Shown: positions 1 to 64,000, numbered from the stretch's first letter. The stretch: DNA of 64,000 bases from Candidatus Bathyarchaeia archaeon (GCA_050013255.1 JBEKFP010000001.1:544001-608000), one strand, 5' to 3'. The notes: generated from the letters alone by a model not told the origin. Numbers and translations: made by a program.

Positions 1-52
1 TGCGGATTGGTGAAACGTGAATTTTTTCCATCCGCTGAGACAGGTTTCTCAT
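1..52 (-). CDS. 5' fragment of a probable class I/II PLP-dependent aminotransferase (runs off the window)
   Basis: ATG at 52 reads MRNLSQRMEKIHVSPIR, resembling the LSxRMxxIxxSPIR N-terminus of AspAT-like enzymes; only 17 codons visible. Confidence 0.45.
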   Translation of the reverse strand, partial: MRNLSQRMEKIHVSPIR

Positions 53-101
53 CGACTGCACGTTCTGTCGTGCAGCTTGAACCGCTTATACCGTTTATGC
101 C

Positions 102-1388
102 CTAAGTTGCAGGCTTGATTTTAGTGGCTCCACCCATGTACACTTGCAAAGTTTCTGGGATCGTGATTGAACCGTCTTTGGTTTGGTAGTTCTCCAAGAT
201 TGCTACGAGGGTCCTCTCTGTGGCGACCAATGTGCTGTTGAGTGTGTGAACCCATTTGGTCGGCTCGTAAGGCCTGTCCCTGAACCTAACTTTAGAGCGC
301 ACGGCCTGATACGTCGTGCAATTGCTGCAGGAAACTACCTCCCTGTAATTGCCCTGCCCGGGAAGCCAAGCGTCCAAATCATATTTCTTTGCGGCGACTG
401 TTCCCAGATCTCCCGTGCAAACGTTTACCACTCGGTATGGAATTTTCAGCATCTGGAAGAATTCTTCAGCGTTAGCGATGAGTTTCTCGTGTTCATCCCA
501 AGACTGTTCCGGTTTGCAGAACACAAATTGCTCTACTTTCTCGAATTGGTGCACTCTGAAGATTCCTTTGGTGTCTTTGCCATGTGCACCAGCCTCCTTT
601 CTGAAGCATGGACTTACTCCGCCGTACCTTAGCGGTAGGTTCTTTCCTTCCAATATTTCGTCCATGTGTTGGGCGAGCAGGGCGTGTTCCGATGTGGCGA
701 GAAGGTAAAGATCTTCGCCTTCAACCTTGTAAATCACATCCTCAAAATCTGAGAGTGCAACTGCACCCCCCACGGCTTCACGCCTCAGAAGGTAGGGTGG
801 TTGAGCTAGCTTGTAGCCCTTCATCTCGCAGAAGTCCAAAGCGAGTCTAATTAGAGCATGATTCATTTTCACAAGGTCCCCCCGCAAGTAGTAGAATCTG
901 GCCCCAGCAACCTTCGCGGCTCTTTCCAGGTCAACAAGGCCAAGCTGCGTGGTTAAGTCTATGTGGTCCTTCGGCTTGAAATTGAACTCTGGCGGCTTAC
1001 CCCATTTCCTCACTTCAACGTTATCATTCTCATCTTTTCCAACAGGCACACTCTCGTGGATCAGGTTAGGCAACTGCATGAGGGTGTTTGCAATCTTGCT
1101 ATCCAAGTCTGCACTTTCTTTCTCGAGCGTTTTGACTTTGTCAGGAATCTGTTCAGCCTCTTTGACCAACTGCGTGGTGTTCTGGCCTTGCCTGCGAGCT
1201 TGAGCTATTTGTTCCGTGAGTTTGTTTCTCTTGCTTCGCAGTGTGTCCGCTTCGGTCCGGAGGCTACGCCACCTGCGGTCATTCTCTAGCAGTTCGTCTA
1301 CCCACGGAATCTTTGCCTCATCACCTCTTCGTTCTAGGTTCTGTTTGACAACTTGAGGATTTTCTCGAACGAACTTCATGTCAAGCAT
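102..1388 (-). CDS. serS: Seryl-tRNA synthetase
   Basis: N-terminal coiled coil; LLATSEH, FRKEAG, GIFRVHQFEKVEQF, EVVSCSNC, HTLNST motifs; GGTGA RBS upstream of ATG 1388. Confidence 0.98.
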   Translation of the reverse strand: MLDMKFVRENPQVVKQNLERRGDEAKIPWVDELLENDRRWRSLRTEADTLRSKRNKLTEQIAQARRQGQNTTQLVKEAEQIPDKVKTLEKESADLDSKIANTLMQLPNLIHESVPVGKDENDNVEVRKWGKPPEFNFKPKDHIDLTTQLGLVDLERAAKVAGARFYYLRGDLVKMNHALIRLALDFCEMKGYKLAQPPYLLRREAVGGAVALSDFEDVIYKVEGEDLYLLATSEHALLAQHMDEILEGKNLPLRYGGVSPCFRKEAGAHGKDTKGIFRVHQFEKVEQFVFCKPEQSWDEHEKLIANAEEFFQMLKIPYRVVNVCTGDLGTVAAKKYDLDAWLPGQGNYREVVSCSNCTTYQAVRSKVRFRDRPYEPTKWVHTLNSTLVATERTLVAILENYQTKDGSITIPETLQVYMGGATKIKPAT

Positions 1389-1479
1389 TCTTCTCACCTA
1401 ACCTTTGGTTCTCTGAGAGACAGTTTTGAATTGTTGAGCAATAGCTTGGCCACCTGTTTTGGGCCGCCTAATTAAAGGC

Positions 1480-2343
1480 TCATCTGAGACTCGTCGCGAC
1501 GATCCCCACGGCTAGTAAGATTAGAGCGTATCCCGCAATCTGTATTGGATTGGGAACTTCACTGAAGAGGGAAACAGCGAAGATGGACGCCAGGACTGGC
1601 TCCATTAACGGGAAAAGATTCGCTGTGACCGCCTTTACAGAACCGAGGGAATAGTTGTAAAGTGAGTGGCCAACCGCAGTAGGCAAGAGCGCCAAACCAA
1701 AAATGGCGACGACATTCTGTGCATCATAAAATCTGAAGGTGTGTTCCCCAAGCACTCCAACCAGCAGTAATGCAACTAATGCGGCAGCGGCGTATACGTA
1801 AGAGGTGTAGCAAGCTGTGCTGACACCGCTCCTTCTGAGATATCTTCCAACCAATGAGTATTGGGTTACGAAGAATGCGGCAAGTAATCCAGAAAAGTCG
1901 GCAAGGCCGAAAGCACGAAAGCCATTCCCCGCGTGCGCAACAAGTATTACCCCGACCGTTGCAACCAGTACACTCATTGCTTCCCTTGAGGTTGTCCGCT
2001 CCTTTATCACGAGCGGGGAAAGAACTGCGAGCATAACTGGGCTCGTGTTTACCAAGAACGTTGCGTTCGCGATAGTGGTCTCCTTAACGGCGAAAATGAA
2101 AGTTGCAAAGTGTAGACTAAGAAATACACCGGAAACCGCAACTAGAGTTAAGTCGCGTCTCCCCAGAAACCGTAAGCTTCGCCTCGCCCACGCAAATAGA
2201 ATCATCGCCAAGGCCGCTATGAAAAGACGAAAGAATGCGAGCGACATTGCAGAAGCCTCGGTTGCAAATCTGATGAAGATCGCGCTTGTGGCAAAGAAGA
2301 AAGAGGCAACAAAGAGAGCCGCCATACCCCTTGATGCAAACAA
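1480..2343 (-). CDS. DMT/EamA family transporter
   Basis: About 10 hydrophobic segments, two EamA repeats, LMEPVLA motif. Confidence 0.9.
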   Translation of the reverse strand: MFASRGMAALFVASFFFATSAIFIRFATEASAMSLAFFRLFIAALAMILFAWARRSLRFLGRRDLTLVAVSGVFLSLHFATFIFAVKETTIANATFLVNTSPVMLAVLSPLVIKERTTSREAMSVLVATVGVILVAHAGNGFRAFGLADFSGLLAAFFVTQYSLVGRYLRRSGVSTACYTSYVYAAAALVALLLVGVLGEHTFRFYDAQNVVAIFGLALLPTAVGHSLYNYSLGSVKAVTANLFPLMEPVLASIFAVSLFSEVPNPIQIAGYALILLAVGIVATSLR

Positions 2344-2475
2344 GAAAGAACCACTCGCGGATTTTGGAAGCTCAGCCTATGACCGGCTTCATCGAGCGCT
2401 GTCATTTAACTATGTGAGTGATATTTAGAGTTCGGAATTTAGCGCGCTGCCCTAAGACTCCTGGCGATAGAACTA

Positions 2476-3360
2476 TTGAACAACCAAACCAGAGGAGCAC
2501 TGCTAGTAATGGGAGCCGGCTTTCTCTGGGGAACAACCGGAATAATAAGCAAAATTACCTACGCAGAAACAAATGTTGGCCCAATTTCACTCGCATGGTA
2601 TCGACTGATCTTCGCAATCCCAGTCCTTGCGTTTCTCGTTAGAATCAAGCGGTACGAAATCTCGCTGACCCGTCGCGAGATAGTGCTGTTTGCGTGTTTC
2701 GGCTTCATCAGCCTCACGATTTTCGAAACGCTATTTTTCACCTCATTCTTCTATACTACCGTGCAACATGCCGCTGCACTTCTCTACACTGCTCCAGCAT
2801 TTGTTGCCATATTGTCATGGTTGATCCTTAAGGAGCGTTTCACCAAGGCCAAAGTTATTGCTGTCGCGCTTTCGATTCTAGGCGCTTTTCTGATTCTCGG
2901 CCTAGTCGTTGGTGAACCTCTTTTTGGGTCAAACACTCAGATCGGTGACTGGTTGGCCATCGGCTCTGGCTTAGGGTACTCTACTTGGTACATCTTCGGA
3001 AAGATTCTAGGTAAGAATAGGGACCCGGCTGTCACATCTTTGTTGGCTTTGTGTTTCGGCGCCGTTTTCCTCTTCCCGATTATGGTCGGTCTCGAAGGAG
3101 TCCGCATTCCAAATAGCATTCTTGCGTGGCAGTTAGTGGGAACCATAGGACTCCTACCCACCGCGACTGCGTACGTTCTATACCTTGGGGGCCTAAAGTT
3201 GATTGAAGCCACTAAAGCCAGCGTCTTTGCAATAGTAGAACCGGTCACTGCAGCGATTCTTGGATTCTGGTTCCTGCATGAAATGTTTAGCTACATTTCG
3301 TTCGTCGGTTTTGCGTTAATAATAAGCAGCATCATACTAATTTCAATCAGCCGAACGTAA
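2476..3360 (+). CDS. DMT/EamA family transporter
   Basis: LWGTTG, LLYTAPAFV, IVEPVTAAILG motifs; about 10 TM. Confidence 0.92.
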   Translation: MNNQTRGALLVMGAGFLWGTTGIISKITYAETNVGPISLAWYRLIFAIPVLAFLVRIKRYEISLTRREIVLFACFGFISLTIFETLFFTSFFYTTVQHAAALLYTAPAFVAILSWLILKERFTKAKVIAVALSILGAFLILGLVVGEPLFGSNTQIGDWLAIGSGLGYSTWYIFGKILGKNRDPAVTSLLALCFGAVFLFPIMVGLEGVRIPNSILAWQLVGTIGLLPTATAYVLYLGGLKLIEATKASVFAIVEPVTAAILGFWFLHEMFSYISFVGFALIISSIILISISRT

Positions 3361-3457
3361 GTAACACGAAGTGAACTTCGCCTTCCTTCGGTTCGCACAC
3401 AATATCTTCTTAATCTAATCCTAGACTATAGTTTCCATGGCCGTTGGGTGATAGCTT

Positions 3458-3769
3458 ACGTTCAAAATGATTATCCTACTGAAAAAGAAGGACTCTCTGA
3501 CTGATCAGGAATTTGCCAAATATTTGTTAGAAAAACATGCTCCACTAGCGCAGAAAATGCCAGGGCTGAGGAAGTATGTTGTTAATGTTGTCCGGCGCCC
3601 GCCTAACAGGGAACCAGATTACGACGGGGTCGTGGAATTGTGGTTTGATGATAGTGACAGCATGAAGAAAGCATTCACTTCAACAGAAGGCCAAGCAACC
3701 CAGAAAGATACGGAGAGCTTCACTAACAAATTGACCACATTATACATAGACGAACATACGATCGTCTAG
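3458..3769 (+). CDS. EthD family dimeric alpha/beta-barrel protein
   Basis: HAPLAQKMPGLRKYVVN and YDGVVELWFD motifs; GGTGA RBS lies 6 nt before an in-frame ACG (3458); first ATG is 3467. Confidence 0.88.
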   Translation, partial: TFKMIILLKKKDSLTDQEFAKYLLEKHAPLAQKMPGLRKYVVNVVRRPPNREPDYDGVVELWFDDSDSMKKAFTSTEGQATQKDTESFTNKLTTLYIDEHTIV

Positions 3770-3831
3770 AGCAAGTTACTGCGCGCATAAGCCGTCTCGA
3801 CGGATAGGTTAACGTTCAGGACACATCACGA

Positions 3832-4251
3832 ATGACAAAACCATCATCACGCCGGATGATTTGGATACGGCAGCTAGCAAGAGAGATGCCGTTCTACAAG
3901 CACCTAGGCATGCATCTGACAAGACTTGGGGCAGGAAGAGCTGAGATTCGAATCAAGGTAACAAAACGGTTAACACAAGACGCTGGCGTGGCACACGGCG
4001 GAGTAGCCGCAACTTTAATCGACTCAGCTGTGGGCTTAGCCTTATGCACTATGCTCGACGCAGAGGAATTCATCACCACGGTCGAACTGAAAGTGAACTT
4101 TACAGCACCTGCCCAACTAGGCCTGCTGAAAGCTTCAGGCCACATCATTCACAAGGGTAAGCGCATCGCCGTCGGCGAAGCTGAAGTCAAAGACCAGAAG
4201 CGAAGGCTAATTGCGAAAGGACTTGTAACTTACATTATAATGACAAAATAA
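3832..4251 (+). CDS. PaaI family hotdog-fold thioesterase
   Basis: GVAHGGVAATLIDSAVG and TVELKVNF motifs. Confidence 0.92.
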   Translation: MTKPSSRRMIWIRQLAREMPFYKHLGMHLTRLGAGRAEIRIKVTKRLTQDAGVAHGGVAATLIDSAVGLALCTMLDAEEFITTVELKVNFTAPAQLGLLKASGHIIHKGKRIAVGEAEVKDQKRRLIAKGLVTYIIMTK

Positions 4252-4274
4252 CGCTTGCACGTGATTGACATTTT

Positions 4275-5201
4275 CTAAGCCCACTTGTTCTTGGCGGCTC
4301 GTGTCAAAGCGATATCGGCAAGTGCCGAAATGAAAGTTTGGCTCGTGTTCAGGGACTCAGTCCGCCTCAGATCCAAACCGTGTGCCCTAGCAAATTCTTG
4401 GGCTTCCACATCAATATCGTACAATATCTCAAGGTGGTCGGCGACGAAGCCTATTGGAACAACTAGAACATTGAAAGTTTTGCCGCGTTCGCTGATTTCC
4501 TTAAGCGATTCCAGAATGTCTGGGCCAAGCCATTTCTCGCCTGTTTGACCAGCGCTCTGATAAGCGAAGGACCAGCGGTCAAGTTTCAGCATGTTTGCTA
4601 CGGCTTGGCATGAGCTACGCAGTTGCGATGGATATGGGTCGTTGTGGTCAAGGATGCGTTCTGGTAGACTATGTGCTGTAAACAAAATGTCGACGTCACA
4701 TGATTTGGGAAACTGTTCCATAGCGAGACTAACTTTCTCGGCGACCGCACGCTGGAATAGGGGATGGTCGTACCAGCTATCGACGAAATCCACGCTCAAG
4801 TTGCCAGCTGCGGCCAGAGCTTGGTCAAGGGCTTGTTTGTACCCGCCAATACTGACCTGAGAATAGTGTGGGGTCAGTGCTAATGCAATAATTCTACTAA
4901 TCCCATCATTCGCGACTCTCGGAATAACTTCACCTATGTATGGATGCCAATGTTTCATGCCTACATAGACTCGGGCCTTTACCCCTCGTGCGTTCAGGGT
5001 CCTTTCTAGGGCTGAGGCTTGCGCATTCGAGATATCAAGTAACGGGGAACGACCACCAATCTTCCTGTATCGCTCCGCCAGATGTTCTAGAACATTTTCA
5101 GTTGGCCTATGGCCCCTCCTGATATCCGTCAGGTATGGCTCCATGTCCTCCTCTGAATTTGGAGTCCCATAAGCCATCAGAAGAACGCCGAAGTCTGCCA
5201 A
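4275..5201 (-). CDS. hemH: Ferrochelatase (probably coproporphyrin ferrochelatase CpfC)
   Basis: GVLLMAYGTP, YVGMKHWHP, FTAHSLP, AYQSAG..WLGP, GFVADHLEILYDID motifs, typical of Bacillus-type HemH. Confidence 0.95.
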   Translation of the reverse strand: MADFGVLLMAYGTPNSEEDMEPYLTDIRRGHRPTENVLEHLAERYRKIGGRSPLLDISNAQASALERTLNARGVKARVYVGMKHWHPYIGEVIPRVANDGISRIIALALTPHYSQVSIGGYKQALDQALAAAGNLSVDFVDSWYDHPLFQRAVAEKVSLAMEQFPKSCDVDILFTAHSLPERILDHNDPYPSQLRSSCQAVANMLKLDRWSFAYQSAGQTGEKWLGPDILESLKEISERGKTFNVLVVPIGFVADHLEILYDIDVEAQEFARAHGLDLRRTESLNTSQTFISALADIALTRAAKNKWA

Positions 5202-5210
5202 GTCTCGCGC

Positions 5211-6239
5211 CTACGAGGAACTCTGAGTGGAGTCGTGAACGAAATTTACCAGTTCAATAACTTTCTGCGGCGATGTCTCCGGTAACATTCCATGCCCCAA
5301 GTTGAAGATATGGCCTACTCTTCCCTTAGTTTTCATTAGAACCTCCCCTGCCTGAGATTTGATTAGCTCGGAAGTCCCCAGTAAGACAGCGGGGTCTAAG
5401 TTGCCTTGGATTCCTACATCGCTACCCAGCCTCCCCCATGCTACGTCTATGGGAATTCGCCAATCAACTCCGAACACATCTCCCCCCGCCTGCTTCATTT
5501 CCTCAAGTAAGTTTGATGTTCCTGTGCCGAAGTGAATGCGCGGCACGCCAGTCCCCTCCAACTCTTTGAAGATTCGGCGCGAATGTGGAAGCACATATTG
5601 ATGGTAATCGTGCGGGCTAAGGCACCCAACCCAACTATCGAAAAGTTGAACCACGTCCACCCCCGCTTTGACCTGCGCTCGCAGATAACTCGCCATGGCT
5701 GTCGCCAACTCGTTCATCAAGGCATGCCACGTCTTCGGATCACGGTACATCAGCATCTTAGTGTTCAGGAAGTCCCTCGTTGGCCTGCCTTCGATAAGGT
5801 AACTTGCTAATGTGAATGGGGCTCCGCAAAAACCAATTAACGGAACGTTAAGAATTTTCTTCACCTGCGCTATGGCTTCAAGAACATATGGGACATCTTC
5901 TTTTGGGTTGAGAGTAGTTAAGGAACTGACGGAGTCTAGACTTTGGATTGGTTCATGAATCAAGGGGCCGAGTCCTTCCTTAATTTCGAACTTTACGCCC
6001 ATGCCTTCCAGCGGCAGCATAATGTCAGCGAACATGATCGCTGCATCTACGCCTAGAATTTCCACAGGTAATGAGGTAACCTCCGCGCACAAGTCAGGAT
6101 TCTTGCAGATCGAAATCAAGTCATGCTTCTCCCTGATCTTCCTATATTCTGGGAGAAACCTTCCAGCCTGACGCATGAACCAGACAGGGGTAGCGTCGAC
6201 GGGTTGTAGCCGACACGCCTTGACGAGACGGTCATTCAT
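5211..6239 (-). CDS. hemE: Uroporphyrinogen decarboxylase (UroD)
   Basis: PVWFMRQAGR, GFCGAPFTLASY, QGNLDP, IFNLGHG motifs; start moved to ATG 6239. Confidence 0.97.
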   Translation of the reverse strand: MNDRLVKACRLQPVDATPVWFMRQAGRFLPEYRKIREKHDLISICKNPDLCAEVTSLPVEILGVDAAIMFADIMLPLEGMGVKFEIKEGLGPLIHEPIQSLDSVSSLTTLNPKEDVPYVLEAIAQVKKILNVPLIGFCGAPFTLASYLIEGRPTRDFLNTKMLMYRDPKTWHALMNELATAMASYLRAQVKAGVDVVQLFDSWVGCLSPHDYHQYVLPHSRRIFKELEGTGVPRIHFGTGTSNLLEEMKQAGGDVFGVDWRIPIDVAWGRLGSDVGIQGNLDPAVLLGTSELIKSQAGEVLMKTKGRVGHIFNLGHGMLPETSPQKVIELVNFVHDSTQSSS

Positions 6240-6417
6240 TTTTGACTGCAAACAACCTAAGCATTGTTTGGGTTTCCCGGAAGGCAAGTTTTCCCTGGTA
6301 CACTGTGCCCAATGACGAAACTAAATCCATAACCGCGCTACCTCCCCTGCATGCGTCTAGAGAGCTATAGATTCTTGATGCTTCAAAGGAATCACGAAGA
6401 ATAAACGGAGCTGCAAG

Positions 6418-7143
6418 TCATCCGAGAAGGTTGAGGATTTCGTTGATTGGCATGGTGATGCATGTGAAAATAGGCGTCTCAATCGCTGTGTAGCGGCTGG
6501 CTTCACTACTCCTGAGCTCCATTACCAGTTCAGAGAAATCAGCGGGCTCGTCTGTCTCAAACGCCAATACGAATTCCTGATCGTCTAGGCCGAAGGAGTA
6601 ACCAGTGTGGATTTGGACTGAGGGATACTTGTGTCCGATCTTGAAATGTTGCGCCATCGCGAGCCTCCGCTCCTCATGAGGTAAGAAATACCATTCACGT
6701 TTCTTGACAAAGGGGTACACGAATAGGTATTTTGAGTTCCCGGGGTGCCCGTTTAATGATGCGCCTTCCTGGCCTTCATGCTGGTGGGTGCCTAGGTATT
6801 CAGATTGCCGCGTTATCGCCAGATATGAGTACGGAATCTCCAAGTATTTCCCCAGCATTGACGAGAGCAGGTTTGAAGTTAGTTCCTGGAAATCTTCTAG
6901 CCTTCTGCTAATTGTCCAAAGCATGAAGTCAGCGTCCCCTCTAATTCCGACGAGGGAGTAACTGCTGAGTATGTTTTGTTTCCCGAAGCGGTTGGTGATA
7001 GATGCGAACTCTTGCTTCGCCGTTGACTTATTCGCGTTGTCGAGCCGCCTCCATTGTGAGTCAACTTTGAAGAATGTGTACTTCAGATACTCTCTTTCAG
7101 TATCCTGGATTGAGTTCGCCTCCGTGGAAGTTTGAGTTTTCAT
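6418..7143 (-). CDS. hemQ: Chlorite dismutase-family protein, probable coproheme decarboxylase (ChdC/HemQ)
   Basis: YPFVKKREWY (ChdC Tyr/Lys motif), proximal His in MAQH, YSFGLDDQEF; lacks the distal Arg of true Cld; inside a heme operon. Confidence 0.8.
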   Translation of the reverse strand: MKTQTSTEANSIQDTEREYLKYTFFKVDSQWRRLDNANKSTAKQEFASITNRFGKQNILSSYSLVGIRGDADFMLWTISRRLEDFQELTSNLLSSMLGKYLEIPYSYLAITRQSEYLGTHQHEGQEGASLNGHPGNSKYLFVYPFVKKREWYFLPHEERRLAMAQHFKIGHKYPSVQIHTGYSFGLDDQEFVLAFETDEPADFSELVMELRSSEASRYTAIETPIFTCITMPINEILNLLG

Positions 7144-7145
7144 GA

Positions 7146-8156
7146 TCAGTCTTCCCGCAACCAGTTTGCAGCTTCTTTTGCGAAGTATGTGATTATGATA
7201 TTAGCCCCGGCGCGTTTGATTGCTGTCAGTACTTCCAGAGCCACGAGTTTATCGTTAAGCCATCCCTTTTGGCCTGCGGCCTTAATCATAGCGTACTCGC
7301 CACTCACATTGTATGCGGCTAGAGGAACATTGAATTCCGCACGTGCGCTGCCGATAATATCCAAGTAGCTCAGTGCAGGCTTTACCATTACGATGTCAGC
7401 TCCTTCTTTGATGTCGATTGCGATTTCCTTTAGAGCCTCTCTACGGTTAGGAGGGTCCATCTGGTAGGTTCTACGATCTCCCCAAAGCGGCGTGGATTCA
7501 GCCGCTTCTCTGAAAGGCCCATAGAAGGCGGATGCGTATTTGGCCGAGTAAGCCATGATGGAAGTATCTGCGAAGTCACGTTCGTCGAGTGCTGCACGAA
7601 TCGCTTTCACTTGTCCATCCATCATCGCACTGGGGCCTACGATGTCCGCACCGGCCTCCGCGTGTGATACCGCCACGCGGGAAAGGATTCCTAAGGTTTC
7701 ATCGTTAGCCACAGTTCCTCCATGGATAATCCCACAGTGTCCGTGATCGGTGTACTGGCAGAGACAAACATCTGTAGCAACGACCAGCTCCGGCGCCAAT
7801 TTCTTAACGGCACGAACCGCCTGCTGAACTATTCCGTCGGTTTGGTATGCCTCGCTACCTGTCGCATCTTTGTGTTCTGGCAAACCAAAGAGGAGGATGG
7901 CGGGTATCTTCAGGTCTGTGACCGTCGAAATCTCGTCCTCAAGACCCGAAAGAGGAAGCCTGTAGATTCCAGGCATCGATTCAACTTCCTCGTGCTTCGA
8001 AATTCTGCGGTCCACGAAGATAGGATACATCATATCTGAACTTGACAAACGTGTTTCCTGCATCAATAGACGCATGGAACGTAGTCGCCTAAGACGGCGC
8101 GGTCTTTCAGCTGCCTTGAATTCTTTCGAAGCCTCATATAGTTCCGATTTCATCAA
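7146..8156 (-). CDS. hemB: Porphobilinogen synthase (Zn-binding type)
   Basis: RPRRLR, DVCLCQYTDHGHCG Zn motif, MVKPAL, AYNVSGEY. Confidence 0.98.
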   Translation of the reverse strand: MMKSELYEASKEFKAAERPRRLRRLRSMRLLMQETRLSSSDMMYPIFVDRRISKHEEVESMPGIYRLPLSGLEDEISTVTDLKIPAILLFGLPEHKDATGSEAYQTDGIVQQAVRAVKKLAPELVVATDVCLCQYTDHGHCGIIHGGTVANDETLGILSRVAVSHAEAGADIVGPSAMMDGQVKAIRAALDERDFADTSIMAYSAKYASAFYGPFREAAESTPLWGDRRTYQMDPPNRREALKEIAIDIKEGADIVMVKPALSYLDIIGSARAEFNVPLAAYNVSGEYAMIKAAGQKGWLNDKLVALEVLTAIKRAGANIIITYFAKEAANWLRED

Positions 8157-8925
8157 CTATCGCCTCAACTAAAGCATCAATTGTGTGTATCTCCGCAACA
8201 ATGTCAACGTCTATGCCTAATTCCTTCGTCGCCTCAACCGTTACCGGTCCAATACAAGCAACCTTGACCGTGCTCAAAAATTGCTCTAGCTTATTGAACC
8301 CCAGAACCCGCGCTAAGTTACGCACGGTAGATGGACTAGTGAAGGTTATCAGGTCTACTCCTCCAGCAAATATGCAGGTCAAACGATCTGGCGTCAAGTC
8401 GGGTGGGATGATGGTTCGATATGCTACAACCTCCTCAACCAAGGCTCCGCGTTTTCGCAATAGGTCTGGGAGTTTCTTCGACGCGATGTCCGCGCGAGGT
8501 AGAAGAATCCGCCTCCCTTTCACATCTCCTAGGCCGTCAGCTATTTTCCAGGAGAGGAATTCGGTAGGAACTAGTTCAGGCTTCTTGACGGTACGCTCCA
8601 AAGCCGACGCTGTCGCGGGTCCGATGGCGGCTAACATGACTTGCTTCAAGGCCGAAGGTGCAATCTTGAGGTCTGCCATGCGTTTCATGAAGAACCGGAC
8701 GCCATGAACGCTTGTGAATACGATCCAATCGTACTCGTTAAGTCTCCCTAGGGCCTCATCCAAAGTGTCATTGTTCTCGGCAGGGATTATCTCGATAGTA
8801 GGCAATTCGATCGTTCTTGCTCCGAGTTCACGCAGTTTCTCCGAAAGGTTTTGGACCTGTTCAATGGGTCGAGTTACCAGAATCGTCACCCCAGATAGCG
8901 GTTTTAGTGACGCTGCCTGCATCAC
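8134..8925 (-). CDS. hemD: Uroporphyrinogen-III synthase
   Basis: ILVTRP, WIVFTSVHGV, AIGPATA, FTSPSTV, CIGPVT motifs. Confidence 0.95.
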   Translation of the reverse strand: MMQAASLKPLSGVTILVTRPIEQVQNLSEKLRELGARTIELPTIEIIPAENNDTLDEALGRLNEYDWIVFTSVHGVRFFMKRMADLKIAPSALKQVMLAAIGPATASALERTVKKPELVPTEFLSWKIADGLGDVKGRRILLPRADIASKKLPDLLRKRGALVEEVVAYRTIIPPDLTPDRLTCIFAGGVDLITFTSPSTVRNLARVLGFNKLEQFLSTVKVACIGPVTVEATKELGIDVDIVAEIHTIDALVEAIVDEIGTI

Positions 8926-9836
8926 TTAGTCTCCAATACGATTTCTGCACCCTTCTTCAACAACGACTCCGCCAATTCCTCCCCAGCTTTCTCCGCGCTG
9001 GGATTATCTGAAACAAGTCGACCTCTCAGAATCAGCCTTCCGCTGGCAGCGGCGACCATTCCGTCGATTGCTAGCTTTCCATTCTCAAGCTTTGCATATG
9101 CAGCGATCGGGGTCTGACAGTTAGCTCCTAGCCTCTTTGCAAACCCGCGCTCAGCCTCAATTGCTCTGCGGGTTGGCCCGTGATCTAGCTTTGACAATAG
9201 CGTTCTGATTTCAGCATCATCTTCCCGGCTCTGAACCGCTAGGGCTCCCTGTCCAACCGCAGGCAGCATTACATTTGGCGAAAAAAATTCAGTTACTTTC
9301 CCATCAAGTCCAAGCCTTATGAGGCCAGCAGCGGCAAGCACAAGCGCGTCACAGTCACCCTTCTGAAGTTTCCGCAAGCGAGTGTCAATATTCCCGTTCA
9401 TCTCAACGATTTCCAGATCACCCCGCGCCGCGAGGAGTTGCGCTTTCCTCCTCACGCTACTCGTTCCAATTCGTGCTCCGCCGTCAAGCTGTTGAAATTT
9501 CTTGTTTCGGGAAATAAGAACGTCACGTGGGTTCACTCGCTCTGGGACAGCGGCTATCAGAAGGCCTGGCGGTATGTCGGTTGTAAGGTCCTTCATACTG
9601 TGAACAGCTAGGTCGACTTCACCTTGAATTAGTGAATCCTCTATTTCCTTCGTGAAGAGGCTCTTTCCTTCAACCCTAACCGTTCCGGTGTCGTGCATCT
9701 TGTCGCCTTGTGTCCTAATCGGGACAACTTCGCATCGAATATGTGGTGCAATCTTCTTCAGCGAATCAACCATTTCGTTAGTTTGCGCCAATGCGAGCGA
9801 ACTGCCCCTGGTTCCAATGCGCAAGTGTTGTTTCAT
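8922..9836 (-). CDS. hemC: Hydroxymethylbilane synthase (porphobilinogen deaminase)
   Basis: IGTRGSSLALAQ, AVHSMKD, GTSSVRR, cofactor Cys in GANCQTP. Confidence 0.97.
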   Translation of the reverse strand: MKQHLRIGTRGSSLALAQTNEMVDSLKKIAPHIRCEVVPIRTQGDKMHDTGTVRVEGKSLFTKEIEDSLIQGEVDLAVHSMKDLTTDIPPGLLIAAVPERVNPRDVLISRNKKFQQLDGGARIGTSSVRRKAQLLAARGDLEIVEMNGNIDTRLRKLQKGDCDALVLAAAGLIRLGLDGKVTEFFSPNVMLPAVGQGALAVQSREDDAEIRTLLSKLDHGPTRRAIEAERGFAKRLGANCQTPIAAYAKLENGKLAIDGMVAAASGRLILRGRLVSDNPSAEKAGEELAESLLKKGAEIVLETK

Positions 9837-9891
9837 TGTTTGTTAGTTCCCACCAGAGTGAAATGCTGTGGAATATTTGCCATTGTTTTGC

Positions 9892-10494
9892 TCACATTCC
9901 GGTGCATTCGGAAGTTGGTCTCATTGCCCGAAGGAAGAAGTCAGAGAGATAATTTGCTGCCTCCGATGGTTTGTAGCTTCGTTTGAAGTGAATTTGCTGG
10001 AAGACGAGGCGATGCATCATACCAAGTAAACATTCAGCAGCCATTTTCGGGTCTGTTTCGCGGAATTCTCCGGCAGCGATTCCCTTTCGAATTATACGCG
10101 TTAGAAGAGATTGAATTCGGCCAAGCTCAGCCAATAAGGTGTTCCGTCCCAGCGAATCGAGCTCTGTCGAGTGCCTTACGTAGAGGCCGACATTCAATCG
10201 TTCCTTCGGGAAGCTAGTGAGGTACGTGTGAACGAATGCTCGGACTTGCGATGCCGGTTTCTTGGCCTTCTTATATTCATTATCTAATTGTGTGATGAAC
10301 CCTGTCATGCTCACGCTTTCGCGTACAACTGTATCGAACAGTGCCTCCTTGTTTCTGAAATAGTAGTAGATTGTGGGAGCTGTGACGCTAGCAGCCTTAC
10401 ATATGTCGCGGATAGCGACGTTGGAGAACCCACGTCTAGTGAAGAGCTCTTTGGCAACTTCCAATATTCTGTGTTCTTGGTTAGTCTTCGACAT
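9892..10494 (-). CDS. TetR/AcrR family transcriptional regulator
   Basis: N-terminal TetR HTH (ILEVAKELF..RGF...IRDIC..ASVTAPTIYYYFRNKEALF). Confidence 0.93.
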   Translation of the reverse strand: MSKTNQEHRILEVAKELFTRRGFSNVAIRDICKAASVTAPTIYYYFRNKEALFDTVVRESVSMTGFITQLDNEYKKAKKPASQVRAFVHTYLTSFPKERLNVGLYVRHSTELDSLGRNTLLAELGRIQSLLTRIIRKGIAAGEFRETDPKMAAECLLGMMHRLVFQQIHFKRSYKPSEAANYLSDFFLRAMRPTSECTGM

Positions 10495-10508
10495 TTCATT
10501 TATTCAGC

Positions 10509-11693
10509 TCAGAGAGATGGTGTCAAAGGAAATAGCTCAGTTCGGCTTCCATCTGGAATGTACGGACAAGCAGGGTCTTCCTCGAATGGGTCTCCGTATT
10601 CTGCGAAAGCTCTAGATCTAGAACCTCCGCAAATTTCTTTGTACTCGCATTTGCCACAACGGCCCTTCAAGTTGGAAGAATCTCTCAACGCGATAAACAG
10701 CGGACTCGACCGGTATATCGTTCGGAGATCCTCTTCGGGCACTTTACCCGCGCTGACCGGCAGAAAACCGCTTGGGTATACTTCTCCATCATGTGCGACG
10801 AAAACAATACCCTTCCCGTCCCGTGTGTGTGTTGACTTCATTGCTGGGGGGCTTGTAGGCGGTCCTTCCAGACCTTGTAACCTCGCACCGAGGCGACGGT
10901 GAAGTTCACCATTGGGCGGGGCCAGACCCTTCTGCCGTTCTATTCGTACCCTTCTGAAATTCGGACCTTCGGCTGTCCGCACGGGGATACCATAGTGTGC
11001 AGCGTCATAGAGAAAGTGCATGACTTCCTCGCATTCTTCAGGGTCGAGGATCTCAAGCGCCGCGCCTCGACCTGTTCGAATTAGAAAGAAGACCTCCCAC
11101 GCGACTGCTCCGGTTTCCTTGACGATATGAAAGATGTCCGCTAGCTCCTCGAGGTTGCTTCTCATAACTGTCGTGTTTATTTGCGCCCTCAATCCTAACT
11201 GTTTCGCCAGACGAAGCGATTGAATCGTTTCGCTCCATGTGCCTCGAATCCCGCGTAGGCGGTCATGAGTTTCTGGGGAAGCCCCGTCGAGGCTTACAGA
11301 CATTATGTCAACGCCGAGTTCCGTCATACGCGAGATTGTTGAGGCATTTAGCTTCGGTGTCACGCTCGCGGCGACTGCCACATAGATCCCTAGGCCCTTT
11401 GCGCGTTCGATTAAGTCGAAAAAGTCCTCTCGCATTATAGGGTCTCCCCCGGTCAAGAGAAGCGCGGGATAGGGTTCTCCGAACCCTGTGAGCTGATCTA
11501 TAAGTTTCAAGCCTTGCTCGCGATCGAGCTGCCCAGCCTTGGGTTTCCTCATGGCTTTGGCTCTGCAATGCTTGCAAGCAAGTAGGCAGGCCTTCGTAGT
11601 TTCCCAGCAAACAAAGATTGGAGCCTCAGATAGGTCGCCCCGCAGAGTCCAAGGAGGTCTCGTCATTTTCGGCAGCTCTGAATACAAGGCCAA
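10509..11693 (-). CDS. Radical SAM/SPASM protein of the AhbD/NirJ-related group (TIGR04053-like)
   Basis: WETTKACLLACKHCRA (CxxxCxxC), LTGGDP, GEVYPSGFLP, SPASM CGKCEYKEICGGSRSRA..EDPAC. Confidence 0.85.
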   Translation of the reverse strand: MALYSELPKMTRPPWTLRGDLSEAPIFVCWETTKACLLACKHCRAKAMRKPKAGQLDREQGLKLIDQLTGFGEPYPALLLTGGDPIMREDFFDLIERAKGLGIYVAVAASVTPKLNASTISRMTELGVDIMSVSLDGASPETHDRLRGIRGTWSETIQSLRLAKQLGLRAQINTTVMRSNLEELADIFHIVKETGAVAWEVFFLIRTGRGAALEILDPEECEEVMHFLYDAAHYGIPVRTAEGPNFRRVRIERQKGLAPPNGELHRRLGARLQGLEGPPTSPPAMKSTHTRDGKGIVFVAHDGEVYPSGFLPVSAGKVPEEDLRTIYRSSPLFIALRDSSNLKGRCGKCEYKEICGGSRSRAFAEYGDPFEEDPACPYIPDGSRTELFPLTPSL

Positions 11694-11705
11694 CTAGGAT
11701 TCAGT

Positions 11706-11727
11706 ATATTTAACGTTCGTTATATAA
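11706..11727 (-). promoter_or_regulatory. TATA box with overlapping inverted repeat; candidate TetR operator of the heme operon
   Basis: TAACG-tt-CGTTA core (11711-11722), arms match 8/10 over 11706-11727; TTATATA on the minus strand ~30 nt before TTG 11693. Confidence 0.6.
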
Positions 11728-11853
11728 TGTCAAAAGTAAACTTGAATTCTACTGCACCTTCAACCCTTGATTTTCCATTTGCCCTAATCTTGGCAACCTT
11801 GGGTGAAGCTTAAGTTCCGTGAGTGTTACGTGGTGGATGGTTTGGGAAAGAGC

Positions 11854-12627
11854 TTGACTTACCAGAATATCTTACTGAGCAAAGAGGGCAATGTGGGCAT
11901 ACTTCACCTGAACCGTCCCAAGGTTCTCAACGCACTCAACTCCGAGCTCATGGTCGAGCTAGTAAGTGCCCTCGAAGAACTGGACAAGGACCAAAGCATT
12001 CATTCCATGATTTTGACCGGAGGCGAAAATGTCTTTGCGGCTGGAGCAGACCTGCGTGAGATGGTTGAGGCCACACCGGTTGACCTCGTGCTTGGCCGGC
12101 GCTTTGAACTTTGGGATCGCATCAGAAAGATCTCAAAGCCAATCATAGCTGCAGTAAGCGGTTACTGCTTAGGTGGAGGAAATGAGCTGGCAATGAACTG
12201 CGACATTATCATAGCATCGGAAACTGCAACCTTCGGTCAACCGGAAGTCAACGTAGGGATCATGCCGGGCGCCGGCGGGACACAAAGGTTAACGCGTGCT
12301 GTTGGGAAGTACAAAGCTATGGAAATGATACTAACAGGCAAACCGATTTCAGCTGAAGAAGCATGCCGGGCAGGCCTCGTTAATCGCGTGGTACCGAAAG
12401 AGAGTCTGATGGATGAAGCAAAGAAAATTGCCAGTGAGATCGCCTCCAAGCCCACAATATCAGTTAGAGCAGCAAAGGAAGCGATATCGAAAGCGCAAGA
12501 CACGACACTAGAAATAGGATTGGAATTTGAACGCAGGACCTTCTATATGTTGTTTGCAACTGAAGACGGCAAAGAAGGCATGAGAGCGTTCTTGGAAAAA
12601 AGAAAGCCCGCTTTCAAGGGAAGATGA
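11854..12627 (+). CDS. Enoyl-CoA hydratase (PaaF/EchA8-like)
   Basis: LNRPKVLNAL, FAAGADL, GGGNELA, FGQPEV..GIMPGAGGTQRL (both catalytic Glu present); start moved to TTG 11854. Confidence 0.92.
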   Translation: MTYQNILLSKEGNVGILHLNRPKVLNALNSELMVELVSALEELDKDQSIHSMILTGGENVFAAGADLREMVEATPVDLVLGRRFELWDRIRKISKPIIAAVSGYCLGGGNELAMNCDIIIASETATFGQPEVNVGIMPGAGGTQRLTRAVGKYKAMEMILTGKPISAEEACRAGLVNRVVPKESLMDEAKKIASEIASKPTISVRAAKEAISKAQDTTLEIGLEFERRTFYMLFATEDGKEGMRAFLEKRKPAFKGR

Positions 12628-12897
12628 ATGAAATCGACTAGTATCCTAGAAGCCGCTTTTATCTCGACAGGCATTGCCTTAGTGGTCTTGCTGGTCGGTT
12701 TAAATTGTTTGCAAGGTTCGGCGGGGATGAAATTATTTGGAATTCTCGAATGTGATTATGGCCTCACGTCTGCTGATTTTCGCGTGAAGATAGGCGCGAC
12801 AGCCGTGTTTGTGCTCTTTCTAGCATTGCTTTTCGGTCCGATTCTAGCTGTTCTTCGACGGTCTGGACACATTAAGCGCTCAAAACGCTCAGATTAA
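12628..12897 (+). CDS. Small two-TM hypothetical membrane protein
   Basis: ATG directly after the upstream stop; two hydrophobic helices, two Cys in the loop, basic tail. Confidence 0.6.
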   Translation: MKSTSILEAAFISTGIALVVLLVGLNCLQGSAGMKLFGILECDYGLTSADFRVKIGATAVFVLFLALLFGPILAVLRRSGHIKRSKRSD

Positions 12898-12918
12898 TTC
12901 TTGGCTGAGGAATAGAAA

Positions 12919-13722
12919 ACGACGACTCAAGCCTATCAAACATTGCGCTATGAAAAGTCGGACACCATCGCTACCATAACCCTGAATCGACCTGACGTGC
13001 TTAACGCGGTGAACGAAACGATGGGCAAGGAGCTACTTGATGCGCTCCGCAGCGCTGAAAGGGATGATGAAGTTCATTGCCTCATCATAACGGGAAACGG
13101 GCGTGCCTTCTGCGCAGGAGAAGACATTCAAGATTTGCGCGGGCAATACGAAAGGGGGGAGAATCCGAAACTCGGAGAGAGGCTTCTGCTCAAGTACAAT
13201 CCAATCATCCGGCAAATTCGCCGCATGCAGAAACCGGTAATCGCAGCAGTGAACGGCGTCGCGGCAGGGGCAGGAGCGGGAATAGCCTACTCATGCGACA
13301 TTCGCATCGCTTCCGACAATGCCAGATTCCTGCAAGCCTTCATCAAAGTTGGACTTGCACCGGATTCAGGAACCAGCTTCTTCCTCTCAAGGCTCGCGGG
13401 ATTCTCAAAAGCTTTGGAACTATCTCTAACCGGCGATGAACTCACGAGCAAGGATGCAGAACGCCTCGGATTAGTATCCAAAGTCGTCCCCGCAGAACAA
13501 CTGATTGGGACGGCGCGAGAGCTAGCGACTAAATTGGCACAGGGGCCGTCGAGGGCGATTGGCCTTACCAAGCGGGCCCTCAACAAGTCAATATCGAGTG
13601 ACTTGGAAACAGTATTGGAATACGAAAGTTATCTGCAAGAGATAGCTGGAGCAACGGCCGACCATATCGAAGCGGTTAGGGCTTTCTTTGAGAAAAGAAA
13701 GCCGCTGTTCAAGGGGAAATAA
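12919..13722 (+). CDS. Enoyl-CoA hydratase/isomerase (PaaG-like)
   Basis: AFCAGED, AAVNGVAAGAGAG, AFIKVGLAPDSG (PaaG-type Asp); GAGG RBS 8 nt before in-frame ACG 12919; first standard start is TTG 12943. Confidence 0.88.
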   Translation, partial: TTTQAYQTLRYEKSDTIATITLNRPDVLNAVNETMGKELLDALRSAERDDEVHCLIITGNGRAFCAGEDIQDLRGQYERGENPKLGERLLLKYNPIIRQIRRMQKPVIAAVNGVAAGAGAGIAYSCDIRIASDNARFLQAFIKVGLAPDSGTSFFLSRLAGFSKALELSLTGDELTSKDAERLGLVSKVVPAEQLIGTARELATKLAQGPSRAIGLTKRALNKSISSDLETVLEYESYLQEIAGATADHIEAVRAFFEKRKPLFKGK

Positions 13723-13730
13723 GTAGGGCA

Positions 13731-14717
13731 CTAAAACGGAGTAGCAATGGGTTCGTCCTTACGCACGTCGACCTCCACTCCTTCGAGATCTATCTCATGG
13801 ATAGCGGGAATAGGGATTCCTAATTTCTCTACTTGCTCTCTACGCCTTTCAATAGCCTTCAACCAACCCTTCGATTTCTCATCCAATGTTGGCACACCTA
13901 AACCAGAATCTCTCGCAACCCCCTCCATTTCCAAATCAATTTCATCGAAATCTTTGGGTAGGTGCCAAAAGATGGATATGGGCCTGTATAGTAAGGGAGA
14001 CAGGAATATGAAACCATGTTTCATCTGTCTAGTAATCATGAGCTTCTGGTCCTGTTCGAAATCCCTTGCGAGATTGTCTAAGAGAGACAATGTTCCTGCA
14101 AGATGACGCGACTCGTCGACCGTAACGTTCTGGAAGGCTTCCTTGTAGAGTTTGATATTCGAGAGTTCGCTTACGGTCTTGAAGATTAATTGGGCGCCTA
14201 TTTCGGCGAAGAAGAAACTTGAGAAGATCAACTCCAAGGGATATTTGTCCCATGCTTTCATGAACCCGTCCCAATACCGTCGTCCATTATCATACAACGC
14301 CAGGATATTCTTTAGAGCCCTCTTCTCGAAGTCTGTCGTGGCATTGTACTTGTATGGAAAGTTTGGACAGAGCTTGTTGCAAGCTCGCCTGCAGACCTCG
14401 TCATGCCTGCACTCGTCAAAAGTCACCGCGGCCAAGAACTTCTTCGTAGGGTCCTCCATATCGGACATAGCCGCCTTTAGCATTGCAGTTCCAAATGCCC
14501 CAATCCCTGACTTTTCGAAAAGCGCCAGTTTTGCCATCCAATACGCCTGCGCGACGCGCTCTTTCGAGTCCAACCCGGACGGGTCCAATGAATCCCAAGC
14601 TAATGTGACAGGGTTCCAATCTTGTACGAAAGATTGCTCATACGTGCGAAGTAATTGCTGCGTCTTCACTGTCCAGTTGCCAGGGAATATGTTCGGTTCA
14701 CCAGAAGATGTTGACAT
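13731..14717 (-). CDS. Ferritin-like diiron-carboxylate protein, function unknown
   Basis: Ligand set FEKSG...DECRH...AEIGA...DESRH (E, ExxH, E, ExxH); start placed at ATG 14717. Confidence 0.8.
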   Translation of the reverse strand: MSTSSGEPNIFPGNWTVKTQQLLRTYEQSFVQDWNPVTLAWDSLDPSGLDSKERVAQAYWMAKLALFEKSGIGAFGTAMLKAAMSDMEDPTKKFLAAVTFDECRHDEVCRRACNKLCPNFPYKYNATTDFEKRALKNILALYDNGRRYWDGFMKAWDKYPLELIFSSFFFAEIGAQLIFKTVSELSNIKLYKEAFQNVTVDESRHLAGTLSLLDNLARDFEQDQKLMITRQMKHGFIFLSPLLYRPISIFWHLPKDFDEIDLEMEGVARDSGLGVPTLDEKSKGWLKAIERRREQVEKLGIPIPAIHEIDLEGVEVDVRKDEPIATPF

Positions 14718-14798
14718 GCAGACCATGTTAGGGGAAAACGAGTGCGCCTTTAAGCATTCCGTAGAAAAGTGAGGAGGGATCCCGTTCAATTCTGTAGC

Positions 14799-15023
14799 TC
14801 AATCGTCTTCAACGAAGATTTTCTTTTCGCAGAGCTTTTCGAGGCGATGCACGATCGAGCTCCGTTCTAAGGAGGTTTTGAGTTCTCCAAACACACTATC
14901 CGTCATTCCAAACCTGACCTTGTTTGCCGCGCTCTTATCGAATAATGCCCTACTCGTGTGGACCATCGGGCTATGGGTAATCGCAGGTTTCGTTCTAATA
15001 ACACCGCAATGCATGATACTCAT
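14799..15023 (-). CDS. Small hypothetical protein (74 aa)
   Basis: GAGG RBS, ATG, protein-like composition with HCG and HRLEKLC; co-oriented upstream of the diiron gene. Confidence 0.6.
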   Translation of the reverse strand: MSIMHCGVIRTKPAITHSPMVHTSRALFDKSAANKVRFGMTDSVFGELKTSLERSSIVHRLEKLCEKKIFVEDD

Positions 15024-15135
15024 CTCTAGGATTTTCCTCGCCTACTCTTTCCACAGTGTGGGACCGAGCTTCATAACCACCGTGAGCGAAAAGGCGTTAA
15101 AGCAAATAGCCCCAGACTAGTCAACGGACCAGCTC

Positions 15136-16092
15136 ATGAGCAAGAGAATACGGCTCTTCTTTGTAACAGACGTCCACGGCTCCGAGAAATGTTTCCGGAA
15201 ATTCGTGAACGCTGCCAAATTCTACGAGGCGCAAGTACTAATCTTAGGTGGAGACATAACTGGCAAAATGGTCATCCCAATTGTCGACCAGAGCAACGGT
15301 ACTTACAACTGTAGATTCTTAGGAAACGAATTAGTAATCAAGTCGAAAGAAGATCTCGATACCACGGTGAAGAACATCCGCGACGCAGGCTTCTATCCCT
15401 ACATGTCAAACCAACAAGAAGTTGTAGAACTCCAAGCTAACAAGGCAAAACTCGACGCGCTCTTTGAACGGCTTATGGTAGAATCCGTCGACAGTTGGGT
15501 CAAGCTTGCCCACGAGCGACTATCAGGCACAGACGTCAAATGTTACATCTCGCCCGGCAACGATGACATCCTCGCCATCGACTCACACCTAACAAACACA
15601 GGCGTCGTCTTCAACCCCGAGAGAAAAGTTGTGCAAATCGACGAGACTCATGAAATGATTACACTCGGGTACACTAATCACACTCCTTGGAATAGCCCAA
15701 GGGAGGTTGACGAGGATCAGTTGGAAGTAATGCTGGAAGAAATGTGTGGACAAATTCATGACATGAAGAACTCGATTTTCAACATACACTGCCCGCCGAT
15801 TCAAACAATAATCGACCAAGCACCGGCATTAGATTCAACCCTAAAGCCCATCGTAAGAGGTGGCCAACTCCAGATGACGGCGGCAGGGAGCTCAGCCACT
15901 AGGAAGGTCCTTGAAAAGTATCAGCCCCTAGTCGGAATACATGGCCATATCCACGAAAGTAAAGGCGTAACAAAGATAGGCAAAACAAGCTGTTTCAACC
16001 CGGGAAGCGAGTATACCGAAGGAATTCTGCGCGGCCTAGTAATCGACCTCGAAGACCGAAAGATAAAGAATTACACGTTTACTGCGGGCTGA
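15136..16092 (+). CDS. Calcineurin-like metallophosphoesterase (Icc-related), copy 1
   Basis: TDVHGS, GGDITGK, PGNDD, HCPP, HGHIHE, NPGSEY motifs. Confidence 0.9.
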   Translation: MSKRIRLFFVTDVHGSEKCFRKFVNAAKFYEAQVLILGGDITGKMVIPIVDQSNGTYNCRFLGNELVIKSKEDLDTTVKNIRDAGFYPYMSNQQEVVELQANKAKLDALFERLMVESVDSWVKLAHERLSGTDVKCYISPGNDDILAIDSHLTNTGVVFNPERKVVQIDETHEMITLGYTNHTPWNSPREVDEDQLEVMLEEMCGQIHDMKNSIFNIHCPPIQTIIDQAPALDSTLKPIVRGGQLQMTAAGSSATRKVLEKYQPLVGIHGHIHESKGVTKIGKTSCFNPGSEYTEGILRGLVIDLEDRKIKNYTFTAG

Positions 16093-16236
16093 ACTTGAGA
16101 AGAGAAAAATTCGAATGACAAACAGCGAAACAGAACTATAGGCCTTCGCAAACTTATTTGTGCCCACAAGTTCGCAATCTCTCCTCCGATAATCCTAATT
16201 ACGCTGGAAGACGAGCGTTTGTCCAGGTGTGCTTAA

Positions 16237-17601
16237 CTGACTTCTCTTCAATCGTTAAGCTACGAAGATGCCCCTCAAATCCGGGTCAAACCGCCAGGGC
16301 CGAAGTCGAAGGAACTCCTCGCAAAACAATCTGCCCTCGAGACTAGAGCTGTGATTTACACCAAAGCATTTCCTTTCGCAATAGACTCCGCTAAAGGTGC
16401 CACGATAAAGGACGTCGATGGGAACGTGTACATAGATTGGGTCAGCGGTATCAGCGTCCTTAACCTCGGCCATAACAATCCCGAGATCAGTGCAGCTGCA
16501 AAATCGCAGATGGATCGCATATGGCACTCCCTTGAGATCCCCACTGAAACCAGAATTGATTTCCTTGAAAAAATGCACTCCCTTCTCCCAGGAAATCTGC
16601 GAGGGCACGCGAAAATCCTGTTCACTGTTACAGGTGGAGATGCATGTGAAGCAGCGGTCAGCCTCGCCAAGTACGCGACTGGGAAGAGAACGATAATCGC
16701 CTTCGAGGGCGCTTACCACGGCGTCCATCAGGGGATTGTGGGCGCAACTGCAAGCCGGCAATACCTCTCGACCTCAGGGGCTATGAGGTATGGTGTGTTT
16801 CACATTCCATTCCCCTACCCATACCGGTTCCCCCTCCCCGTTGAACAGAAGGGCGATGAAGCTAAGGTTGTTCTGAGATATCTTGAACATCTGCTGACTG
16901 ACACTCATTCGGGCCTCGACGATGCCTGCGGAATTTTAGTTGAACCGATTCAAGGTGAAGGAGGATATATTGTTCCACCAAACGACTTCCTACCTGGGTT
17001 ACGAGAAATTGCCGATAAGTTCCAAATTCCCCTGATAATCGACGAAGTCCAAACAGGGTTCGGAAGAACTGGACGCTTTTGGGGATGTGAGTTGACAGAC
17101 ACATCACCGGACATTATGTGCGTATCCAAGTCAGTTGGGGCTGGCATTCCCCTCTCGTTCATAGCGCACCGTGACGAATACGATGCTAAGCTTCCTGAAG
17201 CATTTCACCTCGGAACATACAGAGGGAACCCAATTGCCTTAGCCGCCGGCTCTGCAAGCATCGATTTCATTAAGAAAACAAATCTGCTCAACAGAGTCCA
17301 ACAACTGGGAAAGAAAACCATTTCACGGTTCGACCAGATTGCAAACACGAGCAGCAGGATCGGAGACGTGAGAGGCGCAGGCTTTATGATCGGTAATGAG
17401 TTCGTGGATTCAAAGGAAACAAAGAAACCATCTAAGGAGCTAGCCGTAAAGCTGCGAAAAACCATGTTTGAGAGAGGACTTCTCATGCACACGTGCGGCC
17501 ACTTCGGAAACGTACTTCGCTTTATGGCCCCATTGATTATCAGCGAACAGCTACTCGAAAAGGGGCTCGAAATATACGCGGCAGCTGTGAAAGAAAACTA
17601 G
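16237..17601 (+). CDS. Class III PLP-dependent aminotransferase (GabT-like)
   Basis: DVDGNVYID, FEGAYHG, EPIQGEGG, DEVQTGFGRTG, SKS Lys; conserved PPGPKS N-terminus lies upstream of GTG 16351, implying CTG start at 16237. Confidence 0.92.
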   Translation: MTSLQSLSYEDAPQIRVKPPGPKSKELLAKQSALETRAVIYTKAFPFAIDSAKGATIKDVDGNVYIDWVSGISVLNLGHNNPEISAAAKSQMDRIWHSLEIPTETRIDFLEKMHSLLPGNLRGHAKILFTVTGGDACEAAVSLAKYATGKRTIIAFEGAYHGVHQGIVGATASRQYLSTSGAMRYGVFHIPFPYPYRFPLPVEQKGDEAKVVLRYLEHLLTDTHSGLDDACGILVEPIQGEGGYIVPPNDFLPGLREIADKFQIPLIIDEVQTGFGRTGRFWGCELTDTSPDIMCVSKSVGAGIPLSFIAHRDEYDAKLPEAFHLGTYRGNPIALAAGSASIDFIKKTNLLNRVQQLGKKTISRFDQIANTSSRIGDVRGAGFMIGNEFVDSKETKKPSKELAVKLRKTMFERGLLMHTCGHFGNVLRFMAPLIISEQLLEKGLEIYAAAVKEN

Positions 17602-17634
17602 GCTTGCCAGCTTGCCGCGAATGATTTGCTTGCT

Positions 17635-18411
17635 TCAGTGAAGGGTGCTACCGCCGTCTAGGACTATGGTTTGCCCGTTTAGGAACGAAGAATCATCTGA
17701 GCAAAGGAACGCGAGGGACTTTGCTATCTCGTCAGGCGTTCCGAAGCGTTTGATTAGGTTACCACTCCGTTCCTTTGCCAATTCTTCCCTGCTTAATTCG
17801 CTCACCCATTCTGTTTCGATATTTCCTAGGGCGACCGTGTTCACTCGAACGTAGGGCGCAAGTTCGAACGCCAAGGCTTTTGTCAAGCCTATGATGCCAG
17901 CCTTGGCAACTGTGAAGGCAAACCCTTTGTTATGGCCGCTCAATGCTGGTGTTGAACTCACGTTCACTATGACACCGCTTTTCTGTCGTAGAAAATGCGG
18001 CGCAACGGCGCGGGCGCAGAGGAAAGAGCCGAAAAGGTCCACATTAAGTGGCTTATAGAAGTCTTCAGGCGTCAACTCCATGAACGATTTGTTCCATTCT
18101 CCTCTTGCAGGATAACCGGCTAGGTTCAGCAGCACATCTACCTTACCAAACTCTCGGACAGCTCCGTCCACCATCTCTTGGACTTGACCTTGTGCCTCCA
18201 ACAAATCAGTGAAGTTCACATGAGCAAGGATTGTCTTCTTTCCCAAAGCTGCAAGCTTGTCAGCAACCGTTTCAGCTTCAGCTATCCTAGACATGTATTG
18301 CAAAACAACGTCTGCACCTTCACTTGCGAACTCAATCGCCGCCGCACGTCCGATTCCTCCGCTTGCTCCCGTGATGATGGCAACCTTGCCAGACAACCGC
18401 GACATAACCAA
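17635..18411 (-). CDS. Short-chain dehydrogenase/reductase
   Basis: TGASGGIG, NVSS, GQTIVLDGG; catalytic YxxxK appears as FTVAK (Tyr replaced by Phe). Confidence 0.9.
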   Translation of the reverse strand: MVMSRLSGKVAIITGASGGIGRAAAIEFASEGADVVLQYMSRIAEAETVADKLAALGKKTILAHVNFTDLLEAQGQVQEMVDGAVREFGKVDVLLNLAGYPARGEWNKSFMELTPEDFYKPLNVDLFGSFLCARAVAPHFLRQKSGVIVNVSSTPALSGHNKGFAFTVAKAGIIGLTKALAFELAPYVRVNTVALGNIETEWVSELSREELAKERSGNLIKRFGTPDEIAKSLAFLCSDDSSFLNGQTIVLDGGSTLH

Positions 18412-18532
18412 CGCTCCTAACCCTGCATGAGCACCATAAGAGAGCTAAATGTCCCTCGTTCTCGGGGAGCACATTCACCTTGCGTCCAAAAAAGCGGCTG
18501 GGTGAACTTGGCGGCCCTAGCAACAGACTTAT

Positions 18533-18904
18533 GTGGCCAGGGCGAGGAAAATCAAGTTGAGAGAGGCAGAAACCTCGCCGACCATTGAACAGCTAACTCG
18601 CTCCCATATACGAATACCCGTCCTCGTTTACGAGCGCGAAAGAATCGCCCAGTATTTGCATTTCATCAAGCGGTATAGGAAAAGACTAGTTTTCGCTGGG
18701 AGATTGGAGGTGCTCGGAATCCTGCTTGTCGGATTCACCGGCTACATATACGTCTCAGGCACGAAGTACGGTTCTAAGGTCATCGACGGCCTCCTGAACA
18801 TCTTGGCCAGTGCGAAATTGGATGATTGCCTATATCAGATCGTGGATTGGCATCAGAAGAAAGGCCAACTTTTGGTCTTCGTCACAAGGGAATTCTATCG
18901 GTAA
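18533..18904 (-). pseudogene. Possible decayed minus-strand gene
   Basis: Frame antisense to ORF 18533..18904(+) is rich in GNN codons and protein-like (QDVQEAVDDLRTV, ILGDSFALVNEDG) but has 4 in-frame stops; family not recognised. Confidence 0.3.
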
Positions 18905-19060
18905 CCTCACAGTAGTGTATAGAATATTCTAGACGTCTTTTCTTGCGGCGAACACGGTCTCGTGTTCTGTCTCCGCTCCATTTGCAACTGTCAAGGTTTA
19001 GCCTTCGCCCGTTAAAGCCAAACGCTTTAAGCGATTAGCGGGTAGGTTCGAGAGGGTTTC

Positions 19061-19159
19061 GTGGTAGAAGAAAAACCGGAAGCAAGCAACGACGAAATAG
19101 ACGACGAGTATTTGCCAGCTTGCTGCCGCAACGGTAAAGGGCACAGTCACCCTGTATAA
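19061..19159 (+). CDS. 32-aa acidic Cys/His mini-protein (not in ORF track)
   Basis: MVEEKPEASNDEIDDEYLPACCRNGKGHSHPV; TTTAAG TATA at 19026-19031 and GAGGG just before GTG 19061. Confidence 0.6.
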   Translation: MVEEKPEASNDEIDDEYLPACCRNGKGHSHPV

Positions 19160-19212
19160 GCGTTCTACGCCGAACTGGTTGTTTGCATTAGACCTGACGC
19201 TCTCGATCAACC

Positions 19213-19635
19213 TTAGACCGTATCTGGTTTAATTAGGGTGTAACACAAATTACCGTTCGCCAGGTTTGTAGCCTGTAACTTTAGTTTCATTCCAATGCTT
19301 ATCTGATCATCGGGAATCGTTTTGTCGATCCAAGCGAAGACTTTCGGGCCATCAGAGAGTTCTGCAAGGCCGAGGAAATAGGGCGCCTGATCTTTGAACA
19401 TGGATGGTGTTGCGTCGACCTTGGTGTAAGTAATGAGCACGCAGTTCCCAGTAAGTTCTTTCCATTCGAAGTTGCTCGAGAGGCACCTGACGCAGTGTGC
19501 TCGTGGTGGAAACTGAACACAACCACATTCTTTGCACTGGGTCCCAGAGATTTTTCCTTCCTGTAAGTAGTCAATGATTTTTGATATCCTAGTTTGACTG
19601 GTGTATGATACCCAACCGAACCTTTCGAAACCCAA
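19213..19635 (-). CDS. Zn-ribbon/OB-fold (DUF35) thiolase partner protein
   Basis: CKECG..FPPRAHCVRC zinc ribbon plus OB fold; directly downstream of thiolase; start TTG 19635. Confidence 0.92.
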   Translation of the reverse strand: MGFERFGWVSYTSQTRISKIIDYLQEGKISGTQCKECGCVQFPPRAHCVRCLSSNFEWKELTGNCVLITYTKVDATPSMFKDQAPYFLGLAELSDGPKVFAWIDKTIPDDQISIGMKLKLQATNLANGNLCYTLIKPDTV

Positions 19636-19660
19636 TTTTCTGTAGCCTCTGGACTTGAAA

Positions 19661-20815
19661 TTACTTAGCGCTGAGGATCGTGCAGACAGAGTACATTCCG
19701 ATGCCGCCAATGTTGTGAGCCAAACCTAACTTTGCTTTCGGGACTTGGTTGGAGCCACCTTCGTTGCGTAGTTGTTTAACTATTGAAATTATGTGTGAGG
19801 CCCCCGTTGCTCCCACGGGATGGCCTTTTGCTAGTAATCCTCCGTCCACATTCACGGGGATTTTTCCTCCCACGTAAGTTTGACCGTCTGCGATGAATTT
19901 CCCGCCTTCACCTTTTCTGCAGAATCCCAGATCCTCGTAGTTGATCACTTCGGCTGAGGTGAAACTATCATGCACTTCGGCGACATCGATGTCTCCAGCA
20001 TTTACTTTTGCCATTTTGTATGCTTGCCTGACAGCATGAACGCTGCATTCGAAACTGGCAAACTCATTCCGGCTTGTGAGCGACATTGGACTCGACGCTA
20101 GACCCAATCCAGTTATCCAGACAGGGGCATCCGTAATCTTCCGCGCCTTCTCCACGCCTGCTAGAATAATGCATGCGGCACCGTCTGCGTTGGCGCAGCA
20201 GTCATAGAGCTTAAGTGGGCTTGCAACGACGCGAGATTTCAAGACGTCTTCAACCGTGAGTTCTTTTTGGAACATGGCGTACGGATTCTTCGCACCATAT
20301 TTGTGGTTCTTAACTGAGACTAAGGCGAATTGTTCTTCCGTTGTCCCATACCTGTTCATGTGAGCCCGAGCGTGCATCGCGTAGTAGGCTGGCATCGTCG
20401 GACCAAAGGGGGACTCCCACATGACATCACCCGACCTGCTCATCACGTCCTGCACCTCGTCAGTATCGAGTTCAGTCATCTTCTGAAAACCAACAACTGC
20501 TACTACATCGTGCAAACCAGCTTGAATCATAGACCAACCGACTCTTACTCCCACGCCGGAGGATGCACAAGCGGCCTCAATGTGGAACGTTGGCTTCGGG
20601 TTGAGACCAACATACTCAGCCATTATTCCGCTGGGAGAACGTTGTTTATCGTAATGCGATCCCGAACAGACGATGATGGTTGAGATATCGTTTCTAGCTA
20701 TCCCAGCGTCGGAAAGGGCTTCCTTGAATGCGTCGGCCACAAGTTCCCGACTTGATGAATCGGATAGCTTGCCGAATTTAGTCTGCCCGACGCCAACAAT
20801 GCCTACTCTCATCAA
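19661..20815 (-). CDS. Archaeal acetyl-CoA acetyltransferase (thiolase)
   Basis: EAACASSG catalytic Cys, AEVHDSF, KGHPVGATG, HNIGG. Confidence 0.94.
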   Translation of the reverse strand: MMRVGIVGVGQTKFGKLSDSSSRELVADAFKEALSDAGIARNDISTIIVCSGSHYDKQRSPSGIMAEYVGLNPKPTFHIEAACASSGVGVRVGWSMIQAGLHDVVAVVGFQKMTELDTDEVQDVMSRSGDVMWESPFGPTMPAYYAMHARAHMNRYGTTEEQFALVSVKNHKYGAKNPYAMFQKELTVEDVLKSRVVASPLKLYDCCANADGAACIILAGVEKARKITDAPVWITGLGLASSPMSLTSRNEFASFECSVHAVRQAYKMAKVNAGDIDVAEVHDSFTSAEVINYEDLGFCRKGEGGKFIADGQTYVGGKIPVNVDGGLLAKGHPVGATGASHIISIVKQLRNEGGSNQVPKAKLGLAHNIGGIGMYSVCTILSAK

Positions 20816-20954
20816 CTTCGCCTTTACAAAGCTGCTTTAGTCAGGCCTAAGTAGGTAACTTATTGAGTTATCCTGAGTTAATCTCAAAAAGGCTAACAAC
20901 ATCTACATAGCCTAACTTGGAGTAGGTTACTGGAAAACTTGGAATAGGGCACCT

Positions 20955-21314
20955 TTGATAGTCACGGAAGAACCAGCAAAACAGAGAATCCTTGGAGCTT
21001 TAGCTGATGAGTATTCAAGGAAAATTCTCACCGCGACCATCGAGGATCCGATGAGCGCCCTTGAGCTGAGCAAGAAGTATGAGATACCCATAACAACAGT
21101 CTACCGCCGCATTGAAGAGTTAGTCGAAGCTGGGCTTCTGGCCGCGGTTAAATCAGGCCGTACGACTGATGGCAAGTGGTATGACCTCTATAGAAGCCTC
21201 CTAAAACGAATAGACGTAAGTTTCGAGAAAGGTGATGTCCGGATAGACGTAATAGTAAACGAACATGTATCGGACAGATTCACCCGCATGTGGAGTTCAA
21301 TCCCAACAATCTAA
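20955..21314 (+). CDS. Winged-HTH (ArsR-like) regulator, copy 1
   Basis: ILGALADEYSRKIL..PMSALELS...IPITTVYRRIEEL...DGKWY. Confidence 0.88.
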   Translation: MIVTEEPAKQRILGALADEYSRKILTATIEDPMSALELSKKYEIPITTVYRRIEELVEAGLLAAVKSGRTTDGKWYDLYRSLLKRIDVSFEKGDVRIDVIVNEHVSDRFTRMWSSIPTI

Positions 21315-21329
21315 CCGGGGCCTGACCGC

Positions 21330-21617
21330 TTGATCGAGCATACTCAACTATTTTGGACCGCATCAATAATGCGACTAGTCGCTCTCTTCCTCGGGGCGTT
21401 CATTGTCTATCTCGCTTACAGGGGCTACAAAAGAAATGCCAGCAAACCCTTGTTATACGTAGCGTTAGGTTTTGCACTCATCACTGCAGGTACCCTTCTT
21501 GAAGGGCTGATGTTTGTAATACTGGGCTCTGACATTCTTGCCGCAATTGCAATTGAAGGCGTTTTGACGGTCATGGGATTCGTAGCGATCATATACTCGA
21601 TCTACGCTGTGAAATGA
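21330..21617 (+). CDS. Small three-TM membrane protein partnered with wHTH, copy 1
   Basis: AYRGYKRN...LGF..I..G...E...YSIY; homologous to 35927..36211. Confidence 0.82.
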   Translation: MIEHTQLFWTASIMRLVALFLGAFIVYLAYRGYKRNASKPLLYVALGFALITAGTLLEGLMFVILGSDILAAIAIEGVLTVMGFVAIIYSIYAVK

Positions 21618-21723
21618 AAGAGGACGCGTCCTCTAGTCTGCCGAGAAATACTCTGAAGCTTAATGTCAAGCCCAGTTCACAACTATACGTTCACGTAGGG
21701 CTGGATTGAAACCACGCAGAACC

Positions 21724-21751
21724 TATAGTCTACTTGCCCGTCTATATTCTA
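21724..21751. promoter_or_regulatory. Conserved 28-nt upstream element, copy 1
   Basis: TATAGTCTACTTGCCCGTCTATATTCTA; 24/28 identical to 25430..25457. Confidence 0.65.
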
Positions 21752-21803
21752 CGTCCGGAGGAACAAAAAACAGCTCTACGGAACTCCTCGTGCTGGATTT
21801 GTT

Positions 21804-22976
21804 ATGCAAGCCATGAAGCCGATCTCGAGACGCGCCATAGATGTCTCATTGGAGCCCTTTAGGCTGGCCCTAGCTCTTCCTAAGGATGTCATTCGCCTGA
21901 GTGTTGGGGAGCCAGATTTCGATACGCCCGATTTCATTCGAGTTGCAGCCAAGAGATCTATCGACGAAGGGTTCACCCACTATGGTCCTGCTTCAGGTTA
22001 CGAAGACTTGAGAAAAGCAGTTGCTGAGAAACTTCGCCGAGAGAATCGCATCACTTACGATTACGAAAGAGAAATCGTCATTACACCTGGCTCATCATCA
22101 GGAATATTCCTCGCAATGCTTACCTTGCTTGATCCCGGAGACGAGGTTTTAGTTCCGGATCCGGCATGGTTCCACTATAGGACGCTCACCAGCCTCTGCG
22201 GAGCAAAGCCTGTAAGTATGCCGGTCAAGTTCGAGGATCACACTTCATCACTGGACTTGGAAGAAACCAAACGACGCGTAACTAGCAAAACCAAGATTCT
22301 GATCTTGAACAGCCCGAGTAATCCGACGGGCCTAATGCTGTCAGAGCAAGTGCTCAAAGAGGTTAGCGAGTTTGCAGAGGAGCACAACCTTTGGGTCATA
22401 TCGGATGAAGTCTATGAGAAGATCGTGTACGCTGGCAACACGCATGTAAGTCCGGCGTCTCTCCCGGGGTTGAAGGAACGCACTCTCACCAGCAATGGAT
22501 TCTCGAAGGCCTACTCAATGACAGGATGGCGGATTGGCTTCATGGCCGGTCCTCCCGAAATCATGGAAAAAGTAGCCGCATTGAACGGATACATCTTACT
22601 CGGCCCCAGCTCAGTATCACAACGTGCCGCGTTGATAGGTCTGACAGACCCAAGAATAAACGCCGCCATCAAAACGATGGTCGACCGTTTCGCAAAGAGA
22701 AGAGAAATGGTGCTAGAGGCACTCGAAGGCCTCCCAGGAATCAAGGCGTATCCCCCACAAGGAGCGTTCTACACATGGATTGACATCACCGGAACCGGCA
22801 TGTCCAGCGAGAACTTCTCCGCGAAACTAATCGAAAAAGAGAAGGTCGGGTTACTCCCAGGGCCTCTTTTCGGAGAACTAGGTAAAGGGCATGTGCGAAT
22901 AGCGTTCTCAACCGGAGAGGAAAAACTGAAAGAAGCTCTTGAAAGGTTCCGCAGGTTCGTCCTAGCCAACCGTTGA
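21804..22976 (+). CDS. Class I/II PLP-dependent aminotransferase (AspAT-like)
   Basis: LSVGEPDFDTP, NSPSNPTG, SDEVYE, GFSKAYSMTGWRIG. Confidence 0.94.
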   Translation: MQAMKPISRRAIDVSLEPFRLALALPKDVIRLSVGEPDFDTPDFIRVAAKRSIDEGFTHYGPASGYEDLRKAVAEKLRRENRITYDYEREIVITPGSSSGIFLAMLTLLDPGDEVLVPDPAWFHYRTLTSLCGAKPVSMPVKFEDHTSSLDLEETKRRVTSKTKILILNSPSNPTGLMLSEQVLKEVSEFAEEHNLWVISDEVYEKIVYAGNTHVSPASLPGLKERTLTSNGFSKAYSMTGWRIGFMAGPPEIMEKVAALNGYILLGPSSVSQRAALIGLTDPRINAAIKTMVDRFAKRREMVLEALEGLPGIKAYPPQGAFYTWIDITGTGMSSENFSAKLIEKEKVGLLPGPLFGELGKGHVRIAFSTGEEKLKEALERFRRFVLANR

Positions 22977-23193
22977 AGGTGTACCCACTCTCCATCTTTT
23001 ACGCCTGAAAACTCTACGGCTACAGGACAAGAAGCGGCAGCAAAATTGCACTGGATGATTTTGGACTTCGCAAGACGTTGAATCTTCAGATCTTTTGAGA
23101 CCGTCCAACGACGCGGATCGGCCTCAGTTGCGCTAACGGAGTTCGTCCGTGCAATAGATATAGCCGGCCCACTCTGCTAGCCCAGAAACCATA

Positions 23194-24069
23194 ATGACCG
23201 AAGCAAAATCGACCGAACGCAAGAAGCCAACCCTGCCCAGCCTATTCAAGAAAGTTGCAGATGGCGTACCCATCACTTGGCTGACCTGTTACGACTACCC
23301 TACCGCCTACTTCCAGGAACAGGCCGGCGTGGACATGATCCTAGTGGGAGATAGTTTGGCAATGACCATGCTAGGATACGACAGCACCCTGCCAGCCACG
23401 ATGGACGATATGATCCGCCACACGCAGGCCGTACGCCGCGGGGCGCCGAACACTTTTGTCGTGGGCGATATGCCTTACATGAGTTATCAACCCAGCGTCG
23501 AAACTGCTATCCGAAACGCTGGTCGCTTCATGGCCGAGGCTGGCTGCGATGCTATCAAGTTGGAGGGAGGCGTCGAAATGTGTGATCGAATTCGCGGCAT
23601 TGTTGACGCTGGTATCCCTGCTATGGGCCATCTGGGATTGACTCCGCAGAGCGCGAGCGCGTTAGGCGGCTTCCGAGTACAAGGGAAAGGAGCAGAACAG
23701 GCTAAGCGCATCATAGACAGCGCCAAAGCGCTGGAGAAAGCTGGCGCCTTCACGATCCTGCTCGAAATGGTTCCCGACCGAGTATGTGAATTGATCACTA
23801 AGCGAGCTGAGAACTGCATAATCATGAGCCTAGGATCCGGTCCGCATGCCCATGGTCAGCTCCTCATCTACCACGACTTGTTCGGCCTCTACCCGAAGTT
23901 CAAGCCGCGCATGGCCAAAGTCTATGGCAATGCTGGAGAAGTCATTTTGAAGGGGCTAAAGCAATATGTGCAAGAAGTCACTACCCGCACTTTCCCGCAA
24001 CCCGAGAATTACTTTACCATCCAAGACCAAGAGTACGACAGGTTACTGAAAATGCTGAAACCACAGTGA
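23194..24069 (+). CDS. panB: 3-methyl-2-oxobutanoate hydroxymethyltransferase
   Basis: LTCYDY, ILVGDSL, VGDMPYMSY, KLEGG, GHLGLTPQ, GGFRVQGK. Confidence 0.93.
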   Translation: MTEAKSTERKKPTLPSLFKKVADGVPITWLTCYDYPTAYFQEQAGVDMILVGDSLAMTMLGYDSTLPATMDDMIRHTQAVRRGAPNTFVVGDMPYMSYQPSVETAIRNAGRFMAEAGCDAIKLEGGVEMCDRIRGIVDAGIPAMGHLGLTPQSASALGGFRVQGKGAEQAKRIIDSAKALEKAGAFTILLEMVPDRVCELITKRAENCIIMSLGSGPHAHGQLLIYHDLFGLYPKFKPRMAKVYGNAGEVILKGLKQYVQEVTTRTFPQPENYFTIQDQEYDRLLKMLKPQ

Positions 24070-24360
24070 TATCCACGGCGCAGTAGGTCAAACCGGCCTC
24101 TTGCTCCAGTAGGCCTGTTCGCTATGATATCGGTTCTGCATTCGCTTCCTGCCTCAAGCGGGTCGCTCTTCCGATTTTAGAGAATTCCGTTGCTTCAAAT
24201 AGATTGCCGCGGAGACTGACAAGGGGGAGGCCCATCTGTTTGGGTGCCACGTGTCAAAACTAGAGGTTTGCTGTTTCTTACTCGTGCACAAACAGATAGT
24301 GCGCTCGCGTTAGACTTTTCCGTAGTAATGGCGGGTCGGAGCTGTCCAGATTGAAGACGG

Positions 24361-25050
24361 CTAGGAGAATATCACAGCTAACGCTCTGACTGGACTAGCC
24401 GAACCGCCGACCAATCGGAGCGGCGCGCCAACGAAGAGGAAGTCTCTGTTCAGTAACTTGTCGAGGTTGTTCAGGTTTTCATAGACGGCTATTTCTTTAG
24501 GCAGCAGAATTCTGTGAGCTGGAAAACCGGACAGTTGTCCAGTTGCGGATATTTCTCCGTGATCTGGGCTGGGGGCATCGAAGCCAATCGCATTCACATT
24601 CTTCTCTGCGATGAACTTGGCCGCCCCTTCGTCAAGCTCTGGATGCTTCAGCCATTCGGGCGAACCTGCCTTGGCCGTATATCCCGTGTAAAACAGCATC
24701 GCCCAACCAGGCCCTACGTCCTTCTTCCCCACGGACCGAAGCGCATTGACAAGATCTGCCGCGGTGATTACGTAATTCGCCTCCTTTTTGGAGAAGTCCA
24801 AGACGACCCCATTGCTCACGTAGCGGGAAATAGGGACCTTGTCAATAGTCAGCCCGTCCAGTAAGAAATGGGCTGGTGAATCCACATGTGTGCTCGTGTG
24901 TTCAACAAATGACCAAACATACGAGCGATATCCGTTCTCTTGAATTGTTGTAAATGCGGATCGAAGTGGCTGCGGGTATCCTGGGAACACAGGGGTAGAG
25001 AGACTCTCCATGGGGCATGAAAGGTCTAATACTTCTAATACTTTGATCAT
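24361..25050 (-). CDS. Cyclase / kynurenine formamidase family metallohydrolase
   Basis: HTSTHVDSPAHF metal motif, YENL.NLDKL, GGSASPVRA. Confidence 0.92.
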   Translation of the reverse strand: MIKVLEVLDLSCPMESLSTPVFPGYPQPLRSAFTTIQENGYRSYVWSFVEHTSTHVDSPAHFLLDGLTIDKVPISRYVSNGVVLDFSKKEANYVITAADLVNALRSVGKKDVGPGWAMLFYTGYTAKAGSPEWLKHPELDEGAAKFIAEKNVNAIGFDAPSPDHGEISATGQLSGFPAHRILLPKEIAVYENLNNLDKLLNRDFLFVGAPLRLVGGSASPVRALAVIFS

Positions 25051-25429
25051 TCGGAAATCAAATCTGCTTTCCGAACGTTGCGCAGTTAAGTTCTTCTACT
25101 ATAGTGTTCTTACTCTCATTATGAAATAGGTCCAAGACACGCGCAGCTCTCTCATGTCCTGAGATGACCTGCGGGATGTTCTTATCAACGATTTTCACGT
25201 TTTGAGTTGTGAAAGAACCCGCTGATAACACAACCGTGATTCCTTACGGCTCTTTGAGCCGCTACTTATATTGAAAGGGTATGGGATGTTGGTCCCAGCC
25301 CTAAACTAGCTTGAACAGGATACTGGAGGTTCTGGTAACTCATGATCAATGTTGAGTCAAGATACTGCGATCGCTCGTATAGAGAGCCGATGAGACATAT
25401 TGGTCGATTAAGATGTCGAGTTGGAAGTG

Positions 25430-25457
25430 TATAGTCTAATTGTCGGTCTATAATCTA
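25430..25457. promoter_or_regulatory. Conserved 28-nt upstream element, copy 2
   Basis: TATAGTCTAATTGTCGGTCTATAATCTA; 24/28 identical to 21724..21751. Confidence 0.65.
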
Positions 25458-25485
25458 ATTTCGTATACCTAAAACCAGGTCATGT

Positions 25486-26676
25486 ATGCAAGTTACAAAT
25501 CACATGTGCTTAACTGCATTTTGCGAGATGACGATGGTCATGCATCTTGAGGAAGTTGAAAACTCACCATCTCTCGAGATGGTTAACCTAGTGCTGGCAA
25601 GAATCGCGAAAGGCGAAAAGGTCGTTAGCCTTGCAATAGGAGAACCTTCATTCAACACTCCGGCCGAGATAGTCGAAGTGGCTTGCCAGGCCATTCGGTC
25701 CGGAGACATTCACTATACTTCTTCTTATGGCACCATGGAAGTCAGAGAGGCGATCAAGAGAAAAGTTGCTAAGAAGAATGGAATTCACGCTGACATCCCT
25801 AATACGATATTCTGCACAACCAAGTATTCAGTTTTCGCGACTCTTGCAGCCGCCTCCAATAAGGCATATGACGCATTGCTACCTAACCCTGGATATTTCT
25901 ATTGGGAACCTGTAGTGCTCTCTGGCGGGCGGCCGATATTCTACACGCTGAAGAAAGATTTCTCACTCGACATTGACGAGATCAAGAAAAAAGCCACGCC
26001 AAGAACTAAGGTTATACTCGTTAACTCGCCATCAAACCCAACCGGCAAAGTGCTAAAACGAGATGAGCTCGAGGAACTTTACGAGTTTTGTAATGATCGA
26101 AAGATCTTCATCATCAGCGATGAAGCCTATGAAGATCTCATCTACGAAGGACAACATTTCTGCGTTGGTTCGCTTGAACCAAAACCCGAAACCGTGATAT
26201 CACTGTTCAGTCTGTCGAAGAGCTATTCGATGACCGGTTGGCGGGCGGGCTATGTTGTGGCGAACGAACGCATTATCTACTTGATCAACAAATTCCTCGA
26301 GAATACAGTTACGTGTTTTCCGCCATTCATCCAAAAGGCCTCGGCATACGCACTGGACTACGGCGACAAGTACATCTCGGAATTCCGAACAGAGCTGGGA
26401 AGTAGAAAGAGACTTTTGGAAAGGAAAATTGCCGAAATTGAGGCATTGGAACCCTCCGTGGGCGAGGGGGCATTCTACGCATTCCCTAGATACACCGTGA
26501 AAATGCCCTCTCGCGAACTCGTCAAAGTGCTCCTGGATAGGTATGGTGTCGCGGTCTTGGCGGGCGCAAGCTTTGGCGACGCTGGCGAATACCACTTGAG
26601 GTTCTCATTCTCAATGGCCCCGGAAACCATCGAAGAAGGCATGGATAAAGTGAGGACTTTCTTCAAAGAACGTTAG
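25486..26676 (+). CDS. Class I/II PLP-dependent aminotransferase (AspAT-like)
   Basis: LAIGEPSFNTP, NSPSNPTG, SDEAYE, SLSKSYSMTGWRAG; true start may be a downstream ATG (25528-25540). Confidence 0.93.
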   Translation: MQVTNHMCLTAFCEMTMVMHLEEVENSPSLEMVNLVLARIAKGEKVVSLAIGEPSFNTPAEIVEVACQAIRSGDIHYTSSYGTMEVREAIKRKVAKKNGIHADIPNTIFCTTKYSVFATLAAASNKAYDALLPNPGYFYWEPVVLSGGRPIFYTLKKDFSLDIDEIKKKATPRTKVILVNSPSNPTGKVLKRDELEELYEFCNDRKIFIISDEAYEDLIYEGQHFCVGSLEPKPETVISLFSLSKSYSMTGWRAGYVVANERIIYLINKFLENTVTCFPPFIQKASAYALDYGDKYISEFRTELGSRKRLLERKIAEIEALEPSVGEGAFYAFPRYTVKMPSRELVKVLLDRYGVAVLAGASFGDAGEYHLRFSFSMAPETIEEGMDKVRTFFKER

Positions 26677-26854
26677 ATTCCGCAGATTTGTCCGACCACA
26701 CACCAACGGAATCCTCTGACGAATACCAAGATACCGAGACCATCGCAGTGGGCAAATCAAAGGTGGTGTAAGTTTCACTTTGTATATACTTGCCACTCGG
26801 CTCCGGTATCTATAAACATGAAACTCTTAACGCCAACGAAGAACCTCCCCGCCA

Positions 26855-27646
26855 GTGACAGTTTTGAAGGATCTCAGAGCAATGTGGAGACAGGGAACGC
26901 CAGCATTTGGTCCATTCGTACAGCTGAACTCGCCCGGGATCTGCGAGATTCTGGGCCACGCCGGGTTCGATTATTGCATCATAGATTTGGAACACGGCGT
27001 CATACATGTCGACACCGCAGAAAACATGGTCAGAGCTTCAATCGCAGCGGGAATAGTCCCTATAGTCCGAGTAGCGTTCAACAGACCCGAATTGATCGGC
27101 CAGGCACTAAATATCGGGGCAAGTGGCGTGCACATACCCCATATTTCGACCCTTGAGGAAGCTGAGCAAGCCGTCTTCGCGAGCAAGTTCTTTCCTCTTG
27201 GCGGGCGCGGAGTCTGCCCTTTCGTTCGAGCGGCAAGATATTCGGCAGACAAGACGATTTACTACAACAAAGCCAACACGGAAACGATGGTAATCGTCGC
27301 AATCGAGGGCACTGAAGGCATCGAGAATCTAGGGAAAATTCTCAAAGTAAAAGGAATTGATGTTGTCTTCGTCGGTCCGTACGACCTCTCACAATCATTG
27401 GGCGTCCCGGGTCGGGTCACGCACCAGAAGGTGATCGAAAAAGTCCGAGAAATCGCCACCATGTCGAAGAAAGCCGGCATTGCGGTAGGTCTTTTCGTAG
27501 AGACACCGGAAGCAGCGATGGAATGGGTCAAACAAGGAGTTCTCTATGTCTCATTAGATGTAGATGCTGCAATACTTCTGAAGGCGAGCATGAACTATAT
27601 GAAATTGGTCCGAGAAATTGCGCCCGCTTCTGCGGGAGAGAGGTGA
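26855..27646 (+). CDS. HpcH/HpaI class II pyruvate aldolase family protein 1
   Basis: GFDYCIIDLEHG, PIVRV, AIEG, FVGPYDLS. Confidence 0.92.
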   Translation: MTVLKDLRAMWRQGTPAFGPFVQLNSPGICEILGHAGFDYCIIDLEHGVIHVDTAENMVRASIAAGIVPIVRVAFNRPELIGQALNIGASGVHIPHISTLEEAEQAVFASKFFPLGGRGVCPFVRAARYSADKTIYYNKANTETMVIVAIEGTEGIENLGKILKVKGIDVVFVGPYDLSQSLGVPGRVTHQKVIEKVREIATMSKKAGIAVGLFVETPEAAMEWVKQGVLYVSLDVDAAILLKASMNYMKLVREIAPASAGER

Positions 27647-27653
27647 AAGGGTC

Positions 27654-28433
27654 ATGAAAGATCTACGTTCGATGATGAATTCTGGCAAGGCATGCATAGG
27701 CCTCTTTGCCGTAACTGCGAGCCCAGCCATGGTTGAAGCGATAGGCTATAGCGGATTCGATTTCGTGATCATAGACTGCGAGCATGCAGCACTGAGTTCC
27801 TGGGGAGCGGATCTGGAAGAATGCGTACGAGCAGCATATGCTGCTGACATAACCCCTCTCGTTAGAGTCACTGAAAACGACAAAGGAATGGTGTTAAAAG
27901 CATTCAACTTTGGAGCAAAAGGAGTCATAGCACCGCACGTTAATACAAAGGAAGACGCGGAAAGGTTAGTTCGGTCGTCAAGGTTCGCTCCCGAGGGAAG
28001 ACGATCTGCCGCTCCGCCTGTCCGAGCAGCGAAATACGGATTTACACCGTTCCCACAGTTTCTGAAACAACAAAACAAAGATAATTTGGTTATCCCGCTC
28101 ATCGAGGAGAAAGAAGCATTGCAGGAACTGAAAAGTATCATAGAGGTCAAGGGCATCGATGTACTCTTCTATGGGCCATTCGACATGTCCGTAACAATGG
28201 GGCTGGAGGGAAACATGGTTCACCCCACTATTTGGAAGGGACTTGATGACGCCGTTAAGCTGTGCAAACCCAAAGGCATTCCCGTGGCGAATCTGTGTTG
28301 GGACATCGAGTCGGCCGCAGAATCAATTAAGAGAGGCGCTCTAATGATCGCTCTGAGCGTGGACATGGTTATTTTCCGCCAAGGCCTGCAGGCAATGACA
28401 GCTCGAGTGGAGAAGGAACTTAGAAAGCTCTGA
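27654..28433 (+). CDS. HpcH/HpaI class II pyruvate aldolase family protein 2
   Basis: GFDFVIIDCEHA, PLVRV, LIEE, FYGPFDMS; GGTGA RBS before ATG 27654. Confidence 0.92.
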   Translation: MKDLRSMMNSGKACIGLFAVTASPAMVEAIGYSGFDFVIIDCEHAALSSWGADLEECVRAAYAADITPLVRVTENDKGMVLKAFNFGAKGVIAPHVNTKEDAERLVRSSRFAPEGRRSAAPPVRAAKYGFTPFPQFLKQQNKDNLVIPLIEEKEALQELKSIIEVKGIDVLFYGPFDMSVTMGLEGNMVHPTIWKGLDDAVKLCKPKGIPVANLCWDIESAAESIKRGALMIALSVDMVIFRQGLQAMTARVEKELRKL

Positions 28434-28450
28434 GATTGACGCTTCTCCAC

Positions 28451-28480
28451 TTCTATTTTTCTCTTTTTTTCTTCTCTTTC
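28451..28480 (+). terminator. Oligo-T/pyrimidine-rich archaeal terminator
   Basis: TTCTATTTTTCTCTTTTTTTCTTCTCTTTC 18 nt after the aldolase stop. Confidence 0.6.
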
Positions 28481-28648
28481 CTGAAGTAAGTCATCTCAGT
28501 TCGATAACTGATATGAGAAACAAAGACATCCTCCGGGACGTTTGCTGCCATCGCTCCAAGGCATCCAATGATCTTTCGCATACTACGGTGACGAACCTAA
28601 TTGCCGACAGTCTGACTTTCTTTTCCTTCAAAGACCTCGTTAGATCTT

Positions 28649-29602
28649 CTAACCCTCCGTGAAAACGTAATTGTCGACCTTCTTGTCTGATAGATTCAGT
28701 ATAAGTCCTCGAAGAATCCCTGTCACATATTCACTTCCTGGGTTGAAGCAGACACTCCGGCCGACCTTCGACAGACCCCTCGACTCGTGGATGTGACCGT
28801 GCAGACCGGCCAGCGGTTGAAGTTTCTCAATCATTTGTCTTACAGCAGTTGACCCAACATGGGCCATATCTGGCTCGCCTCCAGGAGTGAGCACTGGCCT
28901 TAGATCCTTGTCAAGCTTGGGCGCTACATCAATTTGGGTATCATGGGGCGGACAATGGAAGTTGAAAAGGCTAGTACCGGGATCTGACAAACCCAAGGTT
29001 GCTTTCTCAAGTTTTTCAGCCAATTCCTCTTCAGAAACGTCGCCGGGGCAATTCCAAGGGGTCATATTGGTGTACCCAACGCTTGGCATCTCATGCTTAT
29101 CGTCGATCGATATGATCTTCCCCTCTGGATAGATCACGTAGTCAGACTCGCCAAGCACGTCTCTTGCGGCTTGTAGGTCATCGTTACCCGCATTGAAAAT
29201 GGCCTTTACTCCGATTGGTTTCAGTCGTTCTTCTGCCAATTCCATCCAACGTCGAACGCTGTCTGTCATGACTTGAACGAAGACGCCTTCCATTTTTGCT
29301 TCACTCCCCCGAAGCCCCTCCCATTCACTCTTTGTTGTACGGAAAGGGTAACTGCCCAATGCTCGAATTTCTCGCTCGAGACTATCCAGCTCTTGCTCTG
29401 TCGCTGCGGTCCTGACACTCCCGACGTACTCCGCTTTCCAAGACCCATTTTCTGCCATGACCGGCGTTATCGTTTTGCCTGTTATGTCGCCACCACAGAT
29501 TAGCACATTTGCCTTGTACACCTTAGCTGCGTTCAGGAACTTGAGAAGGAGTCTTTCGGACCCGTGAATATCAGTTACGAAAAAAACTCTAGTGTTTGTC
29601 AA
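28649..29602 (-). CDS. Calcineurin-like metallophosphoesterase (Icc-related), copy 2
   Basis: TDIHGS, GGDITGK, AGNDD, HCPP, HGHIHE, NPGSEY; full-length paralog of 15136..16092. Confidence 0.9.
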   Translation of the reverse strand: MTNTRVFFVTDIHGSERLLLKFLNAAKVYKANVLICGGDITGKTITPVMAENGSWKAEYVGSVRTAATEQELDSLEREIRALGSYPFRTTKSEWEGLRGSEAKMEGVFVQVMTDSVRRWMELAEERLKPIGVKAIFNAGNDDLQAARDVLGESDYVIYPEGKIISIDDKHEMPSVGYTNMTPWNCPGDVSEEELAEKLEKATLGLSDPGTSLFNFHCPPHDTQIDVAPKLDKDLRPVLTPGGEPDMAHVGSTAVRQMIEKLQPLAGLHGHIHESRGLSKVGRSVCFNPGSEYVTGILRGLILNLSDKKVDNYVFTEG

Positions 29603-29733
29603 CGTGCTCTCAACTTTTCGTGGGGTTTAACAAGTGTCAGAATATATGCTTGCGTTTACCTATTGTATATACGCCTGATATTGTATAGAGGCTTCACATA
29701 AATCCTGTAGGCTAGACGGTTCCGCTGATAAAA

Positions 29734-31314
29734 ATGAGTTCCGAACTATATACAAGAAAAAGTTCAGGGCTAGTCAGGACAGTCTCGACGTCACACGCAT
29801 TCATTGCAAACCTCGTTGGAATGGGCATACTCATCAACATATTCTGGGTTGTGTTTGCCTCAGCAGCCTACCCCGGTGCGGATTTAACGGCAACCGTATT
29901 TACTGGACTTGCAGTCAACGTTTTGGTCGCTTATGTGTACTGGATGCTTTCAACATCGATGCCAAGGACCGGGGGAGATTACGTCTGGGTCGGTAGAATC
30001 ATTCACCCCTCGATAGCATTCATGGTCAACGCTCTATTCGTCGTCTTAATGGTGACATGGGCCGGCGTATTTCCATTTTTCAATTCGGCATATAATCTGC
30101 AAATTCTCTTTACGAACCTCAGCCTTACAACTGGAAACCCCGCCTTTGCGAGTATCGCCACAGGCCTCACTGACCAAAGTACTATTTTCATTGTTTCTAT
30201 GGCAACAGTAGCACTTGTAGTTTTGACTATGCTTTTCTCCACAAAGACCATCTTTCGAATAGTCATCGCATTATTCGCCCTTCAAGCAGTCATTTACGTA
30301 ATCTTCATGGGAATGATGGTCACAACCAGTCATGCTGCTTTCGTCGCTGGATTCAACGCCAAATCGGGAACGACCGTAGACGCAATAGTGAAGGGAGGAA
30401 CAGGCATTCTCGGCTCGCCGATTACTTTTACAGCTGGGCAGACGGCGATCGGCCTGGTCTATACAATGACGAGCTACATTGGATATGCAAACAGCGCATA
30501 CTTCGCAGGGGAGATGAAGGGCGACCCGAGAAAATCACAAGGAATAGCCATATTTGCGACGCCTATCATCTTCTCAGTACTAATCTACGCGCTCTATGCC
30601 TCCTTATACAACGTCTTCGGACATGACTTCTTAGTTGCAGCCTCCGTTCTATGGGTGAATGGCAAGTCACCCTTGCCGTCAATTCCATCTCCTGCTTTTC
30701 TCATAAGCTACATTACTGGCAACCCAATACTTGCAATGTTAATTCCGCTGGCACTGGTTCTCAACAACTTCGGATTCGCCATGGTCTACTTCTTCGTTCC
30801 CACAAGAAACATTTTCGCATGGGCCTTCGACCGAGTCATCCCGACCAAGTTTGCAACAGTGGATAAACGAGGAGTTCCCATCTACGCAGTCATCGTGTAC
30901 GCACTTATCGCCTTCTTCTCGGTCTACGTCACGGTGTACACAAGTTGGTTCAACTACTTGTACTACGCGAACTTCGGTTGGTGGATTGCAGTCGCGATAG
31001 TGATGTTCGCCGCAGCAATCTTTCCATTCAGACGGAAGGACATCTTCTCAAGCTCACCGAAGATCGTCACCGCCAAAGTAGGTTCGATTCCTGTGATCAC
31101 AATAGTTGGCGTTGCCGGCATTTTCGCATCGCTATTCATATCCTACTCAACAATCCTACCGTCGTACAACGGCTTTCCCATCAATCCCCTCTACGTCGTT
31201 AGCATGGTTTTCGTCATGATAGCAGCATTGGCCATTTACACGATCTCATACTTCTACCAGAAATCCCGGAACATCCCCGTGGAATTGGCGATTAAAGAAC
31301 TCCCACCAATCTAG
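29734..31314 (+). CDS. APC family amino acid/polyamine permease
   Basis: RKSSGLVR start, MPRTGGDYVW, AYFAGE, RNIFAWAFDR, KELPP end; about 12-14 TM. Confidence 0.92.
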   Translation: MSSELYTRKSSGLVRTVSTSHAFIANLVGMGILINIFWVVFASAAYPGADLTATVFTGLAVNVLVAYVYWMLSTSMPRTGGDYVWVGRIIHPSIAFMVNALFVVLMVTWAGVFPFFNSAYNLQILFTNLSLTTGNPAFASIATGLTDQSTIFIVSMATVALVVLTMLFSTKTIFRIVIALFALQAVIYVIFMGMMVTTSHAAFVAGFNAKSGTTVDAIVKGGTGILGSPITFTAGQTAIGLVYTMTSYIGYANSAYFAGEMKGDPRKSQGIAIFATPIIFSVLIYALYASLYNVFGHDFLVAASVLWVNGKSPLPSIPSPAFLISYITGNPILAMLIPLALVLNNFGFAMVYFFVPTRNIFAWAFDRVIPTKFATVDKRGVPIYAVIVYALIAFFSVYVTVYTSWFNYLYYANFGWWIAVAIVMFAAAIFPFRRKDIFSSSPKIVTAKVGSIPVITIVGVAGIFASLFISYSTILPSYNGFPINPLYVVSMVFVMIAALAIYTISYFYQKSRNIPVELAIKELPPI

Positions 31315-31432
31315 ACCGGTTCTCCCCTTCCCATTCCCTTCCATCTTTTCTTGTTCTGCGAGTCCGCGGCTGTCATAATGTCCCTTAGTTGAATGGAATG
31401 TTGCAGCGGCCCACATCATCTTTGAACAAAGG

Positions 31433-32212
31433 CTACGGTAGAATCGCAAATACTCGCGCCGGGAAGCCGCTGCCATTCTTTGGCTTGGGAAAAGCGGCGA
31501 CAATTAGGGCGCCGAACTCGGGGACTTGATCTAGACTAGCTAGTAGCTCAATTTGATAGTGGTTTGTACTAAGAACGTATCGCTCCATAGCCATATCAGG
31601 ATCGAGAACCCCCGGAGCGTTGTCTGACGTTTCGTGACCGCAAGCTGTGATCTTTCGCTCCTCGAAAAGGTATTTCAGTACCGGCATGCTCCAGCCTGGA
31701 AAATGTTCGCCAGTTGAGTCTTGGTTCAACATCGCGTGGGGATCAGGCCACCGCTTGGACCAGTCTGTTCGTAGCGCAACGAAACAACCCTCAGGAACCT
31801 TGCCGTGCTTACTCTCCCAAACTCTGATGTCATCCATGGCGACTGCGTAGTCCGCCTTCTTTGCGGCCTTCTCATGAATGTCAATAACGACTAAAGGCAG
31901 AACCATTTCCTTTACGTCAATTTGATCCAATGTTCTGGTACCTCTCACGAAGTGAGCAGGCGCATCAGCATGAGTACCCCACTGTCCCACATGTGAGTAG
32001 CGATGGATCCAGATTCCGGAACCAACGCTACCGACACCTTCATCGTAATAGTAAAGAGTCTCACGTTCCTCATCCGGAAAACCATGCCAGTGAGGAATCC
32101 CAGGGGCAAAAGAATGTGTCAGGTCAACCCATCGCTTCGTTTTCAGAAGCTCGTAGACATCTAGAAGGCTCGAACTCTTCGTGGTTGCAGCACCTTCAGT
32201 GAACACAGGCAA
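31433..32212 (-). CDS. Cyclase family metallohydrolase
   Basis: VDLTH, GQWGTHADAPAHF, GHET, QIELL, GSGFPARVFA. Confidence 0.92.
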   Translation of the reverse strand: MPVFTEGAATTKSSSLLDVYELLKTKRWVDLTHSFAPGIPHWHGFPDEERETLYYYDEGVGSVGSGIWIHRYSHVGQWGTHADAPAHFVRGTRTLDQIDVKEMVLPLVVIDIHEKAAKKADYAVAMDDIRVWESKHGKVPEGCFVALRTDWSKRWPDPHAMLNQDSTGEHFPGWSMPVLKYLFEERKITACGHETSDNAPGVLDPDMAMERYVLSTNHYQIELLASLDQVPEFGALIVAAFPKPKNGSGFPARVFAILP

Positions 32213-32590
32213 CTCCCGCCCGTTCGTTTGCTCGCTCGATATGAATCTTATTCAAGACCTGTTCGAAAACGGCTGTGATGTATTCTTTATCTCGAACTCC
32301 AATTGAACCATCTCATCGTTGAATCAGCATAGGGCTTCCGGCGATCTCTTCCCTCAACAACCTGTCAGGTTCTGCTAGGGAACGCCACATCACCTTCTGC
32401 AATTGCATGGTATACTCGATTTTTGCGAACGGACAGAATAAAACTTGGCAATGGTGAGAAAGTTCAATTACGAATGAACTCTTGGAAGGCTTGCTCAAGC
32501 CGCGCTCCTTTGTGAGGTAGATTCTGGTCGGTAGAGATATGAACATGGAAAGTGGTTTAACAATGGTAAAGCTACCTCCTTGGTGACTTA

Positions 32591-33421
32591 ATGTCCGGCA
32601 CCCAATTCGTTAAAATGAATGAGGAAGAGTTCGTCAAGGAGGCGGTTGGGATTGTGGAAAAAGCTCAGTCGCATGGAGTCTATCTTAGGATTCTGGGTTC
32701 ACTTGCAACTTACATCTGCTCGCTGAACAATGGCTACGCCAACTTGTTCAAATCCCTTGAAAGGTTTGGAGAGGGAAAACCGCTCTTTACAGACTTAGAT
32801 CTTGCAGGGTATAGCAAACAGAGTGGTGCGATTAACAAGTTTTTCCACGAGTTGAGTTTCAGGCCAGATACTATGGTCAATGGCATGTTCGGACATAAGA
32901 GGTTAATACACTACCATCCCCAGAACAAGTACCATGTCGACGTGTTCTTGAACAAACTAGAATTCAGCCACGATGTTGAATTCGGCGAAAAGCCTGGCTC
33001 GGGAAGATTAGAGCTCGATTGGCCCACGATCACTGCCACTGACATCGTATTGGAGAAACTGCAAATTCACCAGATTAACCGAAAGGATCTGATTGATTTA
33101 ATCACGCTTCTCATGGCTCACGACGTTCACGAAAGGTTTGACAAGAACACTATAGACGGATCATACATAACGAAGATACTCTCGGACGATTGGGGATTCT
33201 GGCAAGATGCAACCACAAACTTCGGCAAAATGAAGATGCTAATGGAAGAGCTAACCGCGAATAACAAACTAACAACCGAACAAAGTCAGACGATTGCACA
33301 AAGAACAAACAAACTTCTCGGCATGGTCACGAACAGCCCCAAGACAAAGCATTGGGAGAAACGGGCAAAGACCGGCACAAAGAAGCTGTGGTATCGTGAA
33401 GTTGAAGATATCGTACGTTAG
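32591..33421 (+). CDS. Uncharacterised nucleotidyltransferase-fold protein
   Basis: LRILGSLA (hGS), TDLDLA (DxD) and third Asp in HVDVF; KLQI, KDLID, DWGF, WYREVE. Confidence 0.7.
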   Translation: MSGTQFVKMNEEEFVKEAVGIVEKAQSHGVYLRILGSLATYICSLNNGYANLFKSLERFGEGKPLFTDLDLAGYSKQSGAINKFFHELSFRPDTMVNGMFGHKRLIHYHPQNKYHVDVFLNKLEFSHDVEFGEKPGSGRLELDWPTITATDIVLEKLQIHQINRKDLIDLITLLMAHDVHERFDKNTIDGSYITKILSDDWGFWQDATTNFGKMKMLMEELTANNKLTTEQSQTIAQRTNKLLGMVTNSPKTKHWEKRAKTGTKKLWYREVEDIVR

Positions 33422-33516
33422 ATAATGAAAACGTCATAGTCACTATCGTGAGCATGAAACAGGAAGGGAGAAGTTGTGACAAGCGATCCCTTCTATGATC
33501 GGAAACCGGGCGAGAC

Positions 33517-34053
33517 TTACTCTTCGCTTGCTATCTGGGTTCTAACGCAGATACACTCGTCTTGGTAGCGTCCACAATTCGGACATCGCGGTCTACCAGT
33601 CAATGCTTCAATGCGTGGGTTGTTGATGAGCCCTTGGACTTCTTCCGGTAGATTAGGTTCGTAGAAGATTCGAAGAACCCAACGGGTAAGGTCCTTTTCG
33701 GTGACAATGCCAACCAGTTTGTCATTGTCTACCACCGGAAGTCGCCTCACCCCTAGCTTGAGCATGAGTTCGAAAGTACGCCAAATTTCCATGTTCGGTG
33801 TAGTTGTTTGCAGCGGTCTAGACATGAGGCTGCGCGCTGGAAGCCTGAGCAGGCTGTCTCCCCGTAGTGCGGCTCTAGTTATGTCGCGTTCAGTGATGAT
33901 TCCAACGGGTTTCTGTTTGTCCACAACGATTATGCTTCCAATATCGAATTTGACCATGAGCCGCAGCGCTTCTTCTACGCGCTCGCTGATATCCACCGTG
34001 ACGACCTTGGTCGTCATGATTTCAGAAAGAAACGCATGTTCTGGCTTGCTCAT
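33517..34053 (-). CDS. CBS-pair protein with C-terminal Cys cluster
   Basis: GIITERD, RRLPVV, GIVTEKD; tail CPNC..CIC; start ATG 34053. Confidence 0.9.
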   Translation of the reverse strand: MSKPEHAFLSEIMTTKVVTVDISERVEEALRLMVKFDIGSIIVVDKQKPVGIITERDITRAALRGDSLLRLPARSLMSRPLQTTTPNMEIWRTFELMLKLGVRRLPVVDNDKLVGIVTEKDLTRWVLRIFYEPNLPEEVQGLINNPRIEALTGRPRCPNCGRYQDECICVRTQIASEE

Positions 34054-34202
34054 TGAAATCAAGAGAAATTTCTTAGGTGGCCGTATAATAGACGAGTCAA
34101 CAATTTCCAACTATGAGAACTGAGGTCGGTTTGAATAGCTGTTTTGCCAATGCATTCTTCACGATTCCCAAGCAAACTCGTTAGGACCCCAGGTAGTTTT
34201 CC

Positions 34203-35246
34203 TTGGACCTAAGCCTCTATAAAACGGTCGTCAAGCCGGCCCTATTTCTGACGCCCCCCGAAACGGCTCACGGTATTGCTAAATGGTTCTTCAAACGGCC
34301 ACTGCTCTGGAATACGTTGAGTTGGCACTTACGCATTCAAGATGATCGGCTGCACGTAAGAGTTGGAAAACTCGACCTCCCTAACCCCGTGGGACTCGCC
34401 GCGGGTTTCGACAAGAACTGCGAGATGTCCGCGGCACTGTTTAACATGGGGTTCGGATTTCTCACATTGGGTACTGTTACCCTGAATCCTCGAGAAGGTA
34501 ACCCGAAACCTAGAATGTGGCGATACCCTCAGCGGTCGCTCGTAAACTCAATGGGGTTACCGAACGAAGGAGCGCACAAGATAGCGGTCACCCTGTCCAA
34601 GTGCAAACGCAGCCCGGGGCCGATAATTGTTAGTATCTCCGGGCTTAGCATCGACGAGTTTGTCGAATGTTATCGTGAACTGGAACCTCGGGCAGATGCC
34701 GTTGAGTTGAACATTAGTACTCCAAATACGGTTGGCGTAAGGATCTTCCAAGAACCTGATGTACTCACGAAACTGCTCAGTGCGGTTAGTAAGGTGAGAA
34801 ATGTTGGGAAACAGGTTTGGGTCAAGATTCCACCCTACTTCGATGTTAGACAACGGGAGAACGTTCACAACCTCGTGGACGCGTGTGTGAAGGCTTCTAT
34901 CGACGGGCTCACCGCAACTAACTCGAAACTCATCGACGAGCCTCGGGCCAGCATTGGGACAGGTGGGCTTAGTGGCCCATTAATCTTCCAAGACATGCTC
35001 AGAATAGTCACGGACGTTTACAATCACACTGGCGGAAAGGTCCCCATCAGCGCCTGCGGTGGCATATCCTCAGGCCTTGACGCCTGGCGGGCCTTGAAAG
35101 CAGGTGCATCTTCAGTCCAACTGTACACAGGGCTGATCTATGAGGGGCCTGGCGTCGTCTCAAGAATCAATCGAGACATACTCCGAATGCTTGAGAGCTC
35201 GAAGCTGAATTCGCTCAGCGAAGTAACAGGATCCGGCTTACGCTGA
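34203..35246 (+). CDS. pyrD: Dihydroorotate dehydrogenase (quinone-dependent, class 2-like)
   Basis: GLAAGFDKN, GNPKPR, NSMGLPN, ELNISTPN, GGLSG, VQLYTG..YEGP. Confidence 0.94.
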   Translation: MDLSLYKTVVKPALFLTPPETAHGIAKWFFKRPLLWNTLSWHLRIQDDRLHVRVGKLDLPNPVGLAAGFDKNCEMSAALFNMGFGFLTLGTVTLNPREGNPKPRMWRYPQRSLVNSMGLPNEGAHKIAVTLSKCKRSPGPIIVSISGLSIDEFVECYRELEPRADAVELNISTPNTVGVRIFQEPDVLTKLLSAVSKVRNVGKQVWVKIPPYFDVRQRENVHNLVDACVKASIDGLTATNSKLIDEPRASIGTGGLSGPLIFQDMLRIVTDVYNHTGGKVPISACGGISSGLDAWRALKAGASSVQLYTGLIYEGPGVVSRINRDILRMLESSKLNSLSEVTGSGLR

Positions 35247-35315
35247 AACTCAAAGAAAGAAATCATTCGCAAAGCCTTACTTAAGACGGTATGTCCCTCC
35301 CCACGATGATCATCG

Positions 35316-35912
35316 TTGCCACCCATTAACGGATCACTAAGTCCAGAATGGTACGCTGAAGACTTTGTGAAGCAACTTCACCTTGACGATGAAGTAGAGC
35401 AGAGATGTGAGTGGTCCTGCATCCTCTGGTCCAAGGACTACTGGGCTGCCAAGGCCCAGAAGACCCAGATAACATTGCAACAGATCAAAGACCCCCTCAC
35501 AAAGTCTACAAGGACTGAGAAGACCTACAGTCCGCTTTTCCTGGATTCTCAATTTGCGAACACCATAGCGCAGGTCTACGCGAAACTCTTTGGCACCGAG
35601 CAATCCTGCAGCGTGAAAATTTTCACTAATTGTCCCTTCATGGGACAACGCCAAGACTTGCTTAAGAGAGGTACCTTGGCCGGGGTTTTTGCTACGATCC
35701 TTCACAAAGCCACATCATACGCGATGCTTGAACGGCATCCACTAGATAGCGGCCTCATACACGAGGAGTATAGGGATGTTTATGGAATCGACCTGACCAA
35801 CTTCAAGGACTTGGAGAACTCCCTGAAGGATGGCAGGTTCGGAAAATTGTATGAGAACGTGGTGAAGAAAGCCAGAGAGCTGGCAGGAATACCTCAAGAG
35901 CCTGCCATTTGA
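35316..35912 (+). CDS. Hypothetical soluble protein
   Basis: 198-aa open frame with protein-like composition, CEWSC and two further Cys; family not recognised. Confidence 0.7.
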   Translation: MPPINGSLSPEWYAEDFVKQLHLDDEVEQRCEWSCILWSKDYWAAKAQKTQITLQQIKDPLTKSTRTEKTYSPLFLDSQFANTIAQVYAKLFGTEQSCSVKIFTNCPFMGQRQDLLKRGTLAGVFATILHKATSYAMLERHPLDSGLIHEEYRDVYGIDLTNFKDLENSLKDGRFGKLYENVVKKARELAGIPQEPAI

Positions 35913-35926
35913 TAGCCACGGGAAAT

Positions 35927-36211
35927 CTATTCCTTAACTCCGTAGATGGAATATACCAAGATCAATAGACCTACAGCAACAACTGAATTTTCTAAGGCGT
36001 GAGCCAGAATTAGCTGGTAACCAAGCACCTCCACAATAAATTCCTCGATTAGAGAGCCCACGAGAATGACCATGAACCCGATCGACATAGCGAGCATAGA
36101 TTTGCTCTTGTTCCTGCGGTAAGCTCTCATGCTAACGTAAACCAGCACACCCCCGAGAGCGACAATAGCGGCCTCACTAGATAGAAGTACCAGATCGTCG
36201 AAACCGATCAT
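35927..36211 (-). CDS. Small three-TM membrane protein partnered with wHTH, copy 2
   Basis: SMRAYRRN...IGF..I..G...E...YSIY; ATGA overlap with the wHTH stop. Confidence 0.82.
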   Translation of the reverse strand: MIGFDDLVLLSSEAAIVALGGVLVYVSMRAYRRNKSKSMLAMSIGFMVILVGSLIEEFIVEVLGYQLILAHALENSVVAVGLLILVYSIYGVKE

Positions 36212-36570
36212 TTCTCCGCCCTCATGGAACTCCACAGCCTAGTTAACTTGTTCACGACATCTTCGTTAAATGAAACGGTTAGCTCAACCTCTCCTGATTT
36301 GTACTCGGCGCGCATGTCCGTCACTGTGTTCCTATAGAGACCGAATTTTTTGCCGTCATTCGTGATGACTGTTCGTTCAACAGTAAGAAGACGGGCGTCG
36401 ACGAGCTCATTTATTCGCCGATACACGCTGCTCGGAGGCAAGGCACATTGATGGATGATCTCCATTGCTGAGCAAGGCTTCTCGGTAGTACTTCTTAGGA
36501 TTGCCAATGCACAATCATCCGCCATCGCCTGCAAGATTGTTTTCTTAAGGGCCGTATCCTGAATAAGCAA
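36208..36570 (-). CDS. Winged-HTH (ArsR-like) regulator, copy 2
   Basis: ILQAMADD...SAMEI...LPPSSVYRRINEL...DGKKF...LTRLWSS; paralog of 20955..21314. Confidence 0.88.
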   Translation of the reverse strand: MLIQDTALKKTILQAMADDCALAILRSTTEKPCSAMEIIHQCALPPSSVYRRINELVDARLLTVERTVITNDGKKFGLYRNTVTDMRAEYKSGEVELTVSFNEDVVNKLTRLWSSMRAEK

Positions 36571-36577
36571 GGTAGAC

Positions 36578-36597
36578 GATTCCCAAACTTTGGAATC
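36578..36597. promoter_or_regulatory. Inverted repeat in divergent promoter; candidate wHTH operator
   Basis: GATTCC-CAAACTTT-GGAATC between the wHTH start and the TTTAAG TATA (36621-36626) of the respiratory operon. Confidence 0.5.
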
Positions 36598-36675
36598 AGA
36601 TTTGATAGGCGTCTTCCTGATTTAAGTGTGCGCGCTCCACCCCCATCCCACTCATCCGCTCTGAGAGGCATCGGA

Positions 36676-37320
36676 TTGAAGAATGGATTTGTCGCGATCC
36701 TGCTTGTCCTAATACTGTTGATAGGGCTCGCTGCGGGTTGGCTTGGCGGGAGCATAGGCCTGGTAGGCAAGAACCTGTACTCCAACCAAAGTCAGACTGC
36801 CTCCGTAACTCCACCCGCAACGCTTGACACTACTAAAGTTGTCAATCTTGTTGTCATTCCGGATTGGGGAGGAACAGGCTATGACGCGTTTGTGGTTTCC
36901 ACGTCCGTCAATGGCACAGCTCCCGAACTCGCGACGAATGCGAGTGGCCCAGGACCTAACGACAATAACATAACCATCCACGCGGGCGTCTCAGTCACTT
37001 TTGTAATAACCAACATAGACACCGCAGTCCTCCTGAACTTCACGGGCCCCGCATCAACAGACTTCACTGTTTACAATGATACTGAGAACGGTCAAGTAGC
37101 GTCGCACTATAGTGCCGGGCAGTCGGTCTCCAGCCTTCCAATAAGCCACACATTCACAATCCAGAGCCTTAACGTCAACATCCCGATTCCTCCGGACACA
37201 GTTGTCACCTTCACCTACACGTTCGTCACACCGGGTGTCTACAAATACTTCTGCGAAACCCCTTGTGGACCGGGGATGGACCTTGCAGGATACATGATTG
37301 GATATCTAATTGTCACTTGA
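36676..37320 (+). CDS. Membrane-anchored cupredoxin (CuA/CoxB-like domain)
   Basis: N-terminal TM; SHTF...PGVYKYFCETPCGPGMDLAGYMIG; TTG 36676 follows a GAGG RBS. Confidence 0.8.
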   Translation: MKNGFVAILLVLILLIGLAAGWLGGSIGLVGKNLYSNQSQTASVTPPATLDTTKVVNLVVIPDWGGTGYDAFVVSTSVNGTAPELATNASGPGPNDNNITIHAGVSVTFVITNIDTAVLLNFTGPASTDFTVYNDTENGQVASHYSAGQSVSSLPISHTFTIQSLNVNIPIPPDTVVTFTYTFVTPGVYKYFCETPCGPGMDLAGYMIGYLIVT

Positions 37321-37373
37321 CTGGAATGAACCCATTGAATTATGATAATGCTCTCAAATTGCTTTGAGGGAAC

Positions 37374-38186
37374 TTGATGTCAAGACGACCACGAATTGAA
37401 CGTAGACAACTCCTGAAGGGCACGGCGGTCGCTACAGCTGGCCTGGTATTTTCTTCCCTCGTGAAAGGGTTGGAGCCCGTAAGTTCACAAACGTTAGAAA
37501 ATGCTTCTGCAATGAAAGGCTCAGCAAGACGATACGTCTTCGTTATCGACCTAGACAAATGTGACGGATGCAGGAAATGTACTGAGGGTTGTCACGCGGA
37601 GATGCATGTACCACCTGCCTGGGGAGATCCGAATTATGAGGGCAAGCAGCCTTGGATACAAGTCTTCGATTTCGCTGATGGGACCCATATGCCTGTTCCT
37701 TGTCAGAACTGTCAGAATTCACCCTGCACGAAAGTCTGCCCCGTCGGGGCGACTTACTACAGCGAAGACAACATCGTGCTGATAGACCAGAATAGATGCA
37801 TAGGCTGCAGAATATGCCTAGCATCATGTCCCTATGAGCGCAGATTCTTCAACTGGTACGACCCTCCAGTCACCGAAGAGGAGAAGAAGATACCGTATTC
37901 GCCTGACTACAACATCCCTCATAGGAGAGGTGTTGCCGAAAAATGCGTCTGGTGCAGACACAGAACTAAGATGGGTATGGTGCCTGCCTGCGTCGAAGCC
38001 TGCACAAGAGCAGGTATGAAGGCACTTTGGTTCGGCGATGCGGCTCAGGATGTGGTGTCCAATGGTGTAGATACGGCTAGGTTGAGTACTATGATTCAAG
38101 GGAGAGGCGCTTACCGGTTCAAGGATGAGTTGGGGACGAGCCCAAGTGTCCTATACCTTCCGCCCAGAGGAGGTACAATTACGTGA
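37374..38186 (+). CDS. Tat-exported 4x[4Fe-4S] protein (NrfC/DmsB/QrcC family)
   Basis: ERRQLLK Tat motif; CDGCRKCTEGC, CQNCQNSPCTKVCP, CIGCRICLASCP, CVWC..CVEAC. Confidence 0.93.
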   Translation: MMSRRPRIERRQLLKGTAVATAGLVFSSLVKGLEPVSSQTLENASAMKGSARRYVFVIDLDKCDGCRKCTEGCHAEMHVPPAWGDPNYEGKQPWIQVFDFADGTHMPVPCQNCQNSPCTKVCPVGATYYSEDNIVLIDQNRCIGCRICLASCPYERRFFNWYDPPVTEEEKKIPYSPDYNIPHRRGVAEKCVWCRHRTKMGMVPACVEACTRAGMKALWFGDAAQDVVSNGVDTARLSTMIQGRGAYRFKDELGTSPSVLYLPPRGGTIT

Positions 38187-40111
38187 GCTCAAGTTCGACA
38201 TCGAAAAGCGCCGCACTTTTCGGACCAATCAAGAGTCACTCTTCATCTTCCTATGCCCTAGGAAGCACTCTTCTCGCAATTGCTCTGTGGGGCGTTTACG
38301 CATACTATGTTCAAGTGACGACTGGACTGGGAGTCACAGGAATGAGGTCCGTCGTGTCATGGGCCTTCTACATAATCAATTTCGTCTTCTTCATAGGCAT
38401 AAGCCATGTCGGCGCTTTGATGTCTGCAATACTTAGACTCACAAATGCAGAATGGAGGAAACCAATCACTAGGATTGCCGAGGTGGTTACTTTCTCGTCA
38501 TTAATGATGGCGGTCATGATGCCATTGATCGATCTCGGGAGGCCAGATAGGCTGTTATACACGATTATTTTTGCTAGATTTCAGTCCCCGTTAACCTGGG
38601 ACTTTATGGCAATCGGAACTTACATGATCGGGAGCACCATCTTCTTGTATCTTCCGATGATTCCAGATATCGCATCATGCAGGGACAAATTGGAAGACGC
38701 GTCTAAGTTTCGCAGGTGGCTTTACGGGAAGCTCTCCTTAGGTTGGAACGGTTCATCCGATCAATGGAGACACCTTGAGAAGGCGATTAAGATGATGTCA
38801 ATCATAATCATACCCATCGCCATCTCGGTACACACGGTCGTATCTTGGGATTTTGCCATGCTGTTCAGAACGGGTTGGAACAGCACAATCTTCGGCCCGT
38901 ACTTCGTAGCGGGCGCATTGTTGTCCGGTGTTGCAACCGTAATTTTGGTAATGGCTTTTCTCACCAAGTACTATCATTTGGAAGGCTATATCACGAAACG
39001 GCACTTTGATAATCTCGGAAAACTCCTGATAGCCCTTGACATCATCGTCATCTACTTCACTATAAACGAGAATCTTGTCCCCGGCTACAAGTTCTTCGAT
39101 TCATCAAGCCCTGAAGGGCAATGGATGGCGTCCCTACTCTGGGGTCAGTACTCGACATTCTTCTGGGTTCAACTCATTGGCGGACTCGTGATTCCAGCAT
39201 TTCTGATAGGGCTACCTCGCACAAGAACTATAACCGGATATCTCGTCGCGTCATTGCTTGTCGACGTTGGGATGTGGATTGAACGCTTCAATATTATTGT
39301 GCCAACCCTAGCCCTTCCACAGCTAAGTTACTCATGGGGATCGTACGTACCGACTTGGGTGGAACTCTCAATTGTCGCCGGCACCTTCGCGGGTTTTACT
39401 CTCATCTACTTCGTTTTCAGCCGCCTGTTTCCGGTCATCTCAATCTGGGAAACGGAAGAGCCGAGTGAGGCAAATCCAACGGTCTTCTCGCCACCGTCTA
39501 TGAGGTTGACACTGCAAACTAAGTCTACATCGTCAATGGCGGCGTCCAAGAGAAGCTTCCTGAAATACGGAACGTTTGCAATCGTAGGTTTCGCATTGGG
39601 ATTTGCTCCAATACAAGTTCCAATCAGACCATTGAACTCAAGCGGAAATCGTTCTTCCGTCCCTGTGGTGCCTTTGTCGAACCTCGGGGTAAGTGTCTCG
39701 CTTGCCGAAGCAAAGAAAGCTATTGGGTTCTCAATTTCAAAGCCAACTAAACTTCCGCTAGGAAGCAAGCTGAAGGATGTGAGGGTTTTGGGAGGCAATC
39801 ATATCGTGTCGTTAATTTACGAGAATCCGTTGACCAAGCCACTTTCCTTGTACAATGAAGATGTTGCACTCGTCATCATTCAAGCGCAGGACTCGTTTAA
39901 TGTCACTTCTCCAGCTTATTTGCCGTCTGAATTTATACGAGTTAATGTCGCGGGAAACATTGGCTTCGCAAGAGAACCAAGCCAAGTTTCGGGTGGTGTA
40001 ACTGAGCCTGGCCAACTTCAATGGTGGATAAACGGTGTCCGTTACGCAATATTCGCTGACAGCACGATTAACGAGATGACGAAGACGGCCGAATCCATGG
40101 AGGCGCTTTAA
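38183..40111 (+). CDS. NrfD/ActC-like quinone-binding membrane subunit with C-terminal fused domain
   Basis: INFVFFIGISH, RIAE, DLGRP, SPLTWD, SVHTVVSWDFA, STIFGPYFVAGA, MWIERF, FPVISIWE, then SKRSFLK+TM and a ~160-aa soluble domain. Confidence 0.92.
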   Translation: MSSSSTSKSAALFGPIKSHSSSSYALGSTLLAIALWGVYAYYVQVTTGLGVTGMRSVVSWAFYIINFVFFIGISHVGALMSAILRLTNAEWRKPITRIAEVVTFSSLMMAVMMPLIDLGRPDRLLYTIIFARFQSPLTWDFMAIGTYMIGSTIFLYLPMIPDIASCRDKLEDASKFRRWLYGKLSLGWNGSSDQWRHLEKAIKMMSIIIIPIAISVHTVVSWDFAMLFRTGWNSTIFGPYFVAGALLSGVATVILVMAFLTKYYHLEGYITKRHFDNLGKLLIALDIIVIYFTINENLVPGYKFFDSSSPEGQWMASLLWGQYSTFFWVQLIGGLVIPAFLIGLPRTRTITGYLVASLLVDVGMWIERFNIIVPTLALPQLSYSWGSYVPTWVELSIVAGTFAGFTLIYFVFSRLFPVISIWETEEPSEANPTVFSPPSMRLTLQTKSTSSMAASKRSFLKYGTFAIVGFALGFAPIQVPIRPLNSSGNRSSVPVVPLSNLGVSVSLAEAKKAIGFSISKPTKLPLGSKLKDVRVLGGNHIVSLIYENPLTKPLSLYNEDVALVIIQAQDSFNVTSPAYLPSEFIRVNVAGNIGFAREPSQVSGGVTEPGQLQWWINGVRYAIFADSTINEMTKTAESMEAL

Positions 40112-40112
40112 G

Positions 40113-41090
40113 GTGCGAAGTGCGCCTGCCCTAATTGTACTGTTCACATTCTTCTTAATCCTTCAATTCGCAAATGCAACAGCAGCGTCGAGTCAATTGA
40201 CGGACATTTCTGGAAACCTCACGGTCTTCAACCTCACGCCAAGCAGCAATGAAACAGGAGTTAGGTATTTCACAGTCCTCGTGAGCGCCTCAGGATTCAA
40301 CGGCTCGCCTAACCCATTCTACCTTCAGGTAATTCAGGGCGATCGAGTCGATATCCGGTTCATCTATGCCGACCAAGACCTCTCTTTCGATAACCCTCAC
40401 AAGATGCTCATTGGTGGATACAACATTGTGACGGGCAATGTTGATAGACAGATACCAGTACAGGAAGTGAATTTTACTGCAAGTCAAGTTGGGAGTTTTG
40501 CATTTTATTGCATTATTCCATGCTTCGGCATGGAGAACCTGCAGGGAGGCTTCCTCGTTGTGAGTGCTTCAACGCGGACAGCGCCCGTCTCAACTAACCT
40601 TAGCCAATTGAATGTCGCAGCACGTGGAAATGTCATCACCGTATCGGTACTTCTTGCCAATAAGAACGGAGCCCCTATATCTGGTGCAATCGTAGAATTC
40701 TCTGTAAGCAGCGACTTTGGTCAAGTGAAGATGGGCCAGAATACGACTGGCTCCGATGGAACGGCCCAACTTTCTTTTCCGTTGAGTACCCCCAGAGCAA
40801 TTTTTGTGACAGTACATTTTGCAGGCAGCGGTCAATACTTGCAAAGCCAGACGGCAATCTCGTTCATTCCTCCGCCTCAGCAAACCGAGCCAACCCTCGA
40901 GTCGCCTTATGTCAACGGACAGGCACCAAGCGTCGATATTCGACTCGCGGGTATCCTACCCGTCCATTCATTGATCATCGTAACAGTGGGTTTGATTGTT
41001 GTCCTATCGGTATGGTGCGTATACGCACTCGTCTTGAAGGAAGTAGTGGGGGTTTGGAAGGCTGGCAAAACAATGGAGGAAGACAAATGA
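40113..41090 (+). CDS. Secreted cupredoxin + Ig-like domain protein with C-terminal TM
   Basis: Signal peptide; NPH...GSFAFYCIIPCFGMENLQG; Ig-like GAPISGAIVEF..TTGSDGTA; C-terminal hydrophobic helix. Confidence 0.75.
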   Translation: MRSAPALIVLFTFFLILQFANATAASSQLTDISGNLTVFNLTPSSNETGVRYFTVLVSASGFNGSPNPFYLQVIQGDRVDIRFIYADQDLSFDNPHKMLIGGYNIVTGNVDRQIPVQEVNFTASQVGSFAFYCIIPCFGMENLQGGFLVVSASTRTAPVSTNLSQLNVAARGNVITVSVLLANKNGAPISGAIVEFSVSSDFGQVKMGQNTTGSDGTAQLSFPLSTPRAIFVTVHFAGSGQYLQSQTAISFIPPPQQTEPTLESPYVNGQAPSVDIRLAGILPVHSLIIVTVGLIVVLSVWCVYALVLKEVVGVWKAGKTMEEDK

Positions 41091-41608
41091 ACGATAAGCA
41101 CCTAGCTGTAATTACACCGCTCATACTCCTCGCCATAATGGTGGCCTTCACACAGACTCAGATAGTGCCCATATGGCTCACCGACCACCGCTCATCACTC
41201 GAATCCTCGCTGCCCGATGTCTCGGGCCTGCAATTAGTGGGCTACAATTTCAACAGAGATCTCGTGCAAGTCTCAGTCACGCTATGGAACAGAGGTACCA
41301 GCCCTCTGAACATAACTGCAATTTACTTCGACAACGTGAAACTCATCAAAGGAACAGTTGGATCCCCAACAGATCCCACAATTATCGGGTCTACGCCTGA
41401 AGGAAACCTTTCGATTACTTCAAACGATATTGTGTTCCCAGCTAGCTCCCGGTGGAACATGTTCACCGGGGGCGGCAACATACCCATCATTCAGCCTAAC
41501 GGGTTCGTTACGCTTTTCCTAGGCGTCTCATCGCCTACGCCTGGCTCCATGCACACGCTGATTGTTCTCGCAGGAGCCCAAGAGTTCGTTTTCGAACTTC
41601 AGAGATAG
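41087..41608 (+). CDS. Membrane-anchored beta-sandwich protein
   Basis: ATGA overlap with the upstream gene; N-terminal TM; VSVTLWNRGTSPLNITAIYFD resembles archaeal Ig/pilin-like domains. Confidence 0.75.
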   Translation: MNDKHLAVITPLILLAIMVAFTQTQIVPIWLTDHRSSLESSLPDVSGLQLVGYNFNRDLVQVSVTLWNRGTSPLNITAIYFDNVKLIKGTVGSPTDPTIIGSTPEGNLSITSNDIVFPASSRWNMFTGGGNIPIIQPNGFVTLFLGVSSPTPGSMHTLIVLAGAQEFVFELQR

Positions 41609-41930
41609 CGTAACAAGTGGCTCTACGAGAATCCGAATGCCATACAATTACTGCTCACGCCCGCAGATAGAGAATAGGGAACTTTTCAGCACGACGGGCC
41701 CCAGCAACCGATTCGGCGACATGTTCAGAGGTGGCATAACTAATATTCCGAGCATTATTACATGGCACCTCGCCATCTTCCTTGCTTAGCCGCCCTGACA
41801 AAATGTAACGAGTAAGCCTAACCAAGGAAGATCTGTCATTTGTTATTGATTCTAATCCGCTACATCTCAAGGGTTCGGCGTCAGATTAATACAGCATGAA
41901 TACTTGACCGTGCCATAGGCGGATACAGGT

Positions 41931-42401
41931 TTGGCTCAAGGTCCAATTGCAGCGGTGGTTATGCAGTTGAGTTTGAGATATGTTAAGGCTAGCTTGATCT
42001 ACCTGGCTGTGGGAGGAACATTACTTCTCCTGACATTCGCTCACATCTTGCCGTTTGAAATGACGGCTTTCTACTTCATGCAACTGTATGGCTTCGTTGC
42101 AATGATGATTTTCGGCTTATCGTACCTCTTCGTTCCTTCATTTTCCCATGCCTTCCTGCACAGCCTACGCTTGGCGAAAATGCAATTCTGGCTGATGAAC
42201 CTCGGAATAATCGGAATGACCGTATCATTTTCAGGTTTGATCCCGTACAATCCCAACATAACATACCTCGTGGTCAGCTCCCTCGTCGTTCTCGTCCTAG
42301 CTTTGTACCTACACGCATACAACCTGTGGCGGACAATGCGAGGTTGGAAGGGCTCGCCGGGTGAAAAACTCGCCCGAGATGTTGCCGCCTCGAAACAATA
42401 A
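41931..42401 (+). CDS. Four-TM protein resembling a cbb3/CoxI-like repeat unit
   Basis: YVKASLIYL, QLYGFVAMMIFG.SY.FVP, QFWLMNLG. Confidence 0.7.
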   Translation: MAQGPIAAVVMQLSLRYVKASLIYLAVGGTLLLLTFAHILPFEMTAFYFMQLYGFVAMMIFGLSYLFVPSFSHAFLHSLRLAKMQFWLMNLGIIGMTVSFSGLIPYNPNITYLVVSSLVVLVLALYLHAYNLWRTMRGWKGSPGEKLARDVAASKQ

Positions 42402-42457
42402 CCAAACAGTTGCGAACAAACAGGCAGGTAAGTGCCGTGTCACGACTGTTTCGGAGT

Positions 42458-42688
42458 ATGCTCGATAAATCATTCTTAATTCTTCTAGCGGCTCTCGTTG
42501 CAATCGCATTCTCACTATTCACGATTTTCCACTTCTTATTGCTCTCACAACTCGGCGAACCCGACGGTTTGACCGCATTTATTGTGGTTGCTTGTCTGTT
42601 AGTTGCTTGTTACGTGCTTGGGTTCATCGCGATGGCGTTTTTCGGGCTTTTCGTCTTAACGGAATTTTGGTGTCGAGGCAAGAGGTAG
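42458..42688 (+). CDS. Small two-TM hypothetical protein
   Basis: Two long hydrophobic helices, GGAG before ATG. Confidence 0.55.
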   Translation: MLDKSFLILLAALVAIAFSLFTIFHFLLLSQLGEPDGLTAFIVVACLLVACYVLGFIAMAFFGLFVLTEFWCRGKR

Positions 42689-42794
42689 CCATTGGTACGG
42701 GCAAGGGTCTTGTTGGTCTGCCTTCGAACAGAAGAAAGTATTCAAATACGGTGTGTTGATTCTAACGGCGTATATTTCAGGCCGTGTGTTGAGC

Positions 42795-44009
42795 ATGGTT
42801 GATGGTTGGTCCCCTCCCAAAAATGCGAAAATTTGGGGCCATTTGTTCAACGAAGTGGTCCGTGCAAAGCACTGCATGATGTGCGGCGCCTGCGTCGCCT
42901 CATGCCCGATTAATGTTCTCAACGTGAATGTAAATGAAGAACCAGTCATCAAAGGACCATGTGCCGCCTGCCAGGTTTGCTATTACAGCTGCCCCAGGCT
43001 GGAGTTTCCTTTGGATGAAATTGAGTACTACTTGTTCGGTAGGACTCGGAAACCCGAAGAAGAGTCACTGGGGATTTACAGGAATATTTACTCCGCGAGA
43101 GCGTTGGACGAGGAGATTTGGCATGCAGGCCAAGATGGCGGAACCGTAATAGCGCTAATGACCCACGCCCTCCAAATAGGACTGATTAACTCCTTCGCCA
43201 CATCAGACTTCACGAAATCTAACTCGGTCTTCGTTCTTGGCAACGGAATGACCCTCAAGACAGTGCCCGTAGTAGGGGATACTGCAGCCGACCTAATTCG
43301 AACAGCCGGTTCGAAGTACACTCATGGCGGCGTTCTCGGCGTCTTGTCCGACGCCGCCGCATCATACCCCGATGGGCGAGTTGGTTTAGTTGCCCTTCCG
43401 TGCGAACTACAGGGACTATGGCGAATGTACACATCGCTGCAGGCCACGGTGAAATTTGGTGGCTCTTGGATCAGAGGTGGAAGACCAGTTCTAACAGTTG
43501 GGTTGTTCTGCTCGAAAGTGTACACACACGACCAGCTCGTCACCGAATTTATCCAAAAGAAACATGGGATAGACCCTGCAAAGATTACTAGGACGGTTGT
43601 CAAGAGGAACCGGTTCAAAGTCTACGTCGGAGCCGACCCCGTCCTCGACGTTAACATCAAAGAACTTGAGCCATACATGAGCCAACCGTGCCATTACTGC
43701 ATCGACTACGTTGCCGAATTGGCGGATATTTCGGTTGGCGCAGTCGGTTCAGCTGACGGCTGGACAACCGTTATCGTGCGTTCGGAAATGGGACAGAAAT
43801 TATTCGATAGCGCGGTCAGGTCCAAGGTCATCGAAGCTGCTCCTATAGAAATGGTCAAACCCACCGGACTACCATTCCTTGTTAAGCTCTCTAACAAGAA
43901 GAAACGGGAACGCAACGCATACTACCTGAGGCGGGGGTTACGCGAAGGGTTCCTTGAGCAAAGAAAACATGAACTCCTCCAAATTACCCCTGTCCCGACA
44001 GCCCAATGA
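42795..44009 (+). CDS. F420-dependent dehydrogenase beta subunit (FrhB/FdhB/FpoF family) with N-terminal ferredoxin
   Basis: CMMCGACVASCP, CAACQVCYYSCP, GQDGG, AGSKY, LPC, GLFC, CHYC, ADISVG. Confidence 0.9.
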   Translation: MVDGWSPPKNAKIWGHLFNEVVRAKHCMMCGACVASCPINVLNVNVNEEPVIKGPCAACQVCYYSCPRLEFPLDEIEYYLFGRTRKPEEESLGIYRNIYSARALDEEIWHAGQDGGTVIALMTHALQIGLINSFATSDFTKSNSVFVLGNGMTLKTVPVVGDTAADLIRTAGSKYTHGGVLGVLSDAAASYPDGRVGLVALPCELQGLWRMYTSLQATVKFGGSWIRGGRPVLTVGLFCSKVYTHDQLVTEFIQKKHGIDPAKITRTVVKRNRFKVYVGADPVLDVNIKELEPYMSQPCHYCIDYVAELADISVGAVGSADGWTTVIVRSEMGQKLFDSAVRSKVIEAAPIEMVKPTGLPFLVKLSNKKKRERNAYYLRRGLREGFLEQRKHELLQITPVPTAQ

Positions 44010-44181
44010 ACTCCCAACCTACTACCTACCGAGCATAGAAAGAGTTCATTGAAACATGAACCATGCCAAACCACCCAACGCTTGAAATGGGTCGGAAATT
44101 TTCCACCAAGTAGGTTTGAGTTCTACCAAGTGGAAATAGGTTTATCAGGTTTCTTTGAGACTCTGCCTTGCGGATCGAATC

Positions 44182-44823
44182 ATGAGCCAAACAAAGGAAA
44201 CAAAGGAACCGAATCAACCGAGTCGCAGTTCCGGTAGCAAATTGACCATCGCCGGCCTCGCTCTTGTTGCTGTTCTCAGCTTAGCTTTTGCAGGTTACAC
44301 TGCTCTTAACCCTCACATGTCGACTGTTACTCAACAGCAATTGCTGACAAACACGCAGAGCTTCTACAATACGCAAACCCAGACGGCGACAAGCCTTAGC
44401 ACGGTAACCAGCGTCCAAGTGGTCACGCAAACAACAACTACTGGGTATGGTAATGGATATTATCAGAACTGTCCGTACTACGGATGCGCCTACCCACCCC
44501 AGAATTACAATCCAGCGTACAGCAACTACTACTATTATCAGCCTCCGTGTCAAGCAAGCAGCGCAAGTAGTAACGCCGTTTCATGCCAAGGATTCTTCTA
44601 CCAAGCCTCAAACGGATGCACAGTGCTGGTAATTCCGGTAAGGAATCCAGCCATTCAGGAGAGCTACGTCTACCAATACTATACGTTGCAAAATCTGTCC
44701 ACAACCTATCCCAATTGGACATGGGTAACTGTGAATGGACAACTATACCAGGGCAGCAACACAAGCTCCAACGGCGCAGCATGTCCCGGCAACTACATCA
44801 CCGTTAGCTCGATCTCGCAGTAG
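44182..44823 (+). CDS. Membrane-anchored Thr/Gln/Tyr-rich surface protein
   Basis: Single TM, T/Q-rich stalk, Y/P-rich linker, 6 Cys, beta-rich C-terminal domain. Confidence 0.8.
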   Translation: MSQTKETKEPNQPSRSSGSKLTIAGLALVAVLSLAFAGYTALNPHMSTVTQQQLLTNTQSFYNTQTQTATSLSTVTSVQVVTQTTTTGYGNGYYQNCPYYGCAYPPQNYNPAYSNYYYYQPPCQASSASSNAVSCQGFFYQASNGCTVLVIPVRNPAIQESYVYQYYTLQNLSTTYPNWTWVTVNGQLYQGSNTSSNGAACPGNYITVSSISQ

Positions 44824-44907
44824 ACCGAATCAATCTATAGAAGCGAAACTATAGAGGCAAAACTTAGCGCCGGTTGCCCTCCCATTTCTTAGGTTTAGAT
44901 AGGTAAC

Positions 44908-46365
44908 TTACGACGCGTTGACTGTTACGCTCTTTATTCGCGTGTAATGGTTGATTGCTTGTAGGCCGCTTTCGTAACCTATCCCGCTATCCTTGTAGCC
45001 GCCAAACGGAGTCTGAGGGTACGCGACTAGGTAATCGTTTACTGCTACCACGCCAGCTTGAAGTTGGTTAACGAGCCGTTGAGAGAGTTTCAGATCATTA
45101 GTCCACAGACCCGCGTATAACCCAAACTTGGTATCGTTCGCCATCTGAACAACCTCCTCAACCGACTTGAATTTGAACACAGTTAACACTGGACCGAAGA
45201 TCTCTTCACATCCAATCTGCATGGTGGCGGTGACGTCTGTGAAGATCGTTGGTTTGAGGAAGTAGCCTTTACGCAAGGTTTGTTCTTGTGGTACAGTGCC
45301 TCCAGTAATTAGGCGTGCTCCGTCCTCACTCCCGGACTTGATGTAGTTCAGTACACGTTCTTTCTGGTCTTTGGAAACTAACGGGCCTAATTCGGTTTTC
45401 TCGTCTTGGCCAGGTCCAATCTTAATGAGTTCGGTCTGCTTCTTCAATTCGGTGAGAAATTTTTCGTATATCTCATAGTGAAGAAACAGTCGAGAACCGG
45501 CCCAACACATTTGCCCTGCGTTTGTGAAGATTGCGTACTTTGCCATTTGCACAGCCTTTTGAAAATCCGCGTCAGGGAAAACTATGTTCGGATTCTTCCC
45601 ACCCAATTCCAATAGAACTGGCGTAACATTCTTCGAAGCTGTTTCCATGATCTGCTGACCAGTTTCTGTAGAACCGGTAAATGTGATACCGTCTATACCA
45701 TGGTTGGAAATCAATTCCCTACCAGCCACAGATCCGGAGCCAGTTATGACGTTCAGAACGCCGTCAGGGATGCCTGATTTCTGAGCGTATTCTGCAATTT
45801 TGAGAAGTGTCAGCGGTGTCAATTCCGCAGGTTTCGCCACAATGGTATTTCCCGCGGCGAGCGCTGGAGCGATGCTCCTTGCGGCGAGGGCTAGTGGATA
45901 ATTCCATGGTATGATGTGCGCTGTCACGCCGACGGGTTCGCGGAGGGTGTATGTTAACCTGTTAGGCGTAACGGGAATCGTTTCGCCCTCGATTTTGTCC
46001 GCAGCGCCGGCCCAGTACTCGAAAGCGCGGACCGCCCAAGCCACGTCTCCCTTCGACTCTCGAATTGGTTTTCCTTGATTGAGGGTTTCAAGTTTCGCGA
46101 GCTCGTCAAAGTTTTGGCGCATCAACGCCGCTATTTGCATCAGCAACTTACCGCGTTTCGTTTGTTCCATGTCACGCCAGCTAGCGGCCTCGAGAGCTCT
46201 ACGCCCCACTTCTACGGCTTCGCGGATATCGTCCTTCGTGGCCCTTGGGACACGCCCTATCACATCCCCCGTTGCAGGATTTCTCAATTCGAACGTTTCT
46301 GTTGAGCTACCCGCTGTCCATTTTCCGTTCACAAAGAACTTCGAAGTCTCAGTTTGCATAGTCAA
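44908..46365 (-). CDS. NAD-dependent aldehyde dehydrogenase
   Basis: IIPWNYP, FTGST, LELGGKNP, NAGQMC, EEIFGPV, PFGGYKDSG. Confidence 0.97.
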   Translation of the reverse strand: MTMQTETSKFFVNGKWTAGSSTETFELRNPATGDVIGRVPRATKDDIREAVEVGRRALEAASWRDMEQTKRGKLLMQIAALMRQNFDELAKLETLNQGKPIRESKGDVAWAVRAFEYWAGAADKIEGETIPVTPNRLTYTLREPVGVTAHIIPWNYPLALAARSIAPALAAGNTIVAKPAELTPLTLLKIAEYAQKSGIPDGVLNVITGSGSVAGRELISNHGIDGITFTGSTETGQQIMETASKNVTPVLLELGGKNPNIVFPDADFQKAVQMAKYAIFTNAGQMCWAGSRLFLHYEIYEKFLTELKKQTELIKIGPGQDEKTELGPLVSKDQKERVLNYIKSGSEDGARLITGGTVPQEQTLRKGYFLKPTIFTDVTATMQIGCEEIFGPVLTVFKFKSVEEVVQMANDTKFGLYAGLWTNDLKLSQRLVNQLQAGVVAVNDYLVAYPQTPFGGYKDSGIGYESGLQAINHYTRIKSVTVNAS

Positions 46366-46415
46366 AGATTACACACAACTGTTACGGCGCAAATCTGAAC
46401 CGAGCGGTTATGATG

Positions 46416-47048
46416 CTAGGCTAGTTTAGAGTTTGCTTGTGCCACTAGTTCGCTTAAGCTAGTTTCCTTGCAAAGCTCTGGAGGTAGGCCGCATAAACAT
46501 AACAGTGCCGAAATTATGTTCGCTTCATCGTCGATAGTTTTTCTGATCTCTGATTCAATCTTTTTCAGTTCAGTCTCCGTCTGCCTGAATGTATGACCTA
46601 TGAAGATTTTGGGTGTAAACCCGGCACCAATCTGCATGAACCTGCCCCCAATCAGCAAGAAGGGAATCTCTTTGTCCGAATTGAATTTGCGCACCAGTTT
46701 CTCATCAGTCTTCAATAGTTTCTGAAGAGGCTTGAACTCACGATCCTTGGTCTCCCGAGAGGCGAACTCGATGTGTGGGCTGTTATAGGAGGCCTTCGTG
46801 AAATCATAGGTCGGCAGGTTGAGGAATGGCTCATCCCTAGCTGCGCTCATTGTCTGTTTGAGGCCATCCCACTGCCCGAATTTCTGCAGAGCCCTAACTA
46901 TGGCCCAACGTTCCGCGGCGCAATATGGGCAGTATTCAGCGCCCATAAAGAAGACGTAGAGCTTCCCGCCACGTCTCATAACGTTCTCTGAGACCTCCAC
47001 AAACTTGCCCAGAACCTTAACCTGCCTGCTCATTGCTTGCTTACTCAT
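46416..47048 (-). CDS. DUF929-like thioredoxin-fold protein
   Basis: GAEYCPYCAAERWA..ALQKFG, IPFLLIG; start ATG 47048. Confidence 0.82.
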   Translation of the reverse strand: MSKQAMSRQVKVLGKFVEVSENVMRRGGKLYVFFMGAEYCPYCAAERWAIVRALQKFGQWDGLKQTMSAARDEPFLNLPTYDFTKASYNSPHIEFASRETKDREFKPLQKLLKTDEKLVRKFNSDKEIPFLLIGGRFMQIGAGFTPKIFIGHTFRQTETELKKIESEIRKTIDDEANIISALLCLCGLPPELCKETSLSELVAQANSKLA

Positions 47049-47379
47049 TGCTCTGCCGCGCCGCCACGGAATATTAATGGTTATCATTTATTCCTACCTG
47101 TACCTTTCGACAAAAACAAGCTAACTTTTCCTCTCTGTAAACTTTCAGGAACCTTAAACGCGCTCACCCGAAGAAGAGGCTCATCACCCACAAAAGTGTC
47201 AAAGGCGACGCTAAGAATGGATTAGCGTGTGTCTTCCCAAGTTTGAAAGACCGACAAAGGGTTAGTTAACTGCGCAGTCGATGGTTCCAAGGAGAAGGCT
47301 TTGGTTCAGTTATTCAGGACTGAGAAGTCAAAGGTCTTTTAAACTAAGGATCGAAAACATCTGTGTTGGAGGATTTGTT

Positions 47380-47826
47380 TTGCCAGTTGAGGTACCTGAG
47401 AAAGATACAATCGGCCAAGTGATGAGCAGCCCGGTCACAACGATGGACTCAAACGGTACGCTTGACCTTGCCGCGAAATTAATGGTTCAACACGATATAG
47501 GATCGGTTATTGTGGTCGATGGAAAGAACCCTGCCGGGATTGTTACTGAACGAGACGTAACGAAACAAGCGATCAAGGCAAGTAATGTACTCAAGATGCC
47601 AATCAAACAGGTAATGTCTAAACCACTTGTTACAACAACGCCTAGCATGTCTGTTCAAGATGCCTTGGAGTTGATGCTCACGAACAAGGTCCGCCGTCTA
47701 CCTGTTCTTGAAGGCAAAGAAATGCGAGGAATAGTCACGACACAAGATATCATGCGTTGGGTTCTCCGCGTTTCATATGAGCCCAATATACCAAAACACG
47801 TCAAAGCGATCTTGGAAATACACTAA
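47380..47826 (+). CDS. CBS-pair protein
   Basis: GIVTERD, RRLPVL, GIVTTQD; GGAGG RBS before TTG 47380. Confidence 0.92.
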   Translation: MPVEVPEKDTIGQVMSSPVTTMDSNGTLDLAAKLMVQHDIGSVIVVDGKNPAGIVTERDVTKQAIKASNVLKMPIKQVMSKPLVTTTPSMSVQDALELMLTNKVRRLPVLEGKEMRGIVTTQDIMRWVLRVSYEPNIPKHVKAILEIH

Positions 47827-47891
47827 GCGGCCTCAATTCCCAACTATCTGTTGCCTCTGGGCTTTGGGGAATTACACGGAGGACCAGAGCG

Positions 47892-49043
47892 CTGAAGGTC
47901 GCAATATTCGGTTCTGGTTTGATGGGTTCGGCAATAGCGCGGGACCTGGTTAGATCGAAAGTTGTTGACGAGGTCTCGGTTTACGATGTTGATCGAAAAC
48001 GCTTGAACGCATTGGCGCGGGGAGTGAACTCAAGCAAGCTGTCGGTCAAGGTTCATGATGTGCGCCGTCGTTCAAACACCGTCAGGCTTCTGAAGCGATT
48101 TGATGTTGGCGTAGGAGCTCTACCTCACGGGTTGAGTGAGTATGCTATCGAATCAACGATTCGGGCAGGAGTCAATTTCGTTGACCTGATCTTTGGATGG
48201 CGCTTCGGACAGAAGGAAGTCCATAGAGCAGCTCGGAGAAAAGGGATGACGATAATACCTGCGTGCGGGTTGGCCCCCGGCTTAACCAACATCCTCTCGA
48301 TGGCTGCAGCAGAGCAAATGAGTAAAGTTCACGAAGTTCACATAAAAGTCGGTGGCATCCCAGAACAGCCAAAGCCTCCGCTGAACTATCGAATCGTCTT
48401 CTCCTTTGAAGCAGTTCTTGAGGAGTACCTTCGGAAAGCAAGAATCGTCAAGAACGGAAGAACCACAGACGTCCCAGCTCTAAGCGGTCTTGAGATGGTG
48501 AGATTTCGCCCGCCGGTGGGGTATTGCGAGTGTTTCTACACCGATGGGCTATCCACCCTTGTACAAACAATGAAGGGAGTTCGTGAGATGGATGAAAAAA
48601 CAATTCGTTGGCCAGGCCATGTTGCCCAAATCAAGACGCTGATCGAGTGTGGACTACTCGAAAACGAACCTGCATACTTCGAAGGAAACCTTGTTGTCCC
48701 TCGCAAGTTTGTGGCCAAGATGTTGTCCGATCGAATCAACCTTGGCAACGAGAAGGATCTCACCTTGCTCAGAGTCGACCTAACAGGAACGAGGAAGAAT
48801 GAGAGAGTGCACCATCGGTATGAAATGATAGATCACTACGATGACAGACAGAGAATGACCTCCATGGCACGAACCACAGCCTTCCCATGCTCAATCGCGG
48901 CCCAAATGCTAGGTACAGGCAAAATTACTGAGAAAGGGCTTGTCCCCCCAGAAACAGCCTTTAGAGGAGAACTGCGCGCGACGTTCCTCAGATACTTGCA
49001 CCTGAGAGGAATGAAAATCAGTTCTAGAACCATGCGGCCGTAA
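47892..49043 (+). CDS. Saccharopine dehydrogenase / lysine 6-dehydrogenase family protein
   Basis: KVAIFGSGLMG Rossmann motif (needs CTG start 47892), CGLAPG, VGGIP, TDGLSTL, EKTIRWPGH, SMARTTAF. Confidence 0.9.
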   Translation: MKVAIFGSGLMGSAIARDLVRSKVVDEVSVYDVDRKRLNALARGVNSSKLSVKVHDVRRRSNTVRLLKRFDVGVGALPHGLSEYAIESTIRAGVNFVDLIFGWRFGQKEVHRAARRKGMTIIPACGLAPGLTNILSMAAAEQMSKVHEVHIKVGGIPEQPKPPLNYRIVFSFEAVLEEYLRKARIVKNGRTTDVPALSGLEMVRFRPPVGYCECFYTDGLSTLVQTMKGVREMDEKTIRWPGHVAQIKTLIECGLLENEPAYFEGNLVVPRKFVAKMLSDRINLGNEKDLTLLRVDLTGTRKNERVHHRYEMIDHYDDRQRMTSMARTTAFPCSIAAQMLGTGKITEKGLVPPETAFRGELRATFLRYLHLRGMKISSRTMRP

Positions 49044-49181
49044 GAACTCGTCTAGTCCTCTTCCATGATTCGCCGAGAGAGTTTCTATTTTTAATGGATT
49101 TCGAAAACCGGTTCTGGTAACCGTTGATTTGTCTTATATCAAATCTCAAGGCATGGACAACGAAAGAAGTACGAGAGCTGG

Positions 49182-50039
49182 GTGCAAACAATGGTAGGTC
49201 TCGACAGAACAACTCGAATCGATACCGTCGGCGACGTCATGACGGGATGGGTAGTTACGGTTGGCCCCACGGATTCATTGTTGACTGCCCGAGACCTGAT
49301 GACCCGAAACCAAGTGTCTCAACTTGTAGTCGTAGATCAGCGTAACCGGCCTGTCGGCTTCATATCCAAACGTGCAATCGCTCGATTTCTCCTAGAGGAT
49401 TCGACAACACGCGGCCTAGAAGACATCCCAGTTTCAGAAGCCACCACCGATTCAATTCCGACCCTTAGGCTGGACTTCCCGGTTTTCAATGCCGCACGTC
49501 TTTTTGACACGGAAAACATCGCCTACGCTGTAATCAGCAACGATGATCCCCTTGCAGGAATTATGACGGAAACAGACCTCTGTCACTACTATTCGCAGAA
49601 GTGGCCTCACAAATTCAAGGTCGCTGATTTCATGACCAGAGATTTCATCTTCGCGAAAAGCAACTACCCTGCGGTACATGTAGCTCACGCAATAGTTTTC
49701 CGTCAGCCAAGCGTCCCCGTCATAGATGAGGAGCTAGTGGGCATCCTAACTCTATCGAACATCCTATCAATCAGAGAGAAGACACCCAAACCATCGAATG
49801 GAAGGTTGACCGGAACGCAAGAGAAGGATGTTGCGCTGATTACCACGAAAGAGCTGATGACGCCAAACCCAATTACAACCTACGAAGATACAGACTTGGC
49901 ACAGGCAGCGCAGATAATCATCACCAAGGGAATAGGAAGCCTCCCGGTAACAGACAAGGAACCGAATGTAGTAGGCCTTCTCACCAAACATGACATTGTC
50001 AAAGCACTCGGCACAATCGGCAGAAACCTGATTGCATAG
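49182..50039 (+). CDS. Four-CBS-domain protein
   Basis: Four CBS repeats (VGFIS, AGIMTETD, VGILT, VGLLTKHD). Confidence 0.9.
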   Translation: MQTMVGLDRTTRIDTVGDVMTGWVVTVGPTDSLLTARDLMTRNQVSQLVVVDQRNRPVGFISKRAIARFLLEDSTTRGLEDIPVSEATTDSIPTLRLDFPVFNAARLFDTENIAYAVISNDDPLAGIMTETDLCHYYSQKWPHKFKVADFMTRDFIFAKSNYPAVHVAHAIVFRQPSVPVIDEELVGILTLSNILSIREKTPKPSNGRLTGTQEKDVALITTKELMTPNPITTYEDTDLAQAAQIIITKGIGSLPVTDKEPNVVGLLTKHDIVKALGTIGRNLIA

Positions 50040-50117
50040 GCCTGAATTAATCATGACTGATTACTAGGAGCACGCACACCAGTTTCGCTAAGATTCTTAC
50101 CGTTCAACCATTGGCGA

Positions 50118-50900
50118 TTATGCTCCGAATAGTCGCGGGATAAGGGACCCGACGAGATATCCGATTGCGGCGGAACCGCCTCCGATAAATAGCACTTGAA
50201 TCCCGCTACGGAGCAGCGCCATCCTAGCTAAACGCCCCTTTACCACGCCCAATACAAACAGAGCGAACGCAGTCGTTACGAGCGAGACTGGTAGTGCGAG
50301 AACCAAGGGCCACAGAAGATACGGCCATAGCGGTATGAGGGCGGCGCTAGCATAGGATGAACCTACAACGATTGCGTCCTTGGGCGCCGTATTCGTTTCT
50401 CCGTGTGGTAGGCCTAATTCCTTCTCTATCATTGTCTTGTTTAGAGAAGTAGTTGACCGAGCGATGATTTCGCTTGCCAGTTTTGCGTCTTCCGTGCTGA
50501 GTTCCTCTTCTCTCAATAGCATTTCGAGTTCCAGACGCTCCACTTCTGGATGGTCTCTGATTTGAGATGTTTCATCCTCGATTTCTGATCGGAACAATTG
50601 GTTCTCGGCCTGACTGGCTAAGAAGCTAGCAGTACCCATCGCGAGCGCCCCGGCAGCGGCCTCTGCTAGGCCACCAACTATGACTGTGACTGGGCTGAAG
50701 GCCGCAGCTGCTAAACCTGTAACAACGGCTAAGGGTACAAGTAAGCCGTCTTGGAATCCGAGAACAAGTTCCCGCACGCGTGAGAGGCGAGAGATCCTTC
50801 CCTTTTCGCTGAGGGCTCTAATCCGTAGTTCCTCTCCTGAGGTGGGGTGCGGAGGTCGTTTACTTCTGGACTTGAGCCGATGATTTGTGGGGTTAGTCAA
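50118..50900 (-). CDS. VIT1/CCC1 family Fe/Mn transporter
   Basis: RELVLGFQDGL, AGALAM, Glu-rich cytosolic domain, ELG. Confidence 0.92.
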   Translation of the reverse strand: MTNPTNHRLKSRSKRPPHPTSGEELRIRALSEKGRISRLSRVRELVLGFQDGLLVPLAVVTGLAAAAFSPVTVIVGGLAEAAAGALAMGTASFLASQAENQLFRSEIEDETSQIRDHPEVERLELEMLLREEELSTEDAKLASEIIARSTTSLNKTMIEKELGLPHGETNTAPKDAIVVGSSYASAALIPLWPYLLWPLVLALPVSLVTTAFALFVLGVVKGRLARMALLRSGIQVLFIGGGSAAIGYLVGSLIPRLFGA

Positions 50901-51135
50901 ATGATAACACCCAATGATCTGAGTTGGTCAAGTTTGACAACTACCAAGCTTCCTAGTTGACGTAGCTAGGATGGCGGTGCGGACCGCGGTTTAAGCTAGT
51001 TCACCAACTCCCGGTACTGATTGGGTGCGTTAGAGTTAAACTGGAATTCGAAACGCAAGAAAACTATGCGGTTTGAGATGTCAACTACCAGGCTCAAATA
51101 ACTGAAGATATCAGATTCATTTAACTCAAAGAGTC

Positions 51136-51780
51136 ATGCTCATCATGGACCTATTCCGCTTCGTCGCCACCGTAGTTGTAGTAACAGCTTCAGGCGCGCT
51201 TGCTCCTGGTCCGTTGTTCTTCGGTTTACTCATGCACAGTTCTAAGGAAGGGGCTCGGGCCGGTTTTTTCGCGGCTATCGGACATACGCTCGTGGAGTTT
51301 CCGCTAGTCCTTGCTCTCGCCATGGGCTTGCTCGCGGCCGCGAGTCAACCGATGATCAAAGGAGTGATCGGCGTGGTTGGGGGCGCGGGGTTAATTGGTT
51401 TCGGTGTGATGCAAATCTATGGAACGCTCAGGAGCAAACCCCGACCGGATGAAATTCACACGACGAAAAGCTTGCCCGCAAGTTCTCTCGTTCTTGGCTT
51501 GGTGCTGACCGGGCTTAATCCCTACTTTATTCTCTGGTGGCTAACGATAGGTTCAATTCTAATCGTCCAAGCTTTAGCTTTCGCAGCTATCGTCGGCGTA
51601 CTGGTGATGTATGCCTCACATGTCTGGATGGACTACGCATTTCTGACGGCGATAGCCCATCTAGGCAAGAAGGGTAAGGGGATTGTTGGTTCAAGATACT
51701 ACAAGCTCGTCCTCATCGCCTTTGGGTTAATCCTCACCTACTACGGTGCAACTTTCGTAATAGAGGCCGCCAAGGTGTGA
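51136..51780 (+). CDS. LysE family translocator
   Basis: SGALAPGPL, GHTLVE, NPYFILWW, HVWMD. Confidence 0.9.
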   Translation: MLIMDLFRFVATVVVVTASGALAPGPLFFGLLMHSSKEGARAGFFAAIGHTLVEFPLVLALAMGLLAAASQPMIKGVIGVVGGAGLIGFGVMQIYGTLRSKPRPDEIHTTKSLPASSLVLGLVLTGLNPYFILWWLTIGSILIVQALAFAAIVGVLVMYASHVWMDYAFLTAIAHLGKKGKGIVGSRYYKLVLIAFGLILTYYGATFVIEAAKV

Positions 51781-51828
51781 ACACGGAACGATTCCGTGAG
51801 AGGTCACTAGTTTTCTGCAAGAAAGAAT

Positions 51829-53304
51829 CTAGGTTTCAGACCTCGATATTCTCGCAATCTTCGCCTTGTAAATGATACCAATTGCACTTAGACCTGAAGC
51901 TCCCATGATCAGTACACCTAGAATGTAAAGCCAGTAAGACAATCCACCGATCGAAGGATCGACAAAAGTCCATAAAGACGTCCCTAAGGTTGCTACTAAG
52001 ACACCAACACCGGCCAACCAACCAGTGGCACGCTTCATCGTCCCACCGACACCATAGTAGTCAACACCCAGAAGCACCAAAGCCATGGCCGCTAGTGTCA
52101 TAATACCGAACATTGGGTTGACATTTGCGAACACGTCGTGGTTCGCAGCCAAGGTCGAACCAAAAAGATCTTCATGGAACTCTATGTAAAACCCCTCAAT
52201 TACGCTGTTCACAACCGCAGCAACCCAGATACCAAGCAAAGTCAACCTGACGCTGTCCTTCCATGAACTCTTTCCGTTTAGCTTGGTCAACGCCAGAGGA
52301 ATCAGCGCGATCATAGCTCCGAGAGCAGTGATCGTCATTACTGTATCGTCCCCTGCCATACCATTCACACCGTCAGGCCCACTTTGGAAGAGAGTGGGAG
52401 GAGCAAAATTGAGTGCGGCCTCAAAAATGAAAATGACCGTGACCGCGACCAAGCCGATTGAAGTTATCCACAAACCAAGGCTGGCCACATTTCTCCTTGA
52501 CCCTTTCAAATCTGAAAACTTGAAACGTGTCGCGACTAAAGCAACAACTCCCGTCATAATGGCGATCCCCATATCATGCGAGTGAGGACCAGCCAGAGCG
52601 GCCACAAAGGTCCCCGCGTCCCCGAAAAATGGGATGAAAACAGAAAAAATACCCACACCAAAAATCATCATCCAAAGATTTAGGAATCCAATCATTCCTG
52701 CGATAAAAGCCGAACCTACGGAGAACAATGCTAGCCAGTAGCCCGCCCCAGCCTTTGAGTACACTGAGAAATCCTTCCTGCCCGGAAACATTCTGAGCAC
52801 GTATTGTGGCCACATACGAGGTGGGAATGCCTTCATTTTCGGCGCGTAAGTTCCGGCCTGCTTTCTTGGCATGAGTAGGAGTTGAACGAAGAGGGCGCCA
52901 CCCACGTCACCGATCAAGATGAACGCTACGACATACAAACCCAAAGGTATGTCAGGAAAACTCGCGTCAAGGGTCGGGCTCAAGTAAAAAACGCCGCCGG
53001 CTGCTGCAAAGACAACAGCGGCAAAAGCTCTGTAGGATATGGGAAAATCAATTGGAGGCTCGTATTTCTGAAGATTGAAAATTGAAATCACCAAATAGGT
53101 GGCTAAGGCGGCAATTCCTATACCTATTGAATGGAAAAATAATATGCCATAGTACGTATCCAACCCTGGAGGTAAACCGAGGAAGGCGTATAGGCCTGCC
53201 GTGACCACGATGACTAGGGTCGTCGCCCACATGAGCGATTTGAGCGACAACATGTAGTTGTGGGTATAGGTAACTGCCCCTACTTCTTGAACAGCCTTCA
53301 ACAA
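51829..53304 (-). CDS. Uncharacterised ~12-TM membrane protein with intramembrane His
   Basis: FFHSIG, GPHSHDMG, EFHE, ANHD; start uncertain (ORF open to 53367). Confidence 0.8.
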   Translation of the reverse strand: MLKAVQEVGAVTYTHNYMLSLKSLMWATTLVIVVTAGLYAFLGLPPGLDTYYGILFFHSIGIGIAALATYLVISIFNLQKYEPPIDFPISYRAFAAVVFAAAGGVFYLSPTLDASFPDIPLGLYVVAFILIGDVGGALFVQLLLMPRKQAGTYAPKMKAFPPRMWPQYVLRMFPGRKDFSVYSKAGAGYWLALFSVGSAFIAGMIGFLNLWMMIFGVGIFSVFIPFFGDAGTFVAALAGPHSHDMGIAIMTGVVALVATRFKFSDLKGSRRNVASLGLWITSIGLVAVTVIFIFEAALNFAPPTLFQSGPDGVNGMAGDDTVMTITALGAMIALIPLALTKLNGKSSWKDSVRLTLLGIWVAAVVNSVIEGFYIEFHEDLFGSTLAANHDVFANVNPMFGIMTLAAMALVLLGVDYYGVGGTMKRATGWLAGVGVLVATLGTSLWTFVDPSIGGLSYWLYILGVLIMGASGLSAIGIIYKAKIARISRSET

Positions 53305-53504
53305 GATCCCGCACGGGTTTACTCGGTAATTACTTAAGGTGTTCGCATGCTGAGTAAGTATGAACATAATCCGGATTGACGGGAAGTAGAGGGAGCCTGC
53401 TCTAATCTACCATGGACCTCCGTTCTGGATGCGGTTAGCGCGTAGAGTCCTTTCCCGGCATTGTTCGCTTTTATTGCTGGGAGTCGGAATCATCCCGGTT
53501 TACT

Positions 53505-53867
53505 ATGACTGCAACCAATCCTGCTCCCGTCAAACCATTCGTACCCATTGACGTACTAAACGAGATTGACATTCGAGTTGGGACAATTGACCTTGTTGAG
53601 GAAGTGAAAGGATCGGACAAATTGATGAAGCTGACTGTGAACTTCGGAAACCATAAAAGAAGCATACTGACCGGAATCAGAAAAGAACGCCCAAATCCGA
53701 AGGAGGTTGAAGGAAAACAGGCTCTATTCATCGTCAACCTCGAACCCAAGAGAATGTTTGGAGAACTTTCTGAAGGGATGCTCTTAGACATAGGGTATGC
53801 TGATGGAATTGTCCCTGTGCTTGCAGTGCCGGAACGGCCCGTACCTAATGGCGCGCGGGCCGGGTGA
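53505..53867 (+). CDS. tRNA-binding OB-fold protein (CsaA/Trbp111 family)
   Basis: IDIRVGTI, SDKL, VNLEPKRMFGELSEGML. Confidence 0.92.
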   Translation: MTATNPAPVKPFVPIDVLNEIDIRVGTIDLVEEVKGSDKLMKLTVNFGNHKRSILTGIRKERPNPKEVEGKQALFIVNLEPKRMFGELSEGMLLDIGYADGIVPVLAVPERPVPNGARAG

Positions 53868-53933
53868 CTTCTTGGCTCAAACAATGAATTATAGAAAGAA
53901 AAGGTGGAGGAGAGTTGGGTGCTGAGTCTTAGC

Positions 53934-54479
53934 TTAGTGTTTGGAGCGCATTGCAATCAGATATCCTAATCCTCCGGCGAAGAATCCGATTAGGCCGAGA
54001 ATTAGAAAGATCGCTATTGGTTCACTGTAGTATTGTAGGATGTTCACATGTACTTGCCCTGTGTTCCATCCCATACCTCCGAACGTAGTAGGTTGCATGG
54101 CGGCACCACCAAGGTATCCACCTGCCATGGCTAGGAATGCCGCGCCCGCTACGCCGATGTTGCCGAGAACTAGATGTATCCAAGCCAATATTTTCGACGC
54201 GCCCTTGTAGGTCCTGCCTTGCACGGTCTCAATGAAGAAGTAAAACAGTGAAGTCACCGCGATCCCGACCACGCCGACTATCAAGTAGGTGAGGTATCCC
54301 ACGGTGAACCAAGTTCCTGCTTCCCCACTTGCGATTACTCTGGAGACTGCAACCGGCAACAAGCGGATTTGATCGCCGAAGCCACCTAGAAATGTAATGA
54401 CTGCTGCGGCTGCACCTTGGATCATTGCTGCGTATAGAAATAGACTGGCCATTTTGCTTTGGGCTCCTTTTGTTTGCAA
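53934..54479 (-). CDS. Four-TM hypothetical membrane protein (CoxI-repeat-like)
   Basis: GGAGG RBS; GTWFTVGY, LFYFFIE, LAWIHLVLGNIG. Confidence 0.8.
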   Translation of the reverse strand: MQTKGAQSKMASLFLYAAMIQGAAAAVITFLGGFGDQIRLLPVAVSRVIASGEAGTWFTVGYLTYLIVGVVGIAVTSLFYFFIETVQGRTYKGASKILAWIHLVLGNIGVAGAAFLAMAGGYLGGAAMQPTTFGGMGWNTGQVHVNILQYYSEPIAIFLILGLIGFFAGGLGYLIAMRSKH

Positions 54480-54622
54480 TTTTATCCCTCCCTCAAAGTT
54501 GTGATGCGGTAAGTATCATCTAACCCCATTTAAGAGCCAAGTATATGTTTTCCATACGAGAAAATAAAAAATCAAATACGAGCCCCCAAACGACCCAGCG
54601 TTAACTGGGACCGTTCCAGCTC

Positions 54623-55333
54623 CTACTTAGCCCAACATTGACCTCGACTTGTGATGTCCAACTGCTCGATGAGTAACGGCAGATCGTTTACTGATCCTAG
54701 AAGGTAGTCTGGTTCAGCTTGAATCAATCTATCGCTCCGGAACGGCCCTGTAGCAACAGCAGCAGAACGTAACCCTGCCGCCCGCGCCGCCATGATGTCG
54801 ATGACACCATCGCCTACAAGAATGGCCTCTTCGGGTGTGACATTCATTTCGGTCAGAAGTTTTCGAACCGGGGCGCCGTCCGGTTTCATCTCTTCGCAGT
54901 CATCTCTCGTAACGATAGCGTCGAAGAAGGTTGTCAGTTGGCATCGCCTGAGAGTTATTTCTGTGCCAGCATGCCCGTTGTTCGTTACTAGTCCAATTCT
55001 CAGGCCGCGAGCACGGAGCACTTGGAGCGTCTCAACAGCACCGGGGTACAAGGTAACCTCGTTCGCGGCTTTGACTTCCATGTCTTCAAGGAGGTCGTAG
55101 AATCTTCGCCGGAGGCTTGTGAACCTATCAGTATCCAGTTCATCCTTCAGTTTCTTGAGGATAAGATAGAGGCTGAGTTGTTCACTCATTTCCGGCGTGC
55201 GCAGGTTTAGTTTGTCAACTTCCCGCAGTGCTTTGCGTCGGGCAGCCATGTAGTCGAGGTTGAACTTCGTTATCGTTCCATCCATGTCCATTACGATGCC
55301 TTTGATCGTCAAGCACTTGTCTTCCAGAAGCAT
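54623..55333 (-). CDS. HAD family phosphatase (phosphoglycolate phosphatase-like)
   Basis: DMDGT, VTNN, KPD, VGDGVIDI. Confidence 0.93.
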   Translation of the reverse strand: MLLEDKCLTIKGIVMDMDGTITKFNLDYMAARRKALREVDKLNLRTPEMSEQLSLYLILKKLKDELDTDRFTSLRRRFYDLLEDMEVKAANEVTLYPGAVETLQVLRARGLRIGLVTNNGHAGTEITLRRCQLTTFFDAIVTRDDCEEMKPDGAPVRKLLTEMNVTPEEAILVGDGVIDIMAARAAGLRSAAVATGPFRSDRLIQAEPDYLLGSVNDLPLLIEQLDITSRGQCWAK

Positions 55334-55385
55334 TGTCTGGCAACGACTAATAGTGGAATTCATTAAAGGTTGATGATGATTACCC

Positions 55386-55964
55386 ATGCCCTGGAAAGAG
55401 GTTGACCTAGCTAGGGTCCACAGATTGTTCTATCCGCAAGTTCCAGTCGTCATCACCTGCGAGTTTGATGGAAGAGTTGGGGGAATGCCTGCTATCTGGT
55501 GCATGCCCCTCTCGTTCAACCCTCCCTTGGTCGGAGTCGCCATCGCACCGGAACATGAGACCTACAGAATGATTATGGGCGCACGGGCGTTCGGTATCAA
55601 TTGGCTAGGTTTCTCTCATGCTGGACAGATTGGTGAGCTTGGTGAGACCTCAGCCAAAACCTACATTAACAAACTCTCGGCGGCCGGTTTCAAAACAATC
55701 AAAGGCAAGAGAACGTCCCAACCCCTAATCCAAGAAGCCTCCGCGGCCCTGGAATGCCGCCTCAACGAAACGCACCGAACCGGGACACATGAACTCGTGG
55801 TCGGCGAAGCAGTAGACGCAATGGCGAATAGCGACTTTGTCGACTACTGGAACCTCTCAAGATACACCCCCCTTCTCTACGTTGGGACAGTGAATGGTAA
55901 GGAAAAGAGCTGGGTCTTCAGATCAGTGCGTGGGAAGTCCGTGGAAGTCCCTCTCAGACACTAG
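55386..55964 (+). CDS. Flavin reductase-like FMN-binding protein
   Basis: PLSFNPPLVGVAI, FGINW, AALEC, GTHELVVGE. Confidence 0.9.
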   Translation: MPWKEVDLARVHRLFYPQVPVVITCEFDGRVGGMPAIWCMPLSFNPPLVGVAIAPEHETYRMIMGARAFGINWLGFSHAGQIGELGETSAKTYINKLSAAGFKTIKGKRTSQPLIQEASAALECRLNETHRTGTHELVVGEAVDAMANSDFVDYWNLSRYTPLLYVGTVNGKEKSWVFRSVRGKSVEVPLRH

Positions 55965-57325
55965 GTTCGAGCGAAGTTCTCCACAATCGTCCCTGCATAC
56001 TCGATTCCCCTGAAGAAATCCTCCACCACTTCAAACTCGTTCGGTGCATGCGCATGCGAAAATGCCGAGGCACATCCCGCCCAAACAGAATTTAGACCCA
56101 ACCTCTTCGTGAAGAGATAATCCGGGCCAGAACCTGCGGCGGTCGGAGACACAGACGCCTCATTCTTGAACACCTGTTTTGCAGCCGAGATGACTGCTCG
56201 AGCGATAGGTGCATCGATAGGGGTCTTCGAAGGTTCTACGCTGTTTAGCTTTACAACTTCAATGTCTCGGAAATTGTGCTTTCTCAGGTGTACTTCCAAT
56301 TTCTTGAGGAGGTCTTCAGGGTTTTGGTCATAGACCAACCTGAAGTCAAGTTTGGCCATGGCCTTGCTGGGGAGAACTGTTTTGGAGCCTTTCGCTGTAT
56401 ATCCGGTGATAAAGCCGCAGACATTGCAGGTTGGTTCGTAGAGGAGAACTCTCAGTGCCTCGAATCCTCTTCTTTCAAGCAAGAAAGAGGATAGGCCCAT
56501 CTCTGACTTATTCCTCTCTTCGTCGAACGGCATTTTCCTCAGGAGTTCAAGTTCGGCCGGAGTCGGTTTGTGTACTCGATCGTACCAACCATCAATCCTG
56601 ATCTTTTCATCACCTTGCTTAATCGAGCCGAGTGCCCAGATTATGCGCCACGCGGGATTCGGAGCCAGTGGGGCTAGGGAAGAGTGAAGATCGACCTTCG
56701 GCCCAGACGCATGGAGCTCGACGTAGAGTATGCCTTTCACACCCAAAACGACCTCAGGCCTGCCCGTTTCATCTATTCCTCCGTCAAAGCACACGTCAGC
56801 GTCAGCTTTCAACTTCAATCTATTTTCCTCCACAAAGTGCGGAAGATGAGGACTGCCGATTTCCTCCTCACCTTCGAAGAAGAATTTCAAGTTGACAGGC
56901 AATTCGCTATTGGTATTCCGATAGGCTTCCACCATTTTGACCAACGCCATTACGTTGTTCTTCGAATCGGAAGCACCGCGCGCAAAGATTTTCCCATTTT
57001 TCAACTCCGCCTCAAAGGGATCCGACTTCCATTCTTCTAGAGGCTCAGGGGGTTGTACATCATAATGACCATAGAACAATAACGTCTGCTTCGACTTCTT
57101 GTTCAGGACACTACCCAACAGGACTGGGTTCCCGTCGGGCTCGTCCACAAGTTCAGTTTCTATTCCTGCTTTTCGCATGAACCGTTCCAGAAGATTGGCG
57201 CATTCACGGATTCCGTGTGCCTGCGCCGAAACGCTCGGTTGCCTGAGCAATGTTCGAAAGTCCTCTAGTATCCTGTCTCGATTGCTGGTCACGTAGGCAG
57301 CGGCGCTACGATTCATCCTATCCAC
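55961..57325 (-). CDS. M20 family metallopeptidase / amidohydrolase
   Basis: YGHYDVQP, ARGASDSK, EGEEEIGS, HAPNE. Confidence 0.95.
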   Translation of the reverse strand: MDRMNRSAAAYVTSNRDRILEDFRTLLRQPSVSAQAHGIRECANLLERFMRKAGIETELVDEPDGNPVLLGSVLNKKSKQTLLFYGHYDVQPPEPLEEWKSDPFEAELKNGKIFARGASDSKNNVMALVKMVEAYRNTNSELPVNLKFFFEGEEEIGSPHLPHFVEENRLKLKADADVCFDGGIDETGRPEVVLGVKGILYVELHASGPKVDLHSSLAPLAPNPAWRIIWALGSIKQGDEKIRIDGWYDRVHKPTPAELELLRKMPFDEERNKSEMGLSSFLLERRGFEALRVLLYEPTCNVCGFITGYTAKGSKTVLPSKAMAKLDFRLVYDQNPEDLLKKLEVHLRKHNFRDIEVVKLNSVEPSKTPIDAPIARAVISAAKQVFKNEASVSPTAAGSGPDYLFTKRLGLNSVWAGCASAFSHAHAPNEFEVVEDFFRGIEYAGTIVENFART

Positions 57326-57423
57326 TGGCCAAACTTTGGTGCCGACCTCGTTGAAAACGGTTTCTTATGTCAATAGGTGGCAGTTTTAATTGTTGGCGAG
57401 TTGGTTTGCTTGAACGAGTCGCT

Positions 57424-57822
57424 TTGGAATTCACTAGGGCTGAGAAGCGGTTCATCGATGATAATGATGTGGCAAGATTCGCTACAGTGGACCCGGATGG
57501 GATCCCGCATGTGGTTCCGGTCTGTTACGTCCATAGTTCGGACGCGTTCTGGGTGGCAACTGATTACGGGACAAGAAAATACCGCAATCTCCAGAGGAAC
57601 GATAAAGTCGCCTTACTTGTCGATGCTGGTAGCGCGTCTAATTGCGGCATACTCGTCCAGGGACGGGCTAAGACCTTCGATAGAGGGCCGGAGTTCCGTG
57701 AGATTTATGACGTTTTTCACAGGAAATTCGATTGGGTTCGTGAAATGCCTTGGAAGGAAGGTGAGGCACCTTTCGTCAGGATTGAACCAATACGGAAGGT
57801 GAGTTGGGGACCGAAACAGTAA
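57424..57822 (+). CDS. Pyridoxamine 5'-phosphate oxidase-like (PPOX/F420-binding split barrel) protein
   Basis: ARFATVDPDGIPHVVPVC, KYRNL..NDKVALLVD, VSWG. Confidence 0.88.
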   Translation: MEFTRAEKRFIDDNDVARFATVDPDGIPHVVPVCYVHSSDAFWVATDYGTRKYRNLQRNDKVALLVDAGSASNCGILVQGRAKTFDRGPEFREIYDVFHRKFDWVREMPWKEGEAPFVRIEPIRKVSWGPKQ

Positions 57823-57957
57823 GACTATGCATTGCTGTGATGGGTGCAAATCTTAGAATAGTCTTAGCGGCCATTTGCCTGAGAATTTACAAGGTCTTGT
57901 TGAAATTTGCGTAGGCTTAATTTAGCGCCTTGCGGTGGGAGGTTTAGGTATTTGATT

Positions 57958-58188
57958 ATGAGCTATTGTGGTTGTGGTTACCCGTACAGCTATTCGTCGT
58001 ACCAGTACTCACCGTACCAGTACTCGCCGTACCAGTACTATGGCTATTCACCTTACATGGCGTACCCATCGTACGGCTACTATCCATCCTACGGCCTGCC
58101 GTTAGGCTACGTTTACAGCGAACCATTTGCCTTTGGTTACCCGCGCGGTGAACACCGCGTCGGCAACTGCCTAATGATCTGTCAGTAG
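57958..58188 (+). CDS. Tyr-rich low-complexity small protein (76 aa)
   Basis: MSYCGCGYPYSYSSYQYSPYQYSPYQYY...CLMICQ; 21 Tyr; purine-rich GGAGG upstream. Confidence 0.72.
   Translation: MSYCGCGYPYSYSSYQYSPYQYSPYQYYGYSPYMAYPSYGYYPSYGLPLGYVYSEPFAFGYPRGEHRVGNCLMICQ
57998..58039 (+). repeat. 15-nt coding tandem repeat (about 3 units, YQYSP)
   Basis: CGTACCAGTACT at 57998, 58013 and 58028. Confidence 0.9.
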
Positions 58189-58298
58189 AGCAACAACTCT
58201 TCCTTCGCGTCTATGAGGCCGCAATGTGAATAGCAGCGTAAGCTCTAGACCGGCCGCCGATTGTTGGGTCCTAGAGTCTCATTGGGGTCCATTTCAAA

Positions 58299-59570
58299 AT
58301 GAGTGGCCACGAGTCACACAACGCACGTGACGTTAAGCTTCTGCTTGTTGCAATGGGCATTAACGCGTTACCTCTTGGTTACACGCTCGTCGTTTTGCCG
58401 ATCTATTTGAGCAACCTAGGTTTCTCAGGCGAGGTAATAGGTGCAATAACAGCTGCTTCGTCTTTTGCAAGCACGATTGGGCTGATACCTTTCGCGATTG
58501 CTGCCGACCGTTATGGTAGGAAGCCTTTCGTTGTTTGGGGCTTCCTATCGGCGACCTTGGCCTACATAGTCTTTGCATTTACCCGCGACTTGAACTCGTT
58601 GTTAATAGCTGGCGCAATTGGTGGAATTGGGTTAGCGGGTGGTTTCAGTACCGCAGTCTGGACGCCTGCGTGGACGGCACTCATTTCCGAAAAGGCGGGA
58701 GCGGAAGAGCGAACCAGAGTTTTCGCGTTGTCGCAAGGTATCTGGACGATTGCACTAACCGCTGGGTCAGCTGCGAGTGTTCTTCCAGCCTTCTTCCGCG
58801 CACAGTTCAGTTCGACGTTCCTAGCATCTTACGAGTATCCGTTTCTGATTTTTGTGGGCCTCTCGATTTTATCGGGTTTGGTTCTCTTACCAATTTCTGA
58901 GTCGAAAGTGATTCCGACAGGCCTCAACGACGGCCACCGATGGAACTTCCTTCCCAAGAAATCGCGTCCTCAAATCGCCAAGTTCTCAGCGACCTTAGGT
59001 TTGGTCGGGTTTGGATCCGGAATTGGCCTCCAGCTGCTTTCTCTCTGGTTCAATAAGGTGTATGGGACAAGTGAAACGACTCTCGGCCCATGGTTCGCGG
59101 TAGCCGAAATAACATCACTGATCGTTGTACCAATAGTTCCGAGATTAACGAAAAGCTTGGGCACCCCCAAGAGTGTTCTCATGACGCAGGGATTATCAGC
59201 CAGTCTGCTGGCGTCAATGGTTCTTGCGCCAACATACCAGTTCGCTGCATCCATCTTTATTGCGCGTAACTTCTTCATGAACTTGGCATGGCCAGTGCAA
59301 CAATCTTACTTGATGGGAACCGTAACGCCCGACGAACGGGCCTCCGCATCAGCGATAACTTACACAATCTGGGGGGTAGGAAATTCCGTTAGTCCGATTC
59401 TAGCAGGCTATTTCCTAAGCCAGGCTTCACCGCTCTCGCTCTCCGCGCCTCTACTAATCGGCGGAGCAGCATATTTGGCGGGTGCTGTAGGCTTTTACAT
59501 ACTCTTTCGCGGAATCCCGCCAGCAGAGGAGGTACTCCCCCTATCAAACATCGGTCATGAGGTCATGTAG
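58299..59570 (+). CDS. MFS transporter
   Basis: ADRYGRKP motif A, 12 TM, RNFFMN. Confidence 0.94.
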   Translation: MSGHESHNARDVKLLLVAMGINALPLGYTLVVLPIYLSNLGFSGEVIGAITAASSFASTIGLIPFAIAADRYGRKPFVVWGFLSATLAYIVFAFTRDLNSLLIAGAIGGIGLAGGFSTAVWTPAWTALISEKAGAEERTRVFALSQGIWTIALTAGSAASVLPAFFRAQFSSTFLASYEYPFLIFVGLSILSGLVLLPISESKVIPTGLNDGHRWNFLPKKSRPQIAKFSATLGLVGFGSGIGLQLLSLWFNKVYGTSETTLGPWFAVAEITSLIVVPIVPRLTKSLGTPKSVLMTQGLSASLLASMVLAPTYQFAASIFIARNFFMNLAWPVQQSYLMGTVTPDERASASAITYTIWGVGNSVSPILAGYFLSQASPLSLSAPLLIGGAAYLAGAVGFYILFRGIPPAEEVLPLSNIGHEVM

Positions 59571-59585
59571 ACGAGGGGCTGAATC

Positions 59586-59969
59586 TCAAGCCTTAACAGG
59601 GACTAGTTTCTTGCCCTCCCAGTTGAAACCTAACTCCTTCAGCTCTTCCAAGAACCACCTTAGGTTTTCTTTCGGTTCATGAAACCTGTCGAAGAGCTCT
59701 TTCATGACATACCCGAGGAATGAGGCGAAGAGTTGCTTATCCTCGATGTACAGCCGGTTTAGGAATAACGACAAGCGGTCAAGCTCGTAATCTCCCGTGA
59801 GGACATCGGCATAGACATTTTCCCAAGCTTTCTCCAGGTTGAAATGCCGCACAGCTTCACGCATATACGGGAAAAGGTCAGTGAAATATTCGCGTAACAT
59901 TCCCTGGGAGCGAAAGACTGCCTGCACAAGTTTTCTAATTCTCATATCTACTTCTGGAATGCCGCTCAA
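59586..59969 (-). CDS. Hypothetical protein
   Basis: 127-aa helical-looking ORF, co-oriented downstream of the NUDIX fusion. Confidence 0.7.
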   Translation of the reverse strand: MSGIPEVDMRIRKLVQAVFRSQGMLREYFTDLFPYMREAVRHFNLEKAWENVYADVLTGDYELDRLSLFLNRLYIEDKQLFASFLGYVMKELFDRFHEPKENLRWFLEELKELGFNWEGKKLVPVKA

Positions 59970-60008
59970 AGATCATCGATCCAACGAGTCTACAACCTTA
60001 GCTCCCTA

Positions 60009-61301
60009 TTATGGATAGATTTCCTTGAGCATGAGTTTTATTCGGTTTTCTACTTCGCTCGGTTCTACCGCGCCAGTTTCCGTAATGTATTCCGAAACGT
60101 CGTGGCTTGGCGTGATGTCGAAAAGGTCGTTTGAAGCCTGAACAGGTTCACCTAGAAAATCGGCCGTACTGAACTTCATCGACTCGCAGACACTGTAGAA
60201 GGGGATTCCCCGTTCTTTTGCTGCGGCAGCAATGCTCTTGGTTCCGACCTTGTGAAGTAGGGAACCATCCGTCAGGACGCTGTCAGCCCCAACCAACACG
60301 ATGTCAACACCTGAAATAACTGAACTAGCCGCTGAATCGGCGACGAGTTTCACAGGCACACCCAGACCCGCTAGGGCTTTAGCGAGCTTCCTTCCTTCCA
60401 TTCCCGGGTATGACTCTGTGGCATAAACCTCGAATTGTTTCCTACCCTTCATGCCTAGCTCCAACGCCCTTAGGACAGTGCTACTGTAGCTGTGGGTGAG
60501 GACATGGTCAGCTTCTGGCAATATAGCAACGGCGTTTCTCGAGGCGTCCTCCGAGGCGCCGCTTGACCGTTGAGCCATCCCCTCAGATAGCGAGCGGATT
60601 AACATCCCGTAATCGGCAGCGGAAACTGAGCCCTCCTTCCGGGCGGCCGAGAATAAGAACATGCCAACTAGATTTCTTACATTCGCCATAGCTGGTTGCA
60701 CTTTGCGCAACTTTAGCGCCGCAAATAGGAGGTTGCAGAACACCTCCTCAGTAGTTGTGGTCCCTGAAATTTCAGTGGTGGCAGCTAGTAGTTGAATTGC
60801 GCTCCGGCCGATTGTGCTTGCCCCGTGAACCTTATCCTTCGCAAGAGAGTCGACTCCTGCCATAACCTTGGTGAGCTCTTCTGGAGCGGAATGGAAGTTG
60901 CAGCGGACGCGGTCAAAGGTTTCTTCGAGTTTCGGGACCGTTTCATACGACCTTAGCTCATTAGGGTGAATCCATCTGCATTCTGCATTTTCCCAATCGA
61001 GCATAATTGTATTTGACCGTGTTTCAAACAGGAATGGGTGAACAATCCAGACAGTCTTCGTTTGCTCGTCATATGCGCGAAGGACTTCACCCGCCCTTAC
61101 CAAGTCGATATACTCTGGGGACAAGCCGAGCTCTTCTTGTATTTCGATTTGCGCGCGTTGTAGCGGATCTTCGCTTCCTTCCAGATAGCCACTTACCGCT
61201 GCCCATTTGCCCTTGTGTGTCCCAACCTTCTCGCTTCTTCTTAGTAGAAGGATTTTTTTATCGGCAATCAGAAACGCGGTTACGACGTTTTTGTATTCCA
61301 A
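60009..61301 (-). CDS. NUDIX hydrolase fused to an eIF-2B/ribose-bisphosphate-isomerase-like domain
   Basis: SGYLEGSEDPLQRAQIEIQEELGL Nudix box; HGA, QPAMA, LTHSYSSTV, ESYPGMEG, VGADSV, KVGT, FDITP. Confidence 0.88.
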   Translation of the reverse strand: MEYKNVVTAFLIADKKILLLRRSEKVGTHKGKWAAVSGYLEGSEDPLQRAQIEIQEELGLSPEYIDLVRAGEVLRAYDEQTKTVWIVHPFLFETRSNTIMLDWENAECRWIHPNELRSYETVPKLEETFDRVRCNFHSAPEELTKVMAGVDSLAKDKVHGASTIGRSAIQLLAATTEISGTTTTEEVFCNLLFAALKLRKVQPAMANVRNLVGMFLFSAARKEGSVSAADYGMLIRSLSEGMAQRSSGASEDASRNAVAILPEADHVLTHSYSSTVLRALELGMKGRKQFEVYATESYPGMEGRKLAKALAGLGVPVKLVADSAASSVISGVDIVLVGADSVLTDGSLLHKVGTKSIAAAAKERGIPFYSVCESMKFSTADFLGEPVQASNDLFDITPSHDVSEYITETGAVEPSEVENRIKLMLKEIYP

Positions 61302-61327
61302 TTAGCCACACTGAAAACTCTCTTTGC

Positions 61328-62698
61328 TCAATTCTTCAGGGAATCCAGCTGGGGCTGCGCAGTTTCCAATCGGTTCCACAGTTTCGCTGCGGCGCTTTGT
61401 GAGATGGATTGAGCTTTCTCTTCGTCGAAGGTGAGAAGTTGTTTATTCTTGACGATGAACTTACCGTTGACGAGTACGGTTTCAACATCGTCCCCATCTA
61501 CGGTATTGACCAGGTGGCCTACGACGCTGTTGGCGTTGAGCGGTGTTGGGAGTACGTTCGGTTTGATTACTATAAGGTCCGCCTTCTTCCCGGGCTCTAT
61601 GGACCCAAATTCCTTCTCCATGCCGTACAACTTTGCTCCGTTTACCGTCGCCATCTCTAAGACGGTGTAAGGGTCGATTGCGTTCGGGTTCTTATGGTAT
61701 ACTCGGTGCAATAAGTAGGCTGCACGCATGTTCTCGAACATGTCGAATATGTATCCGTCATTTCCCAAGCCCACGTTGATTCTCTTCTCTAGCATTCTAA
61801 GAACTGGCGCAACTCCAACAGCGTTCAACATGTTGCTCATGGGGTTGTGTGCGATACCGGTATTTGTTTGGGCAATGATGTTGATTTCATTGTCATCGAG
61901 GTTCACGCAGTGGGCTAAGACCACGTCAGGCCCAAGCAGTCCAACGTCACGTAACCTTTCCACGGTACGCTTACCATAATTCTCCAAGTTGTGGTGAAGA
62001 TCCCCCAGCCCTTCAGAGGCATGTATGGTAATTGGCACGTGGTACTTTGCCGCCAGCGCCTTTACTCGTTTGATGAGGTCGTCGGAGACAGTGAAGGAGG
62101 CGTGGATACTGAAGAGAGGTTTGGCTTTGCTTTCAGGTTTGGAATGCATTTTCTCTGCGAACCGTACGTTCTCCTGTACCCCCCTCGATCCTTCATCCTT
62201 TGAGTGTCGCTCGGTCGCTTCGAATGCTACAAAACCCCTAATCCCGACCTCCTCGACGGCGCGTGCAATATGGTCCAATACACCTGAGATTGAGTTGGGC
62301 CCTGAATAGGTGTCCGCGAAAGCCGTCACACCTGACTTGGCGAACTCAACCGAAGCAACCAAAGCGCTTGCGTAGGCATCCTCGAAATTCATCGCCTCGT
62401 CCACGGGCCACCAAACACGTTGAAGAATTTGCGTAAAATCTGAGGGCGGCGTTATCTTCAGTGCTGCTCCCCTCAGCAGCATGCCGTACAGGTGCGAGTG
62501 GCTGCAGACGATCCCGGGCATTACGATACGTCCGGACGCGTCTAAGACCTCAGCTGTACCGTGCTTCTTCTGAAGGTCGACAGTCTTCCCGATTTCCACA
62601 ACCTTGCCTCGCTCTATCGCGACGGTATGATCTTCCAATATCCGTCGGTGACTATCCATCGTGACTAAAACACCATTTCTTACGAGGAGGTCAACCAA
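61328..62698 (-). CDS. Metal-dependent amidohydrolase (SsnA/MTA-SAH deaminase-like)
   Basis: CSHSHLY, HASFT, IHASEG, LAHCV, GLGNDG, GSIEPGKKAD. Confidence 0.92.
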   Translation of the reverse strand: MVDLLVRNGVLVTMDSHRRILEDHTVAIERGKVVEIGKTVDLQKKHGTAEVLDASGRIVMPGIVCSHSHLYGMLLRGAALKITPPSDFTQILQRVWWPVDEAMNFEDAYASALVASVEFAKSGVTAFADTYSGPNSISGVLDHIARAVEEVGIRGFVAFEATERHSKDEGSRGVQENVRFAEKMHSKPESKAKPLFSIHASFTVSDDLIKRVKALAAKYHVPITIHASEGLGDLHHNLENYGKRTVERLRDVGLLGPDVVLAHCVNLDDNEINIIAQTNTGIAHNPMSNMLNAVGVAPVLRMLEKRINVGLGNDGYIFDMFENMRAAYLLHRVYHKNPNAIDPYTVLEMATVNGAKLYGMEKEFGSIEPGKKADLIVIKPNVLPTPLNANSVVGHLVNTVDGDDVETVLVNGKFIVKNKQLLTFDEEKAQSISQSAAAKLWNRLETAQPQLDSLKN

Positions 62699-62799
62699 TA
62701 ATGAGGACCAACCTGAGGAGCAACACCATTCGATAAAATAGGTTGTGTTACCATCCTATTTGAAATGAAAAGGGCTGAGTCACTCTGGCTACTTCGAAG

Positions 62800-63396
62800 T
62801 TGCGAATAATTGGCTTGGGGGATTCCACGACGGCTGGCACTCCAGGTTTCCTTTCCCCACTTGAAGCCCCACCTAACGGCCGAGGCAATCCCGAAAGCCA
62901 ATACGCCTACTGGATGAAGAAAACCCATCCCGAGTGGACGGTGTTAAATCGTGGCGTCAACGGCCAGAGGTCAGATGAGATTCTGGCCAGATTCGAACGC
63001 GATGTTCTGTCGGAGTCAGCGAATTGCGTTGTGATCCTGGCAGGAGTCAATGACGTTTACCAAGGCGCACCCTTAGAATTTACAAAGAAACACCTGCTCA
63101 CAATGTATGAGAAAGCCATCGCTGCAAAGATTACTGCGGTTGCAGCCACAGTACTTCCCTACAACACGGCGTCGACTCGTGAAACAGAAGCGATCCGTGA
63201 CCTAAACAATTGGATAGCCAATACCGCGAATCGACTTGGAATTCTGTTCTGCAATACTAATCTGACAGTCAGGGATCCACGCAACAAAGACCGCCTGCTC
63301 AGTACACCGGATGGACTCCACCCCGATGTCTCTGGTTACCGTAAAATGGGCCAAGCTTTAGCTGAGACAATTGCTCGTAAAGCCAAAATCGAATAA
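62800..63396 (+). CDS. SGNH/GDSL hydrolase
   Basis: GDSTTAG, NRGVNG, GVND, DGLHP. Confidence 0.94.
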   Translation: MRIIGLGDSTTAGTPGFLSPLEAPPNGRGNPESQYAYWMKKTHPEWTVLNRGVNGQRSDEILARFERDVLSESANCVVILAGVNDVYQGAPLEFTKKHLLTMYEKAIAAKITAVAATVLPYNTASTRETEAIRDLNNWIANTANRLGILFCNTNLTVRDPRNKDRLLSTPDGLHPDVSGYRKMGQALAETIARKAKIE

Positions 63397-63518
63397 TTTG
63401 GCCACCGGACCCCCCTAAGCCCACACACGAAACTGTCAAAGCCACCTCCTCTTGTACCATGGTGGTGTGCCAGGCTAGTGCCACGGATTCCAAATCTCGG
63501 TAGAATAAGGGGAAGGTA

Positions 63519-64000
63519 TTGCAAACTATTCTAATTGAAAACGGTAAGGTTCTGCGGTCGGGTCGCCTCGCCAAGGCGAATATTGTTATCGAAAATGGAA
63601 GAATAAAATCCGTTGGTATCGCAGAACCCAAGCAGGTTGACAAGCGAATCGATGCGAAAGGTAGGCTCATCCTCCCAGGCTTAGTGGACGGCCATGCTCA
63701 TCTGCATGACCCTGCCTTCACGAATCGCGAGGACTTCACAACTGGTACTTCTGCGGCTGCAGCAGGGGGCGTGACGGCAGTAGTCGAGATGGTTCTTTCG
63801 ACCCCTGTCGACACCCCTGATCGTGTCAAGGCTAAGATCGAGCAGGGAAAACGAAATTCATTGATCGATTTCTCCCTCCACGCTGGGATGATGAACCTCA
63901 GCAACCTTTCTAACATAGCAACAATCGCGGCTTTGGGTGTTCGATCATTCAAGACCTTCACATGCAAACCTTACTACTCCGACGACCACACCCTCATGTC
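63519..64000 (+). CDS. Cyclic amidohydrolase (allantoinase/dihydroorotase/dihydropyrimidinase family), truncated by the window end
   Basis: TTG 63519 reads MQTILIENGKV...IDAKGRLILPGLVDGHAHLHDP...EDFTTGTSAAAAGGVT; no stop before 64000. Confidence 0.92.
   Translation, partial: MQTILIENGKVLRSGRLAKANIVIENGRIKSVGIAEPKQVDKRIDAKGRLILPGLVDGHAHLHDPAFTNREDFTTGTSAAAAGGVTAVVEMVLSTPVDTPDRVKAKIEQGKRNSLIDFSLHAGMMNLSNLSNIATIAALGVRSFKTFTCKPYYSDDHTLM

Follow-up and report, generated by a model that had tools for sequence, protein, structure and literature searches.

A candidate copper-wired, haem-free relative of the alternative complex III core encoded by a Bathyarchaeia archaeon

What does an Fe-S/NrfD pair serve when copper proteins are its neighbours? 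An operon of a Candidatus Bathyarchaeia archaeon raises this question. The operon occupies positions 36676-41608 of the window, the 64,000-nucleotide stretch of DNA analysed here. It consists of five ORFs, all present and all on the + strand, and is accompanied by a divergent pair of genes. The features are as follows.

36676-37320, + strand: cup1; N-terminal TM anchor, linker and CuA-type (COX2-like) cupredoxin domain
37374-38186, + strand: Tat-exported Fe-S subunit (NrfC/DsrO/ActB2 type) with 16 Cys
38183-39500, + strand: ActC-like NrfD membrane core with predicted quinol site and putative proton path
39500-40111, + strand: C-terminal extension of NrfD; linker, KR and TM helix, outer alpha/beta domain
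40113-41090, + strand: cup2; signal peptide, cupredoxin head, Big_1 Ig-like domain and C-terminal TM anchor
41087-41608, + strand: orf5; N-terminal TM anchor and beta-rich outer domain of about 140 aa
35927-36570, - strand: divergent pair; wHTH regulator (36208-36570) and DUF7521 three-TM protein (35927-36235)

The cup1 frame is open from 36628 and ends with a stop codon at 37320. Between this stop and the start of the Fe-S gene (37374 or 37377) lie about 53 nt, which contain GAGGGA. From the Fe-S gene on, the genes are translationally coupled. The Fe-S stop and NrfD start share GTGA (38183-38186), a single nucleotide separates the NrfD stop (40111) from the GTG start of cup2 (40113), and ATGA (41087-41090) joins the cup2 stop to the start of orf5. 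Because of this last overlap, we place the orf5 start at 41087 and not at 41012, where the longest ORF begins. Hence, the junctions agree with the original prediction of five co-oriented genes, the last four coupled. As also predicted, the window lacks a Mo-pterin gene, and none of the five operon proteins has a CxxCH motif. The nearby PyrD, noted earlier as being of the quinone type, indeed exceeds the cut-offs of two models for quinone-dependent DHODH (NF003652, 276 bits against 267; TIGR01036, 229 against 200). The divergent wHTH protein is HTH_20/ArsR-like by its Pfam matches. Such a regulator, with or without a DUF7521 partner, adjoins the Fe-S/NrfD operon at the related loci L004, L005, L009 (Thaumarchaeota) and L011 (Thermoplasmatota). 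It is a candidate regulator of the operon, although its belonging to the system is uncertain.

The Fe-S protein has a Tat signal (TAT_signal; RRQLLK), a Fer4_11 match and no TM helix. Its 16 cysteines are arranged in four C-x2-C-x2..-C-x3-C groups and, therefore, probably hold four cubane clusters. Among solved structures, it matched PsrB (1e-25) and the C-terminal part of ActB (6f0k_B residues 796-963; 1.5e-25). Wherever tblastn found both genes at a related locus, the Fe-S gene was directly upstream of the NrfD gene. The RR motif is on the Fe-S protein itself in the Mo-free loci that were read, and on the Mo-pterin-like protein in both Mo-pterin-containing loci that were read (n = 2).

The NrfD gene product matches PF03916 (E 1e-31). 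In a phmmer search of the PDB, residues 24-432 aligned with ActC of alternative complex III (ACIII) from four structures (6lod_C, 6f0k_C, 6btm_C and 8k9e_C) with E-values of 1e-63 to 1e-68. The only other solved-structure match was to ActF, and was weak. PsrC (2vpz) gave no match at E<=1. The quinol-site residues of ActC are H139, S164, D169 and D253, and its central arginine is R395, in R. marinus numbering (PMC8076601). These align, in order, with D117, S135, D140, D223 and R368 of NrfD. Hence, the last four residues are identical; the first is Asp and not His, as in DsrP/QrcD. In an alignment of 12 family members, four of the quinol-site/gate columns are invariant or nearly so, and D223 is replaced in four shorter Thermoplasmata/Heimdall-type members. 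The NrfD motifs noted earlier as an ActC pattern lie in such invariant or near-invariant columns.

Phylogenetic analysis placed the NrfD protein in a clade of five archaeal copper-type loci (SH-aLRT 99%, the sole support measure, from a "quick" IQ-TREE search). This clade is inside a superclade that also holds canonical ActC and ActF; the branches of ActF, ActC, DsrP and other references are long, so that their exact positions are unsure. DsrP and Mo-linked NrfD proteins, including the Mo-linked NrfD of this same genome, are outside the superclade. The tree comprises neither QrcD, for which no sequence exceeded the NCBIfam cut-off in the five genomes searched for references, nor PsrC, whose distance rests on the PDB search. 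Together, the strong PDB matches confined to ActC, the absence of PsrC at E<=1 and the tree show no grouping of this NrfD with PsrC/DmsC. We also considered, and rejected, identity with DsrOP. The best NCBIfam models are DsrO for the Fe-S protein and DsrP for NrfD, and both scores fall far below cut-off (176 bits against 200 and 117 against 350). Genuine DsrP sequences (504 and 431 bits) branch elsewhere in the tree and no dsrMKJ-like genes are adjacent to the operon.

Beyond the membrane core, the NrfD protein continues into an extra TM helix, followed by about 140 aa that fold as an outer alpha/beta domain and lack any cofactor motif. This extension recurs in about 70 full-length (~640 aa) NrfD homologues, and was modelled by AF2 with pLDDT >90 at segment residues 60-200. 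VIA-align comparisons of the outer domain gave Z 8-9 to BT_1490, the RseB/MucB C-domain and PsbP/Mog1-like folds; such middling values indicate resemblance of fold, not function. The domain had no Pfam or PDB sequence match, no Foldseek match at E<=0.001 and no detected likeness to ActD.

We next describe the copper proteins. As a reference, we take the CuA ligand set to be His...Cys-x3-Cys-x3-His-x2-Met on a cupredoxin fold. Cup1 has a weak Cupredoxin_1 match together with NosZ/CoxB C-terminal matches, and its C-terminus aligns with the CuA site of Thermus ba3 subunit II (E 5e-7). Compared with ba3 subunit II, H114, C149 and C153 are kept, Met is found at H157 and there is no Met at the +3 position. 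The predicted copper site is thus His...C-x3-C-x3-Met, and the Met at the second-His position is conserved across the genus. In cup2, a cupredoxin-fold head (AF2 model and Foldseek) precedes the Big_1 domain at residues 166-248. Its predicted site comprises H96, C133, C137 and M140 (C-x3-C-x2-Met), of which the first three are invariant in 17 homologues. Position 140 is Met in this lineage and His (C-x3-C-x2-His) in distant homologues, which were taken from the loci as a word-based search returned close relatives only. With Met for the second His of CuA in both proteins, this lineage does not necessarily have a standard binuclear CuA centre. Cup1 and cup2 are both predicted to bind copper. The third anchored protein, orf5, matches no Pfam or NCBIfam family. 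Protein-atlas comparisons gave leads only, to archaeal pilin/FlaF-Ig-like clusters (score 0.91). Homologues hold the same position in L004, L005, L006 and L007, and orf5 may be a structural subunit.

The His-to-Met exchange could instead mean that the cupredoxin-like domains have lost their role as redox copper centres. They would then be structural or assembly subunits, as would orf5, and the Fe-S/NrfD pair would pass electrons to an unlinked carrier. Canonical CuA-type cupredoxins elsewhere in the genome are possible carriers; two other cupredoxins with full Cys2His2(Met) motifs are encoded at C2:226151 and C1:1260201. Non-redox subunits also occur in ACIII (ActD, and ActB1, which has no cofactor). 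However, His96, Cys133 and Cys137 do not vary and the Met, itself a common copper ligand, is strictly kept across diverged species. This indicates a maintained metal site rather than decay, despite the exchange being common to both proteins. We consider loss of redox function unlikely and favour tethered, redox-active copper centres.

Are the copper proteins constant partners of the Fe-S/NrfD pair? The gene after NrfD is of the cupredoxin+Ig type in Bathyarchaeia, Caldarchaeales, Thaumarchaeota and some loci of Chloroflexota/Symbiobacterium. Hence, conservation of the cupredoxin neighbour holds for this gene, in archaea and in some Chloroflexota and Symbiobacterium. The encoded protein is cupredoxin+Big_1+TM in L013, L007 and the window, cytochrome c+Big_1+TM in Chloroflexota L022 and L023, and cytochrome c+cupredoxin+Big_1+TM, with both heads, in L021. 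Judged from these domain orders, the shared Ig+TM stalk bears a cupredoxin head where close bacterial relatives have a monohaem cytochrome c. Counts of locus types are approximate, since ORF calls are incomplete for several high-GC bacterial loci (six without a called NrfD and some untyped). Automatic annotation currently labels genes of this operon type as "polysulfide reductase", "HybB-like" or "molybdoenzyme anchor".

Closer to home the operon is patchy. It is present in 8 of the 23 genomes of the genus. The 15 that lack it include genomes of 99-100% completeness, and it is likewise absent from all 47 genomes searched in the other families of the order. Therefore, it is dispensable and accessory. 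The species that carry it have diverged (NrfD identity 57-93%). A haem-copper oxidase is found in 22 of the 23 genomes, so co-occurrence with the operon is uninformative.

The rest of the genome, estimated to be 100% complete, provides the respiratory context. Neither a PF01578 gene for cytochrome c maturation nor a multihaem ORF was found in it. There are three Rieske/cytochrome b pairs, so the operon complex would not be the only quinol-oxidising complex of the organism. A related CuA-type cupredoxin is encoded beside one of these pairs; such cupredoxins, then, accompany quinol oxidases in this genome. The single haem-copper oxidase operon encodes a canonical CuA subunit II, and its genes are not adjacent to the copper/NrfD operon. 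A search for PF02621, the MqnA/D family of the futalosine pathway, gave no match in the genome.

The reading that we favour, with a probability of about 0.6, is that of a respiratory membrane module, encoded by the operon and based on a two-subunit ACIII core. The ActC-like NrfD would bind and oxidise quinol near the outer membrane face, and the Tat-exported four-cluster Fe-S subunit (ActB2/NrfC type) would dock on it. The cytochromes c, which the archaeon cannot make, would be replaced by one or two CuA-derived cupredoxin domains tethered to the membrane, that of cup2 by its Ig-like stalk and that of cup1 by its N-terminal anchor. Electrons would thus pass from quinol through the Fe-S chain and the tethered copper centre(s) to the CuA subunit II of the single haem-copper oxidase, and on to O2. 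Quinol oxidation would deliver its protons to the outside, and the conserved ActC-type channel around the central Arg368 may transfer further protons. We infer complex formation, proton pumping and both the direction and the acceptor of electron flow from the genes and their relatives. There is a precedent in Chloroflexales, where ACIII reduces the blue copper protein auracyanin (PMC7439408, PMC10873879). Because of the three Rieske/cytochrome b pairs and the patchy distribution, the module would be an accessory respiratory branch and not a sole "complex III". The original prediction was of a minimal quinol:cupredoxin oxidoreductase with copper domains in place of ActA and ActE. The first part is supported, with the activity itself predicted; the copper head is not at a position homologous to ActA or ActE.

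Electrons could also run the opposite way. The tethered cupredoxins would take them from an extracytoplasmic donor, of which Fe(II), reduced humics and another periplasmic oxidase are examples, and deliver them through the Fe-S chain to quinone. Such a reaction would resemble that of Qrc or run "uphill", with the pmf as driving force via the ActC-type channel. NrfD-type modules do run both ways; Qrc reduces menaquinone, and Psr activity depends on membrane potential (PMC8076601). An accessory, patchy operon is what would be expected of a substrate-specific input module, and this one is not linked to the oxidase genes, but no candidate for a substrate-oxidising enzyme is encoded in or beside the operon. 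The habitat would suit, and the DNA runs found to contain the stretch, which may be the source of this DNA, are from peat/wetland; there was no RNA run among those listed. However, ACIII enzymes oxidise quinol, and these are the nearest relatives by sequence that have been characterised. Furthermore, CuA-type centres typically have a high potential, which would make quinone reduction strongly uphill. Hence, reverse flow is improbable, and we retain quinol oxidation as the preferred direction.

PF03916 matches occur at two places only in the genome, the operon NrfD and a gene 708 kb away. The latter belongs to an A-B-C-chaperone operon in which the only Mo-pterin gene of the genome is accompanied by its own Fe-S, NrfD and TorD-like chaperone genes. 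There is no orphan Mo subunit elsewhere. A role for the operon's pair as anchor of a conventional Psr/Ttr/Dms-like molybdoenzyme with a distant catalytic subunit, as suggested by the automatic NCBI and JGI homologue name "NrfD/PsrC family molybdoenzyme membrane anchor", is consequently close to refuted, given that this sole Mo-pterin gene of an apparently complete genome is already partnered, that the Fe-S protein has a Tat signal of its own and does not hitch-hike on a Mo subunit, and that PsrC is undetectable by sequence.

How does the module compare with known systems? Like ACIII (ActABCDEF; 6F0K, 6BTM, 6LOD, 8K9E), it has an NrfD that is ActC-like over its full length, with quinol-site residues and the central Arg kept. 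Its Fe-S subunit resembles the C-terminal half of ActB, and both are on the outer side of the membrane. Unlike ACIII, it lacks the c-type cytochromes ActA (pentahaem) and ActE (monohaem), a second NrfD-like subunit (ActF) and a recognisable ActD. ActB is a fusion, or a split pair, of Mo-pterin-like B1 and Fe-S B2, whereas the operon has a B2-like protein only. Since all 16 cysteines are present in this protein, there is probably no [3Fe-4S] cluster, again unlike ACIII. The Asp at ActC position 139, the tethered and co-encoded copper domains and the archaeal host are further differences.

Bacterial clusters of Chloroflexota/Actinomycetota (at least L015, L018, L020, L022 and L023) share the three-gene core and its order, about 50% NrfD identity, the Ig-like stalk and TM after NrfD, and the lack of a Mo-pterin subunit. 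Their head, however, is a monohaem cytochrome c (PF13442; L021 has both heads), and cup1 and orf5 are missing. Among the bacterial homologues of the module are some in MAGs assigned to Symbiobacterium thermophilum (L052) and in Chloroflexota. NrfCD of nitrite reductase, DsrOP of DsrMKJOP and QrcCD are likewise Mo-free Fe-S and NrfD quinone modules serving a separate redox partner, but their partners are cytochromes c and not copper proteins. PsrBC, DmsBC and TtrBC, the anchor pairs of Mo/W-bisPGD enzymes, differ in that the operon has no cognate Mo-pterin subunit and no PsrC-type sequence. Archaeal Rieske/cytochrome b complexes with plastocyanin-like cupredoxin acceptors are described for ammonia-oxidising archaea and Angelarchaeales (PMC9038741). 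These also provide a cytochrome c-free route from quinol via a copper carrier to a haem-copper oxidase, and this genome has Rieske/cytochrome b pairs too. The machinery is nevertheless unrelated; a Rieske protein and dihaem cytochrome b run a Q-cycle, in contrast to Fe-S and a cofactor-less NrfD.

In the literature searched, we found no description of a copper-wired, haem-free ACIII-like operon, nor of the Chloroflexota/Actinomycetota Fe-S/NrfD/cytochrome c-Big_1-TM clusters. More tentatively, and with less confidence than in the module itself, we suggest that a Tat Fe-S protein and an ActC-like NrfD, combined with an outer redox head that can be exchanged (cupredoxin, cytochrome c or both), might define a family of proton-motive quinol oxidoreductases that is widespread in archaea and bacteria and has so far gone undescribed. 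In archaea, such an enzyme would be all Fe-S and copper, with a new CuA-derived Cys2-His-Met centre, and the minimal core could be the form from which ACIII was elaborated.

Few kinds of respiratory quinol:acceptor oxidoreductase exist (bc1/b6f and ACIII). An ACIII core that is copper-wired and free of haem and of the Mo-pterin-like subunit would add a variant. It would also show that NrfD-type quinol chemistry can be used without cytochrome c biogenesis. Relatives that bear a cytochrome c or a cupredoxin on one conserved stalk offer a natural experiment in exchanging redox modules. For bioinorganic study, the CuA-type loop with its conserved His-to-Met change is a candidate for a new variant of copper site. 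As peat and soil archaea and many bacteria have the module, it also affects how respiratory capacity is read from metagenomes. In this archaeon, it probably gives respiratory electrons an extra, as yet undescribed path from the quinone pool towards the oxygen-reducing oxidase.

The operon comprises five co-oriented ORFs. This layout, put forward in the original prediction, was confirmed by reading ORFs and junctions from the sequence. The Fe-S stop overlaps the NrfD start (GTGA, 38183-38186), one nucleotide separates the NrfD stop (40111) from the GTG start of cup2 (40113), and the cup2 stop overlaps the orf5 start (ATGA, 41087-41090). The spacing between cup1 and the Fe-S gene is ~53 nt and contains GAGGGA. 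The genes and their neighbours are as follows.

35927-36570, minus strand: wHTH (HTH_20) regulator and DUF7521 three-TM protein, divergent from the operon
36676-37320, plus strand: cup1, TM-anchored CuA-type cupredoxin
37374-38186, plus strand: Fe-S protein
38183-40111, plus strand: NrfD
40113-41090, plus strand: cup2, cupredoxin, Big_1 and TM
41087-41608, plus strand: orf5, small anchored beta protein
42753-44009, plus strand: FrhB/FpoF-like F420-dependent dehydrogenase beta subunit with two [4Fe-4S] motifs, 1.1 kb downstream of the operon

Domains were called using Pfam and NCBIfam profiles. Briefly, cup1 gave a weak cupredoxin/NosZ-CoxB C-terminal signal, the middle part of cup2 is Big_1 and the 642-aa membrane protein is NrfD (PF03916, 1e-31). 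The Fe-S protein has a twin-arginine signal, and its 16 Cys fall into four Cys4 groups; it scored under the cut-offs of the NCBIfam DsrO, QrcC, TtrB and NrfC models. No Pfam or NCBIfam family was found for orf5, the position of which is kept in Bathyarchaeia and Caldarchaeales loci. Five archaeal loci, spanning three lineages, have the wHTH regulator next to the Fe-S/NrfD operon; they come from Bathyarchaeia, a Thaumarchaeota MAG (L009) and a Thermoplasmatota MAG (L011). As predicted, CxxCH occurs in none of the five operon proteins. The nearby PyrD, 1.4 kb upstream, is indeed quinone-dependent.

NrfD was expected to follow the pattern of ActC, an NrfD-like subunit of bacterial alternative complex III (ACIII). 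Structure-database matches and kept pocket residues support this. Among all solved structures, only ActC matched (Roseiflexus, Rhodothermus, Flavobacterium and Chloroflexus; E 1e-63 to 1e-68, NrfD residues 24-432), plus ActF weakly. Thermus PsrC gave no match at E<=1 in this search. For R. marinus ActC, quinol-pocket residues H139, S164, D169 and D253 and the mid-membrane gate Arg395 have been listed (PMC8076601). We transferred these by HMMER alignment. S164, D169 and D253 correspond to S135, D140 and D223, and the gate to R368, within the MWIERF motif. H139 corresponds to Asp117; DsrP and QrcD also have Asp here (PMC8076601). S135, D140 and R368 never vary among 12 diverse NrfD homologues and D117 is nearly invariant; D223 is V, I or M in the four shorter members.

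The window NrfD runs beyond the usual C-terminus of the family, with a KR-flanked TM helix and an alpha/beta domain that is confidently folded in the model (pLDDT above 90). The extension is present in about 70 NrfD homologues and absent from shorter relatives. Pfam and solved-structure searches found no sequence relatives of known function for this outer domain. Its fold similarity is middling (Z 8-9), to BT_1490, the RseB/MucB C-domain and PsbP/Mog1-type proteins. In a Caldarchaeales MAG (L007, 9158-9874) the extension is read in a separate frame that overlaps the first (416 aa and 238 aa), reflecting either an assembly frameshift or a genuinely split gene.

The NrfD family is large (>7,800 matches). 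Scanning species-representative genomes identified 80 related loci (43-90% identity) in archaea and many bacterial phyla. Neighbourhoods, read by script, fell into three recurring architectures. Type A encodes cupredoxin(s), Tat Fe-S protein, NrfD and cupredoxin-Big_1-TM, with or without an orf5-like gene. Its hosts are Bathyarchaeia, Caldarchaeales/HR01, Thaumarchaeota and a few Chloroflexota and Symbiobacterium; the cupredoxin-Big_1-TM gene recurs with Fe-S/NrfD in other archaeal loci. Type B (Chloroflexota, Acidimicrobiia) encodes Tat Fe-S protein, NrfD and a monohaem protein of ~360 aa. Type C (Bacteroidota, Acidobacteriota, Ignavibacteriota and others) encodes pentahaem, Mo-pterin-like, Fe-S, NrfD and tetrahaem proteins. 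Type-C loci (L036, L054, L053, L075 and others) have a split Mo-pterin-like gene and no ActD/E/F. Such clusters share their bacterial genomes (G001, G004) with a canonical ACIII operon, and their NrfD is nearer to the window NrfD than canonical ActC is.

In each locus compared (L022, L023, L021, L013, L007 and the window), the gene 3' of NrfD encodes a head followed by Big_1 and TM. L022 and L023 have a cytochrome c head (PF13442), in L021 cytochrome c precedes the cupredoxin, and L013, L007 and the window have only the cupredoxin. Because heads alternate on the same Big_1 and TM gene, the copper domain takes the place of an electron-transfer cytochrome. This head swap is our most informative comparative result.

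The best reading of the operon, for which architecture and homologies have been shown here, is a quinol:cupredoxin oxidoreductase. We infer its copper binding, assembly, direction of flow, acceptor and pumping. Quinol would be oxidised at an ActC-type site close to the outer face. Its electrons would run through the Fe-S subunit by way of four clusters, reach the tethered copper head(s) and go on to CuA of the host's oxidase. Proton release outside, possibly with transfer via the ActC-type path, would add to the membrane potential. The host genome (2.46 Mb, 3 contigs, estimated 100% complete, 8.6% contamination) has one haem-copper oxidase operon, encoding COX2 with a canonical CuA motif, COX1, CtaA and COX3. 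A copper acceptor has known precedent: ACIII reduces auracyanin. One rival is the reverse direction, with the operon product acting as an electron input module.

A second rival is that redox copper was lost in this lineage. The residues concerned are as follows.

37140-37320 (cup1) and 40395-40535 (cup2): copper sites with Met at the second-His position of CuA and more distant homologues

The last 50 residues of cup1 align with the CuA loop in subunit II of Thermus ba3 (E 5e-7), retaining His114, Cys149 and Cys153, with Met at His157. Across 17 aligned cup2 homologues, His96, Cys133 and Cys137 never vary. At position 140 the window's lineage has Met, and Caldarchaeales, Thaumarchaeota, Chloroflexota and Symbiobacterium have His. 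The cup1 and cup2 Met are both kept in the seven readable related loci (L004, L005, L149-L152, L154), six of them of the window's genus, with NrfD identity down to 57-93%. Possibly, the operon cupredoxins carry a natural Cys2-His-Met variant of the CuA-type site. The AF2 model of cup2 (pLDDT 75) consists of a pair of beta-sandwich domains with a helix at the C-terminus. Its pLDDT exceeds 85 in the cupredoxin head and lies mostly at 77-87 in the other domain. Foldseek returned two-domain cupredoxin proteins.

That Fe-S/NrfD anchors an unlinked Mo enzyme is nearly excluded: a search of the host genome found no orphan Mo subunit. Searches for bc1/Rieske and oxidase genes gave three Rieske/cytochrome b pairs and the one oxidase operon. 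The sole Mo-pterin subunit, and a further cupredoxin, are encoded elsewhere.

Contig C1, 1288179-1295049 (locus L003, 5180-12049): complete Mo-pterin operon encoding A, B, C, TorD-like chaperone and a 467-aa polyferredoxin
Contig C2, 226151-226633, minus strand: stand-alone 160-aa cupredoxin with canonical CuA motif C-x3-C-x3-H-x2-M, adjoining the Rieske/cytochrome b pair at C2:227344-228253

Subunit A (814 aa) belongs to the DMSO-reductase family and falls under every equivalog cut-off, B is Fe-S and C is NrfD-type. MobA and MobB lie just upstream on the opposite strand. The window Fe-S protein is equally similar to PsrB and the ActB C-terminal (B2) part (about 1e-25). In the Mo-free loci read, the Fe-S protein has an RR motif of its own; the two type-C loci read (L036, L054) have it on the Mo-pterin-like protein instead. 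This placement fits a genuine Mo-free design rather than a missing gene.

Tree references were canonical ACIII operons (ActA-B-C-D-E-F) from two bacterial genomes carrying related loci, two bona fide DsrP (504 and 431 bits) and the host's own Mo-linked NrfD. The window NrfD falls in a clade of five archaeal type-A loci (99% SH-aLRT). Canonical ActC and ActF are placed within the type-C clade (99%), while DsrP and Mo-linked NrfD branch outside the whole A/B/C assemblage; exact reference placement is uncertain, given long reference branches in a quick IQ-TREE run. The separation of the window NrfD from DsrP and Mo-linked NrfD agrees with the solved-structure result.

The proposed quinol:cupredoxin oxidoreductase would function as ACIII does, on a core homologous to ActB2/ActC. 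ActA/ActE, ActB1 and ActF, defining features of ACIII, are missing. Since four such features fail, we do not file the module as ACIII. A review of the NrfD family lists no copper-linked member and places ActC/ActF in bacteria only (PMC8076601). Full-text literature searches that paired NrfD or ActC with either cupredoxin or the archaeal lineages returned nothing relevant, and no earlier account of the operon was found. In the host genome we found no CcmC/CcmF/CcsA-family gene and no multihaem-cytochrome-like ORF. Besides the operon's own, the genome encodes two cup2-like cupredoxins in which the Cys2His(Met) motif is complete. One of these is the stand-alone cupredoxin on C2, a candidate copper acceptor for its adjoining Rieske/cytochrome b complex.

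The window's DNA was detected in peat and wetland metagenomes. Across 105 genomes of the order, an orthologue occurs in 8/23 genomes of the genus (the window's own counted), 1/3 of the sister genus and 0/79 others. In a class sample of 151 genomes, only the window's genome has one. Nearly all genomes of the genus have a haem-copper oxidase. The module is distinguished by its archaeal clade and place in the tree, a host without cytochrome c biogenesis, a conserved His-to-Met copper-site variant and a fused NrfD outer domain. Its orthologues are patchy while the oxidase is near-universal in the genus. We therefore regard the module as accessory; its host also has three Rieske/cytochrome b complexes.
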